Shown here: positions 1 to 64,000 of the stretch, piece after piece
How the letters are laid out: each line of letters begins with the position of its first letter
Numbering within the stretch: the stretch's first letter is position 1
Origin: an uncultured virus (IMG/VR IMGVR_UViG_3300009008_000008)
Taxonomy: Duplodnaviria > Heunggongvirae > Uroviricota > Caudoviricetes
Virus record (IMG/VR): IMGVR_UViG_3300009008_000008
Span: 62,001-126,000 of that record
Strand: one strand, 5' to 3'
Length of the DNA: 64,000 bases
Notes under the pieces: generated by a model
Database searches by the model: none
The model's input: the letters and a program-made list of their open reading frames with translations, nothing else
What the model was told of the DNA's origin: nothing
Program-made: the position numbers and the translations under genes

Positions 1-908
1 ATTGTCTGTCGGGCTTTAGCACACAAAATGTGCCATAAACGGTCAGGGGAGCTTTTATGTAATCTATGGTTTGTTAATCCTGCCGTGTGTAAAGACTTTA
101 CTTCTATAAGTATGTTACGGTCCGGGAGGAACAAATCGGGGTAGTACCTACGGTTCTTTCCGTCAAGTTGGTAATATACAACCGGCACTTCGCGGTCACT
201 AAATACTCGGATCCTTGAAGGATCCACCCCTTTTTTGTGGAGTAACCAATCCAATGCTAGGTCTTCATATCCTTGTACCTGAACGACCCGGGAACCTAAC
301 GTATAAGAATGATAAAATCTTGTGCTGGAACAAGCATTACATGCCAAGCCTCGTTTAGCCAACACGGAAGAAGGGCGGGCCGTAAATAAGGCACCGCAAG
401 AAAGGCATTTATGTTCTATTGGAACACTAATACCCTTATACACTCCTATAGGCTGTAGGGCTTTACCTAATTTCTCCAACCTCTCACCGTATCTCTCTGT
501 GGTATGTAGGCCATGTTTTGACGGGTTGCATGATCGACAACCAACACCACGTTTAACAGCCTCTGTGGTATACCAATCCTGGGTATTACAAAACTTACAT
601 TGATACAGGTTTTTGGCATTCTTCAACCGACGATAACCTTCCATAACATAAAAGGAAGAGTTACGGATTTCTGTCATATGGTTGCACATCGAATGGAAAT
701 TCTGCAACCTATCAGAGCAGGCAGGGCAGTTAAGGAACCCGTTTTTCGTGGTCCTGGGTTTAGTTATAAACCCATTACCGCAGATCTTACAATAATGGCT
801 ACAAGGTACGTGAACACCGGAATACCCGGAAAGGTACCCTACCAAAGTAGAATCCAAGGATTTAATATACTCTTGTTCTCTTACCTCGAGAGATTTAGAC
901 ATACCCAT
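1..908 (-). CDS. Putative homing endonuclease: Cys-rich zinc-ribbon repeats plus C-terminal PD-(D/E)XK nuclease; partial, runs off the left edge
   Basis: Not in the ORF track; translated by hand. ATG at 908 overlaps the ligase TAA (TAATG) and the frame is open to position 1. It reads MGMSKSLEV..., has several CxxC pairs, then VQGYEDLALDWL...RRYYPDLFLPDRNILIEVKS. Lower GC than neighbouring genes. Confidence 0.8.
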   Translation of the reverse strand, partial: MGMSKSLEVREQEYIKSLDSTLVGYLSGYSGVHVPCSHYCKICGNGFITKPRTTKNGFLNCPACSDRLQNFHSMCNHMTEIRNSSFYVMEGYRRLKNAKNLYQCKFCNTQDWYTTEAVKRGVGCRSCNPSKHGLHTTERYGERLEKLGKALQPIGVYKGISVPIEHKCLSCGALFTARPSSVLAKRGLACNACSSTRFYHSYTLGSRVVQVQGYEDLALDWLLHKKGVDPSRIRVFSDREVPVVYYQLDGKNRRYYPDLFLPDRNILIEVKSLHTAGLTNHRLHKSSPDRLWHILCAKARQT

Positions 909-1891
909 TACATCGGTTCCACTATGACAGTAGGTTTCAAAATACCATGCTTAGACACGTTCCATTCTACACTCACCACCCTACATTTCACTATCTGATC
1001 CTCCATCAACATCTTGAAGGCTACGCTGTACCGAGGGTTGCCAGATGTGGCGCGTTTGTATATTGAGTCCTGTGTGACCACCAGACCGTCTATGGCAAAC
1101 TTAGAGCTCTTCCGCCTCGCAATGAGTCTGTCAGAGAGTGTCTGGGCGTCCAGGACCTTATAGGCCTTGGCAGGAGCGACCGTGAATCCAAGCTGGTGTT
1201 TCAGGTAGTTGAGCTGTTCGGAGGGTTTCTTGCGTGGAACGATGAGTTCGTAGCACACCAAGGTGGCGTCTTTGAGGGCAGGGCTGACATCCGGGCGGTT
1301 GACCAACCCACCCATGAAATTCCGTGGGTTTGCGAAGTCCTTGGCGTACTTCTTGAACGCCGTCTCGGACATGATGATCTCGGCCCGTACCGCGAAGGTG
1401 TCCTGTGTCTTGGGAAGCCCAAGAATTGGCACCATGGACGTTACATCCTGTCCGACCTTACCGTTACCTCGGGTAAACAGTTGGTACCGGCCCTTGGTAC
1501 AGATGATAAGCATTGAGATGCCGTCCATCTTGTCCGACACCACGTAGGGCCCTGGGTTGGCGTCAAACCAACGGTCAAGGTCTGGAGTGTTGGGTTTGAT
1601 CTTGTCGAGGGAACCCATCCAATAGGGCAGTTTTTGTTTCTTACCCTGATCGACAGGAGCGCCTACTTTTTGGAGCAAAGGGCTGTCAGGGAACCTCTGG
1701 CGGAACGTATCCTCAATCGCGTCAAACTCGGCGTCTGACAAGAAAGGGCTTCCCTTGTAGTACGTGTTCTTGGCCCGGCGGTATAACTGACGTAGCAGCC
1801 GAGCGGACAACTTTGAGGCATAACCTCCAGGGTCTGCCTTTAGGGCTGTCAAATCGAACTCATACGCTGCCACTTCCCTCAACCTTTTCAT
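908..1891 (-). CDS. ligA: NAD+-dependent DNA ligase, N-terminal part (domain Ia, adenylation domain, start of OB fold); truncated or split
   Basis: YYKGSPFLSDAEFD (Ia), SDKMDG (motif I), TRGNG, ANPRN, IDGLVV, VAFK, VEWNVSKHGILKP. Stops at VEPM*, at the start of the OB domain. Confidence 0.9.
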   Translation of the reverse strand: MKRLREVAAYEFDLTALKADPGGYASKLSARLLRQLYRRAKNTYYKGSPFLSDAEFDAIEDTFRQRFPDSPLLQKVGAPVDQGKKQKLPYWMGSLDKIKPNTPDLDRWFDANPGPYVVSDKMDGISMLIICTKGRYQLFTRGNGKVGQDVTSMVPILGLPKTQDTFAVRAEIIMSETAFKKYAKDFANPRNFMGGLVNRPDVSPALKDATLVCYELIVPRKKPSEQLNYLKHQLGFTVAPAKAYKVLDAQTLSDRLIARRKSSKFAIDGLVVTQDSIYKRATSGNPRYSVAFKMLMEDQIVKCRVVSVEWNVSKHGILKPTVIVEPM

Positions 1892-2205
1892 CCGTCCAGT
1901 ACCTGCTCTGTGGATGACTCATCATAATCTTCGTCCGCGTCACCAGCCTGACTTACCTCCATCTCCATGTCTTCCAACAAGGAACTTGCTTGGCTGAGCA
2001 GAGCATGGAGTTTCTTACTGTCACCAAGGAAACCAGGATCCAGACGCTTGAGTTCCTTGGACAGAGGAGACCCTGGAGTTTTGGTCATCGTCAAGGCATC
2101 TTCGACCATCGTGTATAATTTGTCGATGATTTTCAGGGCAGGGTCTGCGGTACCTGCCTGTTGGCATTGTCTGAGGCGTGCCACCGCTTGTCGTGTCGTG
2201 GTCAT
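1888..2205 (-). CDS. Hypothetical protein, possible internal head protein
   Basis: Start reassigned to MTTTRQAVARLR (AAGGAAG upstream); acidic C-terminus; stop overlaps the ligase start. Confidence 0.6.
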   Translation of the reverse strand: MTTTRQAVARLRQCQQAGTADPALKIIDKLYTMVEDALTMTKTPGSPLSKELKRLDPGFLGDSKKLHALLSQASSLLEDMEMEVSQAGDADEDYDESSTEQVLDG

Positions 2206-2221
2206 TTCGTCTTCCTTTGGG

Positions 2222-2656
2222 TTACAGGGATTTGTAAACCAAGTCATCCAATTCACGGATAACCTGGTGGGTAGAAGAGCGTAAACACCGCAGGGTATCT
2301 TGTGGTGTACCCTGCTTATAAAGCAAGTTGGCTAGGCCCCGGGCTTTGCTTCTCTTTTCTAACCAACGTTGGCACAATTCTTGGGCAGTAGTAAGGGCCT
2401 TTAAAGCATGAAGAATATATAACCGCCCTGCGAGTTCCTGGACATCGTAGTAATCCAGGCTAGATACCCCATCAAACAAGGTAAGAACCTGAAGAACATC
2501 TTGTGGGTATTGTTGGTCAGACTGGGCTACAAAATCATCAAGATCAAAGTCTGAGCCAGACCCAGACCGAGTGGGCTCCAAGGCGTCAAAACTTGCGTTA
2601 ACCGAGGAGCGGCCCATTCTTTTCAGGCGAGTTAAGGCTTGTTTGTGGGTGCTCAT
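2222..2656 (-). CDS. Hypothetical protein, possible internal head protein
   Basis: Tightly coupled operon ORF; N-terminal QALTRL motif shared with neighbours. Confidence 0.6.
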   Translation of the reverse strand: MSTHKQALTRLKRMGRSSVNASFDALEPTRSGSGSDFDLDDFVAQSDQQYPQDVLQVLTLFDGVSSLDYYDVQELAGRLYILHALKALTTAQELCQRWLEKRSKARGLANLLYKQGTPQDTLRCLRSSTHQVIRELDDLVYKSL

Positions 2657-3027
2657 TCCATTTCCCCTTCAGCCTCAGGCTCTTCTCCGTGGGTTTGTTG
2701 GAGACGCAGGAACAGGTCGATCCCGAAAGTATCGAGGTCCGACGTCAACTTAGTGACCTGCCGAGCTGCAACAGATGCCCGTTTCTTGAATGCGATGAGT
2801 GCCTGTATCACCTCATCACTATACTCAAGTTCGCGGGCCACATCCAGGATCGTCCACAATACCTGGTCGGAGATCACCCCTTGTAGAGGTTCCAGTTGGT
2901 CTACGATTTTCTTTTCTTGGGGTCCCAGACCACCCAGCTTCTTCCGGTCGAAGCCTGCCAAAACAGGCTCCCTACCGGTAAAGCGAAGGCGTCCGAGAGC
3001 CTGTTGGTGTGCAAGCTCACGTTTCAT
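2653..3027 (-). CDS. Hypothetical protein, possible internal head protein
   Basis: Overlapping start/stop coupling; N-terminal QALGRL motif. Confidence 0.6.
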   Translation of the reverse strand: MKRELAHQQALGRLRFTGREPVLAGFDRKKLGGLGPQEKKIVDQLEPLQGVISDQVLWTILDVARELEYSDEVIQALIAFKKRASVAARQVTKLTSDLDTFGIDLFLRLQQTHGEEPEAEGEME

Positions 3028-3947
3028 CAGACGACTCCATGGGTACGCATCAGTTGTTCGAGGTTGCTGTAGTAGCTGGGATCCTGTTGGTATAGGTCGG
3101 CGTAGTACTGCTTGAGGTCGGTCTCCGTCAAGTCCTCTGGGTCTTCGACCGTGATGGGCTTGATTTCGTCCGCAACCTCTTGTTTCTTGGCCCAGGCTTT
3201 CAACTTCTCCTCGGGGATGTAGGTAGGTCGTGCCTTGGCCGTCACCTGCATTTTGGGTTCGCTGTCACCCAAGGAAGCCACCTCCACGATCAGGTCAGGG
3301 TGCGTGGCCACAGCCTCTTCGTCCCGCACCGCAATCAGCACGTCGCCGGAGTCCGTGCAGGAGGTTAGGACGTAACCGAACTTGACAATGCCCTCGGCTG
3401 GATCGACAAACCCAACGTAGGACCTCTCAGGGCTGGCAATACGTGCGATCTCCTGAATCTGTGGAACACCTACCCGACGGGTGCGGGCATGGGCCAGCAA
3501 CTCAGACAGGTCTTCGTCTTGGTCACGGCACAGGAACTTCTGACCACCGCTTGTCTTGACGTTCCACAAGCTTTGGTCTTTGGCATCCATCAGGATATTG
3601 GATGCCATCACCCGCATGTCCTTGACACGCTCATCGGTGTAGGGTTCAACCACACGGTTGGGAACAACGAAACCCGAAAGGATTGGCCGGTTACCTCGGA
3701 TGTTTACCAACTGGCGGAAAGAGTCAGGTACGATCACGGCCTTACCGTCAAAGGCGTTGTTGATAGCCGCCTGGATGGCTTTCCGGTCAGAGGTAGGGGA
3801 CGACAGGCCAACGATAACTTGGCCCACTTGACCCTCCGCCAACACATTGAATTCATGGACGGTTGCAAGCAGACGGCGGCTGTTACGCTTCTGCAATTTC
3901 TTGGCAACCCGCGCGGGGTCAAAGTAACGACTACGATTGGCGTTCAT
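3027..3947 (-). CDS. Hypothetical protein, probable virion/head protein
   Basis: 306 aa; AGGAGAG RBS; TGTAAATA motif just upstream. Confidence 0.6.
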   Translation of the reverse strand: MNANRSRYFDPARVAKKLQKRNSRRLLATVHEFNVLAEGQVGQVIVGLSSPTSDRKAIQAAINNAFDGKAVIVPDSFRQLVNIRGNRPILSGFVVPNRVVEPYTDERVKDMRVMASNILMDAKDQSLWNVKTSGGQKFLCRDQDEDLSELLAHARTRRVGVPQIQEIARIASPERSYVGFVDPAEGIVKFGYVLTSCTDSGDVLIAVRDEEAVATHPDLIVEVASLGDSEPKMQVTAKARPTYIPEEKLKAWAKKQEVADEIKPITVEDPEDLTETDLKQYYADLYQQDPSYYSNLEQLMRTHGVV

Positions 3948-3978
3948 TTACGCTCTCCTACTGGGGTGTTATGCCTTG

Positions 3979-3986
3979 TATTTACA
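3979..3986 (-). promoter_or_regulatory. TGTAAATA putative phage-specific promoter
   Basis: One of nine exact intergenic copies, each oriented towards a downstream gene. Confidence 0.65.
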
Positions 3987-3994
3987 AGACGGGT

Positions 3995-4474
3995 TCATTG
4001 GTCAGGCAGAGCCTGGACTTCCTTGATGACACCGGCCACCATCTTTTCCTGAGCCATCATGACACTCGCCCACATTTTTTCCAGTTTGCGGAACTTGGCG
4101 TTCATCACGTGACCCTTTTTGATTAACGGATTGATCACGGCTTTAAAGGGCTTGAGACGCCACTGCTCTGCCAACCACTGCTGTACTTTCTTGGCATCAA
4201 GGGATCTAGACACAGATACCACGATAAACGCCTTCCCGGGCTTGGCTCCGGAGTACGGAGCGGCACCACTACCATCCAGCTTTAACTCGAGGGCTTCTTC
4301 CATTTCATCGGTATCAATCACCAGGTAATGCCCGTCAACGTCATACGTTTCACCGTCAACGATCTCCATCAACAGGTCGATACGTCGTAACATACCACGA
4401 AACTTGCGGACCAGCTCTTTGAAATGCTGGTTTTCTTCTGGGCCGAGGTCGGCCAACACACGTAGTTTCCTCAT
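3995..4474 (-). CDS. Hypothetical protein
   Basis: Start reassigned to MRKLRVLA, an ATGA overlap with the upstream stop. Confidence 0.65.
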   Translation of the reverse strand: MRKLRVLADLGPEENQHFKELVRKFRGMLRRIDLLMEIVDGETYDVDGHYLVIDTDEMEEALELKLDGSGAAPYSGAKPGKAFIVVSVSRSLDAKKVQQWLAEQWRLKPFKAVINPLIKKGHVMNAKFRKLEKMWASVMMAQEKMVAGVIKEVQALPDQ

Positions 4475-5619
4475 CGCCCTACTGCCCTCCCGGCTTGACT
4501 GACCAGACTCATCTGGACACCGCATACTCCAACCCGGCTGGCGTTGGCGCCTGCGTTCTCAGACCCATCCCCTCCGATAATGCCCTTCTTACGAGCCTGC
4601 CGTTTAAAACGCTCTGCATTCTCTTGGAGGTAGGACTCAGCGTTTGATAGTTGACTTTCAAGGTACCCTGTAACATCGGTGGACAGACTGATGGCTTGCC
4701 CTCCAAAGTCAAAGCTTTTCTCGCCTTCAGCCAGGTACTGACTACGGAGGGCCACTGCCTTGGCGGCTGTGATCCAGAAATGAGCAATAGGTCCTTTGGC
4801 CCGTGTCATGGAAAAGGTAGTGACCTGATCCAGAGTGTTAAAATAATCAGCCCCGCTCTTAAGGAACGACATCATGTCAACCATCGTATACTGGGCTTCT
4901 TCCAGGCCAGTATCCGTGTGGAGCCTGTTAATCCAATCACCGAGTTCCTTCTGAGCCTGCAAAATAGATGGAGTGGTCACAAATAGACGGCCAAGTTCCT
5001 GTTGGGGAACTCGATCGACTCTGTAGTTCCATATAACTGAGTATGGAACGAGGGAAGGGACCAACTTATTGGTCACTAGGTCAACGGCATCAACAAAGCG
5101 GTACTTGCCATTATCCCCGGCAGAGGAACGGATTACCTGCTTGGAGTAAAGGGAGACGTTATCTTCGTTGAACACCGTGACAGAAGCGGTTGGAATACGA
5201 CCACCAATAGGAAGGATACAAATCAGCTCAGCAGATCCCATGCCATATATCTCCACGGCATCCATAGGACCAAAGGGATCAGTAACAGGTGGATAAACCA
5301 GGAAAGACTCAAAATAATGTAGGTCTTCTTCACCGTCAAAGTCAAAAATCCACTTAACTTGGTATTCGGTACCATAGTCGTCGGCTTCGAGGTTATCAGG
5401 TAAAGAGAAGTAAGCGGTCGCAGTGGTACGTCGGGTCATGACCTCCACGTGTGGGGCAAACCCGCGGGCATACTCAACACCGTCTGGGTCTTGGAGGATC
5501 CAAGTCACTACGACGTGTTCTACCTCTTCCAACGGTTCTGGAATCTGGACGACAGCCCGCGCGGTTACTTGATGTCCTACCACCGCTTTGAGAATAGCCT
5601 CGATGGTATCGTGACTCAC
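4471..5619 (-). CDS. Putative head-tail adaptor/neck protein
   Basis: 382 aa; beta-rich N-terminus; C-terminal YLAEGEKSFDFGGQAISLS resembles jumbo-phage adaptor proteins. Function inferred. Confidence 0.4.
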   Translation of the reverse strand: MSHDTIEAILKAVVGHQVTARAVVQIPEPLEEVEHVVVTWILQDPDGVEYARGFAPHVEVMTRRTTATAYFSLPDNLEADDYGTEYQVKWIFDFDGEEDLHYFESFLVYPPVTDPFGPMDAVEIYGMGSAELICILPIGGRIPTASVTVFNEDNVSLYSKQVIRSSAGDNGKYRFVDAVDLVTNKLVPSLVPYSVIWNYRVDRVPQQELGRLFVTTPSILQAQKELGDWINRLHTDTGLEEAQYTMVDMMSFLKSGADYFNTLDQVTTFSMTRAKGPIAHFWITAAKAVALRSQYLAEGEKSFDFGGQAISLSTDVTGYLESQLSNAESYLQENAERFKRQARKKGIIGGDGSENAGANASRVGVCGVQMSLVSQAGRAVGR

Positions 5620-7184
5620 AATTCGGCTCCTTCAAAAGCACGTTGCATACTGCTAACCGAACTCATCATACGCAACAAGGGTTGTGGTGTGCGAACACCA
5701 ATCGACCGGAAATGCTGAATCATGATCGATGGGTCAATGTAGTTTTGTATGGCCGTGTCTGGAGTGAGCTTATCCCCACTGTAATGGCCCAACGCCTTTG
5801 CTACCTTCATCAGCAACAAACGAAATTCTTGTAGGGCCTCCTTTTGGGAAGGCGGGACCCCTTGTCTATGGTACCTGCTACCCTTCAATACCTGTTCCGC
5901 CAAAAGAGTACCGCGGAGGGTGCGTAACTTGTGGATGGTAACAGGACTTCCGATCCCTTTGAAATAAGCGTTCACCACGGTAGCAGAGACATGGGCTCCT
6001 GATGGTCCGCGAAACACCAAGTCATCTGGTTCCAGACCTTCTGTCAGGATCTTGAGCAAAGCCATTACCTTGCGGCTCCATTTGGTGTCCGGAATAATAG
6101 CATGCTTATGAGAAATACCGTCCTTGCCCTTATAATGCAGTACCGCAGTGTTTCCCTTAAGCTGGATATGTTTGGCCCTCAGCGTGGACAAACCATAGGT
6201 ACTCTGTCCTTTGGTCGAAGAACCAGGGGTCCCTATACGACCCTGTGTAAGGTAAGCAATTTCCACCAGCAAAGCCGGAATCTGCTTCTTGGAGCCATCC
6301 GACATCAGGTCACGGCGCCATTTCTTGAGAAGGGCTTCGATACCTTTGACCAGCTTAGCCACCTTGGCAAACTTTTCCTTGGTACGGGCCTTGTGGTACT
6401 TTTCGGTATAGTAATACTTGAACTTGGTCCCTTTTGGAGGCTGACCTTTAAACACCCAAGTGTCATCAGATTTGGGGTCATACTTAGGGTTCATTTCGAT
6501 CGTACCAGCAGGAACCCCATTAATCTTTTGTCGTGCCTTGGTATACAGGCCACCGTCTTCCCCAACAAATCCGGTAAACCCCTCTGGTATCTTGACCGCC
6601 ACCCCTTCTTGGGACGCAGCGGTCCTTACATCAGAGGCATCCAAGATTGGTTTACCGCTACTCCGAATGTGGTTAAGTAACCACTCTTTTGGTGTGCTCG
6701 GTGGGTCCTCATGGACAAAAAGCTTATTGATATGGGGGTCTTTCAATACACCTATGTTCTTATGAAACCGCTTGTAGGCGGCAGGGCTAGGCTTGGCAGA
6801 CAGGACGGAAAAGTCTTTCAGGAGAGCAAAATATTCCTCTGGAATTGAGTCCTCAGTGGCTCCGTATATATTAGGAAATTTGACCTTCAGGATGGAACCC
6901 AAAGCGAGTAGGGCCTTGCTTTCATCCGAGGCGGTGCCACCCTGCTCTAGCTTATCTACAACCTTGCGTAGAGGCGGGACTTTGATACCGAATTGGGTGA
7001 GGAAGTCCTCAGCTTGGGCAAAGAGCTGGTTCAAACGTACCCTTTGCTGGACCTGTAAGGGCCTTCCAGACTTGACAGAATAGATGATATATGCAAGGGT
7101 GCGAAAGAAGGAAAGGACGGCTTCAGGGGTTAAATCCACCTGTAACGCGATCTCTACATTGGCAAGAACCCGCAACTCTTTCAT
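5616..7184 (-). CDS. DNA topoisomerase IB with N-terminal extension
   Basis: Catalytic residues in order: GRIGT (R), YGLSTLRAKHI, YKGKDG (K), HKLRT (R), ALGH (H), NYIDP (Y). Confidence 0.9.
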   Translation of the reverse strand: MKELRVLANVEIALQVDLTPEAVLSFFRTLAYIIYSVKSGRPLQVQQRVRLNQLFAQAEDFLTQFGIKVPPLRKVVDKLEQGGTASDESKALLALGSILKVKFPNIYGATEDSIPEEYFALLKDFSVLSAKPSPAAYKRFHKNIGVLKDPHINKLFVHEDPPSTPKEWLLNHIRSSGKPILDASDVRTAASQEGVAVKIPEGFTGFVGEDGGLYTKARQKINGVPAGTIEMNPKYDPKSDDTWVFKGQPPKGTKFKYYYTEKYHKARTKEKFAKVAKLVKGIEALLKKWRRDLMSDGSKKQIPALLVEIAYLTQGRIGTPGSSTKGQSTYGLSTLRAKHIQLKGNTAVLHYKGKDGISHKHAIIPDTKWSRKVMALLKILTEGLEPDDLVFRGPSGAHVSATVVNAYFKGIGSPVTIHKLRTLRGTLLAEQVLKGSRYHRQGVPPSQKEALQEFRLLLMKVAKALGHYSGDKLTPDTAIQNYIDPSIMIQHFRSIGVRTPQPLLRMMSSVSSMQRAFEGAEL

Positions 7185-7951
7185 GGCATGTGCTCCAACA
7201 TTTGTACCTTGGATGAAACGAGGAGGTTCTCTTCAGCCAACAAGGAAGGGAGGAGGGAGAGACCTTCACGGAGGGAAGTAAATTGCTTGGCACCGGAATG
7301 GGTGCTCAGTGGTGTAAATGATGGGGACAGTGAAAGGGAAAATTGAAAACCAGATTTTGTTTGTGTGCCAGATACGATGACATGGAAGGAGTCGTAGGTA
7401 AAACCTTCTGGGTCCGTTACTCCTGCCAACTCAAGTACCGAAGTGAAAAGAGGGGAATCATTTTCAGCAGACACGTGACTATGTATACGGTGATGGTCAA
7501 ACCTGCCTGAAAGAAGGCGCCGACTCCGTTTATGGATGCCTTTTGCCACTGCTCTTACTTTCGTAGGCATTACCTTCAACGTAGCTTTTTCTGTGCAGGC
7601 CCTTATAGTAAGGAGTTCAGCACGGACCAAAGCTTGGAGTTCCTCGATCTCCCCGAAGACCTTGCCTAGCTTGTTTTCGTTATGGAACTGGTATGTTAAC
7701 TGTGCCTTTAGGGCACCCAAGGTATCCAATTTGGTTCCATAGACTTGCAAGGCTTCAAGATGCCGGTCCAACGTCAACAGGGAGGGCCCTACCTCATCCT
7801 CTTGTAGTTGGTCGAAAGCAGCAGAGAGTTTGTTTACCCGGGAACGCACACCACGTAAGTAACGAGAAACGTCGGGCAGACTGCGAAACTTGGGTTCCCC
7901 ATTTCGACTTAGGATGCGTATTTCCTTCAGCAATTTCTGTTGGACACTCAA
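7181..7951 (-). CDS. Hypothetical protein (coiled-coil N-terminus)
   Basis: 256-aa ORF coupled to the topoisomerase IB start. Confidence 0.6.
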   Translation of the reverse strand: MSVQQKLLKEIRILSRNGEPKFRSLPDVSRYLRGVRSRVNKLSAAFDQLQEDEVGPSLLTLDRHLEALQVYGTKLDTLGALKAQLTYQFHNENKLGKVFGEIEELQALVRAELLTIRACTEKATLKVMPTKVRAVAKGIHKRSRRLLSGRFDHHRIHSHVSAENDSPLFTSVLELAGVTDPEGFTYDSFHVIVSGTQTKSGFQFSLSLSPSFTPLSTHSGAKQFTSLREGLSLLPSLLAEENLLVSSKVQMLEHMP

Positions 7952-7954
7952 CGG

Positions 7955-9124
7955 TCAAATCCTCTCAATAGGGTTACCAGCTTTCATCGCTTTGTTACCT
8001 CCGTGTGGTAACATGGTGCCCAACTCAAATTCTTTTAATGGAAAGGCGTTACACTCGTGCCCGTAAACATGACCGCGGGCATCCATCAATGGGTCAGAAT
8101 CTGTGGTACGCCAATATCGGCTATATACGTGGTCAAACAACATGGACAGCTTGGGTACCTCAGCCACCAGGGAGGGTAAAACAATAGTGCCCGTTGCAAG
8201 TCCTTCCAACAGGATGATGTCCTGCAGGTCCTGAATCTTGGAGAAGTCCGCCAGTAACATTTCACTGGACAGACGGAATTGCAGTTCAATGTGAGTAATC
8301 TTGGCACCACGGACAGGAAACTCCAGCTTCAGGAGGCTTTTCACACCTGTGGCAAAGGCCAGGATAGACTCTGGGGAACATCCACCCTCACCGCCCAACA
8401 ATACGTTGTTGACAGACAGGGGTAAAAACACCTGTTGCTGGTTATCAAAGATGCGGATAGATTCGACCGCTACCGCGTTCTTGGGTACCATTATATTAAA
8501 CAGTACAAACGCGCCTTCTCGTTCCGCCATCAGCTTATTGGGTGCCGAGGTATGGTCAATGGAAACGCCCTCTGCATCTTTAAAATTAGAGGGCGTGAGC
8601 ACTGTGCGAGAACCTCGAAAAACGTTGTACCCGCCAATATAAGAGGTACCAAAGCAAACGGGACACGAGGTCCCAGAAAAGCCAAATGGGTTGGTGGATG
8701 GTGTGGACATGGACTCATCTATTTCCCCGAGATCCACGATTTCTTCGTCGGCTGTCAATGAATCAGGTGTACGCTTGTTCTCTCCGGTACGCATACGAAT
8801 GTTGGTTGTGTTGGTCAATGTCGACCGGTCAGCATGAGCACTGTCGGCAGGCGTCATCGTAACAGGGGATCCGCTCAACAAGGTGTCCATCACTTCTGGT
8901 TTCATGGATCCATCAGAAGCCAAGGTATCGTTATAAGTGCAGGTACAACGATAACCATTGGTGAGAGGTAGGTACAAGGTTACAGGGTGCGGGTTCACCA
9001 AAAACGCATTGTTGAACTCATGCTGGGCTACTTCAGAGGTACGCTCCAACACACGATCTGCCACCTCTTTCACCCTGTGATTCTTGGGCTTTCTCTGGCG
9101 CCCTCTTTGACGAACAACTGGCAT
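7955..9124 (-). CDS. Putative neck/head-completion protein with Zn-binding motif
   Basis: RCTC...CPVCFGTSYIGGY, a motif seen in large-myophage neck proteins; start likely MPVVRQ. Confidence 0.45.
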   Translation of the reverse strand: MPVVRQRGRQRKPKNHRVKEVADRVLERTSEVAQHEFNNAFLVNPHPVTLYLPLTNGYRCTCTYNDTLASDGSMKPEVMDTLLSGSPVTMTPADSAHADRSTLTNTTNIRMRTGENKRTPDSLTADEEIVDLGEIDESMSTPSTNPFGFSGTSCPVCFGTSYIGGYNVFRGSRTVLTPSNFKDAEGVSIDHTSAPNKLMAEREGAFVLFNIMVPKNAVAVESIRIFDNQQQVFLPLSVNNVLLGGEGGCSPESILAFATGVKSLLKLEFPVRGAKITHIELQFRLSSEMLLADFSKIQDLQDIILLEGLATGTIVLPSLVAEVPKLSMLFDHVYSRYWRTTDSDPLMDARGHVYGHECNAFPLKEFELGTMLPHGGNKAMKAGNPIERI

Positions 9125-9215
9125 GAAAATCCCTCGTATAATCCAGAAAAAGTGCTGGTATCGGCCCAAACGCCCTTAGTTCCCTGTAAATTAAGAGAGT
9201 ACAAGGCGTACCTAA

Positions 9216-9866
9216 ATGAAATTATTGACAGACGGGACAGATATAGTGGAAAAAGGAAGGATAAGGGTCATAGGGCATGACCCAGGATCACGTAATTATG
9301 CCTACTCAGTGGTGGATGCTCGTGTGTGGGGGCACCTATTCCAGTACAAGGTACGCAAGTGTGGCATCATAGAAAAGGCAATACCTGCCCTTAAAGATGA
9401 CCTCAAGGAGGGTACCGTTCAATTTATTAAAGAGGTAGATGGTATAATAGGAGACTTTAAACCTGTCAACTATTTCATCGCAGAGCGGTTCGTGAGTAGG
9501 GGGCTGCGTGGAGATATTGGGGAACGTGCCAATATCATGCTAGGCATCGCGCTAGCACTCACCACCAGAAAAAAGGTAGGTGTGGTGGAGACCCCCATGA
9601 TTACCGCCTCCACCTGGAAGAACAGGACGAAAAAGATTTTGGACCTAAAAGAGTTATACAAGCAATGTCGGGTGCCACCACATGAGGTAGACGCTACGTT
9701 AATTGCCTTGTTTATAGCGTGCCAGCATTTTAAAATTAAACCCTATTCCTTCTTCAAGTCGGTAAAACATGTCCGAAAGTTTGTAGACAGGGTGGAGTCG
9801 GCTACAACCAGCAAACACCGCAACATACGACCAAAAAAATCTTTTGACCAATGTTTTGTCCATTAA
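9216..9866 (+). CDS. RuvC-like Holliday junction resolvase
   Basis: VIGHDPGSRNYAYSVV, FIAERF, ASTWK, HEVDA: RNase H-fold acidic residues. Confidence 0.8.
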   Translation: MKLLTDGTDIVEKGRIRVIGHDPGSRNYAYSVVDARVWGHLFQYKVRKCGIIEKAIPALKDDLKEGTVQFIKEVDGIIGDFKPVNYFIAERFVSRGLRGDIGERANIMLGIALALTTRKKVGVVETPMITASTWKNRTKKILDLKELYKQCRVPPHEVDATLIALFIACQHFKIKPYSFFKSVKHVRKFVDRVESATTSKHRNIRPKKSFDQCFVH

Positions 9867-10315
9867 TAGGGAACCGGTTGGCAGAGTGCCAACCATCATG
9901 TATGTGGCAATCCAACTCTGGGTGCCTGCACTCGGAGGACGAGATACCAGATAAAATTCTGGCCAAGGCTAAGGGAATACCAGTACAAGAGGTAAAAAGG
10001 AGGAGGGAGGAGGGTGTGCGCAAAATCCACATCCTGATCATGTTACACCATTACCTAGAATACACGGCTAACAGGGCGGGACCCGCCCTGAACCCCTTGC
10101 AAGAGAGTTTACATATAAGGTATCCGTACAACCTACCAGACATTAAGGGGAAGCTAGGGTACGTCCTACCCGCAACCAACAAAAATTTATTTAGGTCCTT
10201 TTTAAATGATACGAAGGCCCGACGAAGGTTTCCATTAAAAACCGTATTACACCTATCTGCCAAGGAGTTACACCGACTCCGACGCCACCACAAGGAGAAC
10301 GAAACTGATGGATAA
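9851..10315 (+). CDS. Hypothetical protein, Cys-rich N-terminus
   Basis: Overlaps both neighbours; CP...C...C...C cluster. Confidence 0.55.
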   Translation: MFCPLIGNRLAECQPSCMWQSNSGCLHSEDEIPDKILAKAKGIPVQEVKRRREEGVRKIHILIMLHHYLEYTANRAGPALNPLQESLHIRYPYNLPDIKGKLGYVLPATNKNLFRSFLNDTKARRRFPLKTVLHLSAKELHRLRRHHKENETDG

Positions 10316-10955
10316 CGACCAAGCAATGCGCCCGAGTGAAGTTACCAGACTGGATTTCCACGAGTTGGAAAAGGCCAGCATTGGTCCTGTATGGGTATTC
10401 AACAACACCAAGGGTACCAAACGTAGTGACATCATGTTCAGTAGTGCCCGACCCAATGGCACGGGTACCGACACAGTGAAAATACCTGTTACGTTCCTAC
10501 CAATCGATCTCACCACCCAGGTCCCTCGTGAACAACTTATGACAGGCGCCGAGTTTCGGCGAGCGGTATCCGGGGGGCTTCTCAAAGTGGTGTCAGATAC
10601 GGACGCCCGCGGTTACATGCGGTCGCTAGATCGGGAAAGCATCTCAGAAGAAAAACGGCGGCTGCGTGATCTGGATGCCACCAGTGCTATCCAGAGCCAG
10701 TCTACCAGCATGGGACATTCTGCGGCGGAAGCCGTGGTGAGAAACAGTTTGGACGTGGATGGAGTATCACCGGCTGTAGTAAGCTTGATGGCAAGCGTGG
10801 GGGAAGACTCCCACCAATCCCAACTTAACAACACCTTGAGGTCCATGGCAGAGAGTCTGACCGATACGGATTGGGATCACATCATGAGTGAAGCCCGTCG
10901 AAACAAGTTGAAGAAGACCCTCCAGTATGCGAAGAAGGAAAAAGAGCAGAGGTAA
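10308..10955 (+). CDS. Hypothetical protein
   Basis: AAGGAG RBS; followed by a terminator. Confidence 0.7.
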   Translation: MDNDQAMRPSEVTRLDFHELEKASIGPVWVFNNTKGTKRSDIMFSSARPNGTGTDTVKIPVTFLPIDLTTQVPREQLMTGAEFRRAVSGGLLKVVSDTDARGYMRSLDRESISEEKRRLRDLDATSAIQSQSTSMGHSAAEAVVRNSLDVDGVSPAVVSLMASVGEDSHQSQLNNTLRSMAESLTDTDWDHIMSEARRNKLKKTLQYAKKEKEQR

Positions 10956-10983
10956 CACGCCCGTCACCTTTGCTGGTCCTGTG

Positions 10984-11022
10984 AGGGTCCAGGTCGGGTT
11001 TTAAGCCTGCCTGGACCCTTTT
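10984..11022 (+). terminator. Intrinsic terminator
   Basis: AGGGTCCAGG...CCTGGACCCT stem followed by TTT, between convergent genes. Confidence 0.7.
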
Positions 11023-11063
11023 ATCATGTGTGAGCTAAAAGTAGTGGAGAGGACCAGAGGAGG

Positions 11064-12173
11064 TCAGGAAAGGCGAACGCGGAGTTCTTGGAGGAAGGCA
11101 AGGCCCGTACGTTGTGGAACGTCCAGGGAACGAAGACAGTACCGGATGTAGCGGTGTAGGCGCCCGCAACCCAACAAACGTTCAAAGTATTGTTCGTTGG
11201 TTACACCTTTACGTACCATCTTCTTTTCTTGTAGCCAGTCTGTGAACCGGGCATCATGAGTACCCGTAAGGAGTTCCAGGAACCTACGCTTTTTCCCACC
11301 GTACCCAGCCAGCAAGGATCTGGCGGTTAAAGCATCTTCGATTGTGAAAGCTCGATCACGGAAACTCTGTTGGGAACCTGTCAACGTCGATACCAAAAAG
11401 TCATCCGATTCCACCACGCGGAGGCTATCCCGTAACATATCCAATGACACCTTGAGGCTGGAGAAAGTACCATCATCATTCCGGATGAGGTTATTCCTGC
11501 TCTTGGATGTATGCTTGAGGATCAGGTTCACACCATGGTTGTGGATACTGCGTTTGGCAATGTTCGTGCTGTGAAGCCGACTGTCCACACAGGGGTACAT
11601 CAACAACAGACTTTGGATACCCCTAAGCAACAAGTCCATCACAAGGTCTTCAAGGTCAATGCCATAGGACCGGGCCAGAAACCGCATTTTCTTGGTAACA
11701 AATTTTCGGGTATATATGTCCACCTCTTTTACCACCCGCTCTGTAGCGGCGTTAATGCCTCGTAGGGGCAAGGCCTTGTAGCGGTCTGTATAGGGGGGTA
11801 ATGCCCGTCGAAGGTCCTTCGACCGTTTGAGATATCGGGCAAGCTCAGTGTCACGGCTTTTGACTTCAAATTCCTGGGAGGTCCTGGTGGCTTGCTGACG
11901 TGTCCAGTAGGCATTATGGACGTAGCTGTAGTATAACCAGGTTTTAATATTTTTTAAGATGTACCCTTGTACCCCCAACTCTGCCCTAAATTCCCTGACG
12001 CTGATACCTTCACCAAGGAGGTCCTCCAACCGTCGGGTAAGCTCTCGGCTCTTAATACCCCTGAACAGGTAGAGCAGAACGGCGGTAACTGCCCTACGTT
12101 GCCAGCTTAGGGGTATCCTTAAATAACTTGGGAAGTGGTGTATTAACATCAACTCGATGGTGTTTCGGCCCAT
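11064..12173 (-). CDS. Putative divergent RNA polymerase sigma-like factor
   Basis: KMRFLARSYGIDLEDLVMDLLLRGIQSLLLMYP resembles sigma region 2; later KVSLD; basic and helical. Weak similarity only. Confidence 0.45.
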   Translation of the reverse strand: MGRNTIELMLIHHFPSYLRIPLSWQRRAVTAVLLYLFRGIKSRELTRRLEDLLGEGISVREFRAELGVQGYILKNIKTWLYYSYVHNAYWTRQQATRTSQEFEVKSRDTELARYLKRSKDLRRALPPYTDRYKALPLRGINAATERVVKEVDIYTRKFVTKKMRFLARSYGIDLEDLVMDLLLRGIQSLLLMYPCVDSRLHSTNIAKRSIHNHGVNLILKHTSKSRNNLIRNDDGTFSSLKVSLDMLRDSLRVVESDDFLVSTLTGSQQSFRDRAFTIEDALTARSLLAGYGGKKRRFLELLTGTHDARFTDWLQEKKMVRKGVTNEQYFERLLGCGRLHRYIRYCLRSLDVPQRTGLAFLQELRVRLS

Positions 12174-12184
12174 TTGTCATCCCC

Positions 12185-12964
12185 TCACTTTTCGTCAAAT
12201 TCGATGCTAACGGTAGCCCCTGTTTCATGGTCCCGGACCTTCATCGTGTCCCGTCTGCTGCGGGAACCGCGTTTCTTTTTTGGCTTTTTCCCTTGAGCCA
12301 AAGATTCCAAGTCTGAGGTACAAGCATCAATGGTGGGTGCTTCGTAACTATCCAGGTCTGACTTCTTTCGGATGACGGGCATACGCTTTTTGGTCAAAAG
12401 GTGGGAACGTAGATCTTTGGGCGTTTGGATTTTCCCTTCTTCCGTCAAACGTTCCGATAGGGCTGTAAACCGACTCTTGGACAGGACTGAGGCAATCGGA
12501 AGGGTTAAGAAAACCAACTTTTTGCGGTAACGTTTGGAACGGAGTGAGCTGGCAACATGGAGGTACTTGAGGTCCTTGGTGGCCCCAATGACACGCCCCT
12601 GAAACCAACAGTCGAGGTAGGATATACGGGGAGCCGACAAGTTCATAAAAATGGGCTGGCCAAATTTGTAACCCGTCTTTTGGACGGTGGCAGCGTACTT
12701 GAACAAGTAGGCCAATATGCGGAGTTGGCTGGGTTTGAGGTCCTTGGCGATTATCGCGATTTGCTCGATCGCGTCTTCCTGGACCGTCACCAGCTTGTAG
12801 GTATCTGGGGTAAAATCGTCACAGGCAGAAGCAAAGGACTGAACCCCGAGGTCCTTACACTTTTTATCATAAACAGCGGGCCCTCTCTTATGATGGAGGC
12901 ATTCCCCGCACTTCATACCCAAACTTAGCTTCCCTGACTTGGAAGGCGTCCCTTTCTTCAACAT
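12185..12964 (-). CDS. Hypothetical basic protein with Cys cluster
   Basis: CGECLH...C...ACDDF N-terminal zinc-binding-like motif. Confidence 0.6.
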   Translation of the reverse strand: MLKKGTPSKSGKLSLGMKCGECLHHKRGPAVYDKKCKDLGVQSFASACDDFTPDTYKLVTVQEDAIEQIAIIAKDLKPSQLRILAYLFKYAATVQKTGYKFGQPIFMNLSAPRISYLDCWFQGRVIGATKDLKYLHVASSLRSKRYRKKLVFLTLPIASVLSKSRFTALSERLTEEGKIQTPKDLRSHLLTKKRMPVIRKKSDLDSYEAPTIDACTSDLESLAQGKKPKKKRGSRSRRDTMKVRDHETGATVSIEFDEK

Positions 12965-13019
12965 AAGGATTCCCCGGTTGGTAGGTGAGCGTTATACGCT
13001 CACGGTTGGTAGTTGGTAT

Positions 13020-13514
13020 CTAGTGCCCTATGTGCCTCATATATACCACTTTAATTCCCTCTTTCACCACTTGGTCCTGCGTTAACCCTAGACCCTTCGC
13101 TGATAGTTTTAACATACGATGGGTTGCAGCGTCAAGCGTTGTCATGTATTTCACGGGTCGGTGGTCGGAACCCTTTGATATTTCGTTCGCTTTGGAGATG
13201 ACAGAAGCCAGATAAACCGCTTGGTCTACCTGGCCGGAACCCTTCCATTTGGAACAGAGTTGGGTGATATACTGGGTACCATACTTGACATACTGGGGAA
13301 TGCGTATCTGGTGGGTGTTATAATGACAAATCCCGCACAGGGTTACAGTAGGACCGGTTTCCCCTCCGCAATGCCGAGGTACCACATGGTGTTCTTCCAA
13401 GCCATCTTTGTCTTGGCAAATCCAACAGTGGTCCAACTTCAATGTACGCTTAATTTCCAAACGTTGTGCCCTTGTTAATACTTTAACTTGATGGAGCCGT
13501 GCGGGTTTGCCCAT
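13020..13514 (-). CDS. HNH endonuclease with C-terminal ribbon-helix-helix-like domain
   Basis: CWIC...LEEHHVVPRHCGG...LCGICH, then KYMTTLDAATHRMLKLSAKGLGLTQDQVVKEGI. Start moved to 13514 because a sigma70 promoter lies at 13533-13561. Confidence 0.75.
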   Translation of the reverse strand: MGKPARLHQVKVLTRAQRLEIKRTLKLDHCWICQDKDGLEEHHVVPRHCGGETGPTVTLCGICHYNTHQIRIPQYVKYGTQYITQLCSKWKGSGQVDQAVYLASVISKANEISKGSDHRPVKYMTTLDAATHRMLKLSAKGLGLTQDQVVKEGIKVVYMRHIGH

Positions 13515-13532
13515 ACCCAACACTACGACACC

Positions 13533-13561
13533 ATTGTAACATATACCAACAGAAGAGTCAA
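13533..13561 (-). promoter_or_regulatory. Sigma70-type promoter
   Basis: TTGACT-17 nt-TACAAT. Confidence 0.7.
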
Positions 13562-13601
13562 GTAAAATTTCATGACTCGAAAAACCCAAGGATTTCAATG
13601 T

Positions 13602-13740
13602 CTTGCCATAGAAGAGCCCAGATGGAGGCAGGCAACGTTGGGCATGGACGTTAGGCGGCACTCGGAGACCGGGGAGATCACACTATACACCTGGGCCCTT
13701 CTATGGCAAGGCAGGCCCACCTACTTGGGACCCTGCCCTC
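13602..13740 (-). ncRNA. Candidate structured RNA: 23-bp stem enclosing small hairpins
   Basis: Arms 13602-13624 and 13688-13710 pair without a break on the minus strand (two G-U); lies just downstream of TGTAAATA at 13747. Confidence 0.5.
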
Positions 13741-13746
13741 ATGGTT

Positions 13747-13754
13747 TATTTACA
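13747..13754 (-). promoter_or_regulatory. TGTAAATA putative phage-specific promoter
   Basis: Exact intergenic motif copy. Confidence 0.6.
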
Positions 13755-13781
13755 AGAAATTATTATAAACTGAGCCAAAAA

Positions 13782-13869
13782 TGGAGCCAGGAACAGGATT
13801 CGAACCTGCGTTGGGTTTTCGCCGTCGGCTTACAAAGCCGCTCCTCTCGGCCGCTGGAGGGACCCTGGC
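13782..13869 (-). tRNA. tRNA-Thr(UGU) with a long variable region
   Basis: GCCAGGG/UCCUGGC acceptor, CCUC/GAGG D-stem, loop UUUGUAA, 15-nt variable region, GCAGG-UUCGAAU-CCUGU T-arm, U-CCA end. Confidence 0.75.
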
Positions 13870-13892
13870 AAATCAAGATTAGACTAGAGATA

Positions 13893-13966
13893 TGGACCTG
13901 CGTTTGGGTAGAACCAACAACCTAAGGCTTAACAGGCCCTCACTTTACCAACCAAACTACTGTGGA
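13893..13966 (-). pseudogene. Degenerate tRNA-Asn(GUU)
   Basis: Intact anticodon arm AGGGC-CUGUUAA-GCCUU and CCA end; the T-loop is aberrant and the acceptor stem does not pair. Confidence 0.65.
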
Positions 13967-13972
13967 TTAAGA

Positions 13973-14080
13973 TGGCACGTAGTAGGAATCGAACCTACGA
14001 TTCTCGCTTAAACGGTTGATCAGTCCGCTATCGGCGAGCACAGACTCTGCCTGCGCGTTTACCACTCCGCCATACGTGCC
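13973..14080 (-). ncRNA. tRNA-like RNA lacking an anticodon loop, with an extended variable arm
   Basis: GGCACGUA/UACGUGCC 8-bp terminal stem, Leu-type D arm, CAGGC-AGA-GUCUG, ~40-nt arm closed by CUCGC/GCGAG, canonical GUAGG-UUCGAUU-CCUAC T-arm. Confidence 0.75.
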
Positions 14081-14090
14081 ACAAAGAAAA

Positions 14091-14343
14091 TATGGTGTGC
14101 TATTACGCCAAAGAGGAGTTCACCCTTACCATCTCTGGGGTGGCTTACTACTTCACCAAGTGGCGCCCGTCGCCTATCCCTCATAGCAGGTGGTCCTGCA
14201 GAGCTCTTTATTTGGATGCCGCCACCCAAACGTTAGCCTAGAGGTTTCCCTGGTTCATGCCCTTGCAATCCAGGTACGTACTACAACTAACGGCCTTTGC
14301 CTCACTCTTTAAAGGATGGCTGCTTCTAAGCCAACCTCCCATA
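14091..14343 (-). ncRNA. ncRNA mimicking the 23S rRNA uL11-binding domain (H43/H44) with a ~190-nt structured insert
   Basis: GGAGGUUGGCUUAGAAGCAGCCAUCCUUUAAAGAGUG (14339-14303) and GCGUAAUAGC (14108-14099), closed by UAUGG/CCAUA. Confidence 0.85.
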
Positions 14344-14356
14344 CCTTATAGTATAT

Positions 14357-14728
14357 TCAATACCACGTTCGATGTTGTTCAAATACCCATTCACGACCAT
14401 CGTCAGCTTCACCGATACTCCACTTAATGTCCTCCGGAATCTCTATGACCTTCAGGTCAGGGGCCAAATCCTGGTGTTGGTTGAATGCTTCCAAGAGAGC
14501 AGGGTCATCACGCGGTATATCAAACACTGGGCAAAATCGTTCACCATCCTTGGTGTAGTTAAAGGATGCATGTGGTTCGTCTTCATGGGCCTGGTCTTTA
14601 TAAGATTGGACATACACTCCGTCCAGTTCCCACTGGAGATCAACACCAGTAGCCTGTGCCCAGGCCATCACAATTTTGTGTGGAAGGGAAAACCCACCGA
14701 TTTCTTTGTTAATGAGTATATGCCTCAC
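14357..14728 (-). CDS. Conserved phage hypothetical protein
   Basis: INKEIGGFSL...PRDDPALL...LKVIEIPED...EWVFEQHRTW pattern, common in phages. Confidence 0.7.
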   Translation of the reverse strand: MRHILINKEIGGFSLPHKIVMAWAQATGVDLQWELDGVYVQSYKDQAHEDEPHASFNYTKDGERFCPVFDIPRDDPALLEAFNQHQDLAPDLKVIEIPEDIKWSIGEADDGREWVFEQHRTWY

Positions 14729-14755
14729 GAGTAACTACCTTAAGTACTGGTTGAT

Positions 14756-14832
14756 TGGCTGGCCCTCCTGGATTCGAACCAGGGATACACAGAATCAAAA
14801 TCTGTTGCCTTACCAAACTTGGCTAAGGGCCA
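14756..14832 (-). tRNA. tRNA-Gln(UUG)
   Basis: UGGCCCU/AGGGCCA acceptor, ACAGA-UUUUGAU-UCUGU, CCUGG-UUCGAAU-CCAGG, G-CCA. Confidence 0.95.
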
Positions 14833-14837
14833 ATCGA

Positions 14838-15004
14838 ATACCACAGGCTGGGCGTTACTCCAGCTACACGGTTTCTCACCAGGAATATAACCGGGATCAC
14901 CTGGTAATTCGCACGAGCTACACTGGCATCAGGCCCTTATCCCTTGCCATTTGGGCAATATCCCTCCTGTCACCAGGAGGCCCCCGTTTACCGCGGGGCG
15001 GTAC
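14838..15004 (-). ncRNA. Candidate multi-stem ncRNA abutting tRNA-Gln
   Basis: Terminal stem GUACCGC/GUGGUAU with five internal hairpins; no convincing ORF. Confidence 0.6.
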
Positions 15005-15011
15005 AACGCAA

Positions 15012-15260
15012 TTATGCCACTCCTCTATATATTATTATTATATAGAGATGTGTCCTGTTTCCCCGCCCGATCAGGTGACGGGCCTGACGCTCGGTGCCGA
15101 CACGCCAGTCTTGTTCTTGAGCGAGTTTGGCAAAGGCAAGGGCCAATAGGTTGCGATCATAATAGGCGGCCTCCAATGCTTGCCCCTCCGCTCGCAACTT
15201 AACCACTTCTGCCTTTCGCAGTTCCTCAGCATGAGCGCCTGATAATTGGACATTACACAT
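15012..15260 (-). CDS. Small hypothetical protein, possibly 3'-truncated
   Basis: Protein-like up to YYDRNLLALAFAKLAQEQDWRVG, then runs into an AT-rich hairpin. Confidence 0.4.
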   Translation of the reverse strand: MCNVQLSGAHAEELRKAEVVKLRAEGQALEAAYYDRNLLALAFAKLAQEQDWRVGTERQARHLIGRGNRTHLYIIIIYRGVA

Positions 15261-15269
15261 GGTCAGTTC

Positions 15270-15458
15270 CTAATCAACAATAGTAAAATCAAAGGCCCCA
15301 TAATCCAAGATCACGCTTTTACCTGGAGGAACATGTGTCAGAACAAACTGTTCAAAGGTAGGGTCGTTTCCTTTTAAACGGAGAAACCGTTCATCCTTTG
15401 GCATTCCTTCCCACTGCTCCTTAACCATCTTTTCCAGTTCGTCATAGGTTAACTTCAT
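15270..15458 (-). CDS. Small hypothetical protein
   Basis: 62-aa ORF in the run of minus-strand genes. Confidence 0.5.
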   Translation of the reverse strand: MKLTYDELEKMVKEQWEGMPKDERFLRLKGNDPTFEQFVLTHVPPGKSVILDYGAFDFTIVD

Positions 15459-15469
15459 GATAGTGACCC

Positions 15470-15634
15470 TAAGTTACCACCCCAAGTATTTTTGATCACA
15501 TGGCCACGCCACATGTGAAGACCCTCCTCCGTGGCGTGGCACCTTTTGCAAATACAGGCCCCTGCATAAAACCTATATATCTCGTTGTCTTCCTTGGGCT
15601 GGTGGCAACAAACACAATTCAGAGTTTCTTCCAT
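15470..15634 (-). CDS. Small C4 zinc-finger-like protein (54 aa)
   Basis: Translated by hand: MEETLNCVCCHQPK...ACICKRCH; below the ORF-track length cutoff. Confidence 0.4.
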
Positions 15635-15653
15635 GGAACCATGCCTTTAAGTT

Positions 15654-15729
15654 TGGTGGAGACGGACGGAATCGAACCGCCGACATCCTGCTTGCAAAGC
15701 AGGCGCTCTCCCAACTGAGCTACGCCCCC
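15654..15729 (-). tRNA. tRNA-Ala(UGC)
   Basis: Canonical cloverleaf with G3:U70, loop UUUGCAA, A-CCA. Confidence 0.95.
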
Positions 15730-15740
15730 ACGAGATAAAA

Positions 15741-16280
15741 TTACTTCTTTTGGAAAACCAACATCAAAGCCCCAAGGATCGATGCAAGACCAGCAAAAAG
15801 TTGACCGGGCAAAGGGTTAGTGTTGTTCGGAGTCTGCGCCAGCTGGACCGCCGCCACCCGAAGCTGGTTCAGAAACATTGGGTTGGTCAAATCCATGGCC
15901 CCGCTTTGCTGAGGAATCTGGGCAGGAGCAGAGGGACCACCCCCAACCACAGGAAACACCTGCTTCTCCTCAGGGTTCACAGCAACCTTCTGATCAACCA
16001 GGAACCCCTGTCCCGCTGTCAGGTGCTGCTTGAGCTGGTCAATGGTCCACAACATTCCTGCGTGGTCGGGTGGGGCCGGAGGGGGGCGGCGGAGGTTACG
16101 TGGTTTGAACCCTTGTTCCAAGGCAGACATGTACAGGACCTCAACACCATTCTGGCGGGTGTACAGGCTGACGTTGAACACTGTGTTATCCGCTACTCCA
16201 TAGATACGTACCTGTTGGCCTGGGGTAAATTTACGAAGCTGCTCCAAATCAGCTGGTTTGTGGACTTCGATTACACTCAT
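15741..16280 (-). CDS. Hypothetical protein with hydrophobic C-terminus
   Basis: AAGGAG RBS; 179 aa; C-terminal LFAGLASILGALMLVF could be a membrane anchor. Confidence 0.65.
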   Translation of the reverse strand: MSVIEVHKPADLEQLRKFTPGQQVRIYGVADNTVFNVSLYTRQNGVEVLYMSALEQGFKPRNLRRPPPAPPDHAGMLWTIDQLKQHLTAGQGFLVDQKVAVNPEEKQVFPVVGGGPSAPAQIPQQSGAMDLTNPMFLNQLRVAAVQLAQTPNNTNPLPGQLFAGLASILGALMLVFQKK

Positions 16281-16359
16281 CTCGGCTCCTTTGTTCTACT
16301 GTTCCCACTGAACATGATCTAACCTCTGATAACCCAAAACCACCTCGGCTCTCAATAAT

Positions 16360-16447
16360 TGGTAGGGCTGGAGGGAGTTGAACCCACGGTAGGTCGCCCT
16401 ACGTCGGTTTTCAAGACCGGTACCTTTAACCACTCGGCCACCCTTCC
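16360..16447 (-). pseudogene. Chimeric tRNA-Ser(UGA) with a foreign 3' end
   Basis: Ser-type 5' body and variable arm, but 5' GGAAGGG cannot pair with 3' CAGCCCU-A-CCA. Confidence 0.7.
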
Positions 16448-16453
16448 ACAAAC

Positions 16454-16708
16454 CTACAAGGATTCCTCTAGGCAGGAGAACTCTGTGTGCCCGCAGTTTG
16501 GACATACGTCATCCTCCAGCTCTTCTGTTGTAAACTCTTGATTACACTGCAGGCACTCACAAAGCTTACCGTAAGTGGTAGTTTCCCCTTCTGGTTCCGC
16601 GGTCCAATGGAGTTCATCGTTCCCACAGTTAGGGCAAGCATCACTGTATAATTTATCAGGTGGACCTTCCCAACAACAATCCGGACACTCACAAACTCGA
16701 TCACTCAT
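16454..16708 (-). CDS. Double zinc-ribbon protein
   Basis: Two CxxC...CPNCG units; acidic. Confidence 0.65.
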   Translation of the reverse strand: MSDRVCECPDCCWEGPPDKLYSDACPNCGNDELHWTAEPEGETTTYGKLCECLQCNQEFTTEELEDDVCPNCGHTEFSCLEESL

Positions 16709-17003
16709 CCCACACTCCAATTATTCCTTGGTAGGCATCTGGTGGTGGTCCATGGCCAGGTCGTGGTCTCCAACGTAACGATGCCTTAATTTGGCCCGAC
16801 TTTTCAGAACACCAGTAAGCTTCAACGGTACCACTTACGTTCAAAGGTGAGCCTATGCCCACCCTGTATACTGGTGTTGTGGTTGTTAACGAGAACTTTG
16901 CGAGGACTTCGTTGTTATGGAGGACCTCCACCTGACAGGTTTTGGACTCCAGATAACGTTCCCAACGAACCTTGATAGGACCTAAGATTATCATTTCGCT
17001 CAT
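16701..17003 (-). CDS. Hypothetical protein
   Basis: GAGGAG RBS; 100 aa. Confidence 0.5.
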   Translation of the reverse strand: MSEMIILGPIKVRWERYLESKTCQVEVLHNNEVLAKFSLTTTTPVYRVGIGSPLNVSGTVEAYWCSEKSGQIKASLRWRPRPGHGPPPDAYQGIIGVWDE

Positions 17004-17099
17004 TGCGGCTCCTCAGAGGGCCACCCAAGCACTTTAGGTCCTTGAGAGTCCAAAGATATGTCCAAAGATAAAAACCCGACAGAAGTCCTCTGAGGGCGT

Positions 17100-17483
17100 T
17101 TATGAGGTAAAGGGTATTGACGGGGCTTTAGGTCCCAGTTTGAAGAACTGCTGGTTCCCGTCTTTGTAATCCTCTGTCAACCATCCCTTATCCAACCACT
17201 TGCGGATGGTCTTCCACTGAGCACCTTTTGACCTATACACCACCCGTTCACCCTCCCGTACTTCATTTGTGACCTTACCTTTATCATCGGTTGAGGTGTA
17301 AGGTACCTTCTTGACCACACGTTCGATGACCACAGAGACACGGCCGCGAGCGGCAGCCCGCAACACTCGCAACTGACGACGATCAGCGATACCAGGAGGG
17401 AGTGGTTGTTTCTTATTTAACCTTCCGTCAATGCCGGAGGGTTGACGGGAAGTCTTCTCTTGTTTCGGTTTCTTGGCACTCAT
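17100..17483 (-). CDS. Basic hypothetical protein
   Basis: Start likely MSAKKPK; Lys/Arg-rich. Confidence 0.6.
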   Translation of the reverse strand: MSAKKPKQEKTSRQPSGIDGRLNKKQPLPPGIADRRQLRVLRAAARGRVSVVIERVVKKVPYTSTDDKGKVTNEVREGERVVYRSKGAQWKTIRKWLDKGWLTEDYKDGNQQFFKLGPKAPSIPFTS

Positions 17484-17530
17484 TTCAACGTCCCTTTGGG
17501 TACCCAGCCAACTAAGCCGGTTCGTTAAAG

Positions 17531-18502
17531 TTAAAAACCTAAGCCCCAACCGCGTATCTTCATGGAGCGATCAGTGCCCACCATATGGTTATATTGTGAT
17601 TCTGGAATCAACCAAATATAGGAGAACCCTGTGCCCTCATGAGTGGCAGTGGTTTCTGAGGGCACGAATGAAAATCCAAGCCGTTCCGTCAATAAGTGCT
17701 GGATACGCTTCAGATAGTTTAATGGAGTAAGCCCACGCTTCTTTAGGTAACGTTGGTTAATCCCAACGACTGGTTGGCCCTTCAGGATCACGTAGGTTTC
17801 CATCACTCGAATATCAAAGCCTGCCTGTGCCAAGTCTTCTCGGTTAATGAAGCCTTCAAACACAGGGGCTACCGGCAATTTCAGTACCTGAAATTTTTTC
17901 CTGCTCGTTTTTACGTTAGGCAAAAGGTCCTTAAAATGTTGTACCTCCGCCAACACACCTTTAGCTTGTTCCATGGTACGAGTGGCTTTTCGGTCGGACT
18001 CTGCTTGGTTGGGATCGTTCGTATCTACCACCACCGTCTCACGGGCCTTGGCTTGTTCCATGGCGGCATTAAGTCCATCATTCCATTCCATGGATCTAGA
18101 AAGCCCCTCCTTTAATTTAACAGGAGCAGAGCCTACTCGTTCATCCTCAAGAGCTACCGCGACCCTCAGTAAATCGTGCAACCGGGATCCGACCTGGGCT
18201 TTGACACTACGGAGGTCATCTACTTCCAAGTCACCCTCTTCCAAAGCCTCCAGCGCACTCTCCACAGCGTTGTGACAGTAATCAATGCCTTCCCGGATCT
18301 CCTTCAAAAACTGCGGCAGGCGTTTACTAGCACGGGAAGCTAAGGCTTCCCTGGCGGTTTTTAAAAATGTGACCAGCACTCCTAAGATATCTACACCTTC
18401 GGTCTCTGCCGTTTTACGGTTAAGACGACGGAGTTCCTTCTGGGCTTCCTGTAGGTGCAGGACCAGTGCCTCTTTCCGACTCTTGCTGATCCTCGTTGCC
18501 AT
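17531..18502 (-). CDS. Hypothetical protein (coiled-coil N-terminus)
   Basis: 323 aa; AGGAGG RBS. Confidence 0.7.
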   Translation of the reverse strand: MATRISKSRKEALVLHLQEAQKELRRLNRKTAETEGVDILGVLVTFLKTAREALASRASKRLPQFLKEIREGIDYCHNAVESALEALEEGDLEVDDLRSVKAQVGSRLHDLLRVAVALEDERVGSAPVKLKEGLSRSMEWNDGLNAAMEQAKARETVVVDTNDPNQAESDRKATRTMEQAKGVLAEVQHFKDLLPNVKTSRKKFQVLKLPVAPVFEGFINREDLAQAGFDIRVMETYVILKGQPVVGINQRYLKKRGLTPLNYLKRIQHLLTERLGFSFVPSETTATHEGTGFSYIWLIPESQYNHMVGTDRSMKIRGWGLGF

Positions 18503-18746
18503 GATTTTCCTCCTGATTGATTGTCGGGGTAGTACCCCTTGTTGGTTGGTGTTCTTGTGTTAATATCTCTTTACAGTCTGCCAAACAGTGGGAACAAATG
18601 CATACACGTTCTTCCTGTTTGGCGCCTTCTATGACCTGCATAGGGCCTAAAGCCACTTCCTTTGGAGGTCGTAACTCCATGCAAAAATGGCAACGAAAGG
18701 CACTCCATTTTAGTAACGACTTTTCTCCAGGAAGGATCTCTGTCAT
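18420..18746 (-). CDS. ClpX-type C4 zinc-finger protein
   Basis: RCHFC...VCICSHCLADCKEIL matches the ClpX N-terminal zinc-finger pattern. Confidence 0.55.
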   Translation of the reverse strand: MTEILPGEKSLLKWSAFRCHFCMELRPPKEVALGPMQVIEGAKQEERVCICSHCLADCKEILTQEHQPTRGTTPTINQEENHGNEDQQESERGTGPAPTGSPEGTPSS

Positions 18747-20212
18747 TACACCGTCACCTTGGCAAACTCGCGAAGGTCCTCCACCATTTTTGGGCGTGGG
18801 TCTTTAAGGTGGTATCGCAGATCATCCCTCTGTTTATTCAAATTATTAATGCGGGCCTCAAGGTCCTCGATATTCCAGCGGTGTAACTGCAGGATCTTAA
18901 ACCCCAATATCTGGTCAGCCTCTTCCAAGGTAATACCCTCGAGGTGCTTAACCAAGTAATTGGCAGGCTCCTCATCATCCAAGGACTTCAATACCGTGTC
19001 TTTATTCAGGGACGCCAGCAGACGTAGTTCCAAGTCCCGTATCTTTTTATCCAGCACTCGTATTAGGTACCGCAAGCTACGACGTTCCTGTTTGAGCCTC
19101 CAAGCCACCCAGTTTTTCAGTAACTTGGGGATCGAGGTCCTACGGAACCGGGCCCTCATCTTCCCAGTACTGGCATCGAATGACCTACTGACAATGTTGA
19201 CGCGGAAGTCTAGTTTGGAATCAAAGTAGGACACCACCTCTTGGGATAACGTAACAAAGCGTGAAGCCGCGGTCTTCTTCAAGAATACCGTATACCTTGG
19301 ACCCGTCTCTAGGGAAGTCTCATCGTCTACAGAGGCAACGTAGGACAGCTCTCGTACTTTGGCAACCACTTTTCCGATATTCAGATTGGGTGCGAATCCG
19401 GTAAACGTGAGGGAAAGCTGGTGTTGGTTTACGTGATGGGGCGAGCTGAACCACACCCCACCTGTGCCCTGTTCGTAGAAAGCCCTTAGGTCTGCCAGAC
19501 CTTCTTTGTCCAGGATGGCTTCCCCACCATATTTATACCGGAATTTCAGATGTTTAACACACTCGGCAACACCCACTGGTTCATCGTCCAATAAACGTTG
19601 GACCAATGTGATGAGACCCTTGAGCTCATAACTTGGTATGTGGGCGGTACCGCCCATTGCGATCCCGAAAGTACCATTCACCAAGATATTGGGGACTAGG
19701 GAGGGCAGCACTACAGGCTCCACCGCCTTTCCATCATACGTGGGCATCTCCTCAAGGGTAGGTACGTAGTCAGGGTGGAAGAGACCCTTGTCTGCATATT
19801 TGGTGAGGCGACCCTCTGTGTACCGCATAGCAGCGGGCCCGTCTGTTAGCGAACCCCAGTTACCTTTACCATCGATGAGGGGCGTACTGAGGTTTGCCAT
19901 GGTGACAGCGGCCCCATAGATAGCACTGTCACCATGTGGGTGGAACTTACCCATTGTATCACCAACAATCCTGGCGGCTTTCAAAACCCCGGCGTTATGG
20001 GTAAGCCCTAACTTGTGCATCGCCCAAAGGATGCGACGTTGGACTGGCTTGAGTCCATCTCGGAAGTCGGCAATTGCCCGGTCCTCCAAGGTGTACTTTC
20101 CATAGTCCATCATCGCCCCTCGGGCGTACTCCAATAAACCTACCTCTGGAACATGGGCAACACTCGCAGGGGCTTGGAGCGCGGGGTTAACTTTTCGTGT
20201 TCGTCGGCTCAT
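18746..20212 (-). CDS. Type IIA topoisomerase subunit A (GyrA/ParC-like, no C-terminal pinwheel domain)
   Basis: DGLKPVQRRILWAM, FHPHGDSAIY, GNWGS, PAAMRYTE (catalytic Tyr), PNILVNGTFGIAMG. Confidence 0.95.
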   Translation of the reverse strand: MSRRTRKVNPALQAPASVAHVPEVGLLEYARGAMMDYGKYTLEDRAIADFRDGLKPVQRRILWAMHKLGLTHNAGVLKAARIVGDTMGKFHPHGDSAIYGAAVTMANLSTPLIDGKGNWGSLTDGPAAMRYTEGRLTKYADKGLFHPDYVPTLEEMPTYDGKAVEPVVLPSLVPNILVNGTFGIAMGGTAHIPSYELKGLITLVQRLLDDEPVGVAECVKHLKFRYKYGGEAILDKEGLADLRAFYEQGTGGVWFSSPHHVNQHQLSLTFTGFAPNLNIGKVVAKVRELSYVASVDDETSLETGPRYTVFLKKTAASRFVTLSQEVVSYFDSKLDFRVNIVSRSFDASTGKMRARFRRTSIPKLLKNWVAWRLKQERRSLRYLIRVLDKKIRDLELRLLASLNKDTVLKSLDDEEPANYLVKHLEGITLEEADQILGFKILQLHRWNIEDLEARINNLNKQRDDLRYHLKDPRPKMVEDLREFAKVTV

Positions 20213-20261
20213 ATGTTATTTCCTTGGACCTTTCTACGTTGGACCATTGTTTACCCCTATA

Positions 20262-20290
20262 AGTATAGCATCGGGCGAGCCCAATGTCAA
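20262..20290 (-). promoter_or_regulatory. Sigma70-type promoter for topoisomerase subunit A
   Basis: TTGACA-17 nt-TATACT. Confidence 0.75.
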
Positions 20291-20307
20291 GCGAGTGTTT
20301 TTGACCA

Positions 20308-20715
20308 CTATTGACAGATTGGCACCACGTTTGTCATGTTGTTTCCACTACCTTCTGGGAGCGCAGAGGTTCCAGCAGGGATGATGCCGGTCATTGCCTG
20401 GATGTACTTGTCCTGGATATCCTTCTTGGGGAAGTAGGGCATGGTTTCCACCTGACTGAAGTGGAACCGCATGTCAGAGGTCGGCAACTTCATCTGGTTG
20501 GTGGGTTCCTGCATGTAGTATGAGATGGGTACGAATCCAATCTGGGCGACCTTGACGGGCTTTCCCGTGGCGGGATCCGTTTGATTCTGGATCGCCAGTT
20601 GCAACAGGACGGCATTGTCCAAGTAGATCATTTGCTGCTCTTGGTCAATACGACACTGGCCCAGATACTCGCGGTTTGGTGACCGCATGACAACCATGAT
20701 GGTACTTCTGTCCAT
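20308..20715 (-). CDS. Hypothetical protein, possible Sm-like fold
   Basis: AAGGAG RBS before MDRSTIM; pattern resembles small beta-barrel phage proteins. Confidence 0.5.
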   Translation of the reverse strand: MDRSTIMVVMRSPNREYLGQCRIDQEQQMIYLDNAVLLQLAIQNQTDPATGKPVKVAQIGFVPISYYMQEPTNQMKLPTSDMRFHFSQVETMPYFPKKDIQDKYIQAMTGIIPAGTSALPEGSGNNMTNVVPICQ

Positions 20716-20726
20716 TGTTCTGCTCC

Positions 20727-21428
20727 TTAACAAACATCAAAGTGGTTGAGGCGTTCCAGTAGGGGATCGGATAACCCAGCATCCGCAAAACCCTTGGCAC
20801 GCAATAAGCAACTACGGCACTTGGTACATGGGGATTTACCCCCTTCATAGCAAGTGGTGGTGAAGGCCAATAATTCCATACCACGCGGCAACGACTGAGC
20901 AAACTCTACCACCCCTTGCTTACCCCACTGCATTAGAGGAGTAAGTACCTGGAAGTGGTAGTCCATTCCTTTCGTCAGAGCCTCGGCCATGGCATCCGCA
21001 AAGTCACGGCGAGCGTCTGGGTACCCGCCCAACCCCTGTTCAGATATGCCAAACACCAGGTTAGGGCAATCCAAAGCATAGGCCCTGTTCGCGAGCAAAA
21101 TGGAAAACAGGATGTTACGCCCTGGAACGAACGTAAGGTCCTTGCCACCATCTGGGATCTCCGACGCGTCTTCGTATCGTTTGACTTCGTTCGCGCTGTT
21201 TACCAGTGGACTGGTGGACCGCAAGAGCTCATTCGGGACACTGATAATATCCTGACGTATGCCAAGTTGGCGGCATATGGTCTGGGAAGCAAGCCGTTCC
21301 GCTTCCCATGTTTTGTGTCCATAGTTGAAGGTGATAGCGCGAACCTCGTCAAACTCTTGCTGGGCCCAAATCAGGGCAAGAGTCGAGTCGAGGCCTCCGG
21401 ATAAACTGACAAGGGCTTTCGTTGTCAT
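20727..21428 (-). CDS. queC: 7-cyano-7-deazaguanine synthase
   Basis: SGGLDS, TFNYG, TFVPGRN, GYPD, TPL, TTCYEG...PCTKCRSCLLRAKGF. Confidence 0.95.
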   Translation of the reverse strand: MTTKALVSLSGGLDSTLALIWAQQEFDEVRAITFNYGHKTWEAERLASQTICRQLGIRQDIISVPNELLRSTSPLVNSANEVKRYEDASEIPDGGKDLTFVPGRNILFSILLANRAYALDCPNLVFGISEQGLGGYPDARRDFADAMAEALTKGMDYHFQVLTPLMQWGKQGVVEFAQSLPRGMELLAFTTTCYEGGKSPCTKCRSCLLRAKGFADAGLSDPLLERLNHFDVC

Positions 21429-21463
21429 GGTAGGTTCCTTTCAATAAAATTATGGCTACCCTT

Positions 21464-21471
21464 TATTTACA
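21464..21471 (-). promoter_or_regulatory. TGTAAATA putative promoter for queC
   Basis: Exact motif just downstream of a terminator. Confidence 0.6.
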
Positions 21472-21482
21472 TTATACAAATC

Positions 21483-21517
21483 AAAAGGGCCAACGTCGTG
21501 TTTAACGTTGGCCCTTT
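21483..21517 (-). terminator. Intrinsic terminator
   Basis: AAAGGGCCAACG/CGTTGGCCCTTT stem with T-tract. Confidence 0.75.
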
Positions 21518-21553
21518 GTTGGAAATCCTATTGGGTTGTCAGGTTCCGAGGTG

Positions 21554-21790
21554 TTAACTGTCGTCACTTTCTGATCGGTCCATCATCTCTGTCAACAGGT
21601 CTTCAAAGTCATCACCCCCTGTAACCTGTTCTCCTCCGTCATTATCCCAGACCAGAAACGACACGCCAGCGTCATGGTCCTCGGGAAGTGGGTATAGGTT
21701 GACCCTGAAACTCCCGCCTGTTCCCTCAACTACCAATACATCCCTGTGGCCTGTGGGAGTTTCCTGGTTTCTGATTGCGTAAATAGCCAT
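21554..21790 (-). CDS. Small acidic hypothetical protein
   Basis: GGAGG RBS before MAIYAIR. Confidence 0.55.
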   Translation of the reverse strand: MAIYAIRNQETPTGHRDVLVVEGTGGSFRVNLYPLPEDHDAGVSFLVWDNDGGEQVTGGDDFEDLLTEMMDRSESDDS

Positions 21791-21844
21791 CTTGTCCTCC
21801 TTGGCTTCCACCCTTGCTGGTCCTCATAGGGCCTCCTGCAGGTC

Positions 21845-22054
21845 CTACATGTTTTCGGGTATATTTGGGTTACCCGGATCCCCTGTCCGATTGCGGGCGG
21901 GCTTCTCTTCGGTAGCACCTTGTAAACGTTGGTCCAACCACTCGATCTTTGCATCCAAGGAATTCGGGGACATTGCGTCATGAAAAAGTTTGGATAATGT
22001 TCCTCCGAAAACCCGAAGGGGTGTGGGTTGGAGTCCTTCATATACGATCCTCAT
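21845..22054 (-). CDS. Small hypothetical protein containing a copy of the GATEEKPAR repeat
   Basis: GGAGG RBS before MRIVYEG. Confidence 0.45.
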   Translation of the reverse strand: MRIVYEGLQPTPLRVFGGTLSKLFHDAMSPNSLDAKIEWLDQRLQGATEEKPARNRTGDPGNPNIPENM

Positions 22055-22530
22055 TTTGACCTCCACATTTTACCTTGGAGGGGTTGGGATCAAACTTATT
22101 TCCCAACCCCTCGAGGGGCCACCATGTTACTTGGAGGCTTTGAAAGCGAGGCCGTGAGAGGCCAAAGCATCCTTGACAGCCCTAACCGACCGGCGACCCA
22201 AGCCTGAGATATCGCTCATCTCGGCATGGGTTTTGGCCTTGAGCTGGGAAACGGTCTTGATTCCAGACTTGGCCAGTGTCTCAACCACACGATCAGTCAC
22301 ACCCAGGTCTGCCACGTTCCGCGGGGCCTTGTCACCGGAAGCCTTGGTTTGGGTTCCCCGACGGGACTTGCGGGCGGGCTTCTCTTCGGTAGCACCTTCG
22401 GTGGCCTTGGCTTTCCGGCTCCGACGGCTGGACTTTTTGGTCGCCTCTTCCTTGGGTTGGCTGTCATCAGCGGTCTCCGCCTTGGCTTTCCGACGGGACT
22501 TGCGGGCGGGCTTCTCTTCGGTAGCACCTT
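21891..22530. repeat. Three identical 31-bp direct repeats
   Basis: ttgcgggcgggcttctcttcggtagcacctt at 21891, 22368 and 22500. Confidence 0.9.
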
Positions 22531-22717
22531 CGGTGGCCTTGGCAGTGGGCTTGCGGACGCGAGTCTTTTTGCCTTCGGTCTGACGCTTTTTGAGCTCCTG
22601 CTCCCACTGCTCCGCGAAATCGAAAGCCTTGGCAGCAACGTTCTCAGTTTCACCAGACTCGATCAAAGCGGCCATGGCGAGGATGGAAACCTGGGTTTTG
22701 TTAGACTGACTGTTCAT
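22127..22717 (-). CDS. Basic protein with C-terminal RNA polymerase alphaCTD-like (HhH) domain
   Basis: VADLGVTDRVVETLAKSGIKTVSQL...ISGLGRRSVRAVKDALASHGL follows the alphaCTD pattern; Lys/Arg-rich linker. Confidence 0.75.
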   Translation of the reverse strand: MNSQSNKTQVSILAMAALIESGETENVAAKAFDFAEQWEQELKKRQTEGKKTRVRKPTAKATEGATEEKPARKSRRKAKAETADDSQPKEEATKKSSRRSRKAKATEGATEEKPARKSRRGTQTKASGDKAPRNVADLGVTDRVVETLAKSGIKTVSQLKAKTHAEMSDISGLGRRSVRAVKDALASHGLAFKASK

Positions 22718-22816
22718 CGTTTTGTTCTCCTATGAAATGGTTGCGGGCAAAAACACGCCCTCTTTTTGGTCCTGCTCCTTGCTACCTGCTTCTCGTCATT
22801 CCTAACCTTCGCCTAC

Positions 22817-22845
22817 ATTGCAGCCTACCGGCCTCCTGGAGGCAA
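22817..22845 (-). promoter_or_regulatory. Sigma70-type promoter with shared downstream leader
   Basis: TTGCCT-17 nt-TGCAAT followed by GTAGGCGAAGGTTAGG. Confidence 0.55.
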
Positions 22846-22899
22846 ATAAAAAAATGCGCGTGGTGGTGGATTTTTCGTATCTGGCTGGAAGGAGTACCT

Positions 22900-23301
22900 T
22901 TATCTTACCTTTAGCTTATGACGAATCCCCTTGTCATTTAACTTATCGATGATCCTCTGACGAGCGTGCTTACCCAGTCCTGTGATGGCTACGAAGTCCT
23001 CTTGGGAAAGCTTTGCCACCAGTGACCTGTCCAAACCAGCTTTCCGCAAGGCGTTGTCGATGCGAGTCCCAAGAGCATCACGCTTTTTCTTCGACTCTAC
23101 TTTCTTGGGTTCAGCTTTGGGTTCTGTGGTCGATCGCCGGGAGGCGTTGGTCGGTTGGGTAGTGGTACTTCTCTCCACCCCTAGAAAAGCGTCTGCATAT
23201 TTAAAAGCCTCTTGAGCCGCCTCTGTGTGGTGTTGGTGGCGACCCACCTGTATGATGGCATTCAATGCTGCCAACGCTATATCTGATCTACGTTTATCCA
23301 T
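22900..23301 (-). CDS. Paralog of 22127-22717 with a more divergent alphaCTD-like domain
   Basis: Similar N-terminal helical domain (IALAALNAII...AQEAFKYADAFL); LGTRIDNALRKAGL...ITGLGK. Confidence 0.65.
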   Translation of the reverse strand: MDKRRSDIALAALNAIIQVGRHQHHTEAAQEAFKYADAFLGVERSTTTQPTNASRRSTTEPKAEPKKVESKKKRDALGTRIDNALRKAGLDRSLVAKLSQEDFVAITGLGKHARQRIIDKLNDKGIRHKLKVR

Positions 23302-23346
23302 TAGGTTCTCCTTGACAAAACAAGCAGGGGTATGAATCTTGCTTTT

Positions 23347-23354
23347 TATTTACA
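23347..23354 (-). promoter_or_regulatory. TGTAAATA putative promoter
   Basis: Exact motif downstream of the topoisomerase B terminator. Confidence 0.6.
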
Positions 23355-23377
23355 GCCCTAGCCCGATTCCAGAACAA

Positions 23378-23408
23378 GAAAAAGCCCTGTGAGGGCACAC
23401 AGGGCTTC
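23378..23408 (-). terminator. Intrinsic terminator after topoisomerase subunit B
   Basis: AAGCCCTGTG-TGCCCT-CACAGGGCTT followed by T-tract. Confidence 0.75.
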
Positions 23409-23426
23409 GATTATTGGGAAGCGAGT

Positions 23427-25307
23427 TCAGATACCCAACAGTTCTCGGCGGTACGCTGGGTTGTCGGCCATCAAGAGGCGGAACTCAGCCATCTGTTTTT
23501 TGGAAGGAGCCCCAATCCTAACCATGCGTCGGGTTGATGGATCGAAAGCTAGAGGACGCAGGTCCTCTGGATCTATCTCTCCCCACCCTTTCAGGTAGGT
23601 TACTTGCTTCGGATCCATCTTTGGGCATTGCTTCCGAATCTCGTCTACGGTATCCCCGAAATATTTTTTGCTCCTGTGGGTTCCTGCATACCTTGGACCC
23701 TGTATGGCGTAAATGAGCCCCCTGTCAAACATCCCTGGTAGGTACTGTGCAATGAGAGCAAGGATGAGGGTGTTAATATGTCCACCATCGTAGTCGGAGT
23801 CTGACAAGAGTATTAAGCGTCCAATACGAAGGTTACCAAGAGGGTCGGTGTGTCGAGGGTTGAAGCCTAGGACTTTGAGGATGTTCATCACCTCGTCGGA
23901 TGTGAAGGCCCGGCCCTCCTTGGCCTTCATCACGTTCAAGATCTTACCCTTTAGCGGGAGCACGCCTTGGAATTTACGGTGTCTGGCTTGTCGAGCGGAT
24001 CCCCCGGCTGAGTCCCCTTCCACCAGATAACATTCCCGTTTATGTGCAGGGCACCCACGGGCAGCGTCAGTATACTTGGACGGGAGAACCGACCCACCTA
24101 CCTTGGCATTCAGTTTCCTTAACGCCTGTTTATTAAGGGTGAACTCCTCACGAGCGGCCCGAATGTCTGCCGCTCGCTTACACCAAGCCCGCGCCAGTTT
24201 CTTGTTCTTGGTAAAGAACGCTGATAAAACCCCGGCCAGCACATCTTCAACAGGTTTCTTGGCTCTTGGATCCACCAGCTTCTCTTTTGTCTGCGAAGAG
24301 AATTGAGGTTCATCAAGTTTGGCATTCACCAACCCAATGATGCCATCCCGAAGATCCGGCCCCATGAAAGAATTGCGGCCCTTATATGGCATGAGGGCCT
24401 TTGTCAACGCCGCCCAGAGGGCTGTGACCTGGACACCCCCATCAGCGTTGAGGCTACTGTTGGTGTATGCTTCTACCTTCTCTCCATCATTATTGGTAAA
24501 AGAAAGCGCTACGTCAACGTTGGTGTCACGAACGACAAAATGTGGTCCCTGACTTTGGACCTTCAGTTTTTCGGCCCGAGCGAACAGATAATCTTCAAGG
24601 CCCCTCTTAAACCACCAGCTCTTCTTTGTGCCATTGAACGCCAGTTGGATGCGGAGTCCTTCATTGAGGTAGGCAGTAATCTCGGCCCACTCTTCAATCG
24701 GGGTTTTTGACAGCTTAGCCCGCTTATCAAAAATGGTAGGATCGTGCTCAAAACAGATAACCGTACCAGACTTTGGGCGTGGTACTCTGAAGGGTAGCCT
24801 GGGTGGTCCTCCACACGTTCCTACGGCATCCTGTTCCTCTCCTTGGGCAAAGGTAGTGGTCCACCATTTATGGTTCCTGAAGGTCCATACCTGCATGTAC
24901 TGAGTAAGGGCGTTCACGACTGTCAAACCAACACCGTGAGTGCCCCTAGCATTTTTGTAGGCCTTGGCGTCAAACTTCCCTCCGGCATGAAGCTTGGTCA
25001 GGATCGTGGTCAGGGTGGAGGTTCCTGTCGAGCGATTTTTCTGGACTGGGATGCCTGCCCCGTTGTCAATCACCCAGACTCTCTTTTTGTCCACCAATAT
25101 CATAATGCGATCGTTACGGCCGGCGGCTGCTTCATCCACCGAATTATCCGCCACCTCTTTCAACAGCTGGAACAGGCCCTGGCTATTGGTAGGACCCAAA
25201 TACATGCCGGGACGTTTCCGTATACCCTCGATGGTGCCCAAAGCTTGGATGTGGCTTTCATCATAGGCCTTGGTACCTCGGTTTCTTGTCGTTCGAGCCA
25301 CTGTCAT
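23427..25307 (-). CDS. Type IIA topoisomerase subunit B (GyrB/ParE-like)
   Basis: IRKRPGMYLG, EVADNSVDE, DNGAGIP, LHAGGKF, GTHGVG, FSSQTKEKL, LVEGDSAGG, PLKGKILN, DSDYDG, KGWGE. Confidence 0.95.
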   Translation of the reverse strand: MTVARTTRNRGTKAYDESHIQALGTIEGIRKRPGMYLGPTNSQGLFQLLKEVADNSVDEAAAGRNDRIMILVDKKRVWVIDNGAGIPVQKNRSTGTSTLTTILTKLHAGGKFDAKAYKNARGTHGVGLTVVNALTQYMQVWTFRNHKWWTTTFAQGEEQDAVGTCGGPPRLPFRVPRPKSGTVICFEHDPTIFDKRAKLSKTPIEEWAEITAYLNEGLRIQLAFNGTKKSWWFKRGLEDYLFARAEKLKVQSQGPHFVVRDTNVDVALSFTNNDGEKVEAYTNSSLNADGGVQVTALWAALTKALMPYKGRNSFMGPDLRDGIIGLVNAKLDEPQFSSQTKEKLVDPRAKKPVEDVLAGVLSAFFTKNKKLARAWCKRAADIRAAREEFTLNKQALRKLNAKVGGSVLPSKYTDAARGCPAHKRECYLVEGDSAGGSARQARHRKFQGVLPLKGKILNVMKAKEGRAFTSDEVMNILKVLGFNPRHTDPLGNLRIGRLILLSDSDYDGGHINTLILALIAQYLPGMFDRGLIYAIQGPRYAGTHRSKKYFGDTVDEIRKQCPKMDPKQVTYLKGWGEIDPEDLRPLAFDPSTRRMVRIGAPSKKQMAEFRLLMADNPAYRRELLGI

Positions 25308-25336
25308 CTCCTGGCTTGGGTTAATAATCCTTAGTC

Positions 25337-25344
25337 TATTTACA
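25337..25344 (-). promoter_or_regulatory. TGTAAATA putative promoter for topoisomerase subunit B
   Basis: Exact motif 30 nt upstream of the start. Confidence 0.6.
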
Positions 25345-25351
25345 ACTCAAC

Positions 25352-25383
25352 AAAAAGGCGGCCTATCCCGAAGGATGCCGCCT
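25352..25383 (-). terminator. Intrinsic terminator with UUCG loop
   Basis: AGGCGGC-ATCC-TTCG-GGAT-AG-GCCGCCT then TTTT. Confidence 0.8.
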
Positions 25384-25401
25384 CCAACACCCTTCATGGG
25401 T

Positions 25402-25430
25402 ATTGTAACATAATTTCTTGCGCCTGTCAA
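25402..25430 (-). promoter_or_regulatory. Sigma70-type promoter
   Basis: TTGACA-17 nt-TACAAT with extended -10 TG. Confidence 0.75.
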
Positions 25431-25457
25431 GACCACACATAGGTAGAGCCTCACCAT

Positions 25458-25757
25458 TTAATAAAACCCTCGGTGTGTGAACAGGACGGGGTTAAGGAAC
25501 ACCGAGGTACACTTATCACAAACACGAGCCGCTATCTCCCCCATCTTAAAGGTGTGGTACTTGCGACCCAAACATATAGGACAACGAAAATTGCTGGAGG
25601 CGTGCTTTTCATTGTAGGTGGACAACCTTTTCAACTCTCCCAAAGGTATGCGGTTTAATTTTTCCGCCTCCACATCATAGATTCGATCGGCTTCCTGCCT
25701 TATTTCCCGTATGCCCAAGAGTCGTTCATTTTCGTCAGGGCCCGCCATGGGTGTCAC
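25458..25757 (-). CDS. Zinc-ribbon protein
   Basis: CPIC...VCDKC. Confidence 0.55.
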   Translation of the reverse strand: MTPMAGPDENERLLGIREIRQEADRIYDVEAEKLNRIPLGELKRLSTYNEKHASSNFRCPICLGRKYHTFKMGEIAARVCDKCTSVFLNPVLFTHRGFY

Positions 25758-26446
25758 TCCTTATCCAAAAGGAGCTTCACTATTTCAGATGTGGCCTTCA
25801 CCGAAAAGAAAAAATTGACCTTTATGTTATGGTTCCGAGAACGTTTGTCTTCCATTTTTACTGTACTGGTTTGCTGTAGATCAACCGATACCTTTATACT
25901 GTCAGGTATCAGTGGTTGACCACCTAAGTGAAAGGGTGACAAGGACACGCAAACCTGTAATTGTATCACCGCGTCATGGATTTTTTGATTAAGGGTGGTA
26001 CGGAATATCTTGGATCCCTCCAGGCTGTCCAATGTCTTCCCAGCAAGGGCTTCTTCCAACATGGAACCCAGGTCCTCGATAACAGCGAATCGAATGGGTA
26101 TTTTCCCTTTGCTGTATAGCTTGGTAACTCGGGCAACAGCCACCTCCGAATCTCCCTCAATAGGACGGCTCTTGCTGTCGAGTGCTATCTTCGGTCCTCC
26201 ATCAGTAGTCCATTGAGGTACACAGAAAGGGCCTTTCGCTTTTGGATGGGTACGAAAACTGGTAATAAGGAGTTGACGTTCCTGGAACCTTCCTGTGATC
26301 CAATCTGACATAAAAGTAAAGGCTGCTTGAACATTCATTGGTATACCCTTCTTAGTGATAAGGGGACCCCTTAACCTATGTACAAACCTGGGGGTCCCCT
26401 TTATCTTTCCGCGTACGGTGATGAAAGACGCGCTTACAAACATCAA
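25754..26446 (-). CDS. Hypothetical protein
   Basis: 230-aa ORF coupled to both neighbours. Confidence 0.55.
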   Translation of the reverse strand: MMFVSASFITVRGKIKGTPRFVHRLRGPLITKKGIPMNVQAAFTFMSDWITGRFQERQLLITSFRTHPKAKGPFCVPQWTTDGGPKIALDSKSRPIEGDSEVAVARVTKLYSKGKIPIRFAVIEDLGSMLEEALAGKTLDSLEGSKIFRTTLNQKIHDAVIQLQVCVSLSPFHLGGQPLIPDSIKVSVDLQQTSTVKMEDKRSRNHNIKVNFFFSVKATSEIVKLLLDKE

Positions 26447-26907
26447 GAGCCAGTGGGTTGCGGTTCCTCCTGGCTGGGGGTTTCCCCATCAACAAGGGAA
26501 ATGTCCACCACCTTTTGGAGGCCCATCTGGAACACGCGTTCTGAAACACGAGGCCCCAGCTTTTTCAACTTCTGGCAAATTTTCCCCAACCGCGAGGGGT
26601 CGGCATCCAGGAGGGCCTCGACGAAGCCATCGCTGGCTTTGTCAAAATCGGTACCCACATAACCCTCCGTTGTGGCCGCAGGACATTGGTGGTTCCCTTG
26701 TGAAAAATGGCATTCATCGTAGGTCTTTTCTTCATGATCGAAAAGGTATTTGCACTGGGTACACTCCTTGCGGTACAATAACAAGGCATCCTTTTTGACC
26801 TGTTGCTGGGCGTTCTCTTGTGTGATGGCATCGGCCTCGGGTTCCGGCCGATCATCGACGTTTTCAGCTACCTCCTGAGGAGGGGTTTTTATTTCGGCAT
26901 TAGGCAT
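26443..26907 (-). CDS. Hypothetical protein with Cys cluster
   Basis: CTQC...ECH...QCPA. Confidence 0.6.
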   Translation of the reverse strand: MPNAEIKTPPQEVAENVDDRPEPEADAITQENAQQQVKKDALLLYRKECTQCKYLFDHEEKTYDECHFSQGNHQCPAATTEGYVGTDFDKASDGFVEALLDADPSRLGKICQKLKKLGPRVSERVFQMGLQKVVDISLVDGETPSQEEPQPTGS

Positions 26908-26990
26908 AACGTTTTTCCACCAAGGTGAGGGAAGACGGGAGGGGTAAAACCGCTACCCCTCCCGACAAATCAGTAAGACCCTGTTAAGGT

Positions 26991-27782
26991 CTACCAGTCA
27001 CCGTGGCCGTCTTCACCCTCATCATCTTCACCTTCGTAGTCACCGTCTTCACCCTCATCTCCGTCGTAATCGGCCTCGGGTTCCGGTTCCTTCTTCTTGC
27101 GGCGGCTGGAAGTCGAAGCCTTGGAAGAACGACTCCGCTTGGGCTTCTCCTCCTCAGCAGGCTCTTCGTCACCCTCGTAGTCACCGTCTTCACCCTCATC
27201 TCCGTCGTAATCGGCCTCGGGTTCCGGCTCCTTCTTCTTACGACTCCGCTTGGGCTTCTCTTCCCCAGCGTCCTCTTCTTTGGACTTCCTGCTCCGACGG
27301 CTGGAGGAAGACTTCCGCCCCTCCCCGTCCTCTTCCATCACCACCGTGGTACCCTCGGCAGGAACCTGGATTTCGGAACCGTCTTCCAAGGTACAAAGGA
27401 ATCCAGCTTCGGTGGCGGTAACTTCACTGGCCAAGAAGCTCTCGACCTGCACCGGCAGATCATTCCGCTTGATGACACCGGCATCGGCCTTGCCGTCAGC
27501 ACCCGACATGGAGGCAATCACGCTGTTGTGGACCATCTGGTTGAGTACCTTGCTCGACCCTGGCTTACTGTGACGGATGGTAGCAGCGTTCTCATCGGCG
27601 GAGGTAATGGTACCTGGTTGCCGACGATTGGCGCCAAGGGCCGTCAAACCGATAGGGCTAACCGTGTTGACCTGCCACATCCCCTGGGCCCGTTGCCGAC
27701 GGCTCGGGCGACGATTGCGGGAAGAGGTTTTGGAGGCAGTGGTTTTTTTGCTGCTGCTGGAACTGCTGGAACGTCGTGCCAT
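26991..27782 (-). CDS. Low-complexity charged protein (basic Ser/Arg N-tail, acidic repeated C-tail), possibly nucleoid-associated
   Basis: AAGGAG RBS; exact 53-bp internal repeat at 27034-27086 and 27175-27227. Confidence 0.7.
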   Translation of the reverse strand: MARRSSSSSSSKKTTASKTSSRNRRPSRRQRAQGMWQVNTVSPIGLTALGANRRQPGTITSADENAATIRHSKPGSSKVLNQMVHNSVIASMSGADGKADAGVIKRNDLPVQVESFLASEVTATEAGFLCTLEDGSEIQVPAEGTTVVMEEDGEGRKSSSSRRSRKSKEEDAGEEKPKRSRKKKEPEPEADYDGDEGEDGDYEGDEEPAEEEKPKRSRSSKASTSSRRKKKEPEPEADYDGDEGEDGDYEGEDDEGEDGHGDW

Positions 27783-27955
27783 GGTTGGCTTCTCCTTTGA
27801 AAGTGGAATGAGCTTTCGGCTCTGTAAAACATCAACTGTAGTACTACATCGTGTGACTGTTCTTTGCTTTCCCTAAACTTACTGTTTAATGTTTATCTGT
27901 GTCGGCCCTCCTTATGTTCTCCTCGTTTACACCTGCTGCCCTAACGCTCGCCTAC

Positions 27956-27984
27956 ATTGTATCGAATCCTTGGGCGCCTGTCAA
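27956..27984 (-). promoter_or_regulatory. Sigma70-type promoter with shared downstream leader
   Basis: TTGACA-17 nt-TACAAT followed by GTAGGCGAGCGTTAGG. Confidence 0.8.
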
Positions 27985-28084
27985 GGAAAAAATCCTGCAT
28001 CACATCCCTACGATTCTCAGCAAGTTAGGCACAACGCCTCGGCCCAACAAACCATGCCTTGCAAAAATCCTTGCTTACACCTTC

Positions 28085-28092
28085 TATTTACA
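28085..28092 (-). promoter_or_regulatory. TGTAAATA putative promoter
   Basis: Exact intergenic motif copy. Confidence 0.55.
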
Positions 28093-28154
28093 ACGTTGGG
28101 CTCAAATCTGGTCAGAAAGCCCTGGATTAAAAAATTTCATTGGATAACACGACG

Positions 28155-29063
28155 TTAGGCACCCACAAAGAACCTAGGTACCAATTCACAACGAGATGGC
28201 AGAGAAGACCTCTCAAGGGAGTGGCCCTGTAACCGGTGCAAACGGCGCCCTCTTTGGCTCCAATACAGGAAGGGTGCAGCCAAGACCGGTGCTAGGTGCC
28301 TGTTAGAAGTCAGACACAAGTCCAAAATATGGGCTTCATTTTCACAAAACGTAACTATCGCCGCACCCTGCACTGTTGTTTGGGCTTTATCCAGCAACAC
28401 CAGTATGCCTTGTTCTCTGATATGAATGTCCTTCAAAAGGACCTTTAAATAAGGCTGGGAAGTGTTACCCCGCTTGGTGTCCTCCAAGCGCCGTAAAGCA
28501 TATACCTCTGTCAGGTCAAAATCTTGGATAAGTTGGGCACGGCTACGAGGACTCTCGGCTATGCGTAATCTACCAGAGTCTAACAGCTTTTGGGTCCTTG
28601 TATAAACAGAGGACCCAACATCCAACTCATGTATGTAGTGGCGGGCGGTCCCGGAGAACTGGAAGGTAGGTATGTTCATCCCTGATAATACCCTCTGTTC
28701 TTCCCTTGTCCAAAAAGGTGCTATGAATTTGCTTAAAAGTTCGAACCCATGCGGAGGCATTAGGCCGCGCATGTTAGACACCAAAGGGATGGATACATCT
28801 TGCACTACACCTATGGCTACGGTAAAAGGTTCCTGATCCAATAAATGACTTAAACATTGGAGGCGCTCTAGTGACAGCATCAAATTGTGTAGCGTATCCA
28901 CGGTCGGGGCATACCTGTGGTGGTTGGTACGTTCAATCCATGTATCCAGACCCCCCACTATAAGTGACCAATCCGCACGTATGGCTTCAGCACCAATAAT
29001 AACGTTCATCAGTTTTCCAAATGTAATGTGAAGGACTCTGGTTTTTATGGGTACGTAGGTCAA
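28155..29063 (-). CDS. Hypothetical protein, possible degenerate GNAT-like C-terminus
   Basis: VQGAAIVTFCENEAHILDLCL resembles GNAT beta-strands; weak. Confidence 0.45.
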   Translation of the reverse strand: MTYVPIKTRVLHITFGKLMNVIIGAEAIRADWSLIVGGLDTWIERTNHHRYAPTVDTLHNLMLSLERLQCLSHLLDQEPFTVAIGVVQDVSIPLVSNMRGLMPPHGFELLSKFIAPFWTREEQRVLSGMNIPTFQFSGTARHYIHELDVGSSVYTRTQKLLDSGRLRIAESPRSRAQLIQDFDLTEVYALRRLEDTKRGNTSQPYLKVLLKDIHIREQGILVLLDKAQTTVQGAAIVTFCENEAHILDLCLTSNRHLAPVLAAPFLYWSQRGRRLHRLQGHSLERSSLPSRCELVPRFFVGA

Positions 29064-29715
29064 CGCTATTGACCTCTAATACCAGACCAGACGTAGGATA
29101 GGGAAATTGTGGACTGTCAAGGCGCCCAAACACCTTTTGTAAACGGGCCTCCACTGTTGCGAGTGATAAGGTTCCTATGTCTCGACACAAGAAAGCAGGA
29201 GAGGCATGAGGTGTCAGGAAGGGTACACCCGCAAGTAAGTCTAACTCACCTAGCCTGTTTATAAGTTCCTTTTCCGGTGTCCTGAGGCTATGAGCCGCGA
29301 ACGCCAAATAGCGTGTCCTCCTCACCCAGATTTGCTCATCCTGTTGCGTCACGGTTGCATGTAGGGCACCTAAAGTAGCGAGTCCTAACGTTCCCTTGAA
29401 CAAGTGTCTGTCTACGGTCAAGGTCCCAAATACGGATATCCTAGGTTCCTTAAACCCACCAAACACCTTACCCTTGGCAATCAACCGTTGTGGCAACAAA
29501 GGACCCAGACGTTCGGTAAAGCACGCTTCTTGTCCAAGGGAGTTCATGTACACCACCCTATCAAGTTTGTATTTGTCGTAACGTACTTCCAGTGGGAGCC
29601 CTTGCAGGACAGGGCGCACTAACAGGTAACACTTACCCGTGCTCTTGGACTGTAAAGTGGAAAGAAAATTGTGGAGCCCTTCTCTTTTTTGTTGGTTTAA
29701 AGAAAACATGGACAC
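28987..29715 (-). CDS. Inactive NAD+-ligase adenylation-domain paralog
   Basis: Collinear with LigA motifs: LVRPVLQGLPLEVRY (motif I without KxDG), LPQRL, ISVFGTLTV, YLAF, YPTSGLVLEVN. Confidence 0.6.
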   Translation of the reverse strand: MSMFSLNQQKREGLHNFLSTLQSKSTGKCYLLVRPVLQGLPLEVRYDKYKLDRVVYMNSLGQEACFTERLGPLLPQRLIAKGKVFGGFKEPRISVFGTLTVDRHLFKGTLGLATLGALHATVTQQDEQIWVRRTRYLAFAAHSLRTPEKELINRLGELDLLAGVPFLTPHASPAFLCRDIGTLSLATVEARLQKVFGRLDSPQFPYPTSGLVLEVNSVDLRTHKNQSPSHYIWKTDERYYWC

Positions 29716-29760
29716 CTCGATAAAAATTTTTGGGTACCTAATGATATGCGACCTACCGTC

Positions 29761-29768
29761 TATTTACA
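29761..29768 (-). promoter_or_regulatory. TGTAAATA putative promoter
   Basis: Exact intergenic motif copy. Confidence 0.6.
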
Positions 29769-29769
29769 A

Positions 29770-30610
29770 GAAAATTTCCATTTTAGGGTTGGTCAAATCT
29801 TGATCTTATTTGGACAATTTTTCAATGAATTTGGTATGGCGTAAAATGAGGTTGAAAACCAAAACGTATAGGGTATAAGAGAAACTTAGGGCACCACATA
29901 AAGGGAGGTGGGGCCTATGAAGGAAGGGCGGGTAGAAAGTTAAGATCCAAAATCGGTTCAAACTTGGAAAAGCGGGATTTCAGAATACCTCTTAATCCAG
30001 TATAAATACCGAAAGGATAAAGCGAATAGGTTGAAGGATTTTGGTCAAAAATCGTGATCCACAAGAAAATCTTTACCAAACCAAATCCTGCCTATCCAAT
30101 TAATCCAAGGTAACGTCTGAGGTTAATGATAGGTAAAAAGCATATGGGTACCACCACTTGGGAGAACTATATAGAAGTAGCGAGTCGGGCCAGCGGGTAT
30201 TGGTTTCTAACATTGGGACTGGATCTCACAAGGGACATGGATCTAAAGATATCCAAAAACCCTAGGGTATACCCTGTTACAGAAGGCGTCGCGGCGCGGA
30301 GCGCGTGCGCCTTCTGGTGGACTAAGGACCGTCCCCACTCATCCTAGACATGTAAAATTGGATACCACCTCTTCCTCCATTTGGTAGGTTCAATGTCTAG
30401 GATGAGTGGGGACGGTCAAGGATAGAAAGAGATGTAGGCTGTCGCTACGCTCCAGGCGCCTACATCTCCCTCCAGTAGGGCGTAGCCCTGGTGTTTAGGT
30501 AAGGAAAGAAATTTAAGACCTCCTCCAGAATCGGAGTAATCACCACTGGGTCTGACTAATTTAAAATTGAAGATGGTTGATTTGCGGTGTACCGCCCTAC
30601 TCTAATTTCT
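29770..30610. other. Long noncoding AT-rich region with clustered inverted repeats; candidate replication origin or structured RNA
   Basis: No credible ORF; flanked by divergent TGTAAATA motifs; hairpins at 30281-30315, 30327-30417 and 30429-30468. Confidence 0.5.
30327..30417. repeat. Perfect 25-bp inverted repeat with 41-nt spacer
   Basis: gaccgtccccactcatcctagacat (30327-30351) and its exact reverse complement (30393-30417). Confidence 0.95.
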
Positions 30611-30618
30611 TGTAAATA
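30611..30618 (+). promoter_or_regulatory. TGTAAATA putative promoter
   Basis: Exact motif 30 nt upstream of the 30649 start. Confidence 0.6.
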
Positions 30619-30648
30619 AATTGGGAATGAGGATGGTCACAATCAACC

Positions 30649-32169
30649 GTGAATGAGGATGGTATGAGATTGAAGGATCATGTATTTGAGCCGGCCCTGG
30701 CATCCTACCTAGAGGAGTTGGTTCCGATTCAATGGGATCAACGATTTTTTACCAATAGGGAGAGAAGCCAGATTAAGAGGTTCCTGTGTCACCTAGCCTA
30801 CGAAGGCTTGTTTGGGTTAGGGAGATCTACGTTTAAGGTTTGGGTACCTATTCCCTGGACCACCTTACATGTAGAAGCCAGAACCGTTACCCGTTCTTTT
30901 GGTACCGACAAAGGTTACGAGCTCCTGGAAAAGCTGGGTCTCATTGAAACCACCAATTATGATAGGCACCGTCGGTTGTGCCGCGAGTACCGACTCGCGT
31001 GGAAACACCTTAAGGCTCTTATCATTAGGATGGTTTCTTTATTTCATCTGGACCACCATCCTTGGGGCCAGGACAGGCGGCAAGATCATATTTTATTGAA
31101 AGCGGTCCTCGGTAGGGTAGAAGGAAAGCGGTTACCTAGGAACAAGATATCGGTACCACTTACCACCCACAGTCTACGCGTTATGAAAAACCGATACGTG
31201 GATTTTCCTGGACTGGTGACCCACATGTATCAGAGTTATAGAGATCGGGCAAAGAATGTTGGCGGCTCTTGGAACCGGTTTAAAGCCAACCTTCGGGTAT
31301 GTTATTTTTTGTTGAGGCACCTCAAGCTGGATACAATAGGATGGTATTACCGTCCGCGGTATAAGAGTGGTACGACCGGACGTATCCACGAAATAGGTGG
31401 TGGACTGCAAAACGCTCCTGTAGAAATGAAAGTTCGATCTCTCACCACAGGGCAGGTCAATTACGACCTAGCGGCATCTCAACCAACAATATTGATTTCT
31501 GAATTTGAACAACACGGTATCGACACCCAATGGTTGGAGAACTATGTTGAGAATCCAAAGGCCAAGGAAAACGCCGCCCAGCGGTGTGGTATTTCTGTAG
31601 CTTGCTGGAAGACTATTTTTTGTGCCCTCCTGACAGGCGCCCGTCTTGTCAAACATCCTCAAAGCTCTATCATGCAAGAACTAGAGCACCATCTTGGAAC
31701 ATGGGATGCCGCCTGCGAGGCATTTGATCGGTTCCACTCTTACACACAACCACTCCAAAAAGGTATCAAGGACTGGATCCAGGTTTTACTGGATACCCCT
31801 GCTGGTGTTCGCGGTGGTAAAAAATGGTGGCGTAACAAAATCGGTTTGAGGTTCGTACACCACCGAAATTGTGGCCAGCGTCTGATGGCGTTTATGGTAC
31901 AGGGACAGGAGTCGGCTTTCATCCAAACATTGGTCATTGAACTGGCCAAGGTGGGAATTCCTGTTGTGGCCAATGAACACGATGGGTTTATTGCTGTCGG
32001 GGACCTGCCCTTGGGGGCCTGTCAACAAGCAGCAGAGAAGGTGGGTCAGGGAAGGTGGCGTTTTAAGATAGACGCTGTAGGGCCCTCAGAGGGCCAGGGG
32101 AGGTCTTTGGAACCATACCTGAGGGAAGTAGAAGCGGGGTACAAGAAACAGCAAGGAAGGACCGTATAG
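30649..32169 (+). CDS. Divergent family-A-polymerase-like protein with putative N-terminal wHTH and no exonuclease domain
   Basis: TTGRIH, GLQN, NYDLAASQP (motif A), WKTIFCALLTG (B-like), VQGQES, NEHDG (motif C). Confidence 0.65.
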   Translation: MNEDGMRLKDHVFEPALASYLEELVPIQWDQRFFTNRERSQIKRFLCHLAYEGLFGLGRSTFKVWVPIPWTTLHVEARTVTRSFGTDKGYELLEKLGLIETTNYDRHRRLCREYRLAWKHLKALIIRMVSLFHLDHHPWGQDRRQDHILLKAVLGRVEGKRLPRNKISVPLTTHSLRVMKNRYVDFPGLVTHMYQSYRDRAKNVGGSWNRFKANLRVCYFLLRHLKLDTIGWYYRPRYKSGTTGRIHEIGGGLQNAPVEMKVRSLTTGQVNYDLAASQPTILISEFEQHGIDTQWLENYVENPKAKENAAQRCGISVACWKTIFCALLTGARLVKHPQSSIMQELEHHLGTWDAACEAFDRFHSYTQPLQKGIKDWIQVLLDTPAGVRGGKKWWRNKIGLRFVHHRNCGQRLMAFMVQGQESAFIQTLVIELAKVGIPVVANEHDGFIAVGDLPLGACQQAAEKVGQGRWRFKIDAVGPSEGQGRSLEPYLREVEAGYKKQQGRTV

Positions 32170-32271
32170 GCAGATGGGGGCGGATCCCGGAGCCGATTCG
32201 GAACCCACCCCCATGGTGGAGAAGCAACGCCCGATGAGGCTATAATTACCCTTCACGAACGTCACTATAAA

Positions 32272-32670
32272 TTAGTCAGAGCCTTGAGTTGGTTGGACAG
32301 TCAAATATTTGGCGGCATACTCAGGTGTGGAAAAAAGCCTGGTGACTCCCACTATGTCCCCAAAGTTATTCCTTACAGTGCTACCCCAACTGGTGTCAGG
32401 TGCGAACACGTCAGGGCGGCTTCTTATATGGGTGATGACCAGGCGACTGACCAGGTATACAGTGCCCTCTTGAGGATCTGGAAGCCCCTCAATAAACTCC
32501 GGTTCGCTAAGGGGGTTCACAGGTACCGGAAGTCCCTCCACCAGTCGGAGGCTTTTCTTTTTGAACTTGATGCGGGCTATCTTTCCAGATGGTGGTATCT
32601 CGGTTATACCCGCTTTACCGATTAAACTGATCGGGTGTTTGGTCAAGTTGATCATTTTGGTGATTTCCAT
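32272..32670 (-). CDS. Conserved hypothetical protein
   Basis: NLTKHPI...IPPSGKIAR...GLPDPQEGTVYLVS...RPDVFAPD pattern, common in viruses. Confidence 0.7.
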   Translation of the reverse strand: MEITKMINLTKHPISLIGKAGITEIPPSGKIARIKFKKKSLRLVEGLPVPVNPLSEPEFIEGLPDPQEGTVYLVSRLVITHIRSRPDVFAPDTSWGSTVRNNFGDIVGVTRLFSTPEYAAKYLTVQPTQGSD

Positions 32671-32707
32671 TTTTGTCCTTGCCGTGGTTGACTAATAAGC
32701 ATGTAAC

Positions 32708-33187
32708 TCAACGACGGTCGGTTTTCCTTATTGGCCGCCACATGTCTTGAGGGTTATAGACTCCTGGTGGTATAGGGAACCAACGGTCCTTATATCGTTG
32801 GATGGTTTTCAAGGGGATCCCTTTTGTGTTGTGTCTCTGGCATCCCTCAGGGTCCCAAGCCCAGTCTGTAGTGGGTTCCATGATATGGACGGATGCTCGA
32901 TGCTCATAAGCGATCTGGAAATAAGGTAGGAGCTCTTGGAGTCGAGTCAGGGTATTTGATACCACTCCCCCACCACGTTCCTCTAGTGCTCTTTTAATAC
33001 CCTCCCTACACCACCTGTGTGCTGACCGTAGTTTCTTTGCGTCATGGGCATACCGGCCCGAGTTGGCGTCTACCATTAACATGTCCACTTCATAGTGGGA
33101 CACGCCATATTCTCGGGCTACGTGCTGGGCCAGGGTGGTTTTCCCTGACCCAGGCAGTCCCCTGACAATCCAGAGGTTGTTTGACAT
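32708..33187 (-). CDS. P-loop kinase (AAA_33 / polynucleotide-kinase-like)
   Basis: IVRGLPGSGKTTLA, AHRWC, VVSNT. Confidence 0.85.
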   Translation of the reverse strand: MSNNLWIVRGLPGSGKTTLAQHVAREYGVSHYEVDMLMVDANSGRYAHDAKKLRSAHRWCREGIKRALEERGGGVVSNTLTRLQELLPYFQIAYEHRASVHIMEPTTDWAWDPEGCQRHNTKGIPLKTIQRYKDRWFPIPPGVYNPQDMWRPIRKTDRR

Positions 33188-34371
33188 TACTTACTCCAAT
33201 CGTTGTTTACTTCGCGTTTCGTGTAACACTCCTCACAGAACGCTCTCTCAACCTCAGAGTTCTCATCCTTGTTGTCCGGAACACCCCATCCCTTCCGCCC
33301 CAGTTCTGCTGTGCAATCGGAACATTTCCGCTTCTCAGGCTCTCCCCAACATTCGTCACATAGGTCGTCCCCTCCGTCGATTTCCTCTTGAGACAGGCGC
33401 CCACCACAGTTGTCACAGAATCCCATCGACACTGTTTTGGTATCCTGGACCTCCACTGTTCCTTCCTCGAAGCCTTCCTGGTCTTTGTACAATATCTTCC
33501 GCCTTGCCTCGTACACTTCTGGGGAGACAAACGTGGCACCCTTGCGGTGTTTGACGAGTCCGCTGTAGCTGAATTTCAGGAACCGGAATAAGGCCAGCAC
33601 ATCCTCAGCCACTGCCTCCTTCCCTTCCGCTTTTAGTAATCCCTTGGCCTGTAATGCTTTAAGATGTACCAAGGTATCCCCTGTAGCGGCCCCCTCTATA
33701 AACGCCTCTCCGTTTATCCCCCAATTAAACAGAGTTGCCATAATATCAACTTTAAATTCCTCTCTACCCTTAACTGAAGTGTCATCAACTCGGATGATAG
33801 CCACACCTGGAATGTGGAACTTGGTTTTGTGGGTGGGTTCTCCATAAAGTTTTCGTTCCGTCATGGCCCTATAGAGGTCCCCTTGTGTCATCATGTAGCC
33901 ATGCCAGTCAGAGAATGGGCGTAGGATCGGTTTCAGAGAGGGTTTTTTGTGTTGTTTAACCACATTTCTTGGTACTAGAAGGGGAAGGACGTATTCGGTT
34001 TTGGGCGGGCAGAAAGCTGGCTTGGTATCAGGAACCAAAAGTCTATCTTCCTCAGGAAGCGGTTCCTGTTTTTCAGGAATCTGTGGCGGTTGGACCTCAA
34101 CGGGTAGAGGTTTTTTGGGCTCCTCTTTTTCTGTAGTGGGTACCACGCTCAATGGTGGTACTTGGGTGCGGAGTTGAGGGATAGCATCCAAATCGGGGAG
34201 TCGGTCCGCCATGTAGAGTTCCAACGAACGATACCCAAGCACATACCATCCCTTGTGTTTGATGAAGTCCTGTAGGTTGGCGTTGAACCGAGACGCTTGT
34301 TCCACGTGCTCTTTGCTCCTGGCTTGAGCTTCGGCGAATGTTATTTCTTTTTGCGCGGGATTTATCATCAC
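33187..34371 (-). CDS. Hypothetical protein with C-terminal zinc fingers
   Basis: AGGAGG RBS; GWYVLGYRSLELY N-domain, Pro-rich linker, four CxxC. Confidence 0.65.
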   Translation of the reverse strand: MMINPAQKEITFAEAQARSKEHVEQASRFNANLQDFIKHKGWYVLGYRSLELYMADRLPDLDAIPQLRTQVPPLSVVPTTEKEEPKKPLPVEVQPPQIPEKQEPLPEEDRLLVPDTKPAFCPPKTEYVLPLLVPRNVVKQHKKPSLKPILRPFSDWHGYMMTQGDLYRAMTERKLYGEPTHKTKFHIPGVAIIRVDDTSVKGREEFKVDIMATLFNWGINGEAFIEGAATGDTLVHLKALQAKGLLKAEGKEAVAEDVLALFRFLKFSYSGLVKHRKGATFVSPEVYEARRKILYKDQEGFEEGTVEVQDTKTVSMGFCDNCGGRLSQEEIDGGDDLCDECWGEPEKRKCSDCTAELGRKGWGVPDNKDENSEVERAFCEECYTKREVNNDWSK

Positions 34372-34524
34372 TATTGACCTCCTGCTGTTTTCTAGGGTCT
34401 TTTAATACAACTGTGGGTTCGTCTGGGGAGAGAATCGGAAGGAGGTCCTGTGGTGGGTGTTGCTGGGCGATCTTATCGCGGGGACCCTTCTCATGGATAA
34501 TATCCTCAGGGAACGTTCAACATT

Positions 34525-34532
34525 TATTTACA
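34525..34532 (-). promoter_or_regulatory. TGTAAATA putative promoter
   Basis: Exact intergenic motif copy. Confidence 0.55.
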
Positions 34533-34592
34533 AGCTCTCGGGCGGCGGCCCAGGAAACCTGGGAACACCACCCTCAAGAGCCCTTTGTTTGG

Positions 34593-35426
34593 TTATGCGG
34601 GCATTGCCACCTGACCGTTGTTGATTAACATGGCCATCTGGCTGTCCGTAAGCTTCAGTTCAACAGCTTCCCGGTCTTCGGGGTTCATCATGGCCATCAT
34701 GGCTTGGGTGAGGAATTTGGTTCCACCCTCAACCGCTTTCTTCGCCCGACGTTTGGCCACTGCCTTGATCTGGGCCAGCCTCTCTTTGGTAGCTGCCGGG
34801 TTTTTCTTGGTCTCGACTTTTTCGGCCATGGCTACCGCTTCCTGGGCTCCCGCTTTCTTGGCCGCTCTGCGGGCCTTGCGGGTGGCTTTCTTTTTGGTCT
34901 CGACTTCCACTTTATTGTCGGCGGTCCTGGCGAGCCTGAACATACCCTGCTCTTCCATCAACCGGACGGTACCTTCGATGTGCTTGCAAACGCCGGGGAT
35001 ATGCTCGGGATTGCGGGGCTTGCCTGTGCCTTTGGGCTTCTCATACTTAAATGCTGGGCCCGTCATCTGCTCGGTCTCTTTCAGGGTGGGTGCCCAAGTA
35101 AATTTGAAATCCTGGCAAGAACACCGAACCTGCGGAGTCGAGCGGGTCGTGATCGGGCGGATGAAAACTGGGCGGTTTTTGCGGCCTCTCTTATAGACCG
35201 CGGCTTCGACCGAATAACGCCGGCTCTTGGTCTCGGTCATCAGTACCTTGTCAAAAACCATCTGGACTTCGTAGTTTTCACCGGTTCCTTCGACTCGGGC
35301 AACGATGCGGGCCCTGGTGCTGTCCTTGGGATTAATCTGAACTTTTTGAATCGTGACCTTGTTGGTCGGGATGTGGTTGACTTTGCGAAGTTTTTCGCCG
35401 CTTGCGATCAATGCTTGGATATTCAT
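34593..35426 (-). CDS. SWIM zinc-finger protein with basic tail
   Basis: VRCSCQDF...RNP...GVCKHI. Confidence 0.75.
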   Translation of the reverse strand: MNIQALIASGEKLRKVNHIPTNKVTIQKVQINPKDSTRARIVARVEGTGENYEVQMVFDKVLMTETKSRRYSVEAAVYKRGRKNRPVFIRPITTRSTPQVRCSCQDFKFTWAPTLKETEQMTGPAFKYEKPKGTGKPRNPEHIPGVCKHIEGTVRLMEEQGMFRLARTADNKVEVETKKKATRKARRAAKKAGAQEAVAMAEKVETKKNPAATKERLAQIKAVAKRRAKKAVEGGTKFLTQAMMAMMNPEDREAVELKLTDSQMAMLINNGQVAMPA

Positions 35427-35504
35427 CTGTTTACCGCTCCTACGTTTGGGTTGTGGCCTATGGCATCCTGCCTGCCCCTGCTCTCTTCCCTAATCTTCAC
35501 CTAC

Positions 35505-35533
35505 ATTGTATATGAACCCTCCGGTGCCGTCAA
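35505..35533 (-). promoter_or_regulatory. Sigma70-type promoter with shared downstream leader
   Basis: TTGACG-17 nt-TACAAT followed by GTAGGTGAAGATTAGG. Confidence 0.75.
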
Positions 35534-35794
35534 GATAAAAATGCACGTGGAGGCGCATTTTTCGTATCCGTTTGGTTTGGCACCTGTTTTTGACGCGCAT
35601 TCCACGCTATACAGCTCTCCCAATTTTTTCATCCCTGGAAAATTTTCGGTCCTGGGCCTTAAATCGAGGTCAAATTTTTGCACAATCTAATTTTATCCCA
35701 AGTCAGCTTGGCTCCTTCGGCGGTGCCCAAGTCTGTAAGTATGCAAAGGGTCCTAGTACACATTTGAAACACACATGCGTGTAAGGAGAAACAC

Positions 35795-37180
35795 ATGAAG
35801 AAACGTCGGAAAAAGGTCACGGCGGGTGAAAGCCTCCATGGCCAGAATCTTGTTTCTTCGGTCGTGGTTGCCTCCGAGGCCGCGGTGCCAACAGGACTGA
35901 AAGTTACGGCGCACAAGTGCCGTGGGTGTGACACTACTTTCGCAACCAACGCAGACATCAAACCATTTTGCGTACATTGCGGGAGTGATAGTGTGATTAC
36001 TGTCAATGACATGGGTGGCCGTAAGGTCGAGTCCATGGCAGACGAGAGTAAACTGTCAAGTGTCCAATGCCCAGGGTGCCAAAACCGTAACATTCTGTCC
36101 GACACCACTGCCAAAGCCTTGGAAGGTTATATGGCTTGCGTGGTGTGCTCTCACGACATCCTTTTTGAAACCGTTGCTGAGGATGATGAGCCACCCGCCG
36201 CCGAAGATCCCATGGTCGATGACACAGACCAACCAACTGAAGATCCCGCTCTCGAAGGTGACACCGCTGATGGTGAATCCGACATTGGTGGGGATGATGT
36301 AGGTGGTGAGCCCGAAGAAGAAGACGAGGTTTTGATGAACTTGTCTGAGCTCGCTTTGGCTTCCGCCCCTGATAGAAAGGTCGTTTTCGTCCGTGCAGGT
36401 AAGAGTTCCATCTGCGCCTACGTCGGAGACGTGTCCATTGCTCGACTGAAACAAGCCGATGCTGGTGACAACGAGGATCTATTCCAAGAGCAAGCTTTCC
36501 TCAAGTCAATCCGTCAATCCATGGCGACAGCTGGTTTGGACAAAACGCTTGACGATTTTGGTTTTACCAAAACTCAGGTGGCTTTGTCCGGCTCTCACCT
36601 CCGTAAGTTCAAGATCTCTGAAGCGGTTACTGCCGAACGGGAGATCATCCGCAAGGAAATGGCAGATTCCCAGGCGGTGTTGCAACAGTGCCTCCAGATT
36701 GCTGCTGCTGGCTTGAATAAAGGCTTTTTCAAAGATCGTGTTCATGTCCTGAAAGCCAAGTTGTATGAGTCACTGGTTGAAGCCGGCATGAAGAGTCCCA
36801 ACGTGGTGATTGATCAAGTCTTTTCTGCCCATTCGGATGAGTACAACACCACGCTGTTGGCGTTAGCTACCGAGTTGTTGGGTAAATCCGAGGACGTTCG
36901 TAACGAACTTGCGGACACCATCCAAGGTACCAACTACCAATTGGCGGAGGATGAACCAACCGAAGACGACGAACTGGAGTTGGAAGAAGAGTTCACCGAG
37001 GATGACCTGGAGGATGCCCCTCTGGAGTCACGATTGGAGGCCTCTTTGCGCCCATCTCGCCCAAGGCGTTTGAATGGTAAAGCAGCCGTTCATTCCCATA
37101 CGGGTGAACCACCCCGGTCCGTTGCGGATATCCGTCATCACGTTACCAGTCAGGCGGGCCAGAACCTGTTTAGCCGGTAA
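35795..37180 (+). CDS. Putative prohead scaffold/core protein with zinc ribbons
   Basis: Acidic, coiled-coil C-half, two genes upstream of the capsid gene. Confidence 0.55.
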   Translation: MKKRRKKVTAGESLHGQNLVSSVVVASEAAVPTGLKVTAHKCRGCDTTFATNADIKPFCVHCGSDSVITVNDMGGRKVESMADESKLSSVQCPGCQNRNILSDTTAKALEGYMACVVCSHDILFETVAEDDEPPAAEDPMVDDTDQPTEDPALEGDTADGESDIGGDDVGGEPEEEDEVLMNLSELALASAPDRKVVFVRAGKSSICAYVGDVSIARLKQADAGDNEDLFQEQAFLKSIRQSMATAGLDKTLDDFGFTKTQVALSGSHLRKFKISEAVTAEREIIRKEMADSQAVLQQCLQIAAAGLNKGFFKDRVHVLKAKLYESLVEAGMKSPNVVIDQVFSAHSDEYNTTLLALATELLGKSEDVRNELADTIQGTNYQLAEDEPTEDDELELEEEFTEDDLEDAPLESRLEASLRPSRPRRLNGKAAVHSHTGEPPRSVADIRHHVTSQAGQNLFSR

Positions 37181-37217
37181 TAGGGCCACTCAAAACTGTT
37201 TATAAGGAGTTTCAACC

Positions 37218-37880
37218 ATGTTGCAACTGGACAAAAGTCGTTTTCGTGACAGTGTTGAGCGGCCCGTGGCAGATGGATATTCCATCACTGCCGAAGGGCA
37301 AGCTCTCATTGGCGAACTGATGGATGGCGTTTTCGGCGTCCGTCCATCAACCGGGGCGGCTGACGAAGTTTTCGCCGGCGTCTCTATCGCTCAAACCATC
37401 AATGTCGAGCTGATGCCTGAAGTGGCCGATGTCGTGCTCGATGCCAACAAAAAAGCCATGCTCCCGCATGAACCGGTTGCCGGTTCAATCCGTGTGCTGG
37501 ATGCTGCTGGCACCACTATCGCTCCTGCCAATTATACCATCACAGGGAAAGAAATCGAAGTTCCTGGCGGGGCAGAGGGTGACGCAGTTCAGGTGCGGTC
37601 CAAGTATGTTCCCAACGTTCAGGAAGCCAAATTGCTGCAAGGCGATGAAGCTCCCGGTGGAACAGCCGCAGCTTTCATGTCCTCAGTGGGTACCATTACC
37701 GAGGGCGATGTTTACACCACCGAGTATGATACGGCTGCGGATTGGAGTGGAACCAATCCCGAGGTCAAACTCGGTCCCGGAGGACTGTTCACCACGGCCG
37801 GAAGCGGTACTGCTGTGAACGGTTTCGTCATTCAGGTTCCCACGGCGGCAGACCCCACGCTGGGCCTGGTACTTCGGTAA
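37218..37880 (+). CDS. Putative head decoration/structural protein
   Basis: Strong RBS; beta-rich; directly before the capsid gene. Confidence 0.55.
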   Translation: MLQLDKSRFRDSVERPVADGYSITAEGQALIGELMDGVFGVRPSTGAADEVFAGVSIAQTINVELMPEVADVVLDANKKAMLPHEPVAGSIRVLDAAGTTIAPANYTITGKEIEVPGGAEGDAVQVRSKYVPNVQEAKLLQGDEAPGGTAAAFMSSVGTITEGDVYTTEYDTAADWSGTNPEVKLGPGGLFTTAGSGTAVNGFVIQVPTAADPTLGLVLR

Positions 37881-37914
37881 TCGGGTTCCACACCAAGGAG
37901 AATGGAGATAAACT

Positions 37915-39030
37915 ATGCGTAAGCGTAAAAACAATCCTTACAGTGGGGTCCAGTTTCAACATGCTGGTGCCTCACAGCAGGTTCTGGCAACAGACTTGCG
38001 TCTTCCCGGTACCACTGAGCGTTTTGTTGGACAAGACGGTCATGTGAATGCTGGTTCCAACCAAGAGCTGGCTCGGAAAGTTGCAGAGCTGGCCAAGTAT
38101 ATCGAGACCAGCGGTCGCGATGTGGTGACCGAATCTGAAGCCCAACAGCGGCAAGAGCTGGCGGCCGCCCATCGTGAGATGGTATTGGCAGCTTTTGAAG
38201 ACCGCGCGGAATTGGCGTCTCTCGGTGAAGTATTGGCCGAAGAGATTTACATGACCAGCAACCGCGAAGGCTTTATGCGGCGCTTCATGCTTCGCCAAGA
38301 CCTGGGGCAAGGCCAAATTCCACAGATTGACGTGGATCAAAAGAACGTCGTGGCCATCGTTTCGACCTCGCCGGTCAAAATCGAAACCCAGTTGGTACGT
38401 GACTCCGTCCTGTACCCACCAGAGTTTTACATTTCCAGCCGGCCCTTCATCGAGCAGCGTGACATCGCCCGCTCCAACACCGACATCCTCGAGAAGAAGT
38501 ATCTCGAAGCCCTTGAGGGTGTCATGGTAGAAGAGGACCGGGTGTGGTTGCGTCTAGCCAATGCCACCGTCAACGTCGTCAACACCATGAGCACTGTTGT
38601 CGGTACTATGACTCCAGCGGCTTTGGGTGCCATGTCCAACCAGGTTACTCGGTGGGGTATCCCTGCCTTGTACTGGCTTATCGCCAATGACATCTGGCAG
38701 GATGTGGTGGCCGACGAAGGTTTTCAAACCATCATCGACCAGGTGAGCAAGTTTGAATTGCTCAAGACCGGGAAACTCGGTACCATCTTGGGCATGGAGG
38801 TCATCTCCGACGCCTTCCGTCATCCGCAACACAAGGTTTTGTCTCGCGGTGAGATGTACATTATCGGGGATGCAACCAACCATGGTCAGTACACTGATCG
38901 TGGTGGTGTGGATTCCAAGCCCATCGACGAAACCCATGAGAAGGTTCCTGGGCGCGGTTGGGTCATGACCGAACTGATGAGCATGGCTATCGCCAACGCT
39001 CGCTCCGTCGCCAAAGGCGAGCGTGAGTAA
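37915..39030 (+). CDS. Major capsid protein (HK97-like)
   Basis: 371 aa; LKTGKLGTILGMEVISD A-domain-like motif; position in the head operon. Confidence 0.75.
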   Translation: MRKRKNNPYSGVQFQHAGASQQVLATDLRLPGTTERFVGQDGHVNAGSNQELARKVAELAKYIETSGRDVVTESEAQQRQELAAAHREMVLAAFEDRAELASLGEVLAEEIYMTSNREGFMRRFMLRQDLGQGQIPQIDVDQKNVVAIVSTSPVKIETQLVRDSVLYPPEFYISSRPFIEQRDIARSNTDILEKKYLEALEGVMVEEDRVWLRLANATVNVVNTMSTVVGTMTPAALGAMSNQVTRWGIPALYWLIANDIWQDVVADEGFQTIIDQVSKFELLKTGKLGTILGMEVISDAFRHPQHKVLSRGEMYIIGDATNHGQYTDRGGVDSKPIDETHEKVPGRGWVMTELMSMAIANARSVAKGERE

Positions 39031-39057
39031 CCCTTGAGAATGTGAACGGAGATAACC

Positions 39058-39516
39058 ATGCGATTCAAAGCGTATAGTCGTGAACTCGACCATGTGATTG
39101 CTGCCCTTGGATTCATCCGGAAGGGACAATCCAAACTGGCTCGCAAGCATCTGCTTGCAGCCGCCAAATCCAAGAAAACTGGCGCCCTGCTGGCTTCTTT
39201 GGGTCAGGCCAACCAACAGGCTTTGGCCCGTGCCACTGCCCACACCAAACGCCGTGTCCAAGCCGAGGACGATCTGGGTCTGGATGACCTGGACCTCGAA
39301 ATGGAGGAAGATCTTGAACTCGATCCGGAAATGGACGACATGGATATGGCCGGCGATGATGAAGGAATGGAGGAAGAGGACGTTGGTGAGGATGAGGAAA
39401 TGGACCTCGAAGAGGATTCCACTGCCTTGACCGCCAGCGCCAAACGCCGTTTGTCTCGTGCCCAGGCCAATGCCAAGGCTTTGCATCAGAAGCGGCGCCA
39501 ACAGCGTCAAAAGTAA
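39058..39516 (+). CDS. Putative internal head protein (acidic core, basic ends)
   Basis: Follows the capsid gene and precedes a hairpin. Confidence 0.5.
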   Translation: MRFKAYSRELDHVIAALGFIRKGQSKLARKHLLAAAKSKKTGALLASLGQANQQALARATAHTKRRVQAEDDLGLDDLDLEMEEDLELDPEMDDMDMAGDDEGMEEEDVGEDEEMDLEEDSTALTASAKRRLSRAQANAKALHQKRRQQRQK

Positions 39517-39522
39517 AACCTT

Positions 39523-39556
39523 AGGTGGGTGGGGTCCCTTGCGGCTCCACCCGCTT
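39523..39556 (+). terminator. Hairpin after the head operon
   Basis: AGGTGGGTGGGGT/GCTCCACCCGCTT stem; weak T-tract. Confidence 0.5.
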
Positions 39557-39569
39557 GTAGGTCCTTATA

Positions 39570-40196
39570 ATGACCGAAGAGACAACCACCAAGATACAAC
39601 CACTATCCTACTATGTGTTTGCTGGTCTCCAGCAAATGATAGCTCAGGACTTTGCTGTGAAACCACCCATCTTTTCCACAGCAGAGAACGTACAAGAGTT
39701 GTTGAGAACAGGTGTTAAACCCGAGTATCCCTTTTGTTACCTGCGTTTGGTAACAATGGGTGTATCAACCAAAAGTGATGATGGTAAGTCTCGGAACCCA
39801 CATGAGATGGCACGTCTGGGTATGATGAATAGGTTTAATACTGACCGATCAGAAGCCCAAATCACAGCAGCCATTCCTACTACCTATGCCATCGAACTCC
39901 ATTTTATTACCGATAATTTCAACCAGGTGATGACATTTAACACCAGGTGGACGTTTGCTCATATTAGAAACCGTTTAGACTTCAAGCTTGGGTACATGGA
40001 CTTTGACTACGATATTGGTATCGAGTTGGATCCGTCTTTAACCGTACCCACCCAGGAAGGGGACCTTTCATCCCCAGGGCCTTTTGAATTCGTTGGCAAC
40101 CTCTCAGTGCGTGGATATCTCATTAACGATGACCCACGAGACATCCGGGACGTGCCATTGGTTAAACACCTCAATTTACGGTTGCAAACGACATGA
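39570..40196 (+). CDS. Putative tail terminator/completion protein
   Basis: Lies before the sheath gene; YPF...IPTTYAIELHF pattern. Confidence 0.45.
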   Translation: MTEETTTKIQPLSYYVFAGLQQMIAQDFAVKPPIFSTAENVQELLRTGVKPEYPFCYLRLVTMGVSTKSDDGKSRNPHEMARLGMMNRFNTDRSEAQITAAIPTTYAIELHFITDNFNQVMTFNTRWTFAHIRNRLDFKLGYMDFDYDIGIELDPSLTVPTQEGDLSSPGPFEFVGNLSVRGYLINDDPRDIRDVPLVKHLNLRLQTT

Positions 40197-40540
40197 GTAC
40201 TATTGTTTTAAGGCTTGATGCCTACCTATCAAAGGGTTCTGGTGCCCGACGATATCTTACCAAGGGTAGGCTGGCTGTAGAGGTGGCAGGCGAAGCCGAC
40301 TGCCGGTGCATAACCATTGACAAAGACAGTGGGTACATTCTGGATCCCTCTGTCAACAGCAATAAGGTTACTGCACTCGTTGCGTCCGCTCCTCTTGAAG
40401 TTGAGGTCACCAGAGCCCCAGACCAGACCTTCAACTTCACCCTTGTAGGACTCTTTGTATTTCCAGACACCCTCCAGACCGTTCGATTGGTCAATACTGA
40501 CACAAAGAACAAAGTGGAGGTAGAGTTAATCCACGGATAA
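40193..40540 (+). CDS. Hypothetical virion protein
   Basis: Coupled ORF in the structural operon. Confidence 0.55.
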   Translation: MSTIVLRLDAYLSKGSGARRYLTKGRLAVEVAGEADCRCITIDKDSGYILDPSVNSNKVTALVASAPLEVEVTRAPDQTFNFTLVGLFVFPDTLQTVRLVNTDTKNKVEVELIHG

Positions 40541-40558
40541 CGTTGAAGGAGACGTTTC

Positions 40559-40771
40559 ATGACCGACGAAAGTCCTGTTCCTGCTCAGGAGCAAAAGGTT
40601 GTTATCGTGAGTCGGCGTGATCATCCGGTGCGGGTAAAGTTAAAGCCTGCACCTGGCGACCCGGAGAAAGGGAATTACATTATGATCCCTCCTCGTGGTC
40701 GCTCCCGGAAGATCGCCCAATCCCGGCTCGATGTGGTTCCACCTACTGTAGTTGCCGTTCCGGCAACTTAA
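40559..40771 (+). CDS. Small hypothetical protein
   Basis: AAGGAG RBS; directly before the sheath gene. Confidence 0.55.
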   Translation: MTDESPVPAQEQKVVIVSRRDHPVRVKLKPAPGDPEKGNYIMIPPRGRSRKIAQSRLDVVPPTVVAVPAT

Positions 40772-40785
40772 AGGAGATTTAAGGC

Positions 40786-42357
40786 ATGGGTGTAGCCACT
40801 GGTGTTCCAAAGGTCAATATTCGGGAGATCGACCTTACCACAAAAGTACCGTCATTCCCTGGCGTGTACGGTGGTATTATTATTCCCGGCGCCAAGAAAG
40901 GTCCTGTGAGTGACCCGTACTTGTGCGCTTCTGAGACTCAGTTCTTGCAGGTGTTTACACCTGACGAGCGGATTGAAGTCGGTTACGACTTGGCTTACTA
41001 CTCAGCTATTGCGTTCCTGGCAAAGTCCAACAAACTCTGGGTCATCCGCGCTGCCATTAATTCGCTGTACGGCGGTGTTGCAATTTTGGAGTCTGGTGGT
41101 GGTTCCGCCATCCCTGTGACTGCCGGTATTGAAGACCCTGAAGCCTATGCTTTTGGTGGTAATGAGTGTCTGCTCATTACAGGCGCTAGCCAAGGCGACT
41201 GGGCAAATGACCTGTATGTTGAGGTCCTTGACAATGACGAGAAGGAACCCGGCTCTTTTCGTATCAACGTCATCAAAAATGGTGTCGAAGTCGAGCGGTT
41301 TGTCTGTAGCCGGACTGCTGGTACAAAAGATGGTTATGGTCGCAACATCTACGTTGAGGACGTGACCCGTGCCAGCCGGTATATCTCTGTCGTTGACAAC
41401 ATTGCCATCGATCCAGAGGTTTTGCCAGAGTTCACCACAACCCCTGTTCAAATGGCGTCTGGTGACGATGGCGACCCTGTTACCGACAACGAGATGATCT
41501 TGAACCTCGACAAGTTCAGTAACAAGAACAATGCTCCAATGACGCTGCTCATGGATGGTGGCCGGGCAACTGAAGGCTACCAATTGGCACTTATCCAGCT
41601 GTGCGAAGCCCGCAAGGATTGTATCACCATCTTGTCGGTTCCGTTCGAAGCTGAGGATAGCGCGGATTACGTCAACGAGATCATCGACTATCGTGACAAC
41701 CAACTCAATGCCAGTTCCAGCTATGCGGCGATGTACAGCCCGCATGTGCTGATCGAGGACAAGTTCAACGATCGTCAGATCTACGTCAGCCCGGATGGTT
41801 ACGTCGGTGGTATCATTTCGGAAACCGCTGCCAACTATGAAATCTGGTATCCGCCTGCTGGTGCCCGTCGTGGTACTTTGTTGGTGCTGGATGTTCGGCG
41901 TCGGTTCCTTGAAGGTGAGATGGACCTCTTGTTTGACAAGGGTATCAACCCAATTCGTTTCCGTCCTGGTCAGGGTATTGCGGTTTGGGGTGACAAGACT
42001 TTGTTGGGTCGTCCGTCCAACCTCGATCAGTTGTCAACTCGGTTGCTGTTGATCGTTCTGGAGCCTGCCATCGCAGAAGCGTTGGAAGACTTCGAGTTTG
42101 AACTCAATGATGTGGCGTCTCGTGCCCTTGTTGAATCCATGATCAACAGTTACATGGAAGGCATCAAGGCGCGGCGTGGTGTCTACGGCTTCATGACCGT
42201 GTGTAACGAGGACAACAACACGCCAGAGGACATTGGCAACGACCGCATGAACGTTGACTTGTTCGTGAAGCCCATCCGTGGTATCCGGTACATCGAGTTC
42301 ACCACCATTATCACTCGGACGAGCATGGACTTCAAGCTCGCCCAACAGTCGATTTAA
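40786..42357 (+). CDS. Contractile tail sheath protein
   Basis: PKVNIREIDLT, SSYAAMYSP, WYPPAGARRG, GINPI, VWGDKTL, FEFELND, NNTPEDI. Confidence 0.95.
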   Translation: MGVATGVPKVNIREIDLTTKVPSFPGVYGGIIIPGAKKGPVSDPYLCASETQFLQVFTPDERIEVGYDLAYYSAIAFLAKSNKLWVIRAAINSLYGGVAILESGGGSAIPVTAGIEDPEAYAFGGNECLLITGASQGDWANDLYVEVLDNDEKEPGSFRINVIKNGVEVERFVCSRTAGTKDGYGRNIYVEDVTRASRYISVVDNIAIDPEVLPEFTTTPVQMASGDDGDPVTDNEMILNLDKFSNKNNAPMTLLMDGGRATEGYQLALIQLCEARKDCITILSVPFEAEDSADYVNEIIDYRDNQLNASSSYAAMYSPHVLIEDKFNDRQIYVSPDGYVGGIISETAANYEIWYPPAGARRGTLLVLDVRRRFLEGEMDLLFDKGINPIRFRPGQGIAVWGDKTLLGRPSNLDQLSTRLLLIVLEPAIAEALEDFEFELNDVASRALVESMINSYMEGIKARRGVYGFMTVCNEDNNTPEDIGNDRMNVDLFVKPIRGIRYIEFTTIITRTSMDFKLAQQSI

Positions 42358-42372
42358 AGGAGGTAGCACGAT

Positions 42373-42975
42373 ATGCCGCGACCAACTATTGAGAACATTC
42401 GGGGCTTGCCTGATTTTGCTCCGATGTACAAATGGAATGTGGAGATTTCGACACCGCCAAAGTCGGTTCCCACTCCACCAACCTTGAACTTCCAATGCCT
42501 GTCCTCTGAAATCCCCAAGATGGATGATGGCCAAGACATTGAGATCAAAATCCGTGGTCACAACATCCAACAGCCAGGTATCTATGACTATACCCACAGC
42601 CTGACCCTGAAGTTTGTTGAGACCATCGACAACGTGATGAACATCTGGTTCCAGAAATGGCGGGAAGCCGTCTGGCAGACAGGAACCGGTATCCAGGAGA
42701 TGCGTAAGGATACAGAAGCGGTTCTTAACCTGTTCCGCCTCAATCGGCAAGATGAACCGATCTGGCGTTATGAGGTAATCGGTTGCTTCCTCAAAGGGTA
42801 CGACCCTTCCGGTGGTGAACTGGATGGTGAAAACTCGGAGATCCTGCGGCCCGAACTGATCTTGACCTACCACTATTTTAAGGACTATCCAATGTCCGGT
42901 GGTGGTGGTCGTGTCTCAGGTACTTCTGCCTCCACGGCAAGCGCACAATCCGGATCACAGGCGGCTGGAGCGTAA
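42373..42975 (+). CDS. Tail tube protein (T4 gp19-like)
   Basis: Follows the sheath gene; size and motifs fit. Confidence 0.8.
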   Translation: MPRPTIENIRGLPDFAPMYKWNVEISTPPKSVPTPPTLNFQCLSSEIPKMDDGQDIEIKIRGHNIQQPGIYDYTHSLTLKFVETIDNVMNIWFQKWREAVWQTGTGIQEMRKDTEAVLNLFRLNRQDEPIWRYEVIGCFLKGYDPSGGELDGENSEILRPELILTYHYFKDYPMSGGGGRVSGTSASTASAQSGSQAAGA

Positions 42976-43005
42976 AAGCTCCTCGCATCACAGTAGTACC
43001 CCGAG

Positions 43006-43045
43006 AAGGGCCAGCGAGGCACCAACCTGGCTGGCCCTTTTTTTT
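43006..43045 (+). terminator. Intrinsic terminator
   Basis: AAGGGCCAGC/GCTGGCCCTT followed by a long T-tract. Confidence 0.85.
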
Positions 43046-43061
43046 GTTTAAGGAGTATGGT

Positions 43062-43652
43062 ATGGCATTGTTTTTAAAGCATATCGAACAAGTCCGGTCT
43101 ATTGACTGGGGAAAGGCCTACTTATGGGATATCCTACTCCCTGACGCTCCTCCACCCTTTCATAAGTGGTTCCCCGCCACTGACGTGGAGGAACCCCTGT
43201 TCAATGTCGAGTCATTTAACTTCGACAGTTCCATGGGTGTGCATAAAATTCCATTAAGGAACGGTGGTGCCCCTGTGATGAAGATCACGTTTCTGGACAA
43301 TGACCGCCACGCCCTCTCCGACTTTTTTGAGGAATGGGTAGATGATCAAGTCCTCCCAAAGGACCGGACAACTGTAAATTGGGTAGAGAGTGCTGTCAAA
43401 TCCATCATGATCGCTAAGTATGATCATACCCACAGTAACATCAAGACCGTTAATTACTGGGTGTACCCAGAAGGGGAACTTGGGTTCCACGGTTCCGGTG
43501 AATCCTCCTCGGAGCCTTTGGTGCTTGATTTCGTTATTGTGGGTAAGGGTAAGCAAAAAGGTAGTGTGGGTGGAGTAGCCCCACAAATGTCCACGAGCCT
43601 TTCCAGTCTCATTCCAAATATCCCGAATGTCAGTGGACTTTTTTTAACGTAG
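43062..43652 (+). CDS. Tube-like protein / tail tube initiator
   Basis: AAGGAG RBS before MALF; tube-fold pattern ITFLD...FFEEW...YP. Confidence 0.6.
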   Translation: MALFLKHIEQVRSIDWGKAYLWDILLPDAPPPFHKWFPATDVEEPLFNVESFNFDSSMGVHKIPLRNGGAPVMKITFLDNDRHALSDFFEEWVDDQVLPKDRTTVNWVESAVKSIMIAKYDHTHSNIKTVNYWVYPEGELGFHGSGESSSEPLVLDFVIVGKGKQKGSVGGVAPQMSTSLSSLIPNIPNVSGLFLT

Positions 43653-43685
43653 AGCCGATAACAAAATAGGAGAAGGAGAGCCGAT

Positions 43686-44675
43686 ATGACAACACCGGAA
43701 CAAAAGGCAGGTACTTTTGTACCACCTATGGGACCTGGAGTCCCTGGGGTATCCCCTGCCGCCGCGAGCACAGGGAACGATCCTAACGTGGCTATACCTA
43801 GCAGTCCCAAGGTAAAGCCAACTACTGTAACCGAAACTCCGTCAGATCCTCACAAGGATCGGTTTCCGACGAGTGCTCTCAACAAACCGGAGGACCTTCC
43901 GTCCCAAGGTAAAGCCTATGATAAAGGATACACTATTACCTACCGGCCGTATTCCTTTGGAGAGATAAAAAAGTTCGGTCAATCCACTGGTATGTCTACC
44001 CATGACAAACTCCAGTTTTTGGCTAAAGGAGTAGAGACCTCTTTTGACGGCGCACTGAAGATGACCTTACAGGACTTCCTGTATGTGTGTTTCTTGCGAA
44101 AGTTATCCACGATGGGTGCCCAGCAATTTTTGTTGGACCTGGTGTGCCCACACTGTAAGCAAAAGCAGACCAAAACCTTACAGTTTGACGATATCGCGTT
44201 TGACGAGATCCAGGCCCCTGCCCTGCCCGCTATCGTTACCGTGGGTGGTCAAGAGCTTCACATCTCTCCGATTACGCTGGAGGGGTATCTAAAGGCTCTC
44301 AAGGATGGATACGCTGAACGTGAATTCCAACGTGGTACTGATGGTCAGGTGTTGACAGACCAGGAAGGGGAGCCATTACGCGAACCCGATGATGAGGTTG
44401 CGTTGATGGCACTCCAAGTAACGAACAAACCTTTTGACGAGGCGTATACCCTCATTGAGAGCGCGGTTGGGGAAGAGTCCTGGGTACTGCAGAGCCTGGA
44501 CAATTATTTCTTTCATGGTGTGAAACCCCACGAAACAGCCTGCTCGAAGAAAACATGCGGAGGTAAGATGAGTGTTCGTATTGATGCAAAAGAAACACTC
44601 ATCTATCCTTTTCGTGAAGGGGAGGACGCTATTCGAGATCGCGTTCAGTTTGGGGTACCGAATGCAGGGCCTTGA
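43686..44675 (+). CDS. Tail/baseplate hub assembly chaperone
   Basis: CPHC and C-terminal Cys pair; position before the tape measure gene. Confidence 0.65.
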   Translation: MTTPEQKAGTFVPPMGPGVPGVSPAAASTGNDPNVAIPSSPKVKPTTVTETPSDPHKDRFPTSALNKPEDLPSQGKAYDKGYTITYRPYSFGEIKKFGQSTGMSTHDKLQFLAKGVETSFDGALKMTLQDFLYVCFLRKLSTMGAQQFLLDLVCPHCKQKQTKTLQFDDIAFDEIQAPALPAIVTVGGQELHISPITLEGYLKALKDGYAEREFQRGTDGQVLTDQEGEPLREPDDEVALMALQVTNKPFDEAYTLIESAVGEESWVLQSLDNYFFHGVKPHETACSKKTCGGKMSVRIDAKETLIYPFREGEDAIRDRVQFGVPNAGP

Positions 44676-44775
44676 CATAACTGGATTGGATAACTTGGAC
44701 TACGGTGAGGTCCTGTTCTATGCTCAGCGTTTGGCCAAGCAAATGAAGGAAGAGAGGAAGCATCTCGGTGGCTGA
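44614..44775 (+). CDS. Small chaperone C-terminal ORF, possibly a frameshift extension
   Basis: +1 frame relative to the chaperone: LFEIAFSLGYRMQGLDITGLDNLDYGEVLFYAQRLAKQMKEE. Confidence 0.5.
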   Translation: MKGRTLFEIAFSLGYRMQGLDITGLDNLDYGEVLFYAQRLAKQMKEERKHLGG

Positions 44776-47700
44776 TTTTCCTACCCTTGGTGGTGTGAGC
44801 GACAGCATCAGTAATGCCCTTGGAGGAGTCTTTGGGGAATCCTTCGGGGGTATCTTTGTTCCGGAGGCAGAAAAACTCCACCGACAACTCACCTCTGTAG
44901 TAGCCCGTCTAAAGACTACTGAAAAGTTTATCCAGGTTGATGCCGAAGCCAAGCTGACCTTAGAGCAAGAGTTGGCTACCGCTCGAGAGGACGACAACCA
45001 AGAACAAATCGACCTGTTAACTCGTCAGATGGAGGCGATGGAGCGCCTCCAAGAACTGATGGAGGACCAGGATGCTCAGTCCTACCAAGAGAAAGTCTTG
45101 GACCGCGAAGCCCTAAACGCGGAACAAGCAGCCGCCCTTATCACTCACATGCGGCAGGTTTCAGAGAACATGGACGTTCTCCAAGATCGTATGGAAGGAA
45201 GCGGGGCCGACATCGTTGGGGCTTACCGTGATACCATCATGGACCAACGTGTTGACAACGCCCACCGCATGACTATGCTTCAGGAACTTGTGTCGAATGT
45301 CAAAGAAACCGGCAAGTCTCCGGAAGTAGTAGCACAACTTGAACGACTCTCACGCCAAAGCAACCTTACCGAAGCACAACTTGCTACTGTTGGGTCCACA
45401 CTTGACGGGTACCAGAAACACCTCCAGGAGCTAGGGGGTATCCGGGATCTGCAAGAACAGACACAAGCTTTGCTGGATAACCAAGATGTTGACGCAGGTG
45501 TACGACAACAACAGCTAGAACAATTTATTTCTCACTTATCAACTTTTGACGATTTTGGGTCTGAGGTCGCTTCTCTGCGGGATGCCACCAAAGATGGTGC
45601 CGATCTAAACAGAGAACAGTTGGAAGAAGTTCGGCGTGTGATGGACCGGGTATCCGATAAAACTACAGAGGCAAAAACCCTCCACAGTTTACGGGAACTC
45701 AATACCAACTTTGACCGCGCCATCATGACCAACGAGCAACTGTCAGAAGGTCTGACAGAGAATAAGCTCCAAGAAAAATTTAAGGCGAACCCCAGTTTGG
45801 TTGCTGAAGGCCGGGAGATGGCAAATACCGGCATGAGCTTGCTCTTGTCCCAGATCAGCCCCGCCCTCGGAATGGTTGATCAGGCCTTCGGAGGAGCCCT
45901 GTCCTCGATGTTAGAGGCCCTGCTTACCTCTGCTGTAGGTAAGATCGGATCCGTCGTGGCAGCCCCTTTCAGGGGCATGGCTAACATGGTTACAAGTACG
46001 GTTAGCGGTATCTTGAGTCCTGTAAGGGATACTGCCACTGGGGCCTTCAGTTCCTTGACGGCTGGTGTCACTAATCGTGTAGGCATGGCCATGACGGCTA
46101 TGAAAGATAAGCTCGCCCGTGGTGTTGGTTCTATGGTGGGTCACGTACAAAATGGCTTAGGTAGCCTAGCCAACAGTCCGATGGTGACCTCGGCTTTCGA
46201 TAGTATTAAAAACCTGGGCAACAAAGGTATGCTCAAGTTTGGGGAGATGGTAGGACATGTCCAAGGGTTTGCCTCCAAAGGTATGACGGCTTTGGGTGGC
46301 CTTACTTCTCGCGTCACTTCCTCAATAGGGTCTCTCGTATCTTCGGGTACCGCCTCCCTATCAGGAATGGCTGGTCAAGCACGTACAACCTTCGGTTCCT
46401 TAACCTCCTCTGTTACGTCCACACTTGGAGGACTTGCAGCCAAAGGTAAAGCGAGTTTGGCAGGTCTTGCATCTTCTGGACGTGGTTCTCTTGGTCGCCT
46501 TGCTTCAAAAGGTGTTGCGTCTCTCTCAGGTCTAGCCTCAAAAGGCTTGGACCTTCTAGGTTCCTTAAAAGACAAAATGGGTGAACCAGCACTTCCAGGG
46601 GGAGGTGGTCCTCTTCGTAAGATCGGCAAAATGTTTGGGCCCGTTGGTAAGCTTTTAAGTAAAGCGGCCCCGCTTTTAAGTAAAGCGGCACCCATTGCTA
46701 TGGCAGGCATGGCACTTGTTGACGGTGTTTCTGCCATCAGCAGATCTGCTGATATCTTTGGAAAAGCAGAAGGCGAAAAAACCTCCCTTGGTGAAGATAT
46801 CTCCGCCGGTCTTGGTGGTGCCCTATCAGGTTTTACTATGGGGTTTATCGGGGAAGATACGCTCGCCAAGGGTATTCATGGGGTTGGCTCTGCTGTTAGC
46901 GATGCCGTATCTGGTATTGGGAATGTCCTTACCTTTGGCCTTTTCAGTGACGATGATGGGGGTAAGGAGGATAAAAAGAAGAAAGAAAAAGAGGTACCGA
47001 AGGTAGAGCCTAAGTACGTGGAACCACCATCCCTTCTCAATCGTATGTCTTTCGGATTATTTGGGGATGACGGTACTACCGAGGAAGAAGCGAAGGCCGC
47101 CAAGAGAAAGGCTATTATTCCGGCTCAGGTAGATGGTGTGGCACCAGAGGAACAAAAAGCTCTGGTGGACACCCACATGCAGTCCTACATTTCAGATGCT
47201 GAAGTACCTGCTGGGGTAGCCGGAGACCAGTTTAAAACAAACCAGCTGGTATACGCCGAGCGATCTAATTGGGTATCTGAAGCCGAATCCGCCGACCTGC
47301 AACCTAACTTGATGGCTAAACGAAACTTTCGAGCTCAGATGACCAGCAAGGTACATGGTCAATGGGCACCTGAACAACAAACACAAGAATCGGAGGTAGC
47401 ACAAGCGGAAGCCAAGGCAGTAGCAACGGTTCCAGCCGGAGCGGAAGAAGCCCCATCTATCTTGGACAAGGTGCTTGATGTCGCATCCATGGTATCCCCA
47501 ATAGGTATCATAGGGAAAGGAATATCCGGCTTATTTGGAAAGGAAGACCCTGCTGTTGTTGATCAAGCAGTACTAGGAGCCGAAGCACAAGAACAATCCT
47601 TGTTGTCTAAGGTAGGCAGTGCCGTGGCCTCCCTTACTCCATTCGGATTAATCTCCAAAGGGCTAGGCGCCATCTTTGGGGATGACTCAGCCCCTGATCC

Positions 47701-50449
47701 GGTGGCCGCTGAAGCTGTAGCCCAGAGATCAGCCTCTGAGGCGTCGGCCTCTGCTAGTTCCTTGTTAGATAAAACTTGGGACGTAGTAAAATCTGTTTCT
47801 CCGATAGGATTTATTTCTAGTGCCCTTGGTGGTCTCTTTGGTGATGATACTACCCCTGTTGATTCTGCTGTAGCGGGTGCCCAGGCAAAAGAGGCTTCTC
47901 TGTTATCTAAGGTAGGGGACGCGGTATCCTCGATTAATCCCTTTGGTTTGATTTCCAAAGGGCTAGGCGCCATCTTTGGTGATGACTCAGCCCCAACGCC
48001 AGATGAAACCAAGGCCGCCGTTCAAAGTGCCGCTGATAGGGCAATGTCGGCAGGGCAATCCTTGCTGACCGCCACTAAAAATATTGTAGACTCAGTACCT
48101 ATCTTGAGTACTATTTCGTCAGGAATCTCCAGTTTATTTGGAGGAGACGCCTCCGTGGCGTCTCCTGTTGGAGTAGCCCCTGGTGCTACGGTGCCCCCTC
48201 AGACTATTGAACAACACATGGACCAATGGGTGGCTTCTGCCGCGGTCCCTAACTCTGTTGTACAAGCCTCTGAGAATACTCATTACTCTTTTGTTGAAGC
48301 CCAGCGGGTACAATGGGTACAAGAGGTAACGTCTGCTATTAGTGCCCCTTCTGGCGAAGACCTGCAGATGTTTAGGCTCAAGTTCCTGAAACGTTTGCGG
48401 GACCTCAAAACAGATTGGATGAAAGGACGTGAATCAGAGGCTCGCTCTTTGGCGGCGGAAGTTTCTGCTCCTGTGGAGAGTGGTTTCCTCGCAGGGCTAG
48501 GAAACCTTTGGGATTCTGTAGCATCAACTGCTCAGAACGTGATACAAGTCGTGGCCCCGAAAGTACAGGCCGCAATCCCTGCTATTACGGCGGCCACTCA
48601 AAAAGGACTGGAGTCGGTGGCTCCTGGTGTGTCTCAAAAGATACAGTCTTTCACAGGAATCGACCAATCTACGATTAAAGGTACCGGGGGTACCCCTCCA
48701 GTGCCATCCGGTGCTATCACTTCCCCATCGTATGCCATGCCTCCAACTACCATGGGAGGACCGGGCGCAGCCTCTGGTGGGCAGTCGATACCTACTGGTT
48801 CCGCAGGGTCCGTGCGGGCTCCGCAGGAAGCGACTCGGGCAGTACAAGAGCAAAAGATAGGAGATGCTACTCCTAAAGGTCCTACGGCCCAAGGAAGTAC
48901 AAGACCTGTCGTGGCCTCGGCTCCGAGAATAACGGCTCCAACACCACCTAGTACAACGACAAGGGTTGGGCCTGCCCCTGCTAAAGGTGGTGGAGGTTCG
49001 CCCGCACCGCCTAAGCCCCCAAAACCAGCGACACCCACAATCAAACTTCCATCGGGGCCTGTTCCGCCTTCCCCTGCTACTATGGCGGCAGCAGTAGGTC
49101 CTGCAAAACCAAAAGAAGGAGGTCTTTGGGGTGCCTTGAAGTCTGGTGCCTCTGCGGTGGCATCTGGGATCGGTTCGCTGTTCTTCGGAACAGCGGAAGC
49201 GGCGTCGGCTCCCACGACCAAGGGGTCTGCCCCTGCCCCTGGAAGTGCTGGTTCACCCACCAGCCAAGCACTTCCCGTGGTTGAGCCCGCCGCTATAACT
49301 ACACCCGCACCTACTGCGTCTTCTACAGTCGTTCCTTCTGGTACTCCTATCCAACCTCCCGCGAGATCCACAAAACCGAAAGGTCAAGTTACAGGTGGGA
49401 TGGCCGGTGTAAAGGCCATGATTAAACAGCACGAGGGCCTACGTCTTAACGTGTACAACGATAGTGTTGGTCTACCAACAATTGGGTACGGCCACCTCTT
49501 GCGCCCACACGAGAAACATCTAAGGTCCATCTCAATGCCCCAAGCGGATGCCATGTTCGAGACGGACTTTACCCATCATAAAAAAGCCGCAGAACGGATT
49601 CCTGCTTTCCCCCAGATGAGTGAAGCTGGTCAGGGCGGACTTATTGACCTAACATTCAACATGGGGCCTGCTTGGTACAAGAAGTGGCCTAACATGATGA
49701 GCCAACTCAAGAACGAAGATTACGAGGGCGCAGCCAATAATCTACTGGACTCAAAGTACGCTCGACAGGTACATGGACGTGCCAACACTGTGGCATCCTT
49801 GATACGGGCAGGGGGTGACGGATCCCCATCGGCAGATTCAGGTCCTCCTCCCGAGACATCAGCTGCTATTGGTGAATCGGTATCTGCAGCTGTGCCCACA
49901 GGGGGTCCTCCAGCGGGATCTGGTGGCGGAGGGGCGCCAACATCGCCTCAGGTCCCTGAAGTGCCTGGAGCGGCCTCTCCAAGGGCAGGAGGTGGTGCTA
50001 TCCCGACAGGCGGAGCCATCATAAACGGTTCGACAGTTCCTGCAGGGCTTGGCCTTCCTTCTGTCCGCAGTGGTACCCAAGGTGAATCTCCTGGCTCTCG
50101 GGCAGGGTTCCCTTCCGTTCGTCGTGGTCGTAGGGGAGGTAAAGCGGCTCCCGCCCGTGGAAGAATTCGTGAACGCCAACGACCTTCCGTAGTATCGGGT
50201 GTGACCCAACCAGCACCGAATCCGTCTGCTGTGTTGGCAGAAGCAACATCCGCCAATAATTTACTTATGAGTGAACCCCGGGCCAAAAAAGAGGCCCGTG
50301 TTGCTTCGGGTGGTCCACCTCGTGGTGGAGGTGGTGCGGCTCCTGCTCCAACTGATGCTCGCGGTGGCAAAGGTGGGGGTGGTTCACCAGAAAAGAAAAC
50401 ATCCATCGACGACCCCTTGTTGATGCTGGCTTCTATGGAGTTATTTTAA
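44768..50449 (+). CDS. Tape-measure-like protein with a T4-lysozyme-like (GH24) domain
   Basis: 1893 aa; coiled-coil N-terminus; Gly/Ser/Ala amphipathic repeats; IKQHEGLRLNVYNDSVGLPTIGYGHL near 49420. Confidence 0.85.
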   Translation: MADFPTLGGVSDSISNALGGVFGESFGGIFVPEAEKLHRQLTSVVARLKTTEKFIQVDAEAKLTLEQELATAREDDNQEQIDLLTRQMEAMERLQELMEDQDAQSYQEKVLDREALNAEQAAALITHMRQVSENMDVLQDRMEGSGADIVGAYRDTIMDQRVDNAHRMTMLQELVSNVKETGKSPEVVAQLERLSRQSNLTEAQLATVGSTLDGYQKHLQELGGIRDLQEQTQALLDNQDVDAGVRQQQLEQFISHLSTFDDFGSEVASLRDATKDGADLNREQLEEVRRVMDRVSDKTTEAKTLHSLRELNTNFDRAIMTNEQLSEGLTENKLQEKFKANPSLVAEGREMANTGMSLLLSQISPALGMVDQAFGGALSSMLEALLTSAVGKIGSVVAAPFRGMANMVTSTVSGILSPVRDTATGAFSSLTAGVTNRVGMAMTAMKDKLARGVGSMVGHVQNGLGSLANSPMVTSAFDSIKNLGNKGMLKFGEMVGHVQGFASKGMTALGGLTSRVTSSIGSLVSSGTASLSGMAGQARTTFGSLTSSVTSTLGGLAAKGKASLAGLASSGRGSLGRLASKGVASLSGLASKGLDLLGSLKDKMGEPALPGGGGPLRKIGKMFGPVGKLLSKAAPLLSKAAPIAMAGMALVDGVSAISRSADIFGKAEGEKTSLGEDISAGLGGALSGFTMGFIGEDTLAKGIHGVGSAVSDAVSGIGNVLTFGLFSDDDGGKEDKKKKEKEVPKVEPKYVEPPSLLNRMSFGLFGDDGTTEEEAKAAKRKAIIPAQVDGVAPEEQKALVDTHMQSYISDAEVPAGVAGDQFKTNQLVYAERSNWVSEAESADLQPNLMAKRNFRAQMTSKVHGQWAPEQQTQESEVAQAEAKAVATVPAGAEEAPSILDKVLDVASMVSPIGIIGKGISGLFGKEDPAVVDQAVLGAEAQEQSLLSKVGSAVASLTPFGLISKGLGAIFGDDSAPDPVAAEAVAQRSASEASASASSLLDKTWDVVKSVSPIGFISSALGGLFGDDTTPVDSAVAGAQAKEASLLSKVGDAVSSINPFGLISKGLGAIFGDDSAPTPDETKAAVQSAADRAMSAGQSLLTATKNIVDSVPILSTISSGISSLFGGDASVASPVGVAPGATVPPQTIEQHMDQWVASAAVPNSVVQASENTHYSFVEAQRVQWVQEVTSAISAPSGEDLQMFRLKFLKRLRDLKTDWMKGRESEARSLAAEVSAPVESGFLAGLGNLWDSVASTAQNVIQVVAPKVQAAIPAITAATQKGLESVAPGVSQKIQSFTGIDQSTIKGTGGTPPVPSGAITSPSYAMPPTTMGGPGAASGGQSIPTGSAGSVRAPQEATRAVQEQKIGDATPKGPTAQGSTRPVVASAPRITAPTPPSTTTRVGPAPAKGGGGSPAPPKPPKPATPTIKLPSGPVPPSPATMAAAVGPAKPKEGGLWGALKSGASAVASGIGSLFFGTAEAASAPTTKGSAPAPGSAGSPTSQALPVVEPAAITTPAPTASSTVVPSGTPIQPPARSTKPKGQVTGGMAGVKAMIKQHEGLRLNVYNDSVGLPTIGYGHLLRPHEKHLRSISMPQADAMFETDFTHHKKAAERIPAFPQMSEAGQGGLIDLTFNMGPAWYKKWPNMMSQLKNEDYEGAANNLLDSKYARQVHGRANTVASLIRAGGDGSPSADSGPPPETSAAIGESVSAAVPTGGPPAGSGGGGAPTSPQVPEVPGAASPRAGGGAIPTGGAIINGSTVPAGLGLPSVRSGTQGESPGSRAGFPSVRRGRRGGKAAPARGRIRERQRPSVVSGVTQPAPNPSAVLAEATSANNLLMSEPRAKKEARVASGGPPRGGGGAAPAPTDARGGKGGGGSPEKKTSIDDPLLMLASMELF

Positions 50450-51114
50450 TGCCCTCAGTTATAGCCATTGATGCAGTTCGGCAGGATCCGAATTCTCAAA
50501 TCCGATTGACCTCTGAAGACGGTGCCGTCCCTTCGATCATTGGGTTTATTACCGATGATATGCAGGTATCAGGTGCCGCTGAGTACAACGCTCCTTTTGA
50601 AACAGCGATGGCTAAGCAGAGCATACGATTAAACGCGCTCACCACCTTGGCCAACGACTGGTTCGGTGCTAAGATTCCACAGATGCAACTCAAGTCACGG
50701 GCTCATACTGTGAACATGTGGGTGTCCTCGCAACGTCCTAGCTTCCTGGTGTCTTTCTTATACCCGGCTCTTCGTGAAGGGGAAGACATTGTGGACAACG
50801 TAAAGTATCTGGTGGGTGCTACCTACCCGGATGCCGAAGATGGTGCCATGACCACCTTGTTGGAAGCACCTAACGGCTACGCTGTAGGCGCTGGCGGGGC
50901 TCAAGACTTGACAACTGGTACCTCCCTGGCAGGTACTTGGATGTTGGAATATGGCCGGTGGTTCCGGGCAACCAACCTGGTCTTACGCTCTGCTTCTGCT
51001 ACCATGTCCAAAGAGATTACTCCTTATTCCGGGCCTCTCTACGCCAAGATTGACGTGACGCTTGAACCCTACAGGTTGATTTCAGCAGAAGAATTCCATG
51101 ACTACTTCCTGTAG
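50449..51114 (+). CDS. Baseplate tube cap/initiator-like protein
   Basis: Position after the tape measure gene; GPLYAKIDVTL pattern. Confidence 0.5.
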   Translation: MPSVIAIDAVRQDPNSQIRLTSEDGAVPSIIGFITDDMQVSGAAEYNAPFETAMAKQSIRLNALTTLANDWFGAKIPQMQLKSRAHTVNMWVSSQRPSFLVSFLYPALREGEDIVDNVKYLVGATYPDAEDGAMTTLLEAPNGYAVGAGGAQDLTTGTSLAGTWMLEYGRWFRATNLVLRSASATMSKEITPYSGPLYAKIDVTLEPYRLISAEEFHDYFL

Positions 51115-51122
51115 GAGCCTAC

Positions 51123-51512
51123 ATGTTTTTCTTTGATCCTGATGTTGAGTCTGCCGATCGTTATGACCTATCCAAGTTTATGGCCTGGCGCGAGGACACC
51201 TACGATTTCCTTGACAGCCTATTCCTAGAACAGTTACGGTTGATCCCCCATAGGGGAGAGTTCATCATTCAAAACGAGGAACGTAGGCCCGACCTGATTG
51301 CTTGGAAGGTGTACAGGGACGTTCGGTACTGGTGGCTTATTCTACACTATAATGATATCCCTGACCATGAAGAGCTCTTGTCTGGCATGGTTCTCAAACT
51401 CCCCTCTATCTCGGATGTAGAAGACCTGTATTTCAGGCTCCGCGCTCTTGAACGGTCTGCCGAAAGGTCAGGGGCTGTTAACCTTCCAACACTTGTGGTG
51501 ACAGCAGGATGA
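51123..51512 (+). CDS. Baseplate wedge protein, T4 gp53-like (LysM)
   Basis: RPDLIAWKVYRDVRYWWLILHYNDI...GMVLKLPS. Confidence 0.85.
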   Translation: MFFFDPDVESADRYDLSKFMAWREDTYDFLDSLFLEQLRLIPHRGEFIIQNEERRPDLIAWKVYRDVRYWWLILHYNDIPDHEELLSGMVLKLPSISDVEDLYFRLRALERSAERSGAVNLPTLVVTAG

Positions 51513-52636
51513 TAGGCGTTGATGGCCAATACTTACTTTCATTCTCTCTTGGGGGCTTAACGGATTTCCTCGAGGAAGAGGACATCATTGACTTTGTCCT
51601 CATCGAGGATGCAGGTAACATCCTACCTACCTTTGAACTTAAGGTCCTGATTCGTGATCAATCGGTGATCTCCAAGTTTAACGAAGGTAACGTCATGAGT
51701 CTTTCATTTGGTGCCACCAAGGACGCCATGATTGACACCAGGCTAGTTATCTTTCGGTCGAATGTAACTCGTGCTGGTAAAGGTTCCTACACGTTGGTCA
51801 TTCGCGGTATGTATGATGCCATCCCTTACATCTCGGATCCCAAGCTCAAGACGCACGATGCCAAGTCAGCAGTGGAAACCATCCAGGCTGTAGTGGGTTC
51901 TCACTTCACGCCAGACATTGATCCTGGTACTTCCTCCGATAGCCAGCAATGGTGGCAGTTTAATACCTCGGATAAAAAATTTGTTTCCGACTGTTGGATG
52001 CGTACCGATTTTCCCAACTCCTTCCCCCTTATTGGTATCTCCAGTGATGGTAAGTTTCGTATGCGGGATGCCAAGCAAGCGGCAGGTCAATCTCCCGCTT
52101 ACACATTCTCCTACGACCCAAAAGGACCTAAAGAAATAGGCATCGAAGGCGACTATTTTGCGGACTCCAATACGGGGTTTATGAATCTCTGGAAGGGATA
52201 TGGAGAAGACCGCTTGATCTACGACATTGAAGCCGGTACCTCTAGTACCGTGTCAGAAGAAGCGGAGCCTGTACTAGCCCTATCTAGTAGCCTAAACCGA
52301 AAGTCTGGTATGGGTAAACGAGTAGGGCAGATCGCGTTCAACAGTGAAAACGTGCACAACAATTACTTCGCAGCACAGAACCGTAACCAAATGAACCTAG
52401 CGGTATTCAGCTCTGCTAAGGTAACGTTCTCTTTTAGCAGTGCATTACTCCCGGTACGGGTACTAGACCTTATTATGTTCAAGGATGACAAACCAAACAA
52501 AGCAGAAGCCGCCGATCATTACACAGGTCTTTGGTTTGTTACCAAGGTAAGTCGATCGGCTGGAGCCAAGCAGTTTACCACCCTATTGGAGGTGTGTCGT
52601 GAGGGCTTCAGCGATACCCAAGGGAGCTTCAAATAA
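51509..52636 (+). CDS. Baseplate hub protein (gp27-like)
   Basis: Gene order; C-terminal YTGLWFVTKV...TLLEVCRE. Confidence 0.7.
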   Translation: MIGVDGQYLLSFSLGGLTDFLEEEDIIDFVLIEDAGNILPTFELKVLIRDQSVISKFNEGNVMSLSFGATKDAMIDTRLVIFRSNVTRAGKGSYTLVIRGMYDAIPYISDPKLKTHDAKSAVETIQAVVGSHFTPDIDPGTSSDSQQWWQFNTSDKKFVSDCWMRTDFPNSFPLIGISSDGKFRMRDAKQAAGQSPAYTFSYDPKGPKEIGIEGDYFADSNTGFMNLWKGYGEDRLIYDIEAGTSSTVSEEAEPVLALSSSLNRKSGMGKRVGQIAFNSENVHNNYFAAQNRNQMNLAVFSSAKVTFSFSSALLPVRVLDLIMFKDDKPNKAEAADHYTGLWFVTKVSRSAGAKQFTTLLEVCREGFSDTQGSFK

Positions 52637-53388
52637 TGTCCATGTTCAAGATTGGAGAGCACATCAAAAAGCCGAACCTGTTATCGGTTCCCCACATGGG
52701 CACAGTGGTAGACAACATGGATCCGAAGAAGCTGGGTCGGGTGAAGTGTACGATTCCGACTATCATGGATGGCGCTCCAGATAAATTACCTTGGATCTAT
52801 CCGATGGCGCCTATCGGGCTTGGTGGAAGCCTTGAGAGCTGCACCTTTTCTGTACCTGAGATGGACTCACGGTTGACCATAGTGTTTCCTTTCGATGACG
52901 TTCATGCTCCATTTTATATTGGATACTGGCGGTCTGAGAAGACACAACCACATGAAACGTTTGATGAGAGCGAGGAAGGTGCCAAGTACCCAGAGATTTA
53001 TGGGCACATCAACAGCAAAGGGGATTGGTTCCTGATTGCCAAGGACCAAGAATGGATGAAAGCCTACCACCATACTGGTACCTTTATTAAAGTAGACAAG
53101 TATGGTGACGTGTACATCGAGCAGGTTCGTGACATGTACATGGAAAACGCTCGTGACATATTTATTGAGAATGGGCGAGACATCCAGATTGGGAATGGTC
53201 GGGATATTGTTCTGTCCAATGGGAATGACATCGACATTGTTAATGGTAACAACATCACCATTAACAACGGAACGGACATCAACATTGACACTGGTGGAAA
53301 CGTCACGATTAACGTTGGAGGTAATGTCGATTTGACGGCTGGCGGTAACGTGCGGGTGACCGCCGCCATGATTTTTCAAAATTCGTAG
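52636..53388 (+). CDS. Baseplate central spike (gp5/gpV OB fold plus beta-helix)
   Basis: GTVVDNMDPKKLGRVKC, LPW, VPE; 8-residue DIxIxNG repeats. Confidence 0.9.
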   Translation: MSMFKIGEHIKKPNLLSVPHMGTVVDNMDPKKLGRVKCTIPTIMDGAPDKLPWIYPMAPIGLGGSLESCTFSVPEMDSRLTIVFPFDDVHAPFYIGYWRSEKTQPHETFDESEEGAKYPEIYGHINSKGDWFLIAKDQEWMKAYHHTGTFIKVDKYGDVYIEQVRDMYMENARDIFIENGRDIQIGNGRDIVLSNGNDIDIVNGNNITINNGTDINIDTGGNVTINVGGNVDLTAGGNVRVTAAMIFQNS

Positions 53389-53397
53389 GAGCCGGTA

Positions 53398-53703
53398 GTG
53401 CCAAATGATAGTCGTATTAGTGACATTGGGGTAGGGATTTGCTGTTGCCATTGTCCTGCCTGCTGTATTGGAATGTCAGGACATCTTATTACAGGGGCTT
53501 CCACCGTTATCTACGAGGGGATGCCGACCTCTCGGTTGACAGATATCGTGCTGGGCTTCTGTGGTCACACAGGTACAATGGTAACGAGTAGTACCACGGT
53601 TATAGTGGAGGGCTTGGGTACTGTTCGTATAGGGGACAATTTTGAGGGGTGCTTTACAGGTGTACTTGTGACAGGGGCCTCTACAATCATTTCGGGAGGG
53701 TAG
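53398..53703 (+). CDS. PAAR-like spike tip protein
   Basis: Cys/His-rich; SRxxD and ITGASTV repeats; follows the spike gene. Confidence 0.8.
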   Translation: MPNDSRISDIGVGICCCHCPACCIGMSGHLITGASTVIYEGMPTSRLTDIVLGFCGHTGTMVTSSTTVIVEGLGTVRIGDNFEGCFTGVLVTGASTIISGG

Positions 53704-53704
53704 T

Positions 53705-55105
53705 ATGTTACGCGGAGCCGATAACTGGGTTAACGCCCATGATTACTTAAAGAACCAGATTTTGATTTATAATTACCTGGATGAGGAGCAACGTCATAAG
53801 GTCATGATGAAGTTTTGGATCCTGGATGGTGTTATTTTAATAGAGGATGGAGGCGAAGGTATAGACACGGATGTAATGTCTCCTATGAACCATGTGAAGA
53901 GCCTCCTGAATGAGTTAAAGTTCCTTGATCGGTACATTCGCACCAAGGATGGTCTCTTGCTTTTTGGTGAGGAACCGTTTGATCTGATGGTGTCCAAGCG
54001 TGAAGCAAACATGGCGAAATGGGTTACAGACCCTTACCTGCCTTCTTGTCAGATTGTGGTAGGGGACGACGGGCTCCCACGGGTTGTTGAAGGTTCTTGT
54101 CGGAATAAATACGACTACGAGATGCCCTTTAATAGCCGACCAACTTTATTAACCTCTGAGCAGTTCGAAGAGTTATACCAATTGTTCAAGGTAAAGCAAG
54201 AGGCTGGTGAATTGTCTACTGCTTTTGATATCATGGTCAGCCTAACCGATTACAATTTGGACCAGGAGGCATTCTCCACAGAGACCGCCATTAATGGTTA
54301 TGGGGTTAAAGAAGGAACCTTTGAAGAGTCGGCAGTCGCTGGTCAAAAGAAAGCCATGGGGATCGACTATAACGTGGTTCGCGAGATGCAAAGGATTCAT
54401 GAGGAACTATGGCCCTACATACAAAATTTGAATCCGCCATCACCTACGCCCCCACCCGCTGAGCTTATTGACACCGACGCCGAGCCAGACCCTGAAACTG
54501 GTGAACTACCAATGAAGCCTAACCCGCTCTCTTGGCCCTCCAGTGTCGTGGCTATCGCAGGGTTTCCACAGAATAGGGTACAAATCGAAGCTCTGGGAGG
54601 TGAAGGCCCTTCGCACAAAGGTATCATACCTGTTGGGGGTGGTTACCTTTTCCGCTTCCTAAACGTTGACGGTACTGTGAATACCACTATTCCCGACCCA
54701 TCAGCGGAACCCCCAATTGATTATCTGGATGCTGGTATCCAATACGGGGATGTTGAGTGGGACGTCTCCAATTTTTCTTGGGTGCACTATTATATCGAAA
54801 CAGACGATGATGAAGGTACAGAGGAATCCCACCTACATAAGTTAAGCAGTGGAGACTTTACAGGGTTCCCTCATGGGGCAGATACTCCTGGGGCAGGCAC
54901 CCAAGAAAGGTTCCTCTCACTCGCCGAGCGTTGGGCTAATTTGAATGATATACGAGAGAACCGTATACAACAGACAGGCACGCGTGTAACGGTGGAAAGT
55001 CAGTGGAAGATACTGTCTGACCATATACGCTATTTGGAGACCATTAAGGACCAGAAACAACAGTATGGTGACACCTTGAAGGAGATTTGTCCGGAGTTTA
55101 CCTAA
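53705..55105 (+). CDS. Hypothetical acidic protein in the baseplate operon
   Basis: 466 aa, coupled to both neighbours. Confidence 0.65.
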   Translation: MLRGADNWVNAHDYLKNQILIYNYLDEEQRHKVMMKFWILDGVILIEDGGEGIDTDVMSPMNHVKSLLNELKFLDRYIRTKDGLLLFGEEPFDLMVSKREANMAKWVTDPYLPSCQIVVGDDGLPRVVEGSCRNKYDYEMPFNSRPTLLTSEQFEELYQLFKVKQEAGELSTAFDIMVSLTDYNLDQEAFSTETAINGYGVKEGTFEESAVAGQKKAMGIDYNVVREMQRIHEELWPYIQNLNPPSPTPPPAELIDTDAEPDPETGELPMKPNPLSWPSSVVAIAGFPQNRVQIEALGGEGPSHKGIIPVGGGYLFRFLNVDGTVNTTIPDPSAEPPIDYLDAGIQYGDVEWDVSNFSWVHYYIETDDDEGTEESHLHKLSSGDFTGFPHGADTPGAGTQERFLSLAERWANLNDIRENRIQQTGTRVTVESQWKILSDHIRYLETIKDQKQQYGDTLKEICPEFT

Positions 55106-55500
55106 TGACCATATATTCTGACATGAACCAATATAAGTTTGGGCCGCAGATTAAGCCCATGCTTCATGACGTGGAGCCGGTTTACCAGTCTATTAATAAT
55201 ATTCTGGCGACTGATCCTGGCGAACGTCTCATGAATCCTGAGTTTGGATCGCGTTTGCGCGACTTGTTAATGCAACCGATTGATGCCATTACTACGAGTG
55301 AAATCTATGCCGCTGTGGTTCAGGCAATCAAGCGTTGGGAGCCGAGGGTAATTTTAATTCATGCGAAGTCGAAGGTGGTGGCGTTCCCTGATGAAAATCG
55401 GTACGAGGTCCAACTCTATTTCAAAATCCGAGGCATTGAAGGCCAGGTGTTCGATTACATTGGGTCCGCAGTGAAGCTTGGGAAAACGGCGGTGTTTTAA
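55105..55500 (+). CDS. Baseplate wedge gp25/GPW-like protein
   Basis: QSINNILATDPGERLMNPEFGSRL...AIKRWEPRV. Confidence 0.92.
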   Translation: MTIYSDMNQYKFGPQIKPMLHDVEPVYQSINNILATDPGERLMNPEFGSRLRDLLMQPIDAITTSEIYAAVVQAIKRWEPRVILIHAKSKVVAFPDENRYEVQLYFKIRGIEGQVFDYIGSAVKLGKTAVF

Positions 55501-57375
55501 ATGGCTATCAAGATAATCGATCCCAAACAGGCGTCCTATGCGAAGGTCTTCGAAGACCTCCAGAAGAATGTTGAGGCGCGTGTTGACTTCAATAGCTGGA
55601 AAGATTTCTACGAAAGCGGTAGTGGTGTTACCGTCACCCAGTTGTTGGCAGGTCTCGGTTCCTTTTTGTCCTACAACTCTCTGGCTTCACGCCGTGAGAG
55701 CGGTCTTTACACAGCCAAACTCCGCAGCTCTCTTTACAGCCTTTGCGATACTCTAGGTTATCCCCCAAACCGAAAACTCTCCGCTCAACTCCGCCTACAG
55801 ATGACTATCAACCAACCTCAGTTCTGGGACCGTACGATCCCTCTCGGGGTTCTAGGTGGTGTTTCTTTGTCCTTGATCGATAGTCATCATTTTACAGGTG
55901 GTGACCACCTCATTAACGTGGTATGTGGAGAGTGGGAAACCTTTACTTATACATCTGACACCAACAGGGCGTTCGCTGAGATCCAGTTTCCTGACCTGGA
56001 TATTGACGCGATTGATAACCGGTTTATCGAGCTCTACATCAACGGCGAAAAGATCGAGCTTACCCTGTACCCGGAAGAGATGACGGAACAGAACGTCCTA
56101 CTCAAAACAATGGCGGATAGGCTGTCCTTGGTCTTTGGGTTCCAAAATCTGGGTCGCCAGCTTCTTAAGGGAGATAACATAGAGCTCAAGTATATCAGGG
56201 TCCACGGGGTTCCAACAACGGGCTATAACTTACCGAATGCCCAGCTGGATATCGAGGGTGTGGTTGCTCATGACATGCAGTTGATTGAGAACCTCGCTGC
56301 CCCTGACCCAATGATTAAGCTGACGCGGGTAGCCAGTGGTTACTTTGCCTCCAAACGTCGGATGGTTTCACGTGAGGATCACGAGTTCCTTATCATGAGC
56401 TATGAGGGCATCATATCTGCCAAGGTTAATCCCGGTTGGTGTCAGATCGAGGATGGTGAAGGGAACATCACCAACTATTACGAGAAATATTTCTCACCCA
56501 AGGAATGCCGTGAAGCAGGAGGTAATTGGAAACGCCCTTTTGAGTGTTGTACCATCGAGATCGCTTATCTATACATTGATGAGCACATTATGCTGGATAC
56601 CGAAGAGGACCACATCTTAACCTATTTGGATGAGTTCCGGATGCAAGGCGAAGAGATCATTTTTCGGGACCCAGAAGTTGTATTGGTAGACGCACAGGTC
56701 GTGATTGTGATGCAAGAGGGTACGGATACTGCAGGGTTTGATGATTACATGCGGGATGCCCTTGAGAAGCAGATGTTTATCCTAGGGGGTAAGTTTTCGA
56801 CGGCGGAGATTGTAGCGGCAGGTAATATGTTGGATGGTGTTATCAGAACTTATTTGACCAAACCTATCGCGGACCGTCAACTCCCCTTCTGGAAGTACTT
56901 CAAGCTGCGTACGGTAGCTGTGACCTACACGACTGACCAAGCAGAAGTGCTTGAGTTTGGTTCCTCTCCTGATAGTGGTTACCAGCAGGATTGTGTTTAC
57001 GGGGCTCTTTGCTTACACATTGCCAAAGGTGGTGAGGGTAACACTGGTGAGTTTGAGATCTGGGTTGACGGCCAGTTGTGGCGTACAGAGACGACCGACG
57101 TTCCTTACAACTCTACTGGTGAATGGGACTTCCTGTCACTCGAGGAACTCTACCTCAGTTCCAACATCAACCACCAGGTTATGATTAAACCAGTCAATGC
57201 TAACAGCCATATCTTGGTGAACAAGATTGTGTATGATGCTCGTGGGTATGAGGCTAAGACTGACGGCGCGGTAGGCGCCACCCAAGGCGCCGCCCATAGT
57301 GGGGCTGTTGAGTTTGATTCTTACGTCAAACTCAACCAGCATGGAACCCTGACGTTTAACGTGATGCCAGAGTGA
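55501..57375 (+). CDS. Baseplate wedge protein (gp6/J-like) with C-terminal beta-sandwich extension
   Basis: SWKDFYESGSG, TAKLRSSLY...LGY, RMVSREDH. Confidence 0.8.
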   Translation: MAIKIIDPKQASYAKVFEDLQKNVEARVDFNSWKDFYESGSGVTVTQLLAGLGSFLSYNSLASRRESGLYTAKLRSSLYSLCDTLGYPPNRKLSAQLRLQMTINQPQFWDRTIPLGVLGGVSLSLIDSHHFTGGDHLINVVCGEWETFTYTSDTNRAFAEIQFPDLDIDAIDNRFIELYINGEKIELTLYPEEMTEQNVLLKTMADRLSLVFGFQNLGRQLLKGDNIELKYIRVHGVPTTGYNLPNAQLDIEGVVAHDMQLIENLAAPDPMIKLTRVASGYFASKRRMVSREDHEFLIMSYEGIISAKVNPGWCQIEDGEGNITNYYEKYFSPKECREAGGNWKRPFECCTIEIAYLYIDEHIMLDTEEDHILTYLDEFRMQGEEIIFRDPEVVLVDAQVVIVMQEGTDTAGFDDYMRDALEKQMFILGGKFSTAEIVAAGNMLDGVIRTYLTKPIADRQLPFWKYFKLRTVAVTYTTDQAEVLEFGSSPDSGYQQDCVYGALCLHIAKGGEGNTGEFEIWVDGQLWRTETTDVPYNSTGEWDFLSLEELYLSSNINHQVMIKPVNANSHILVNKIVYDARGYEAKTDGAVGATQGAAHSGAVEFDSYVKLNQHGTLTFNVMPE

Positions 57376-57379
57376 CCTG

Positions 57380-60300
57380 ATGGTAACCAAAACTCCGCAC
57401 TCGATGCGGATTTTTAACAAGTCAATTGCCAACGTAGAGGACTATTTTCCATACGAACTCCGCGGCGAACCCCTGTACCAAAAGGTTGCAGAGCTCTCCC
57501 AATGGATTGTCGAGGAGTTCCATGATAAAGACATCCGCAAGGTCCGTAACTTTTGGAACGCGGGCCATGAGGATTTCGATGCCTCTGCTGTCCTCAAGAT
57601 GCTTGGTGGGGAGATCTACGACAAACATCTCTTTAATGAGACATCAAAGACGACCCTCACACACCTCATAAGCCGCCTTTACAACCTCAAGGGTACCTAT
57701 AAGGGCCTTCGCTTGTTGCTGGGCTTGTTGGACCTTGACGGGACTGTGTACGAATGGTGGAAAATCAACCGTGACATTGAACGTCAACAAGGTGAGTGGG
57801 AAACCTGGATCGCCGACCCGTCTATCGGTGAAGACGGGATGGAACCCTGCACGGTTATCATTGATCTTGGTGTTGGTGACTGGGTTCTCGATGAAACCCT
57901 AGACGAACGCCTCGCACTCCTGATCCAGACCTTTTTGTGGGTATGCGTCAAGGTTGACGAGATTCGTTGGCTCAAGCCCATCATTGATCAGGTAGAGTCT
58001 AGTACCTTATTCAATTCTGAAATGGAGATTTATACCGCCGACCGGTATAACGCTCTCCGCTTTTATTGCCCTAACGTTCCCATTGTTGGGATTGGTTGGG
58101 ACACTCCCACTAAAGTCTATGATTGTCCAATTGTAGGTGAGTTCACCGTTCTCTCCATCACAGACCCAAATCGTGTGTTGGTATTGGCCGCCGACCACTA
58201 TTACGAAGAAGAGTTACCTTTGTGGTACGGTATCGACCCAGATTGGGTATGGTATGTCGGTGAAGGCGGATACCTCATTCCGGGAGAGCATCGTGAATTT
58301 ACCCTGACAGTCGGTGAATTTGTTGTTGGGGAAGGATACGACGTTACTGTAGGGTTGGACTGGAGCCTACAGGTCCAACCGGATATTTGGGTTCCCGAAT
58401 CCCCGGGAATCCAATACGTAGGTGAATGCCCTGGCTTTCCTGGGTTTCCAGTCGCTGGTTCCATTATTGAACGGATTGAACAAACTCACGAGGTGGAAAC
58501 ACCCTACCAGATTATTAATGAGTTTGTTGTTAGCCCAGAGAGGGTCGTTTCCGACCAGTATGTAGTCTGGGCGCCGTTACCCCTACCTTGGTCTGAGGAG
58601 TGCTGGCAATACGTAGGCACTTTTGATGTAGGTCCTGATGAGACGGTAGGTGTTAACTGGAGGCAGTATGAGTACTTCCCCTCAGGGATTCAGATTACCC
58701 ACCAAGAGATTGGTCTGGCTGAGGATCATTTCATCAACGCCAGTATCCTGTCAGAGTTGGATTTTCCGACTATCATGGCTGTGGCTGAGGATTCAATCCC
58801 AGAAGATCTTGCCTACCAAGTGGATTGGGCGCAGTTTACAGGAGGTGACTTGATCGCAGAGCGTTTCCTTGAGGTGGGGGACGCCGTTGCTAATCCAGTG
58901 GTGGGTGGTTTTAACGTCGGAGACTTTACCGAGGACTTCACAATCCTTGAGCGGCACTACAGCCGACAAAATGAGGATGGTACTTACTACTATCTAAACT
59001 GGTTGGAGATGCCCCTTCAAGAGGTAGAACTCTCCAATCGGGTGATCGTCTCGACCGACAATCTGGTAGGTCACTTCACAGTAGGTGCCTACGAAGTTGG
59101 ATCCACCTTGATCGTTGGAGATTTCAAAGTAGGTGATTGGTCACACCATGTCCTCCCAGCAGACGCCAATATATATGCCGCAATGGCGGACCTACAATCG
59201 CATACCGAACTAGGATTTGACAATGTTTCGCCAGACTTGAGACAGGACCTTTTTGGTGACATTGAAACGTCCGCTGAAGAACTAGAGTCCGCGTTCCTGA
59301 CATCGGTTGTCGGGGACTTTATTATTGGGGATGGAACACACCTTGCAGGGTACGGTTCACACCTTAGCCACATTGAGACAGTAGAAGGTGCGTTCTACGG
59401 TCCCTACTCTCGGTCGACTCCGAGTTGGACAGAAGCCAGCGGTGAACACCACCTGTACCGGGCTGGCGGCCAGCATACCATCGGATCCTTTGTTGTTGGT
59501 GGGGGGTACCAAGAACTTCTGCCGTGGTTCCAAGCTGATACTGAAATTGATTGGGCGACCGTTATTCCGGTTGATGACCCCTACGAGGTGTTACTAGAAG
59601 AGCGGGCAGTTGATCATTGGTTGGACCTCGACAAGAATCGATTTGACTTCTCTTATTTGGAGGACCTAGATCCTGTTCTAGTACGCGTAGGTGATCCGCT
59701 TGTCGGCGCTTTCGATGTCGGTCAAGTACTAGCTCGTCGTACTTCTGACAAACATTGGTTTCACCACCATCATGACGTGGTTGAAGTTGGAGCCTTTCAC
59801 GTAGGTGAGATTGATGTGGGACAGGTCCACGAACACAGGGACCTTGAGGGGCCGTGGCCTGTAGTCGGCGTCTCCCACCTCAGGCAACCGGAACAAGAGG
59901 TGGGCTTTGTTGGTCACTACTCTGCTAACCCAGAGGCCACTGTAGGCGCTTTCATTGTAGGGGCTCATGCGGTAGGAAGCCTTACGGTCGGGGACTTCAT
60001 CGTTGGTAACTCTAACTACCACGTGTTGCCAGATTCCGTCCACTATGTTACCTCCAACCTGACTCTCTCCCAAGAGGTAGAATCTTTTGCCGGGACCATA
60101 GATTCAGATGATAGTTGGGGCCAACAACAGGTTGAAACAGAGATCTGGACAAACCTTCAACTAATCGTCGGGCAGTTTGTTGTTGGTGCCGAGGTTGTTC
60201 GTGGTTGGGGTTCTTCTCTGCATACGCTGGAAGATGAAGTCCTTGCTTCTGCTTATGATGTGTCCCAGCCCTACGTCGAAGCAGAAGCCCAGTCAGTTCC

Positions 60301-63300
60301 CAACCTGGTAGGTACCATCGTTATTGGGCAGTTCGTTGTCGGTCCTTCGATTAACCTTGAGTGGTTTGGCCACGATGAAGTAGACTCAATTACCACGAAC
60401 GTGCCCAGTGATGACCTCCTGGGGTTTGCTCCTACCCTCGAGGACCTTGCAAGTGACCTTAGGGCTCAAGACCCCCTAAGGTTTGTCCTAGGTGCCCTCG
60501 AGGGATTGGTAAGCAGCGCCCCTGTTCAGGTGAATGACTTTGAGGTCGGTGGCTTTACAGTAGGCGAACAGTACCAAGGTACTACAGACGGGCATTTTTA
60601 CAAGGAAGCCCTGGAATTTCCCTTGGTAGGGTCCTTTGATGTAGGGGCCACTGTTATCGAACCCTTCGTTCAAACTCGGTTGTATGGCCCACTATTAGTT
60701 GGGGAATTTGACGTTGGGTCCACTGAGATCGGCTCTGACGTTGAGGCCTCCCGTCTTTACGGTCCGACGGTTAATCCTGTCGCTATTGGTCATTTCCGTG
60801 TACCAGAACAGGAAGCTTATTTCGAGCAAAGGTTTAACCTGAGTCCTTCTTTGCTGGTCGGGGAGTTTACCGTAACGTCCCATGAGGTAGGGGGCTTAAC
60901 AGTAGGGTCCTTCATTGTTGGAGGTGCCGACCATCATGTGATCGAACACCAGGACTTCATCTTTGACCTCACGGGTGTTGGTCTCCAAGAAGCCCTAACA
61001 TCGACTGTTGAACTGGGAACCGACCAATTAGAGGTCGGAGACAGCCAGACTTCGATTGATACCCCTTACTCTGAAATCGTCGGAAAATTTGTCGTTGGCG
61101 CCGCCACTGTTAGCGGGATGGCGGACACTCTTGATAGTTCAACAACAGGTTCCTACTTTGAGAGTGCCTATGTTCCAACGTTTGACAACCAAGTGGATCC
61201 ACATGAGTTCGTTCCTAATTATGTGGGGGCCTTCCTCGTCGGTGAGTTTACGGTAGGCTTCAAGACAGATTGGACCCGGTTATCAGAAGAAGTTGGGGTC
61301 GAAACGTCGGTATCTGCCACAGATGAATTGGATACCTTGTCGGCTGTTGAGACTTGGACGGATCCCTATAACTTGGACCCGATGCGTTTCGACTGGAGTG
61401 TTCTCGAAGACCCCGAAGTCGAACACCATCCTACTCTTGTTGGACAATTTATAATAGGTGCCCATACCCTAGGAAATCTGCAAGAGCGTCACACCGCTAC
61501 TGACGGGCATTGGGTAGGGGACGTTGCTCGCTTGGTCGAAGTTGGTGAGTTGCTTGTAGGAGCTTTTGACGTAGGACAATCTTTGGTTGTCCCTACTTTA
61601 CATCCCGTTGGTTCTGACCCATTAGGTATCAGCCACTTACGGGCCCCTCACCAAGAACACTCGATGGTCGAAGAATTCCAGTTGAATGCTGGGGTTATCG
61701 TCGGTCGGTTTAACGTTGACTTGGTGGCTGTAGACGAATCGTTGGTTGTTGGGGCTTTCAACGTTAGTGGGGCAGAGGCTAACGTACTACCACACAAGAA
61801 CTACATCACAGACCAAATAGGCGTCCAGGAAGTATCTAACATAGAACAACCAGTTGGGGTTGGCCAAGAATTCGACCATCAATTGACGGTTGCTTATGAA
61901 GACAGCCAAATGGCGTTTGTCGGGTCCTTCCTTGTGGGAGAGGCCAATATATTTGGTCACACATCGGTTCAAGAAGCGGTTATCGAGGAAGGGTTCAGCG
62001 ACACTGTTACACCTCATGTCGTAGTGGTTGGTCCTCGATTAGTCGGTACCTTTAACGTTGGTGCGGACTCGGACTGGGTGGGTGCTGACGTTCATGTGGT
62101 CTATGAAGAACCTATGACCTCAGATGATACGTTTAATGCCCTCCAGAGGTCCTACCTCGCGAGTTCCCTGGATGGACTACCCTTAGATCGTTTTGACTTC
62201 TCGGGCCTGCCTAACACCTCTCAGGCCCCTTTGCAGGTGAACGGATTTATTGTTGATGATGGAACGGTGGTTGGCCAGCAGTTAGCTCAAGCGTCAGACG
62301 GTCATTATACAAGGACCGAATTCCTGTCCGAGGGTATCCCACATCTTGAATCCACCGTTTATCCACTGCTGGTTGGCGATTTCACGGTTGGGGTAGCAGA
62401 TGCCATAGGCGACCAGATTGCGGTTGATGAAGAGGTAGATAGTTATCAGTTCGAGAAAGTGCTAGAAGGGCCCGCTGGAGGTCTTCCAGGCGTGTCCCAT
62501 CTGACGTTCGGGGACCAAGACGTTGCCTATCAAGAAACTTGTGATGTTAATCCACGTGCCACCGTTGGGTCTTTTGTGGTCGGCTCTAACTTGGTCGGTT
62601 CTTTGGTCGTTAATGAATTCCTGGTGGGTGCTGCCGACTACTATGTAATGAGCGATGAGGATTGGACCGCCTCTGATCAGATCACTCACCTGGAACAAGG
62701 CGAAGCCTTCGATGACACCGCTCCTCCGATGGATTCTGCTTTTACCACAGGAACGCAAGGTACCTCGGTTACAACTCCGGTGACCCAGACCGTAGGATCT
62801 TTCATCGTTGGACAGGACATCGTTCGAGGACATACCTGCCAGTTAGACATTCACCAGGAATTGGGGGACGCGATCTTCCACGATGAATATAACACTTCAA
62901 TATTGGTCGGAGACTATCCTGTCGGGGCTTTTGTTGTCGGGCACCAAAATACCGATTTTCTCTCTGACATAAGGCAAGCGGTTGGCTTTGACCAACAGGT
63001 GGCTTCTGATGACAACCACCATGTGATGGCCGAAACGTCTTTGGAATCTACCCATGTAGGACTCCAGGAACTACCCCTACAGCTTTTGTCGGACCTACAT
63101 ACCATCGAGATCCCACAAATGGTTGGGCAGTTTGTTGTAGGTTCAGAATCTATGGTGGGTGCCCAGCAAGTAACAGGAACATCTGACGGTCACCACATGG
63201 TGCCACGGCTGGAGGTTCTTGAAGTCGGGGCTTTTACAGTCGGTTTTGTGTTGGTAGGATCCTATGAAGTACACGAAGAGTTGGTGCGTCCCTCAGATAT

Positions 63301-64000
63301 AGGGGCCTCTCACTTGTCTAGCCCTTACCAGGATGTTGAACTCTCAGACACGGTCAAGGTTAACTGTCCATTGGTTGTGGGTAACTTTAATATCTTCAGC
63401 CTGCCTGTAAGTGAAGACCTGATAGTAGACCGGTTCTTTGTAGGTGCTGCCACACATTACATCCAAGAGGACAAACCCTATGTCACTGACTGGTCCCAAG
63501 CCCTGGTAGAAGATTTTGACGTGGCAGGAAACCCTATAGGTGCCGAGGTAGTGATCCTTGGGTATCGCGAGGCTACCATTGAAAACAACCTTTACGATAA
63601 CTCAGGGGATGCTACGTCAGGGTTGGTTGAGAGCGTTTACATGGAAGGGCGTTTTGAATTTGACCTTCCCATGACTATCGAGGATCAAATCCTGGTAGAT
63701 GATGATTACTTAGAGGAGATGTTGGTAGCCATCCAGGACCAGCAAACCCTTTCGGATTCCTTGGACATTATCGAACTAGACGGTACTCGCACTACAACCT
63801 TGCCGGGTAACCAGATTCAGTCTGGGCATACCGATCAAGTGGTAACAGGCGCTTCCTTTGGTTTCGAGTCCACAGTGGCTATGGAGGAGGGACCCTACCC
63901 TGTTATAGGGACTTTCATTGTAGGGGATGGTACCGTAATATCAGGGGCTGAGAGTCGGCTGCAACTTGAGTATGAAGCCGACGATCTTATGTTCGCAGAC
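57380..64000 (+). CDS. Very large baseplate/tail protein (gp7/P2 gpI-like N-terminus plus acidic VGxFxVG repeats); partial
   Basis: ATG at 57380; frame apparently open to the window end (2207 codons, absent from the ORF track); YNLKGTYKGLRLLL...VYEWW motif. Confidence 0.8.
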   Translation, partial: MVTKTPHSMRIFNKSIANVEDYFPYELRGEPLYQKVAELSQWIVEEFHDKDIRKVRNFWNAGHEDFDASAVLKMLGGEIYDKHLFNETSKTTLTHLISRLYNLKGTYKGLRLLLGLLDLDGTVYEWWKINRDIERQQGEWETWIADPSIGEDGMEPCTVIIDLGVGDWVLDETLDERLALLIQTFLWVCVKVDEIRWLKPIIDQVESSTLFNSEMEIYTADRYNALRFYCPNVPIVGIGWDTPTKVYDCPIVGEFTVLSITDPNRVLVLAADHYYEEELPLWYGIDPDWVWYVGEGGYLIPGEHREFTLTVGEFVVGEGYDVTVGLDWSLQVQPDIWVPESPGIQYVGECPGFPGFPVAGSIIERIEQTHEVETPYQIINEFVVSPERVVSDQYVVWAPLPLPWSEECWQYVGTFDVGPDETVGVNWRQYEYFPSGIQITHQEIGLAEDHFINASILSELDFPTIMAVAEDSIPEDLAYQVDWAQFTGGDLIAERFLEVGDAVANPVVGGFNVGDFTEDFTILERHYSRQNEDGTYYYLNWLEMPLQEVELSNRVIVSTDNLVGHFTVGAYEVGSTLIVGDFKVGDWSHHVLPADANIYAAMADLQSHTELGFDNVSPDLRQDLFGDIETSAEELESAFLTSVVGDFIIGDGTHLAGYGSHLSHIETVEGAFYGPYSRSTPSWTEASGEHHLYRAGGQHTIGSFVVGGGYQELLPWFQADTEIDWATVIPVDDPYEVLLEERAVDHWLDLDKNRFDFSYLEDLDPVLVRVGDPLVGAFDVGQVLARRTSDKHWFHHHHDVVEVGAFHVGEIDVGQVHEHRDLEGPWPVVGVSHLRQPEQEVGFVGHYSANPEATVGAFIVGAHAVGSLTVGDFIVGNSNYHVLPDSVHYVTSNLTLSQEVESFAGTIDSDDSWGQQQVETEIWTNLQLIVGQFVVGAEVVRGWGSSLHTLEDEVLASAYDVSQPYVEAEAQSVPNLVGTIVIGQFVVGPSINLEWFGHDEVDSITTNVPSDDLLGFAPTLEDLASDLRAQDPLRFVLGALEGLVSSAPVQVNDFEVGGFTVGEQYQGTTDGHFYKEALEFPLVGSFDVGATVIEPFVQTRLYGPLLVGEFDVGSTEIGSDVEASRLYGPTVNPVAIGHFRVPEQEAYFEQRFNLSPSLLVGEFTVTSHEVGGLTVGSFIVGGADHHVIEHQDFIFDLTGVGLQEALTSTVELGTDQLEVGDSQTSIDTPYSEIVGKFVVGAATVSGMADTLDSSTTGSYFESAYVPTFDNQVDPHEFVPNYVGAFLVGEFTVGFKTDWTRLSEEVGVETSVSATDELDTLSAVETWTDPYNLDPMRFDWSVLEDPEVEHHPTLVGQFIIGAHTLGNLQERHTATDGHWVGDVARLVEVGELLVGAFDVGQSLVVPTLHPVGSDPLGISHLRAPHQEHSMVEEFQLNAGVIVGRFNVDLVAVDESLVVGAFNVSGAEANVLPHKNYITDQIGVQEVSNIEQPVGVGQEFDHQLTVAYEDSQMAFVGSFLVGEANIFGHTSVQEAVIEEGFSDTVTPHVVVVGPRLVGTFNVGADSDWVGADVHVVYEEPMTSDDTFNALQRSYLASSLDGLPLDRFDFSGLPNTSQAPLQVNGFIVDDGTVVGQQLAQASDGHYTRTEFLSEGIPHLESTVYPLLVGDFTVGVADAIGDQIAVDEEVDSYQFEKVLEGPAGGLPGVSHLTFGDQDVAYQETCDVNPRATVGSFVVGSNLVGSLVVNEFLVGAADYYVMSDEDWTASDQITHLEQGEAFDDTAPPMDSAFTTGTQGTSVTTPVTQTVGSFIVGQDIVRGHTCQLDIHQELGDAIFHDEYNTSILVGDYPVGAFVVGHQNTDFLSDIRQAVGFDQQVASDDNHHVMAETSLESTHVGLQELPLQLLSDLHTIEIPQMVGQFVVGSESMVGAQQVTGTSDGHHMVPRLEVLEVGAFTVGFVLVGSYEVHEELVRPSDIGASHLSSPYQDVELSDTVKVNCPLVVGNFNIFSLPVSEDLIVDRFFVGAATHYIQEDKPYVTDWSQALVEDFDVAGNPIGAEVVILGYREATIENNLYDNSGDATSGLVESVYMEGRFEFDLPMTIEDQILVDDDYLEEMLVAIQDQQTLSDSLDIIELDGTRTTTLPGNQIQSGHTDQVVTGASFGFESTVAMEEGPYPVIGTFIVGDGTVISGAESRLQLEYEADDLMFAD

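What the first reader, a model, noticed from the sequence alone, without database searches (positions are those of the whole stretch)
13973..14080. Anticodon-less tRNA mimic with 8-bp acceptor stem and oversized variable arm
Seen: perfect T-arm, Leu-like D-arm (GGCGGAGUGGUAAACGC) and 8-bp terminal stem followed by A. The anticodon stem CAGGC/GUCUG closes only 3 nt (AGA), and a ~40-nt arm follows (CUCGC/GCGAG enclosing GCGG/CCGU). All stems pair, unlike a decaying pseudogene. It starts 10 nt after the rRNA mimic. Established: bacterial LeuRS relies on A73 and tRNA shape rather than the anticodon. Inference: a non-decoding tRNA mimic (EF-Tu, synthetase or RelA ligand, aminoacyl donor or decoy), or an RNase P/Z processing signal that releases the rRNA mimic; it may be its functional partner.
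Basis: partly seen in the sequence, partly recalled or inferred. Interest (0 to 1): 0.75.

Follow-up and report, generated by a model that had tools for sequence, protein, structure and literature searches.

The report
Anticodon-less tRNA-shaped gene in phage
A marine phage carries a well-folded gene with the body of a leucine-type tRNA but no usable anticodon; it most likely serves as a cutting signal that frees the neighbouring ribosomal-RNA look-alike, though a recently broken tRNA gene cannot be ruled out.

Summary
On the minus strand (14080..13973) lies a 107-108 nt tRNA-shaped gene. It scores 43.7 bits on Rfam tRNA (E 5.5e-6). Acceptor, D and T arms are intact and G15:C48 is present. A 5-bp stem capped by AGA stands where the anticodon arm belongs, and a 36-nt two-tier arm where the variable arm belongs. 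It cannot decode, and I found no credible intron.

It is a class II, tRNA-Leu-like body, but it fails E. coli leucine identity rules: C73 in the normal register, and G15:C48 instead of A15:U48. G-1:C73 is histidine-like.

It sits directly 3' of a phage copy of the 23S rRNA uL11-binding centre. In 7 of 14 other loci with that copy, an ordinary tRNA of varying specificity starts within 35 nt. The link is therefore positional, not a specific partnership.

The preserved parts are those RNase P and the 3' processing enzymes recognise, so my best reading (0.38) is a processing module that yields a stable tRNA-like by-product. A young pseudogene (0.30) and a trans-acting mimic (0.25) remain open.

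The gene was found only in one near-clonal phage population. No RNA data exist, and there is no covariation for the insert. Three other anticodon-less tRNA-likes share its exact D-arm.

The parts
14073..14080 (-). 5' strand of the acceptor-type helix (GGCACGUA; first G = position -1 in the canonical 7-bp register)
   Evidence: Sequence; Rfam tRNA alignment; pair count across four look-alikes 8/8 pairs formed
14081..14082 (-). Leader bases G,U that can pair with trailer A,U (13973-13972), extending the helix to 10 bp
   Evidence: Script read-out of pairs; such extension seen in 1 of 39 canonical tRNAs
14055..14072 (-). U8, G9 and class II type D-arm UGGCGGAGUGGUAAACGC (3-bp stem plus G13.A22, G18G19)
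   Evidence: 24 of 27 bases of acceptor 5' strand plus D-arm identical to tRNA-Leu(GAG) of Streptomyces phage Beuffert
14041..14053 (-). Hairpin A in the anticodon-arm position: CAGGC-AGA-GUCUG (5 bp, 3-nt loop; a 6th G.U pair possible)
14003..14038 (-). Arm B in the variable-arm position: CUCGC / internal loop CGAUA-UUAA / GCGG-ACUGAUCAA-CCGU / GCGAG
   Evidence: Apex read as GCGGA-CUGAUCA-ACCGU looks like an anticodon stem-loop with GAU, C37 and an A.A closing mismatch. ARAGORN at an 80% threshold calls it tRNA-Ile(gat), among 94 mostly spurious calls
13999..14002 (-). Linker AAUC; its C is position 48, partner of G15
   Evidence: Sequence; C48 present in all of E1-E5
13982..13998 (-). T-arm GUAGG-UUCGAUU-CCUAC
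13974..13981 (-). 3' strand of the acceptor-type helix UACGUGCC (last C = position 73 in the canonical register)
13972..13973 (-). Trailer A,U; no encoded CCA
   Evidence: Sequence
14085..14347 (-). Upstream neighbour: phage copy of the 23S rRNA uL11-binding (GTPase-associated) centre with a roughly 190-nt insert; its 3' end abuts the element
   Evidence: blastn to 23S rRNA and to unannotated spots in Pseudomonas, Aeromonas, Xanthomonas and Cronobacter phages; Rfam LSU partial hits in relatives; motif positions; fold

Best explanation
The element is a derivative of a class II, leucine-type tRNA gene that has lost the ability to read codons. It keeps everything the tRNA end-processing machinery recognises: the acceptor/T-arm stack, the D/T elbow and G15:C48.

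It is transcribed with the phage's tRNA cluster on the minus strand. RNase P would cut at its 5' side. That cut sets the 3' end of the rRNA look-alike RNA, whose closing helix ends a few bases upstream. 3' trimming and CCA addition would then release a stable, L-shaped, roughly 105-nt by-product that the ribosome cannot use.

Shown: the anatomy, the position, and the habit of this rRNA look-alike of being bracketed by tRNAs in other phages.

Inferred: transcription, the cuts, and that selection on processing is what keeps the frame intact while the anticodon and variable regions changed.
For: 1. Frame intact, decoding part absent: Rfam tRNA 43.7 bits with a 49-nt insertion in place of the anticodon arm. 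All 30 pairs are standard.

2. The deviations are confined to the two arms that RNase P does not need. That minihelix and anticodon-less substrates are cleaved is recalled knowledge, not from a call.

3. Position: the element begins 13 nt after the look-alike's conserved 3' motif. No terminator-like site lies between them on the minus strand.

4. In other loci with the look-alike, a tRNA starts within 35 nt of its end in 7 of 14: L004, L005, L006, L016, L017, L018, L024 (L018 and L024 are the same sequence). Their specificities are Met, Arg, Met, Val, His, Ser. In L016, L018, L019 and L024 a tRNA ends 16-19 nt before it. By my reading of the sequence printed, L022 is instead followed by a terminator-like hairpin.

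5. Precedent: MALAT1's 3' end is made by RNase P at the tRNA-like mascRNA, and an extended acceptor stem through leader-trailer pairing is needed there (abstract of PMC8457004). The element also has leader-trailer pairing, 10 bp in all.

6. The neighbouring tRNA-Asn-like gene, which lacks an acceptor stem, has decayed (24.7 bits, T-stem mismatch). The element has no mismatch at all.
Against: - No RNA data: no RNA run holds the locus.
- No moderately diverged orthologue was available, so there is no test of selection. The three other copies are near-identical, and four DNA runs of one study show no variant in the element.
- A pure processing signal does not explain why the central 56 nt form neat helices. 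That folding is only weakly above chance, however (z -1.70).
- Leader-trailer pairing and G-1:C73 could displace or hinder bacterial RNase P cleavage (recalled).
- In 7 of 14 other look-alike loci no tRNA is close by, so a downstream tRNA is common but not required.
- Four of the six tRNA-like genes in this phage are aberrant, which fits a decaying cluster.
Confidence: 0.38

Rival explanations
1. Young pseudogene. An ordinary class II tRNA gene in a decaying cluster was hit by one complex rearrangement or two indels: loss of 4 nt from the anticodon loop, and gain of about 22 nt in the variable loop, perhaps copied from another tRNA's anticodon arm. It has no function, and the intact stems simply reflect too little time.
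For: - Only 2 of the 6 tRNA-like genes in the 128-kb record score like normal tRNAs (67.9 and 63.3 bits). The others score 43.7, 37.2, 33.7 and 24.7, and the Asn-like one has no acceptor stem.
- The element occurs only in one near-clonal population.
- Distant relatives carry normal tRNA arrays upstream of the same flanking gene and no long-insert tRNA-like.
- The insert's apex resembles an anticodon stem-loop, CUGAUCA against the usual tRNA-Ile CUGAUAA (recalled). That suggests a pasted piece.
- An HNH-nuclease-like ORF lies just downstream (weak hit).
- The central fold is not significant.
Against: - Zero mismatches in 30 pairs and intact tertiary positions, alongside two separate length changes.
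- The decayed neighbour shows what neglect looks like in this cluster.
- It sits exactly where other phages keep a working tRNA next to the look-alike RNA.
- Three unrelated viral or metagenome lineages carry similarly anticodon-less tRNA-likes with the same D-arm.
Confidence: 0.3
2. Trans-acting tRNA mimic. The processed, CCA-tailed RNA binds a host or phage tRNA-binding protein off the ribosome. Candidates are a synthetase (HisRS through G-1:C73 being the most concrete), a tRNA-targeting defence nuclease or toxin, RelA, or a modification enzyme. It would act as decoy, sink or cofactor, possibly together with the adjacent uL11-site look-alike.
For: - Intact L-shape determinants.
- G-1:C73 occurs in 0 of 39 canonical phage tRNAs examined. 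Irregular G-1 tRNAs were charged by E. coli HisRS yet not used in translation (section 16 of PMC5389517).
- Other anticodon-less tRNA-likes with the identical 18-nt D-arm exist. E2 is a stand-alone gene between what I read as terminator-like hairpins, in a complete 43.6-kb phage that otherwise has two tRNA hits, called tRNA-Met by ARAGORN. E3 is the only tRNA-like hit in a 42-kb phage record.
- In IMG/VR this D-arm with a T-loop never occurs at normal tRNA spacing: 0 hits at 25-55 nt.
Against: - No partner protein is encoded nearby.
- The central module of E1 is not significantly similar to E2-E4 (p 0.29, 0.87, 1.0), so membership in a family rests on the frame, which my search pattern selected.
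- There are no expression or charging data.
- E. coli leucine rules are not met.
Confidence: 0.25
3. Interrupted but functional tRNA. One or two short intervening sequences are removed to give a decoding tRNA, for example one using the GAU loop.
For: ARAGORN in intron mode returns a model, tRNA-Ala(agc) with an 18-nt intron at 32/33. Arm B's apex has a 7-nt loop with U33.
Against: - The ARAGORN model has a mismatched anticodon stem and a non-canonical intron site.
- No split of the 26-nt loop region gives a 7-nt loop with U33 (worked out by hand).
- The insert is far too short for a group I intron, and Rfam finds none.
- The phage's genes are of bacterial-virus type, and bacteria lack the archaeal splicing endonuclease (recalled).
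- C37 and A31.A39 would be abnormal.
Confidence: 0.05

Closest known systems
mascRNA at the 3' end of MALAT1 (and menRNA of NEAT1)
   Same: A non-decoding tRNA-like fold placed directly after another non-coding RNA. RNase P cleavage at it makes the upstream RNA's 3' end, and extended leader-trailer pairing of the acceptor stem matters (abstract of PMC8457004).
   Different: It is eukaryotic and nuclear, 58-61 nt with a reduced D region. Here the body is a full class II bacterial-type tRNA with two enlarged or altered arms, in a phage tRNA array. Cleavage is not shown here.
Irregular and allo-tRNA-like genes (Mukai et al. 2017, PMC5389517)
   Same: These are tRNA-shaped genes in clusters or on mobile DNA that carry long variable arms, G-1, and possible five-stem junctions. 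Some are charged but not used in translation, and the authors suggested they act as regulatory RNAs (abstract and section 16).
   Different: Allo-tRNAs keep a 12-bp acceptor/T branch (8/4 or 9/3) and a normal anticodon loop. This element has 8/5 (or 7/5 plus G-1:C73) and no anticodon loop.
Minimal E. coli tRNA-Leu lacking anticodon and variable arms (Larkin et al. 2002, as summarised in PMC9976931)
   Same: It shows that a class II tRNA body without an anticodon arm can still be a synthetase substrate (passages).
   Different: Those constructs need A73 and A15:U48. The element has C73 in that register and G15:C48.
tRNA genes flanking the phage uL11-site rRNA look-alike in other phages
   Same: Same slot, same orientation, 9-35 nt after the look-alike.
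   Different: Those are ordinary decoding tRNAs scoring 50-73 bits. This one lacks an anticodon.
tRNA-like/pre-miRNA units of murine gammaherpesvirus 68 (recalled, no call)
   Same: Viral tRNA-like folds that are processed by tRNA enzymes, are not aminoacylated, and serve to release an adjacent small RNA.
   Different: It is a eukaryotic virus with pol III units, and the released RNA lies downstream rather than upstream.

Membership tests
Elongator tRNA (Rfam RF00005) | Acceptor, D and T arms with conserved tertiary positions | tested here: met
   43.7 bits against cut-off 29; model positions 1-71 matched
Elongator tRNA (Rfam RF00005) | 5-bp anticodon stem closing a 7-nt loop with U33 and an anticodon, at the normal distance from the elbow | tested here: not met
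   The model aligns a 49-nt insertion instead. Default ARAGORN makes no call. The hairpin in that position has a 3-nt loop.
Bacterial tRNA-Leu (E. coli identity rules) | Discriminator A73 | tested here: not met
   C follows the 7-bp stem; A follows only an 8-bp reading. Rule taken from PMC9976931.
Bacterial tRNA-Leu (E. coli identity rules) | A15:U48 Levitt pair, G18G19, A20a | tested here: not met
   G15:C48. G18G19 and A20a are present.
Bacterial tRNA-Leu (E. coli identity rules) | Class II body with leucine-type D-arm and acceptor | tested here: met
   24 of 27 bases identical to the 5' part of phage Beuffert tRNA-Leu(GAG)
tRNA-His | G-1 paired with C73 | tested here: met
   Sequence; 0 of 39 control tRNAs have C73
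tRNA-His | GUG anticodon and class I body | tested here: not met
   No anticodon loop; long extra arm
Bacterial tRNA-Sec (8/5) | 8-bp acceptor plus 5-bp T stem | tested here: inconclusive
   The 8th pair can form, and does so in all four look-alikes. But 24 of 39 ordinary tRNAs can also form it.
Bacterial tRNA-Sec (8/5) | 6-bp D stem with 4-nt loop; UCA anticodon | tested here: not met
   3-bp D stem with 10-nt loop; no anticodon loop. The best clan member in Rfam is RF00005, not RF01852.
allo-tRNA (8/4, 9/3) | 12-bp acceptor/T branch with shortened T stem | tested here: not met
   The T stem has 5 standard pairs. Definition from the abstract of PMC5389517.
Intron-containing tRNA | Removal of an intervening sequence yields a canonical cloverleaf | tested here: not met
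   Only an implausible ARAGORN model. No group I intron or other ribozyme hit at E up to 1.
tmRNA tRNA-like domain / YrlA / other curated tRNA-like RNAs | Match to the Rfam family | tested here: not met
   On the minus (RNA) strand only RF00005 matches at E up to 1. On the opposite strand there is one sub-threshold hit, RF04354 Plastid-ycf2, 23 bits against cut-off 65.7, E 0.16.
RNase P-dependent 3'-end module (mascRNA-like, by function) | tRNA-like fold immediately downstream of a non-coding RNA | tested here: met
   13 nt after the look-alike's 3' motif
RNase P-dependent 3'-end module (mascRNA-like, by function) | RNase P cleavage at the fold creates the upstream RNA's 3' end | not testable with these tools
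   No RNA run holds the locus

The most novel reading that the evidence does not exclude
The element belongs to an undescribed class of phage non-decoding class II tRNA look-alikes (E1-E4). These share one D-arm, a canonical elbow and an extended terminal helix, but carry lineage-specific arms in place of the anticodon arm. They would be made, CCA-tailed and perhaps charged (here by HisRS through G-1:C73). They would act off the ribosome on a tRNA-binding host factor. In this phage that action would be joint with the adjacent uL11-site rRNA copy, for instance to trap or mis-trigger RelA or translation GTPases.
Probability: 0.12. Interest if true: 0.85.

Novelty: new variant of a known kind. 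Interest (0 to 1): 0.45.

Why it matters
If the element is maintained, it shows that phages keep tRNA bodies for something other than decoding. One possibility is as built-in cutting marks that shape neighbouring non-coding RNAs, a bacterial-virus counterpart of MALAT1/mascRNA. Another is as tRNA impostors aimed at host enzymes.

It also flags that standard tRNA finders either miss such genes or would label them pseudogenes. Non-coding cargo in phage tRNA arrays is therefore under-counted. If it is only a fresh pseudogene, it is ordinary.

Tried and rejected
1. Intron reading. ARAGORN with introns allowed gave tRNA-Ala(agc) with an 18-nt intron at 32/33 and a poor stem. Rejected.

2. Low-threshold ARAGORN called tRNA-Ile(gat) for part of the element, among 94 mostly spurious calls. 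Not used as evidence.

3. Antisense target. The longest exact match of the 56-nt insert, on either strand of the 128-kb record, was 11 nt, as expected by chance.

4. RNA evidence. No RNA holder was listed for 13560-14760. Four DNA runs of one study, two of them possibly the source, only re-confirm the sequence.

5. Orthologues.
- The flanking proteins found only the two near-identical contigs.
- A profile reached relatives of 26-32% identity. Those with tRNA arrays had normal tRNAs.
- A 62%-identical homologue (P0002) exists, but its contig is not in the phage collection and could not be fetched.

6. Motif CGGAC-N3-5-CAACCG, shared by E1 and E2. In the part of the table I could read, these were ordinary tRNAs or coding DNA, apart from E1 and E2 themselves. 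Local alignment of E1 and E2 inserts is not significant (p 0.29). The motif is dropped as evidence of homology.

7. The 8-bp stem as a special mark is weakened by the control.

8. blastn of the window region containing E1, of E1's 5' part, and of E2, E3 and E4 against 50,697 phage records found no homologue. Hits were only generic tRNA pieces and the Beuffert tRNA-Leu 5' part.

9. No tRNA-related enzyme was found among 49 window ORFs (Pfam) or 29 ORFs (PHROGs).

10. attP or integration-site reading: both tRNA halves are present and no integrase was seen. Rejected.

11. Literature. Searches (terms listed there) found no description of an anticodon-less class II tRNA-like next to an rRNA copy in phages. 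PMC10690425 mentions tRNA-like candidates only generically (passages); its supplements were not opened.

Full report
**Where it is.** The window is part of a 128-kb IMG/VR virus record from a large marine myovirus.
- PHROGs and Pfam find tail sheath, major head protein, T4-type topoisomerase II subunits, NAD-dependent ligase and QueC.
- The major head protein is 52-53% identical to those of Vibrio phages GR11A and GR7B.

The element lies on the minus strand. Its RNA runs from 14080 down to 13973.

**Checking the observation.**
- an 8-bp terminal helix (GGCACGUA/UACGUGCC) followed by A;
- U8 and G9;
- a class II D-arm (GGCGGAGUGGUAAACGC);
- a hairpin CAGGC-AGA-GUCUG;
- a 36-nt arm, CUCGC/GCGAG around GCGG-ACUGAUCAA-CCGU;
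- the linker AAUC;
- a perfect T-arm.

Rfam's tRNA model scores it 43.7 bits (cut-off 29; E 5.5e-6 for the window). It treats 49 nt as an insertion where the anticodon arm should be. Default ARAGORN does not call it. The whole RNA folds better than 199 of 200 shuffles (z -2.88). The central 56 nt on their own are only modestly better than shuffles (z -1.70, 16 of 200).

Two refinements apply.
- Leader and trailer bases lengthen the terminal helix to 10 bp.
- An eighth pair is not remarkable in itself. In 39 canonical phage tRNAs from my loci, 24 have a pairable -1:73. Only 1 also pairs -2:74, and none has C73.

**Can it decode or be spliced?**
- No 7-nt loop with U33 sits on a 5-bp stem at the normal place.
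- The apex of the long arm can be read as GCGGA-CUGAUCA-ACCGU, an anticodon-arm look-alike (GAU, C37, A.A closing pair). It stands on a second helix and an internal loop, far too long an arm for the ribosome.
- ARAGORN with introns allowed gives only an implausible tRNA-Ala model.
- Rfam finds no intron or ribozyme.
- No way of deleting one piece of the 26-nt loop region leaves a loop with U33.

I therefore treat it as non-decoding.

**Whose body is it?** The acceptor 5' strand plus D-arm match the tRNA-Leu(GAG) of Streptomyces phage Beuffert at 24 of 27 bases. So "Leu-like" is fair. But the E. coli leucine rules summarised in PMC9976931 (passages) require A73 and A15:U48, and A73 to C73 kills even minimal tRNA-Leu. 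In the canonical register the element has C73, and it has G15:C48. G-1:C73 is the hallmark of bacterial tRNA-His. Mukai et al. found irregular G-1 tRNAs that E. coli HisRS charges but the ribosome does not use (section 16 of PMC5389517). If any synthetase takes this RNA, HisRS is a better guess than LeuRS. Nothing here tests it.

**Surroundings.** All six tRNA-model matches of the 128-kb record lie in one minus-strand cluster. The 168.9-kb near-identical relative has the same six. Only tRNA-Ala and tRNA-Gln are normal (67.9 and 63.3 bits). The other four are:
- a Ser(UGA)-like gene with a defective acceptor stem (33.7 bits);
- the element (43.7 bits);
- an Asn(GUU)-like remnant without an acceptor stem (24.7 bits);
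- a Thr(UGU) gene with a long variable region and encoded CCA (37.2 bits).

Directly upstream of the element is a copy of the 23S rRNA uL11-binding centre interrupted by about 190 nt. It matches 23S rRNA and unannotated spots in several cultured phages.

**Is the rRNA copy its partner?** I fetched 13 IMG/VR loci with the copy's 5' motif, two of them the near-identical relatives, plus three cultured phages.
- The copy sits in tRNA arrays.
- A tRNA starts within 35 nt of its 3' end in 7 of 14 other loci. Their specificities are Met, Arg, Met, Val, His and Ser (L018 and L024 are the same sequence).
- By my reading of the printed sequence, one locus has a terminator-like hairpin there instead.
- In the rest I found no close tRNA.
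- In four loci a tRNA also ends 16-19 nt before the copy.

So the link is positional and generic: tRNAs bracket this RNA, as if tRNA-processing cuts define its ends. In the window no terminator-like site separates the copy from the element. The copy's predicted closing helix ends about 5 nt before the element.

**Relatives of the element.**
- Exact and near-exact searches found only two near-identical contigs.
- Four DNA runs of one marine study show no variant inside it.
- Distant phage relatives have normal tRNAs and no long-insert tRNA-like. These were found through a profile of the flanking gene, at 26-32% identity.
- A 62%-identical homologue of the flanking protein exists, but its contig could not be reached.

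There is therefore no covariation test for the insert.

**A possible wider class.** Searching for the exact D-arm and a T-loop gave the following.

| Collection | Spacing (nt) | Result |
|---|---|---|
| IMG/VR | 25-55 (normal tRNA) | 0 hits |
| IMG/VR | 46-72 | 5 loci of three types: E1 twice, E2 twice, E3 once |
| Metagenomes | 42-72 | E2 twice, and a fourth type E4 |
| Species genomes | 25-55 | one near-canonical Val-like tRNA, E5 |

E1 to E4 all lack a normal anticodon arm, all keep C48, and all can form at least 8 terminal pairs (10, 9, 8, 8). E2 is a stand-alone gene between what I read as terminator-like hairpins, in a complete 43.6-kb phage that otherwise has two tRNA hits, called tRNA-Met by ARAGORN. 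E3 is the only tRNA-model hit in a 42-kb phage record.

Caveats:
- The D-arm and T-loop identity were imposed by my pattern.
- Paired acceptor stems are trivial for any tRNA set.
- E1's insert is not significantly similar to the others (p 0.29, 0.87, 1.0). E2-E4 and E3-E4 share short stretches (p about 0.02).

E1's membership in a family with E2-E4 is thus only a lead.

**Weighing.** The parts that are intact are the parts RNase P and the 3'-end enzymes read: the acceptor/T stack, the elbow and the tertiary core. The parts that changed are the ones they ignore. The gene also sits in the slot where other phages keep a tRNA next to the rRNA copy. That makes a processing module the most economical reading (0.38). 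MALAT1/mascRNA is a clear precedent, including the need for leader-trailer pairing (abstract of PMC8457004).

Against it stand the lack of any RNA data, the possibility that strong leader-trailer pairing hinders bacterial RNase P, and the decaying look of the cluster. A young pseudogene (0.30) fits the single-population distribution and the decayed neighbours. It must, however, accept two length changes with no stem mismatch. A trans-acting mimic (0.25) is encouraged by G-1:C73 and by E2-E4, but it has no partner and no test. A spliced tRNA (0.05) is unlikely.

**Comparison with earlier notes of this scan (leads only).** Others recorded the uL11-site copy as a large phage RNA family in tRNA arrays (e1-6074430, e1-5998464). 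My searches agree on its distribution. One note places such a copy inside an insert splitting a tRNA-Leu gene (e1-5650520). Another describes a phage tRNA-Tyr look-alike whose anticodon loop is replaced by a hairpin (e1-6052854). I did not test either.

**Verdict.** It is a new variant of known kinds (tRNA-like non-decoding RNAs, tRNA-punctuated processing), seen so far in one phage population. Interest is moderate (0.45).

Noticed in passing
window 14085-14347 (minus strand): A phage copy of the 23S rRNA uL11-binding/GTPase-associated centre: 5' part GGUUGGCUUAGAAGCAGCCAUCCUUUAAAGAG, 3' part GGCGUAAUAGCACAC, split by about 190 nt. Homologous unannotated stretches occur in Pseudomonas phages Astolliot, UNO-G1W1, pf16 and Milchi, Aeromonas phage 4_4572, Xanthomonas XacN1 and Cronobacter GAP32, and in 11 further IMG/VR contigs, mostly inside tRNA arrays. 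Logan contigs break at its rRNA-identical stretch.
   Followed up: partly
window 13590-13745 (minus strand): A strongly folding RNA region just after the tRNA cluster. A stem of about 23 bp (CUUGCCAUAGAAGGGCCCAGGUG... / ...CAUCUGGGCUCUUCUAUGGCAAG) encloses about 60 nt (z -3.45, 0 of 200 shuffles). It has no Rfam match and could be an RNase III-type processing stem. The only variant seen in the DNA runs (C>A at 13717) lies in it.
   Followed up: partly
window 13902-13959 (minus strand): A tRNA-Asn(GUU)-like remnant: D, anticodon and T arms are recognisable (24.7 bits, below cut-off). There is no acceptor stem and the T stem has a mismatch. It is a decayed tRNA gene 13 nt after the element.
   Followed up: partly
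window 13782-13869 (minus strand): tRNA-Thr(UGU) with a 14-15-nt variable region, an unusual D-arm and an encoded CCA (37.2 bits; ARAGORN calls it). A class-II-like length is odd for a threonine tRNA.
   Followed up: no
window 16363-16444 (minus strand): A tRNA-Ser(UGA)-like gene. Its 5' acceptor strand lacks three bases relative to the model (33.7 bits; missed by ARAGORN). An alternative helix would use the encoded ACCA.
   Followed up: no
L009 289-1224 (plus strand): In the complete 43.6-kb phage carrying look-alike E2, the gene just upstream of the tRNA-Met / E2 / tRNA-Met block is a distant RlmN/Cfr-family radical SAM RNA methyltransferase homologue (TIGR00048 E 4.6e-32, far below its cut-off). 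RlmN enzymes methylate both 23S rRNA and tRNA (recalled).
   Followed up: partly
L013 1490-1608 (minus) and L161 297-412 (minus): Two further anticodon-less class II tRNA look-alikes, E3 and E4, carry the same D-arm as the element. E3 has a 12-bp arm with a 10-nt loop containing UCUAG, plus a 7-bp extra arm. It is the only tRNA-model hit in its 42-kb phage record.
   Followed up: partly
window 13020-13661 (minus strand): The ORF next to the cluster has weak HNH-nuclease-like matches (NCBIfam E 5.6e-5, below cut-off). A sigma-70-like promoter at 13561-13533 suggests the real start is later than 13661.
   Followed up: no

Follow-up and report, generated by a model that had tools for sequence, protein, structure and literature searches.

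The GTPase-associated center (GAC) of bacterial 23S rRNA consists of the tip of H42 together with H43 and H44 (E. coli positions 1051-1108). On the ribosome, its A1067 and A1095 loops meet factors and tRNA, and factors depend for their binding on the sarcin-ricin loop and the L10-L12 stalk as well. The protein that binds this domain, uL11, is needed for RelA-dependent stringent signaling and for normal RF1 activity. According to PMC2175356, the C-terminal domain of uL11 hydrogen-bonds the U1060-A1088 pair and otherwise binds the 1067 stem in its minor groove through backbone contacts. By the same account, E. coli L11 can also assemble on the yeast site, so that the fold matters and the exact sequence does not. 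Off the ribosome, rRNA sites for proteins are imitated by the leaders of r-protein operons, such as the L10 leader (RF00557) and the L1 site in the L11 operon mRNA, which are cellular, cis-acting, and loose in their mimicry. Small RNAs encoded within a phage tRNA cluster, on the tRNA strand, are exemplified by rnaC and rnaD (species 1 and 2) of T4, which are stable RNAs without an assigned function.

The locus described here combines features of both. It is a 261-nt structured non-coding RNA located among the tRNA genes of a marine phage, at 14087-14347 on the minus strand of the window (that is, the whole 64,000-nt stretch of DNA that was analyzed). The 5' and 3' ends of the RNA rebuild the GAC, forming H43, H44, and a closing stem, and are split by a 193-nt insert. 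Reading from the 5' end, the first strand of the closing stem (14339-14347) replaces the tip of H42, ends at the base aligned with G1055, and pairs with the last strand (14087-14095). Next comes the copy of H43 (1057-1081; 14313-14337), in which the match to E. coli 23S places A1067 at 14327. The 5' side of the H44 three-way junction occupies 14304-14312 and comprises the junction 1082-1086 followed by G1087, A1088, G, and U. The insert (14111-14303) is an extra domain branching off H44 on a basal helix (14300-14303 paired with 14113-14116), and it carries a conserved module near its 3' end (14122-14144). The top of H44 with its A1095 loop (U-G-G1091-C1092 ... G1099-C1100-A1101-C1102-A1103) then follows at 14096-14110, with A1095 at 14104. 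The limits of the whole RNA are those of the closing stem when extended to nine pairs, two of them G-U; they agree with a covariance model match at 14085-14349 and with stem counts over the anchored family members described below. The source is a 128-kb IMG/VR record rated about 50% complete. Its locus is present in four DNA runs of one marine study (labelled marine metagenome), and no RNA run is listed as containing it.

How faithful is the copy? Numbering was taken from the E. coli 23S gene with the offset that puts the well-known A1067 and A1095 in the two loops. The 5' block is identical to E. coli 23S at 34 of 36 bases (positions 1052-1088), with 94% identity and an E value of 3e-6 in a BLAST comparison with E. 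coli 23S (against 28 Gb). In the 3' block the sole difference, judged by eye, is an A for U1101. The original prediction, made from the letters alone, had quoted both blocks on the minus strand correctly, had cut the sequence between them at 194 nt, and had assigned them to the uL11/thiostrepton domain, all of which stands.

The same prediction saw a stand-alone, dedicated mimic and no captured rRNA operon, and the surroundings agree. At gathering score, tRNAs are all that Rfam 15 finds in the whole window, with no LSU, SSU, or intron, so no rRNA gene adjoins the element. Between 13600 and 16800, no LSU, SSU, or intron match appears even at E values up to 10, and neither full-length 23S nor flanking rRNA domains accompany the element as they would a bacterial LSU rRNA gene (RF02541). 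The insert is no more similar to the remainder of E. coli 23S than shuffled sequence is (Smith-Waterman, 25; shuffled mean, 25.6). Two other origins for it were considered and rejected. The insert module is not a copy of another 23S region: eight modules score 18 to 24, and the insert's own 25 falls below its shuffled mean. Nor is the insert a group I intron (RF00028) within the remains of an rRNA exon, which would call for a recognizable catalytic core and about 200 nt or more, since there is no match at E values up to 10 and relatives exist with inserts of only 3 to 50 nt.

Is the RNA peculiar to this phage? Distinct relatives number more than 130 across viral contigs, cultured phages, and a few bacterial assemblies. 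Among GenBank phages, blastn finds unannotated homologues in Pseudomonas phages Astolliot, UNO-G1W1, pf16, and Milchi, in Aeromonas phage 4_4572, and in the Xanthomonas jumbo phage XacN1. A second query returned jumbo phages of Cronobacter, Pectobacterium, Serratia, Erwinia, Yersinia, Xanthomonas, and Vibrio, along with records that clearly stem from 23S contamination. In IMG/VR, 58 contigs contain a 20-mer of the 5' block. For a 17-mer of the 3' block there are at least 120 IMG/VR matches; among 80 of these loci taken with full flanks, a recognizable 5' block lies upstream at 73 and is missing at 7. The 17-mer mostly occurs by chance in genome contigs of bacteria and archaea, with an upstream 5' block at 8 of 80 full-flank loci. 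Seven of these 8 are metagenome-assembled genomes (Ruminococcus, Oscillospiraceae, a Clostridia bacterium, Acidimicrobiales, Neisseriaceae, Pseudobdellovibrionaceae, and Anaerolineales) and the eighth is a Clostridiaceae strain record; all are probably prophages or mis-binned phage DNA. The hosts of the carrier phages include Pseudomonadota, Bacillota, Actinomycetota, and others. Anchoring on both blocks gave 163 elements, 133 of them distinct, a lower bound in that the counts rest on two sequence patterns and miss diverged members.

The window's RNA is a regular member of this family. A covariance model (R1) built from 30 other members, with the window left out, finds a single match in it, on the minus strand, at 93.7 bits (E value of 2.6e-28) over the full length of the model. 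The RNA has the 5' block with H43 and the 1067 loop, the 3' block with the 1095 loop, a stem that closes on itself, and the family signatures A1101 and GAGU/UUUG. The original prediction recognized no named RNA family, and indeed Rfam 15 has none that covers the element, either in the whole window at gathering score or within 13600-16800 at E values up to 10. No description of the family was found in openly accessible full texts. The RNA is real and widespread, and its family is apparently undescribed. In the records of UNO-G1W1 (locus L002, 1572-1679) and Milchi (hit H7), a hypothetical protein is annotated over the RNA, on the opposite strand in UNO-G1W1; these are probably spurious gene calls. 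Several phage records that leave the region unannotated or call a spurious protein there would be corrected.

Folding energy says little about the element, as the whole-RNA fold is ordinary (z = -0.95) and thermodynamics alone is uninformative. Comparison of relatives says far more. The original prediction had proposed conserved pairing among homologues as its own test, and the 133 distinct relatives supply it. When 30 short members are aligned with MAFFT, pairing holds in 92.0% of cells, compared with 68.3% in shuffles, and none of 500 shuffles reaches the observed value. Compensatory changes are found in 16 of 25 pairs, and when the partners are slid out of register, pairing falls to 35-52%. 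Covariation extends to the closing stem and H43, to the 1082-1086 pair, and to the insert at its base. All nine positions of the closing stem, which had been predicted to pair despite its difference from rRNA, do so in 98 to 133 of the 133 members, and the seven outer positions show all four Watson-Crick types. Within the rRNA-like part, the 133 anchored members, about nine of which are off register in the counts for 1079-1090 owing to a second insert, have GC 50, UA 33, AU 31, CG 5, and UG 5 at 1058-1080; AU 116 and CG 10 at 1057-1081; and UA 86, CG 26, and AU 10 at 1082-1086. That second insert lies in the 3' strand of H43, after A1077, at the U1078 bulge site (L070, L100, L115, L141, and about five more).

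Other positions hardly change at all. Every one of the 133 members has U1060, and 124 have A1088, the latter count being subject to the same nine rows. G1071 is kept in 132 and C1072 in 133, G1091-C1100 pairs in every member, and 1092-1099 is CG in 131 and UA in 2; presumably G1071, C1072, G1091-C1100, and the 1082-1086 pair are the bases that hold the tertiary fold. Position 1061, where purines stabilize the isolated domain, is a purine in 54 of 133. Position 1101 is A in 129 members and G in 4, and it pairs with the U before GGC in 130. In the 1095 loop, G1093 (133), U1094 (132), A1095 (129), and A1098 (133) are nearly invariant, with 1096 being A in 104 and G in 28 and 1097 being U in 66, C in 53, and A in 13. 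Each scan fixes its own search block, and loop conservation was therefore read from the set found by the other: A1067 is present in 68 of the 74 members not selected on the 5' block and A1095 in 40 of the 44 not selected on the 3' block. Loop positions 1068, 1070, 1096, and 1097 are variable. Thus defined, the family is a self-closed unit with the secondary structure and the tertiary-contact bases of the uL11-binding domain of 23S rRNA.

What of the insert? In all but a few members, an extra helix leaves H44 after G1087-A1088, G, and U and returns through UUU-G into G1091-C1092. GAGU is present in 62 of the 74 members found through the 3' block, and each of the three U's of UUUG in 130 to 132 of 133. 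At positions k = 3, 4, 5, and 6, the basal helix pairs in 128, 122, 117, and 90 of the 133 members, respectively, with all four pair types. Insert length varies from 3 nt (L043) through about 25 nt (L072) to about 360 nt. L043 (435-488), which has only its 3 nt between the anchored blocks, carries G at 1101; L072, L098, and L256 are further near-insertless members, some of which have just a hairpin of about 25 nt. The core can therefore do without the extra domain.

The insert of the window belongs to a class of 32 of the 133 members, recognized by pattern match, that share a terminal module 12 to 14 nt before H44 (13 nt in 29 of the 32). The module comprises a bulge of two bases (CA, but UA in two members), CC/GG pairs, and a hairpin of 3 bp, together with a UAA bulge and a pair designated Nb:Nb'. 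This last pair forms in 32 of 32 members (GC 18, UA 12, AU 1, and CG 1) and is also predicted by RNAalifold. The loop of the hairpin is GAAA, GAGA, or UAAN across the class, and in the window the hairpin is CCA-GAGA-UGG, a tetraloop. A GNRA-type loop suggests, from its sequence, a tertiary dock. An insert so equipped would most likely stabilize the fold off the ribosome or carry a second, lineage-specific partner.

Five helices had been predicted in this insert from the single sequence. All five exist as complementary segments and four are in the minimum-free-energy fold, from which GGCG/CGCC is absent. Only one of them, the UUUGG/CCAAA hairpin, has comparative support, in the form of look-alikes with altered stems in L032, L091, and L118 (judged by eye); the others fall in a region where there are no alignable relatives, the only close copies, L033 and L046, being identical to the window. 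The prediction that a pairing of AAAGAG-U-GAG with CUC-CUCUUU might switch the mimic off is not supported. Only four pairs (AAAG:YUUU) are generally possible, and a fifth, to A1088, is possible in 32 of 133 members. In the proposed off register, the base assigned to G1087 covaries instead with the 5' base three after A1088 (GC 67, AU 40, and UA 15), which supports a constitutive basal helix of the insert and not a switch.

The genomic setting is that of a tRNA array. Flanked by an ORF of unassigned function (phrog_16527) and by an atypical tRNA that starts 7 nt past the stem, the RNA is encoded on the tRNA strand. Among 45 distinct loci from the first scan, ARAGORN calls a tRNA within 450 nt at 28 and none at 17; the tRNA is always on the same strand and often no more than 10 nt away. 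Four of the five cultured phages share this arrangement. Given a gene in tRNA arrays and on the tRNA strand, the RNA is probably released by tRNA processing. A scan of 13000-17200 for promoters and terminators gave chance levels (4 versus 4.2 and 4 versus 5.1). XacN1 is arranged differently (L005, 831-1481 and 1740-1780): the RNA comes just behind the gene for a 2'-5' RNA ligase, at a distance from tRNAs, and is followed by a G+C-rich, terminator-like hairpin and a U run (by eye), which suggests that it has a transcript of its own.

Several neighbors of the RNA in the window merit description. The tRNA-like gene downstream of it (13974-14079, minus strand) is 106 nt long, scores 43.7 bits against the Rfam tRNA model, and has 49 nt around the anticodon arm where the model has 15. 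It has no ARAGORN call and a fold z score of -2.9, and it may be an intron-bearing or odd type II tRNA. Two more tRNA-like sequences missed by ARAGORN are on the same strand, one a partial match below the gathering score (13902-13959; 24.7 bits) and the other with three mismatched acceptor pairs (16363-16444; 33.7 bits). Pieces of topoisomerase II (phrog_17701; PF00521/phrog_551) flank the tRNA region, as in large T4-like phages, at 12185-12964 and 18746-20212, both on the minus strand. No translation or stringent-response function was found among the neighboring proteins in the window, and no r-protein gene is nearby, the neighbors being tRNAs and phage genes without assigned function. A uL11 gene was looked for and not found in five complete carrier phages and in the window's record (14 of 14 control genomes were positive), so any uL11 that the RNA bound would be the host's.

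Why would so many phages carry a free-standing copy of this domain? The reading that best accounts for the evidence, although we would stop short of calling it probable, is that the RNA acts as an off-ribosome sponge for host uL11. This reading draws on features of the sequence and ranks ahead of a decoy for agents attacking the same site. The uL11-specific determinants U1060 and A1088 are kept, and the free covariation at 1057-1081 and 1058-1080 fits a protein that grips the stem through its backbone. The bases that contact factors and antibiotics, A1067 and A1095, are slightly relaxed. The stem in the place of H42 varies in sequence and length and so provides no uL10 site. Taken with the missing phage uL11 gene, these features favor binding of host uL11 off the ribosome. 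The RNA would bind the host's own uL11 away from the ribosome, and given the roles of that protein in RelA signaling and RF1 activity, a highly expressed sponge could blunt the host's starvation alarm or retune translation during infection.

There are points against a sponge. (i) Any ligand that recognizes the folded domain, and not uL11 alone, would fit the conservation. (ii) A1067 and A1095 are not needed by the uL11 C-terminal domain, and yet they are kept in more than 90% of members, which hints that the loop face also matters. (iii) The RNA must compete with tens of thousands of ribosomes. (iv) To our knowledge, neither the invariant A1101 nor the GAGU...UUUG junction has a role in uL11 binding. 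A bolder version of the sponge proposal is doubtful as it stands: in many large phages, across many bacterial phyla, the copy would strip or intercept host uL11, leaving uL11-poor ribosomes that lack the RelA alarm and terminate differently at UAG and UGA, with the extra domain serving as a folding clamp by which the RNA outcompetes the ribosome.

Could the RNA instead protect the ribosome? As a decoy or competitive substrate it would draw off agents that attack this site, either H43/H44 toxins of the host or a competitor or thiopeptides, and thereby spare the ribosomes that the phage needs. We consider this unlikely, though it has specific arguments in its favor. Some phage tRNAs counter tRNA-cutting defenses, and this RNA sits among phage tRNA genes. 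G1093, U1094, A1095, and A1098 are nearly invariant in the mimic, and a toxin for exactly this site exists, as Tre23 ADP-ribosylates bases 1095-1098 in helix 44 of 23S rRNA, the helix that thiopeptides bind together with H43 (PMC8661411). However, there is free variation at 1096 and 1097, which fall within the stretch mapped for Tre23, and a catalytic enzyme is hard to titrate with substrate. We know of no anti-phage system aimed at the H43/H44 site. Thiopeptide binding, moreover, also requires uL11 (PMC2175356).

A further alternative, with a smaller chance of being right, is that the partner is something else that meets the domain, such as a translational GTPase, RelA, or the tRNA elbow, or that the mimic is only a handle bringing the insert to uL11 or to the surroundings of the ribosome. 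The retention of both loops speaks for another partner, and phages also encode L7/L12 domains (10.1101/174177), but the RNA lacks the sarcin-ricin loop and the L10-L12 stalk that such factors use. As for a handle, the inserts do carry lineage-specific conserved modules, but an insert that shrinks to 3 nt in L043 and to about 25 nt in L072 cannot be essential cargo. To a functionless relic, be it a piece of captured rRNA or what is left of exons around a degenerate intron, we give almost no weight despite the high identity to rRNA and the fixed insertion site, since 133 diverged copies keep pairing by compensatory changes even in a closing stem foreign to rRNA, neither adjoining rRNA nor any Rfam intron or LSU match (E values up to 10) is present, and insert length is so uneven; the covariation excludes a relic without function, and the divergence of the copies excludes recent duplication from one source.

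If the bolder version of the sponge reading is true, it would give the first known case of a viral RNA that works by mimicking part of an rRNA. If the RNA binds either uL11 or some other reader of the site, it would represent a new viral route to the takeover of translation, by RNA imitation and not by a protein factor. The idea is directly testable, as the RNA occurs in culturable phages, for example, the Pseudomonas putida phage pf16. The family is also a natural source of self-folding variants for an RNA-protein model system that has been much studied.

Overall, how does the RNA compare with the known systems? Like the r-protein operon leaders, it presents the binding site of a ribosomal protein off the ribosome, but it is viral and a near-exact copy with no r-protein gene nearby, and no Rfam leader family matches between 13600 and 16800 at E values up to 10. 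It resembles rnaC and rnaD of T4 in size and setting; these were considered as relatives and rejected, as R1 reaches no more than 7.7 bits anywhere in the T4 cluster (filters off) and neither block is found in their sequences. The loops that it imitates are the loops attacked at the Tre23/thiopeptide target site (PMC8661411), except that Tre23 and thiopeptides act on the ribosome itself and the phage RNA is a putative target. The closest counterpart is the GAC of bacterial 23S rRNA, with which it shares the same helices, the two loops, and the tertiary-contact bases. The rRNA domain, however, sits inside a 2.9-kb rRNA, whereas the phage RNA stands alone, its closing stem is free in sequence, position 1101, a U in E. 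coli, is A or G, and an extra helix leaves H44 at the GAGU...UUUG junction. It is, in addition, encoded by phages, among their tRNA genes.
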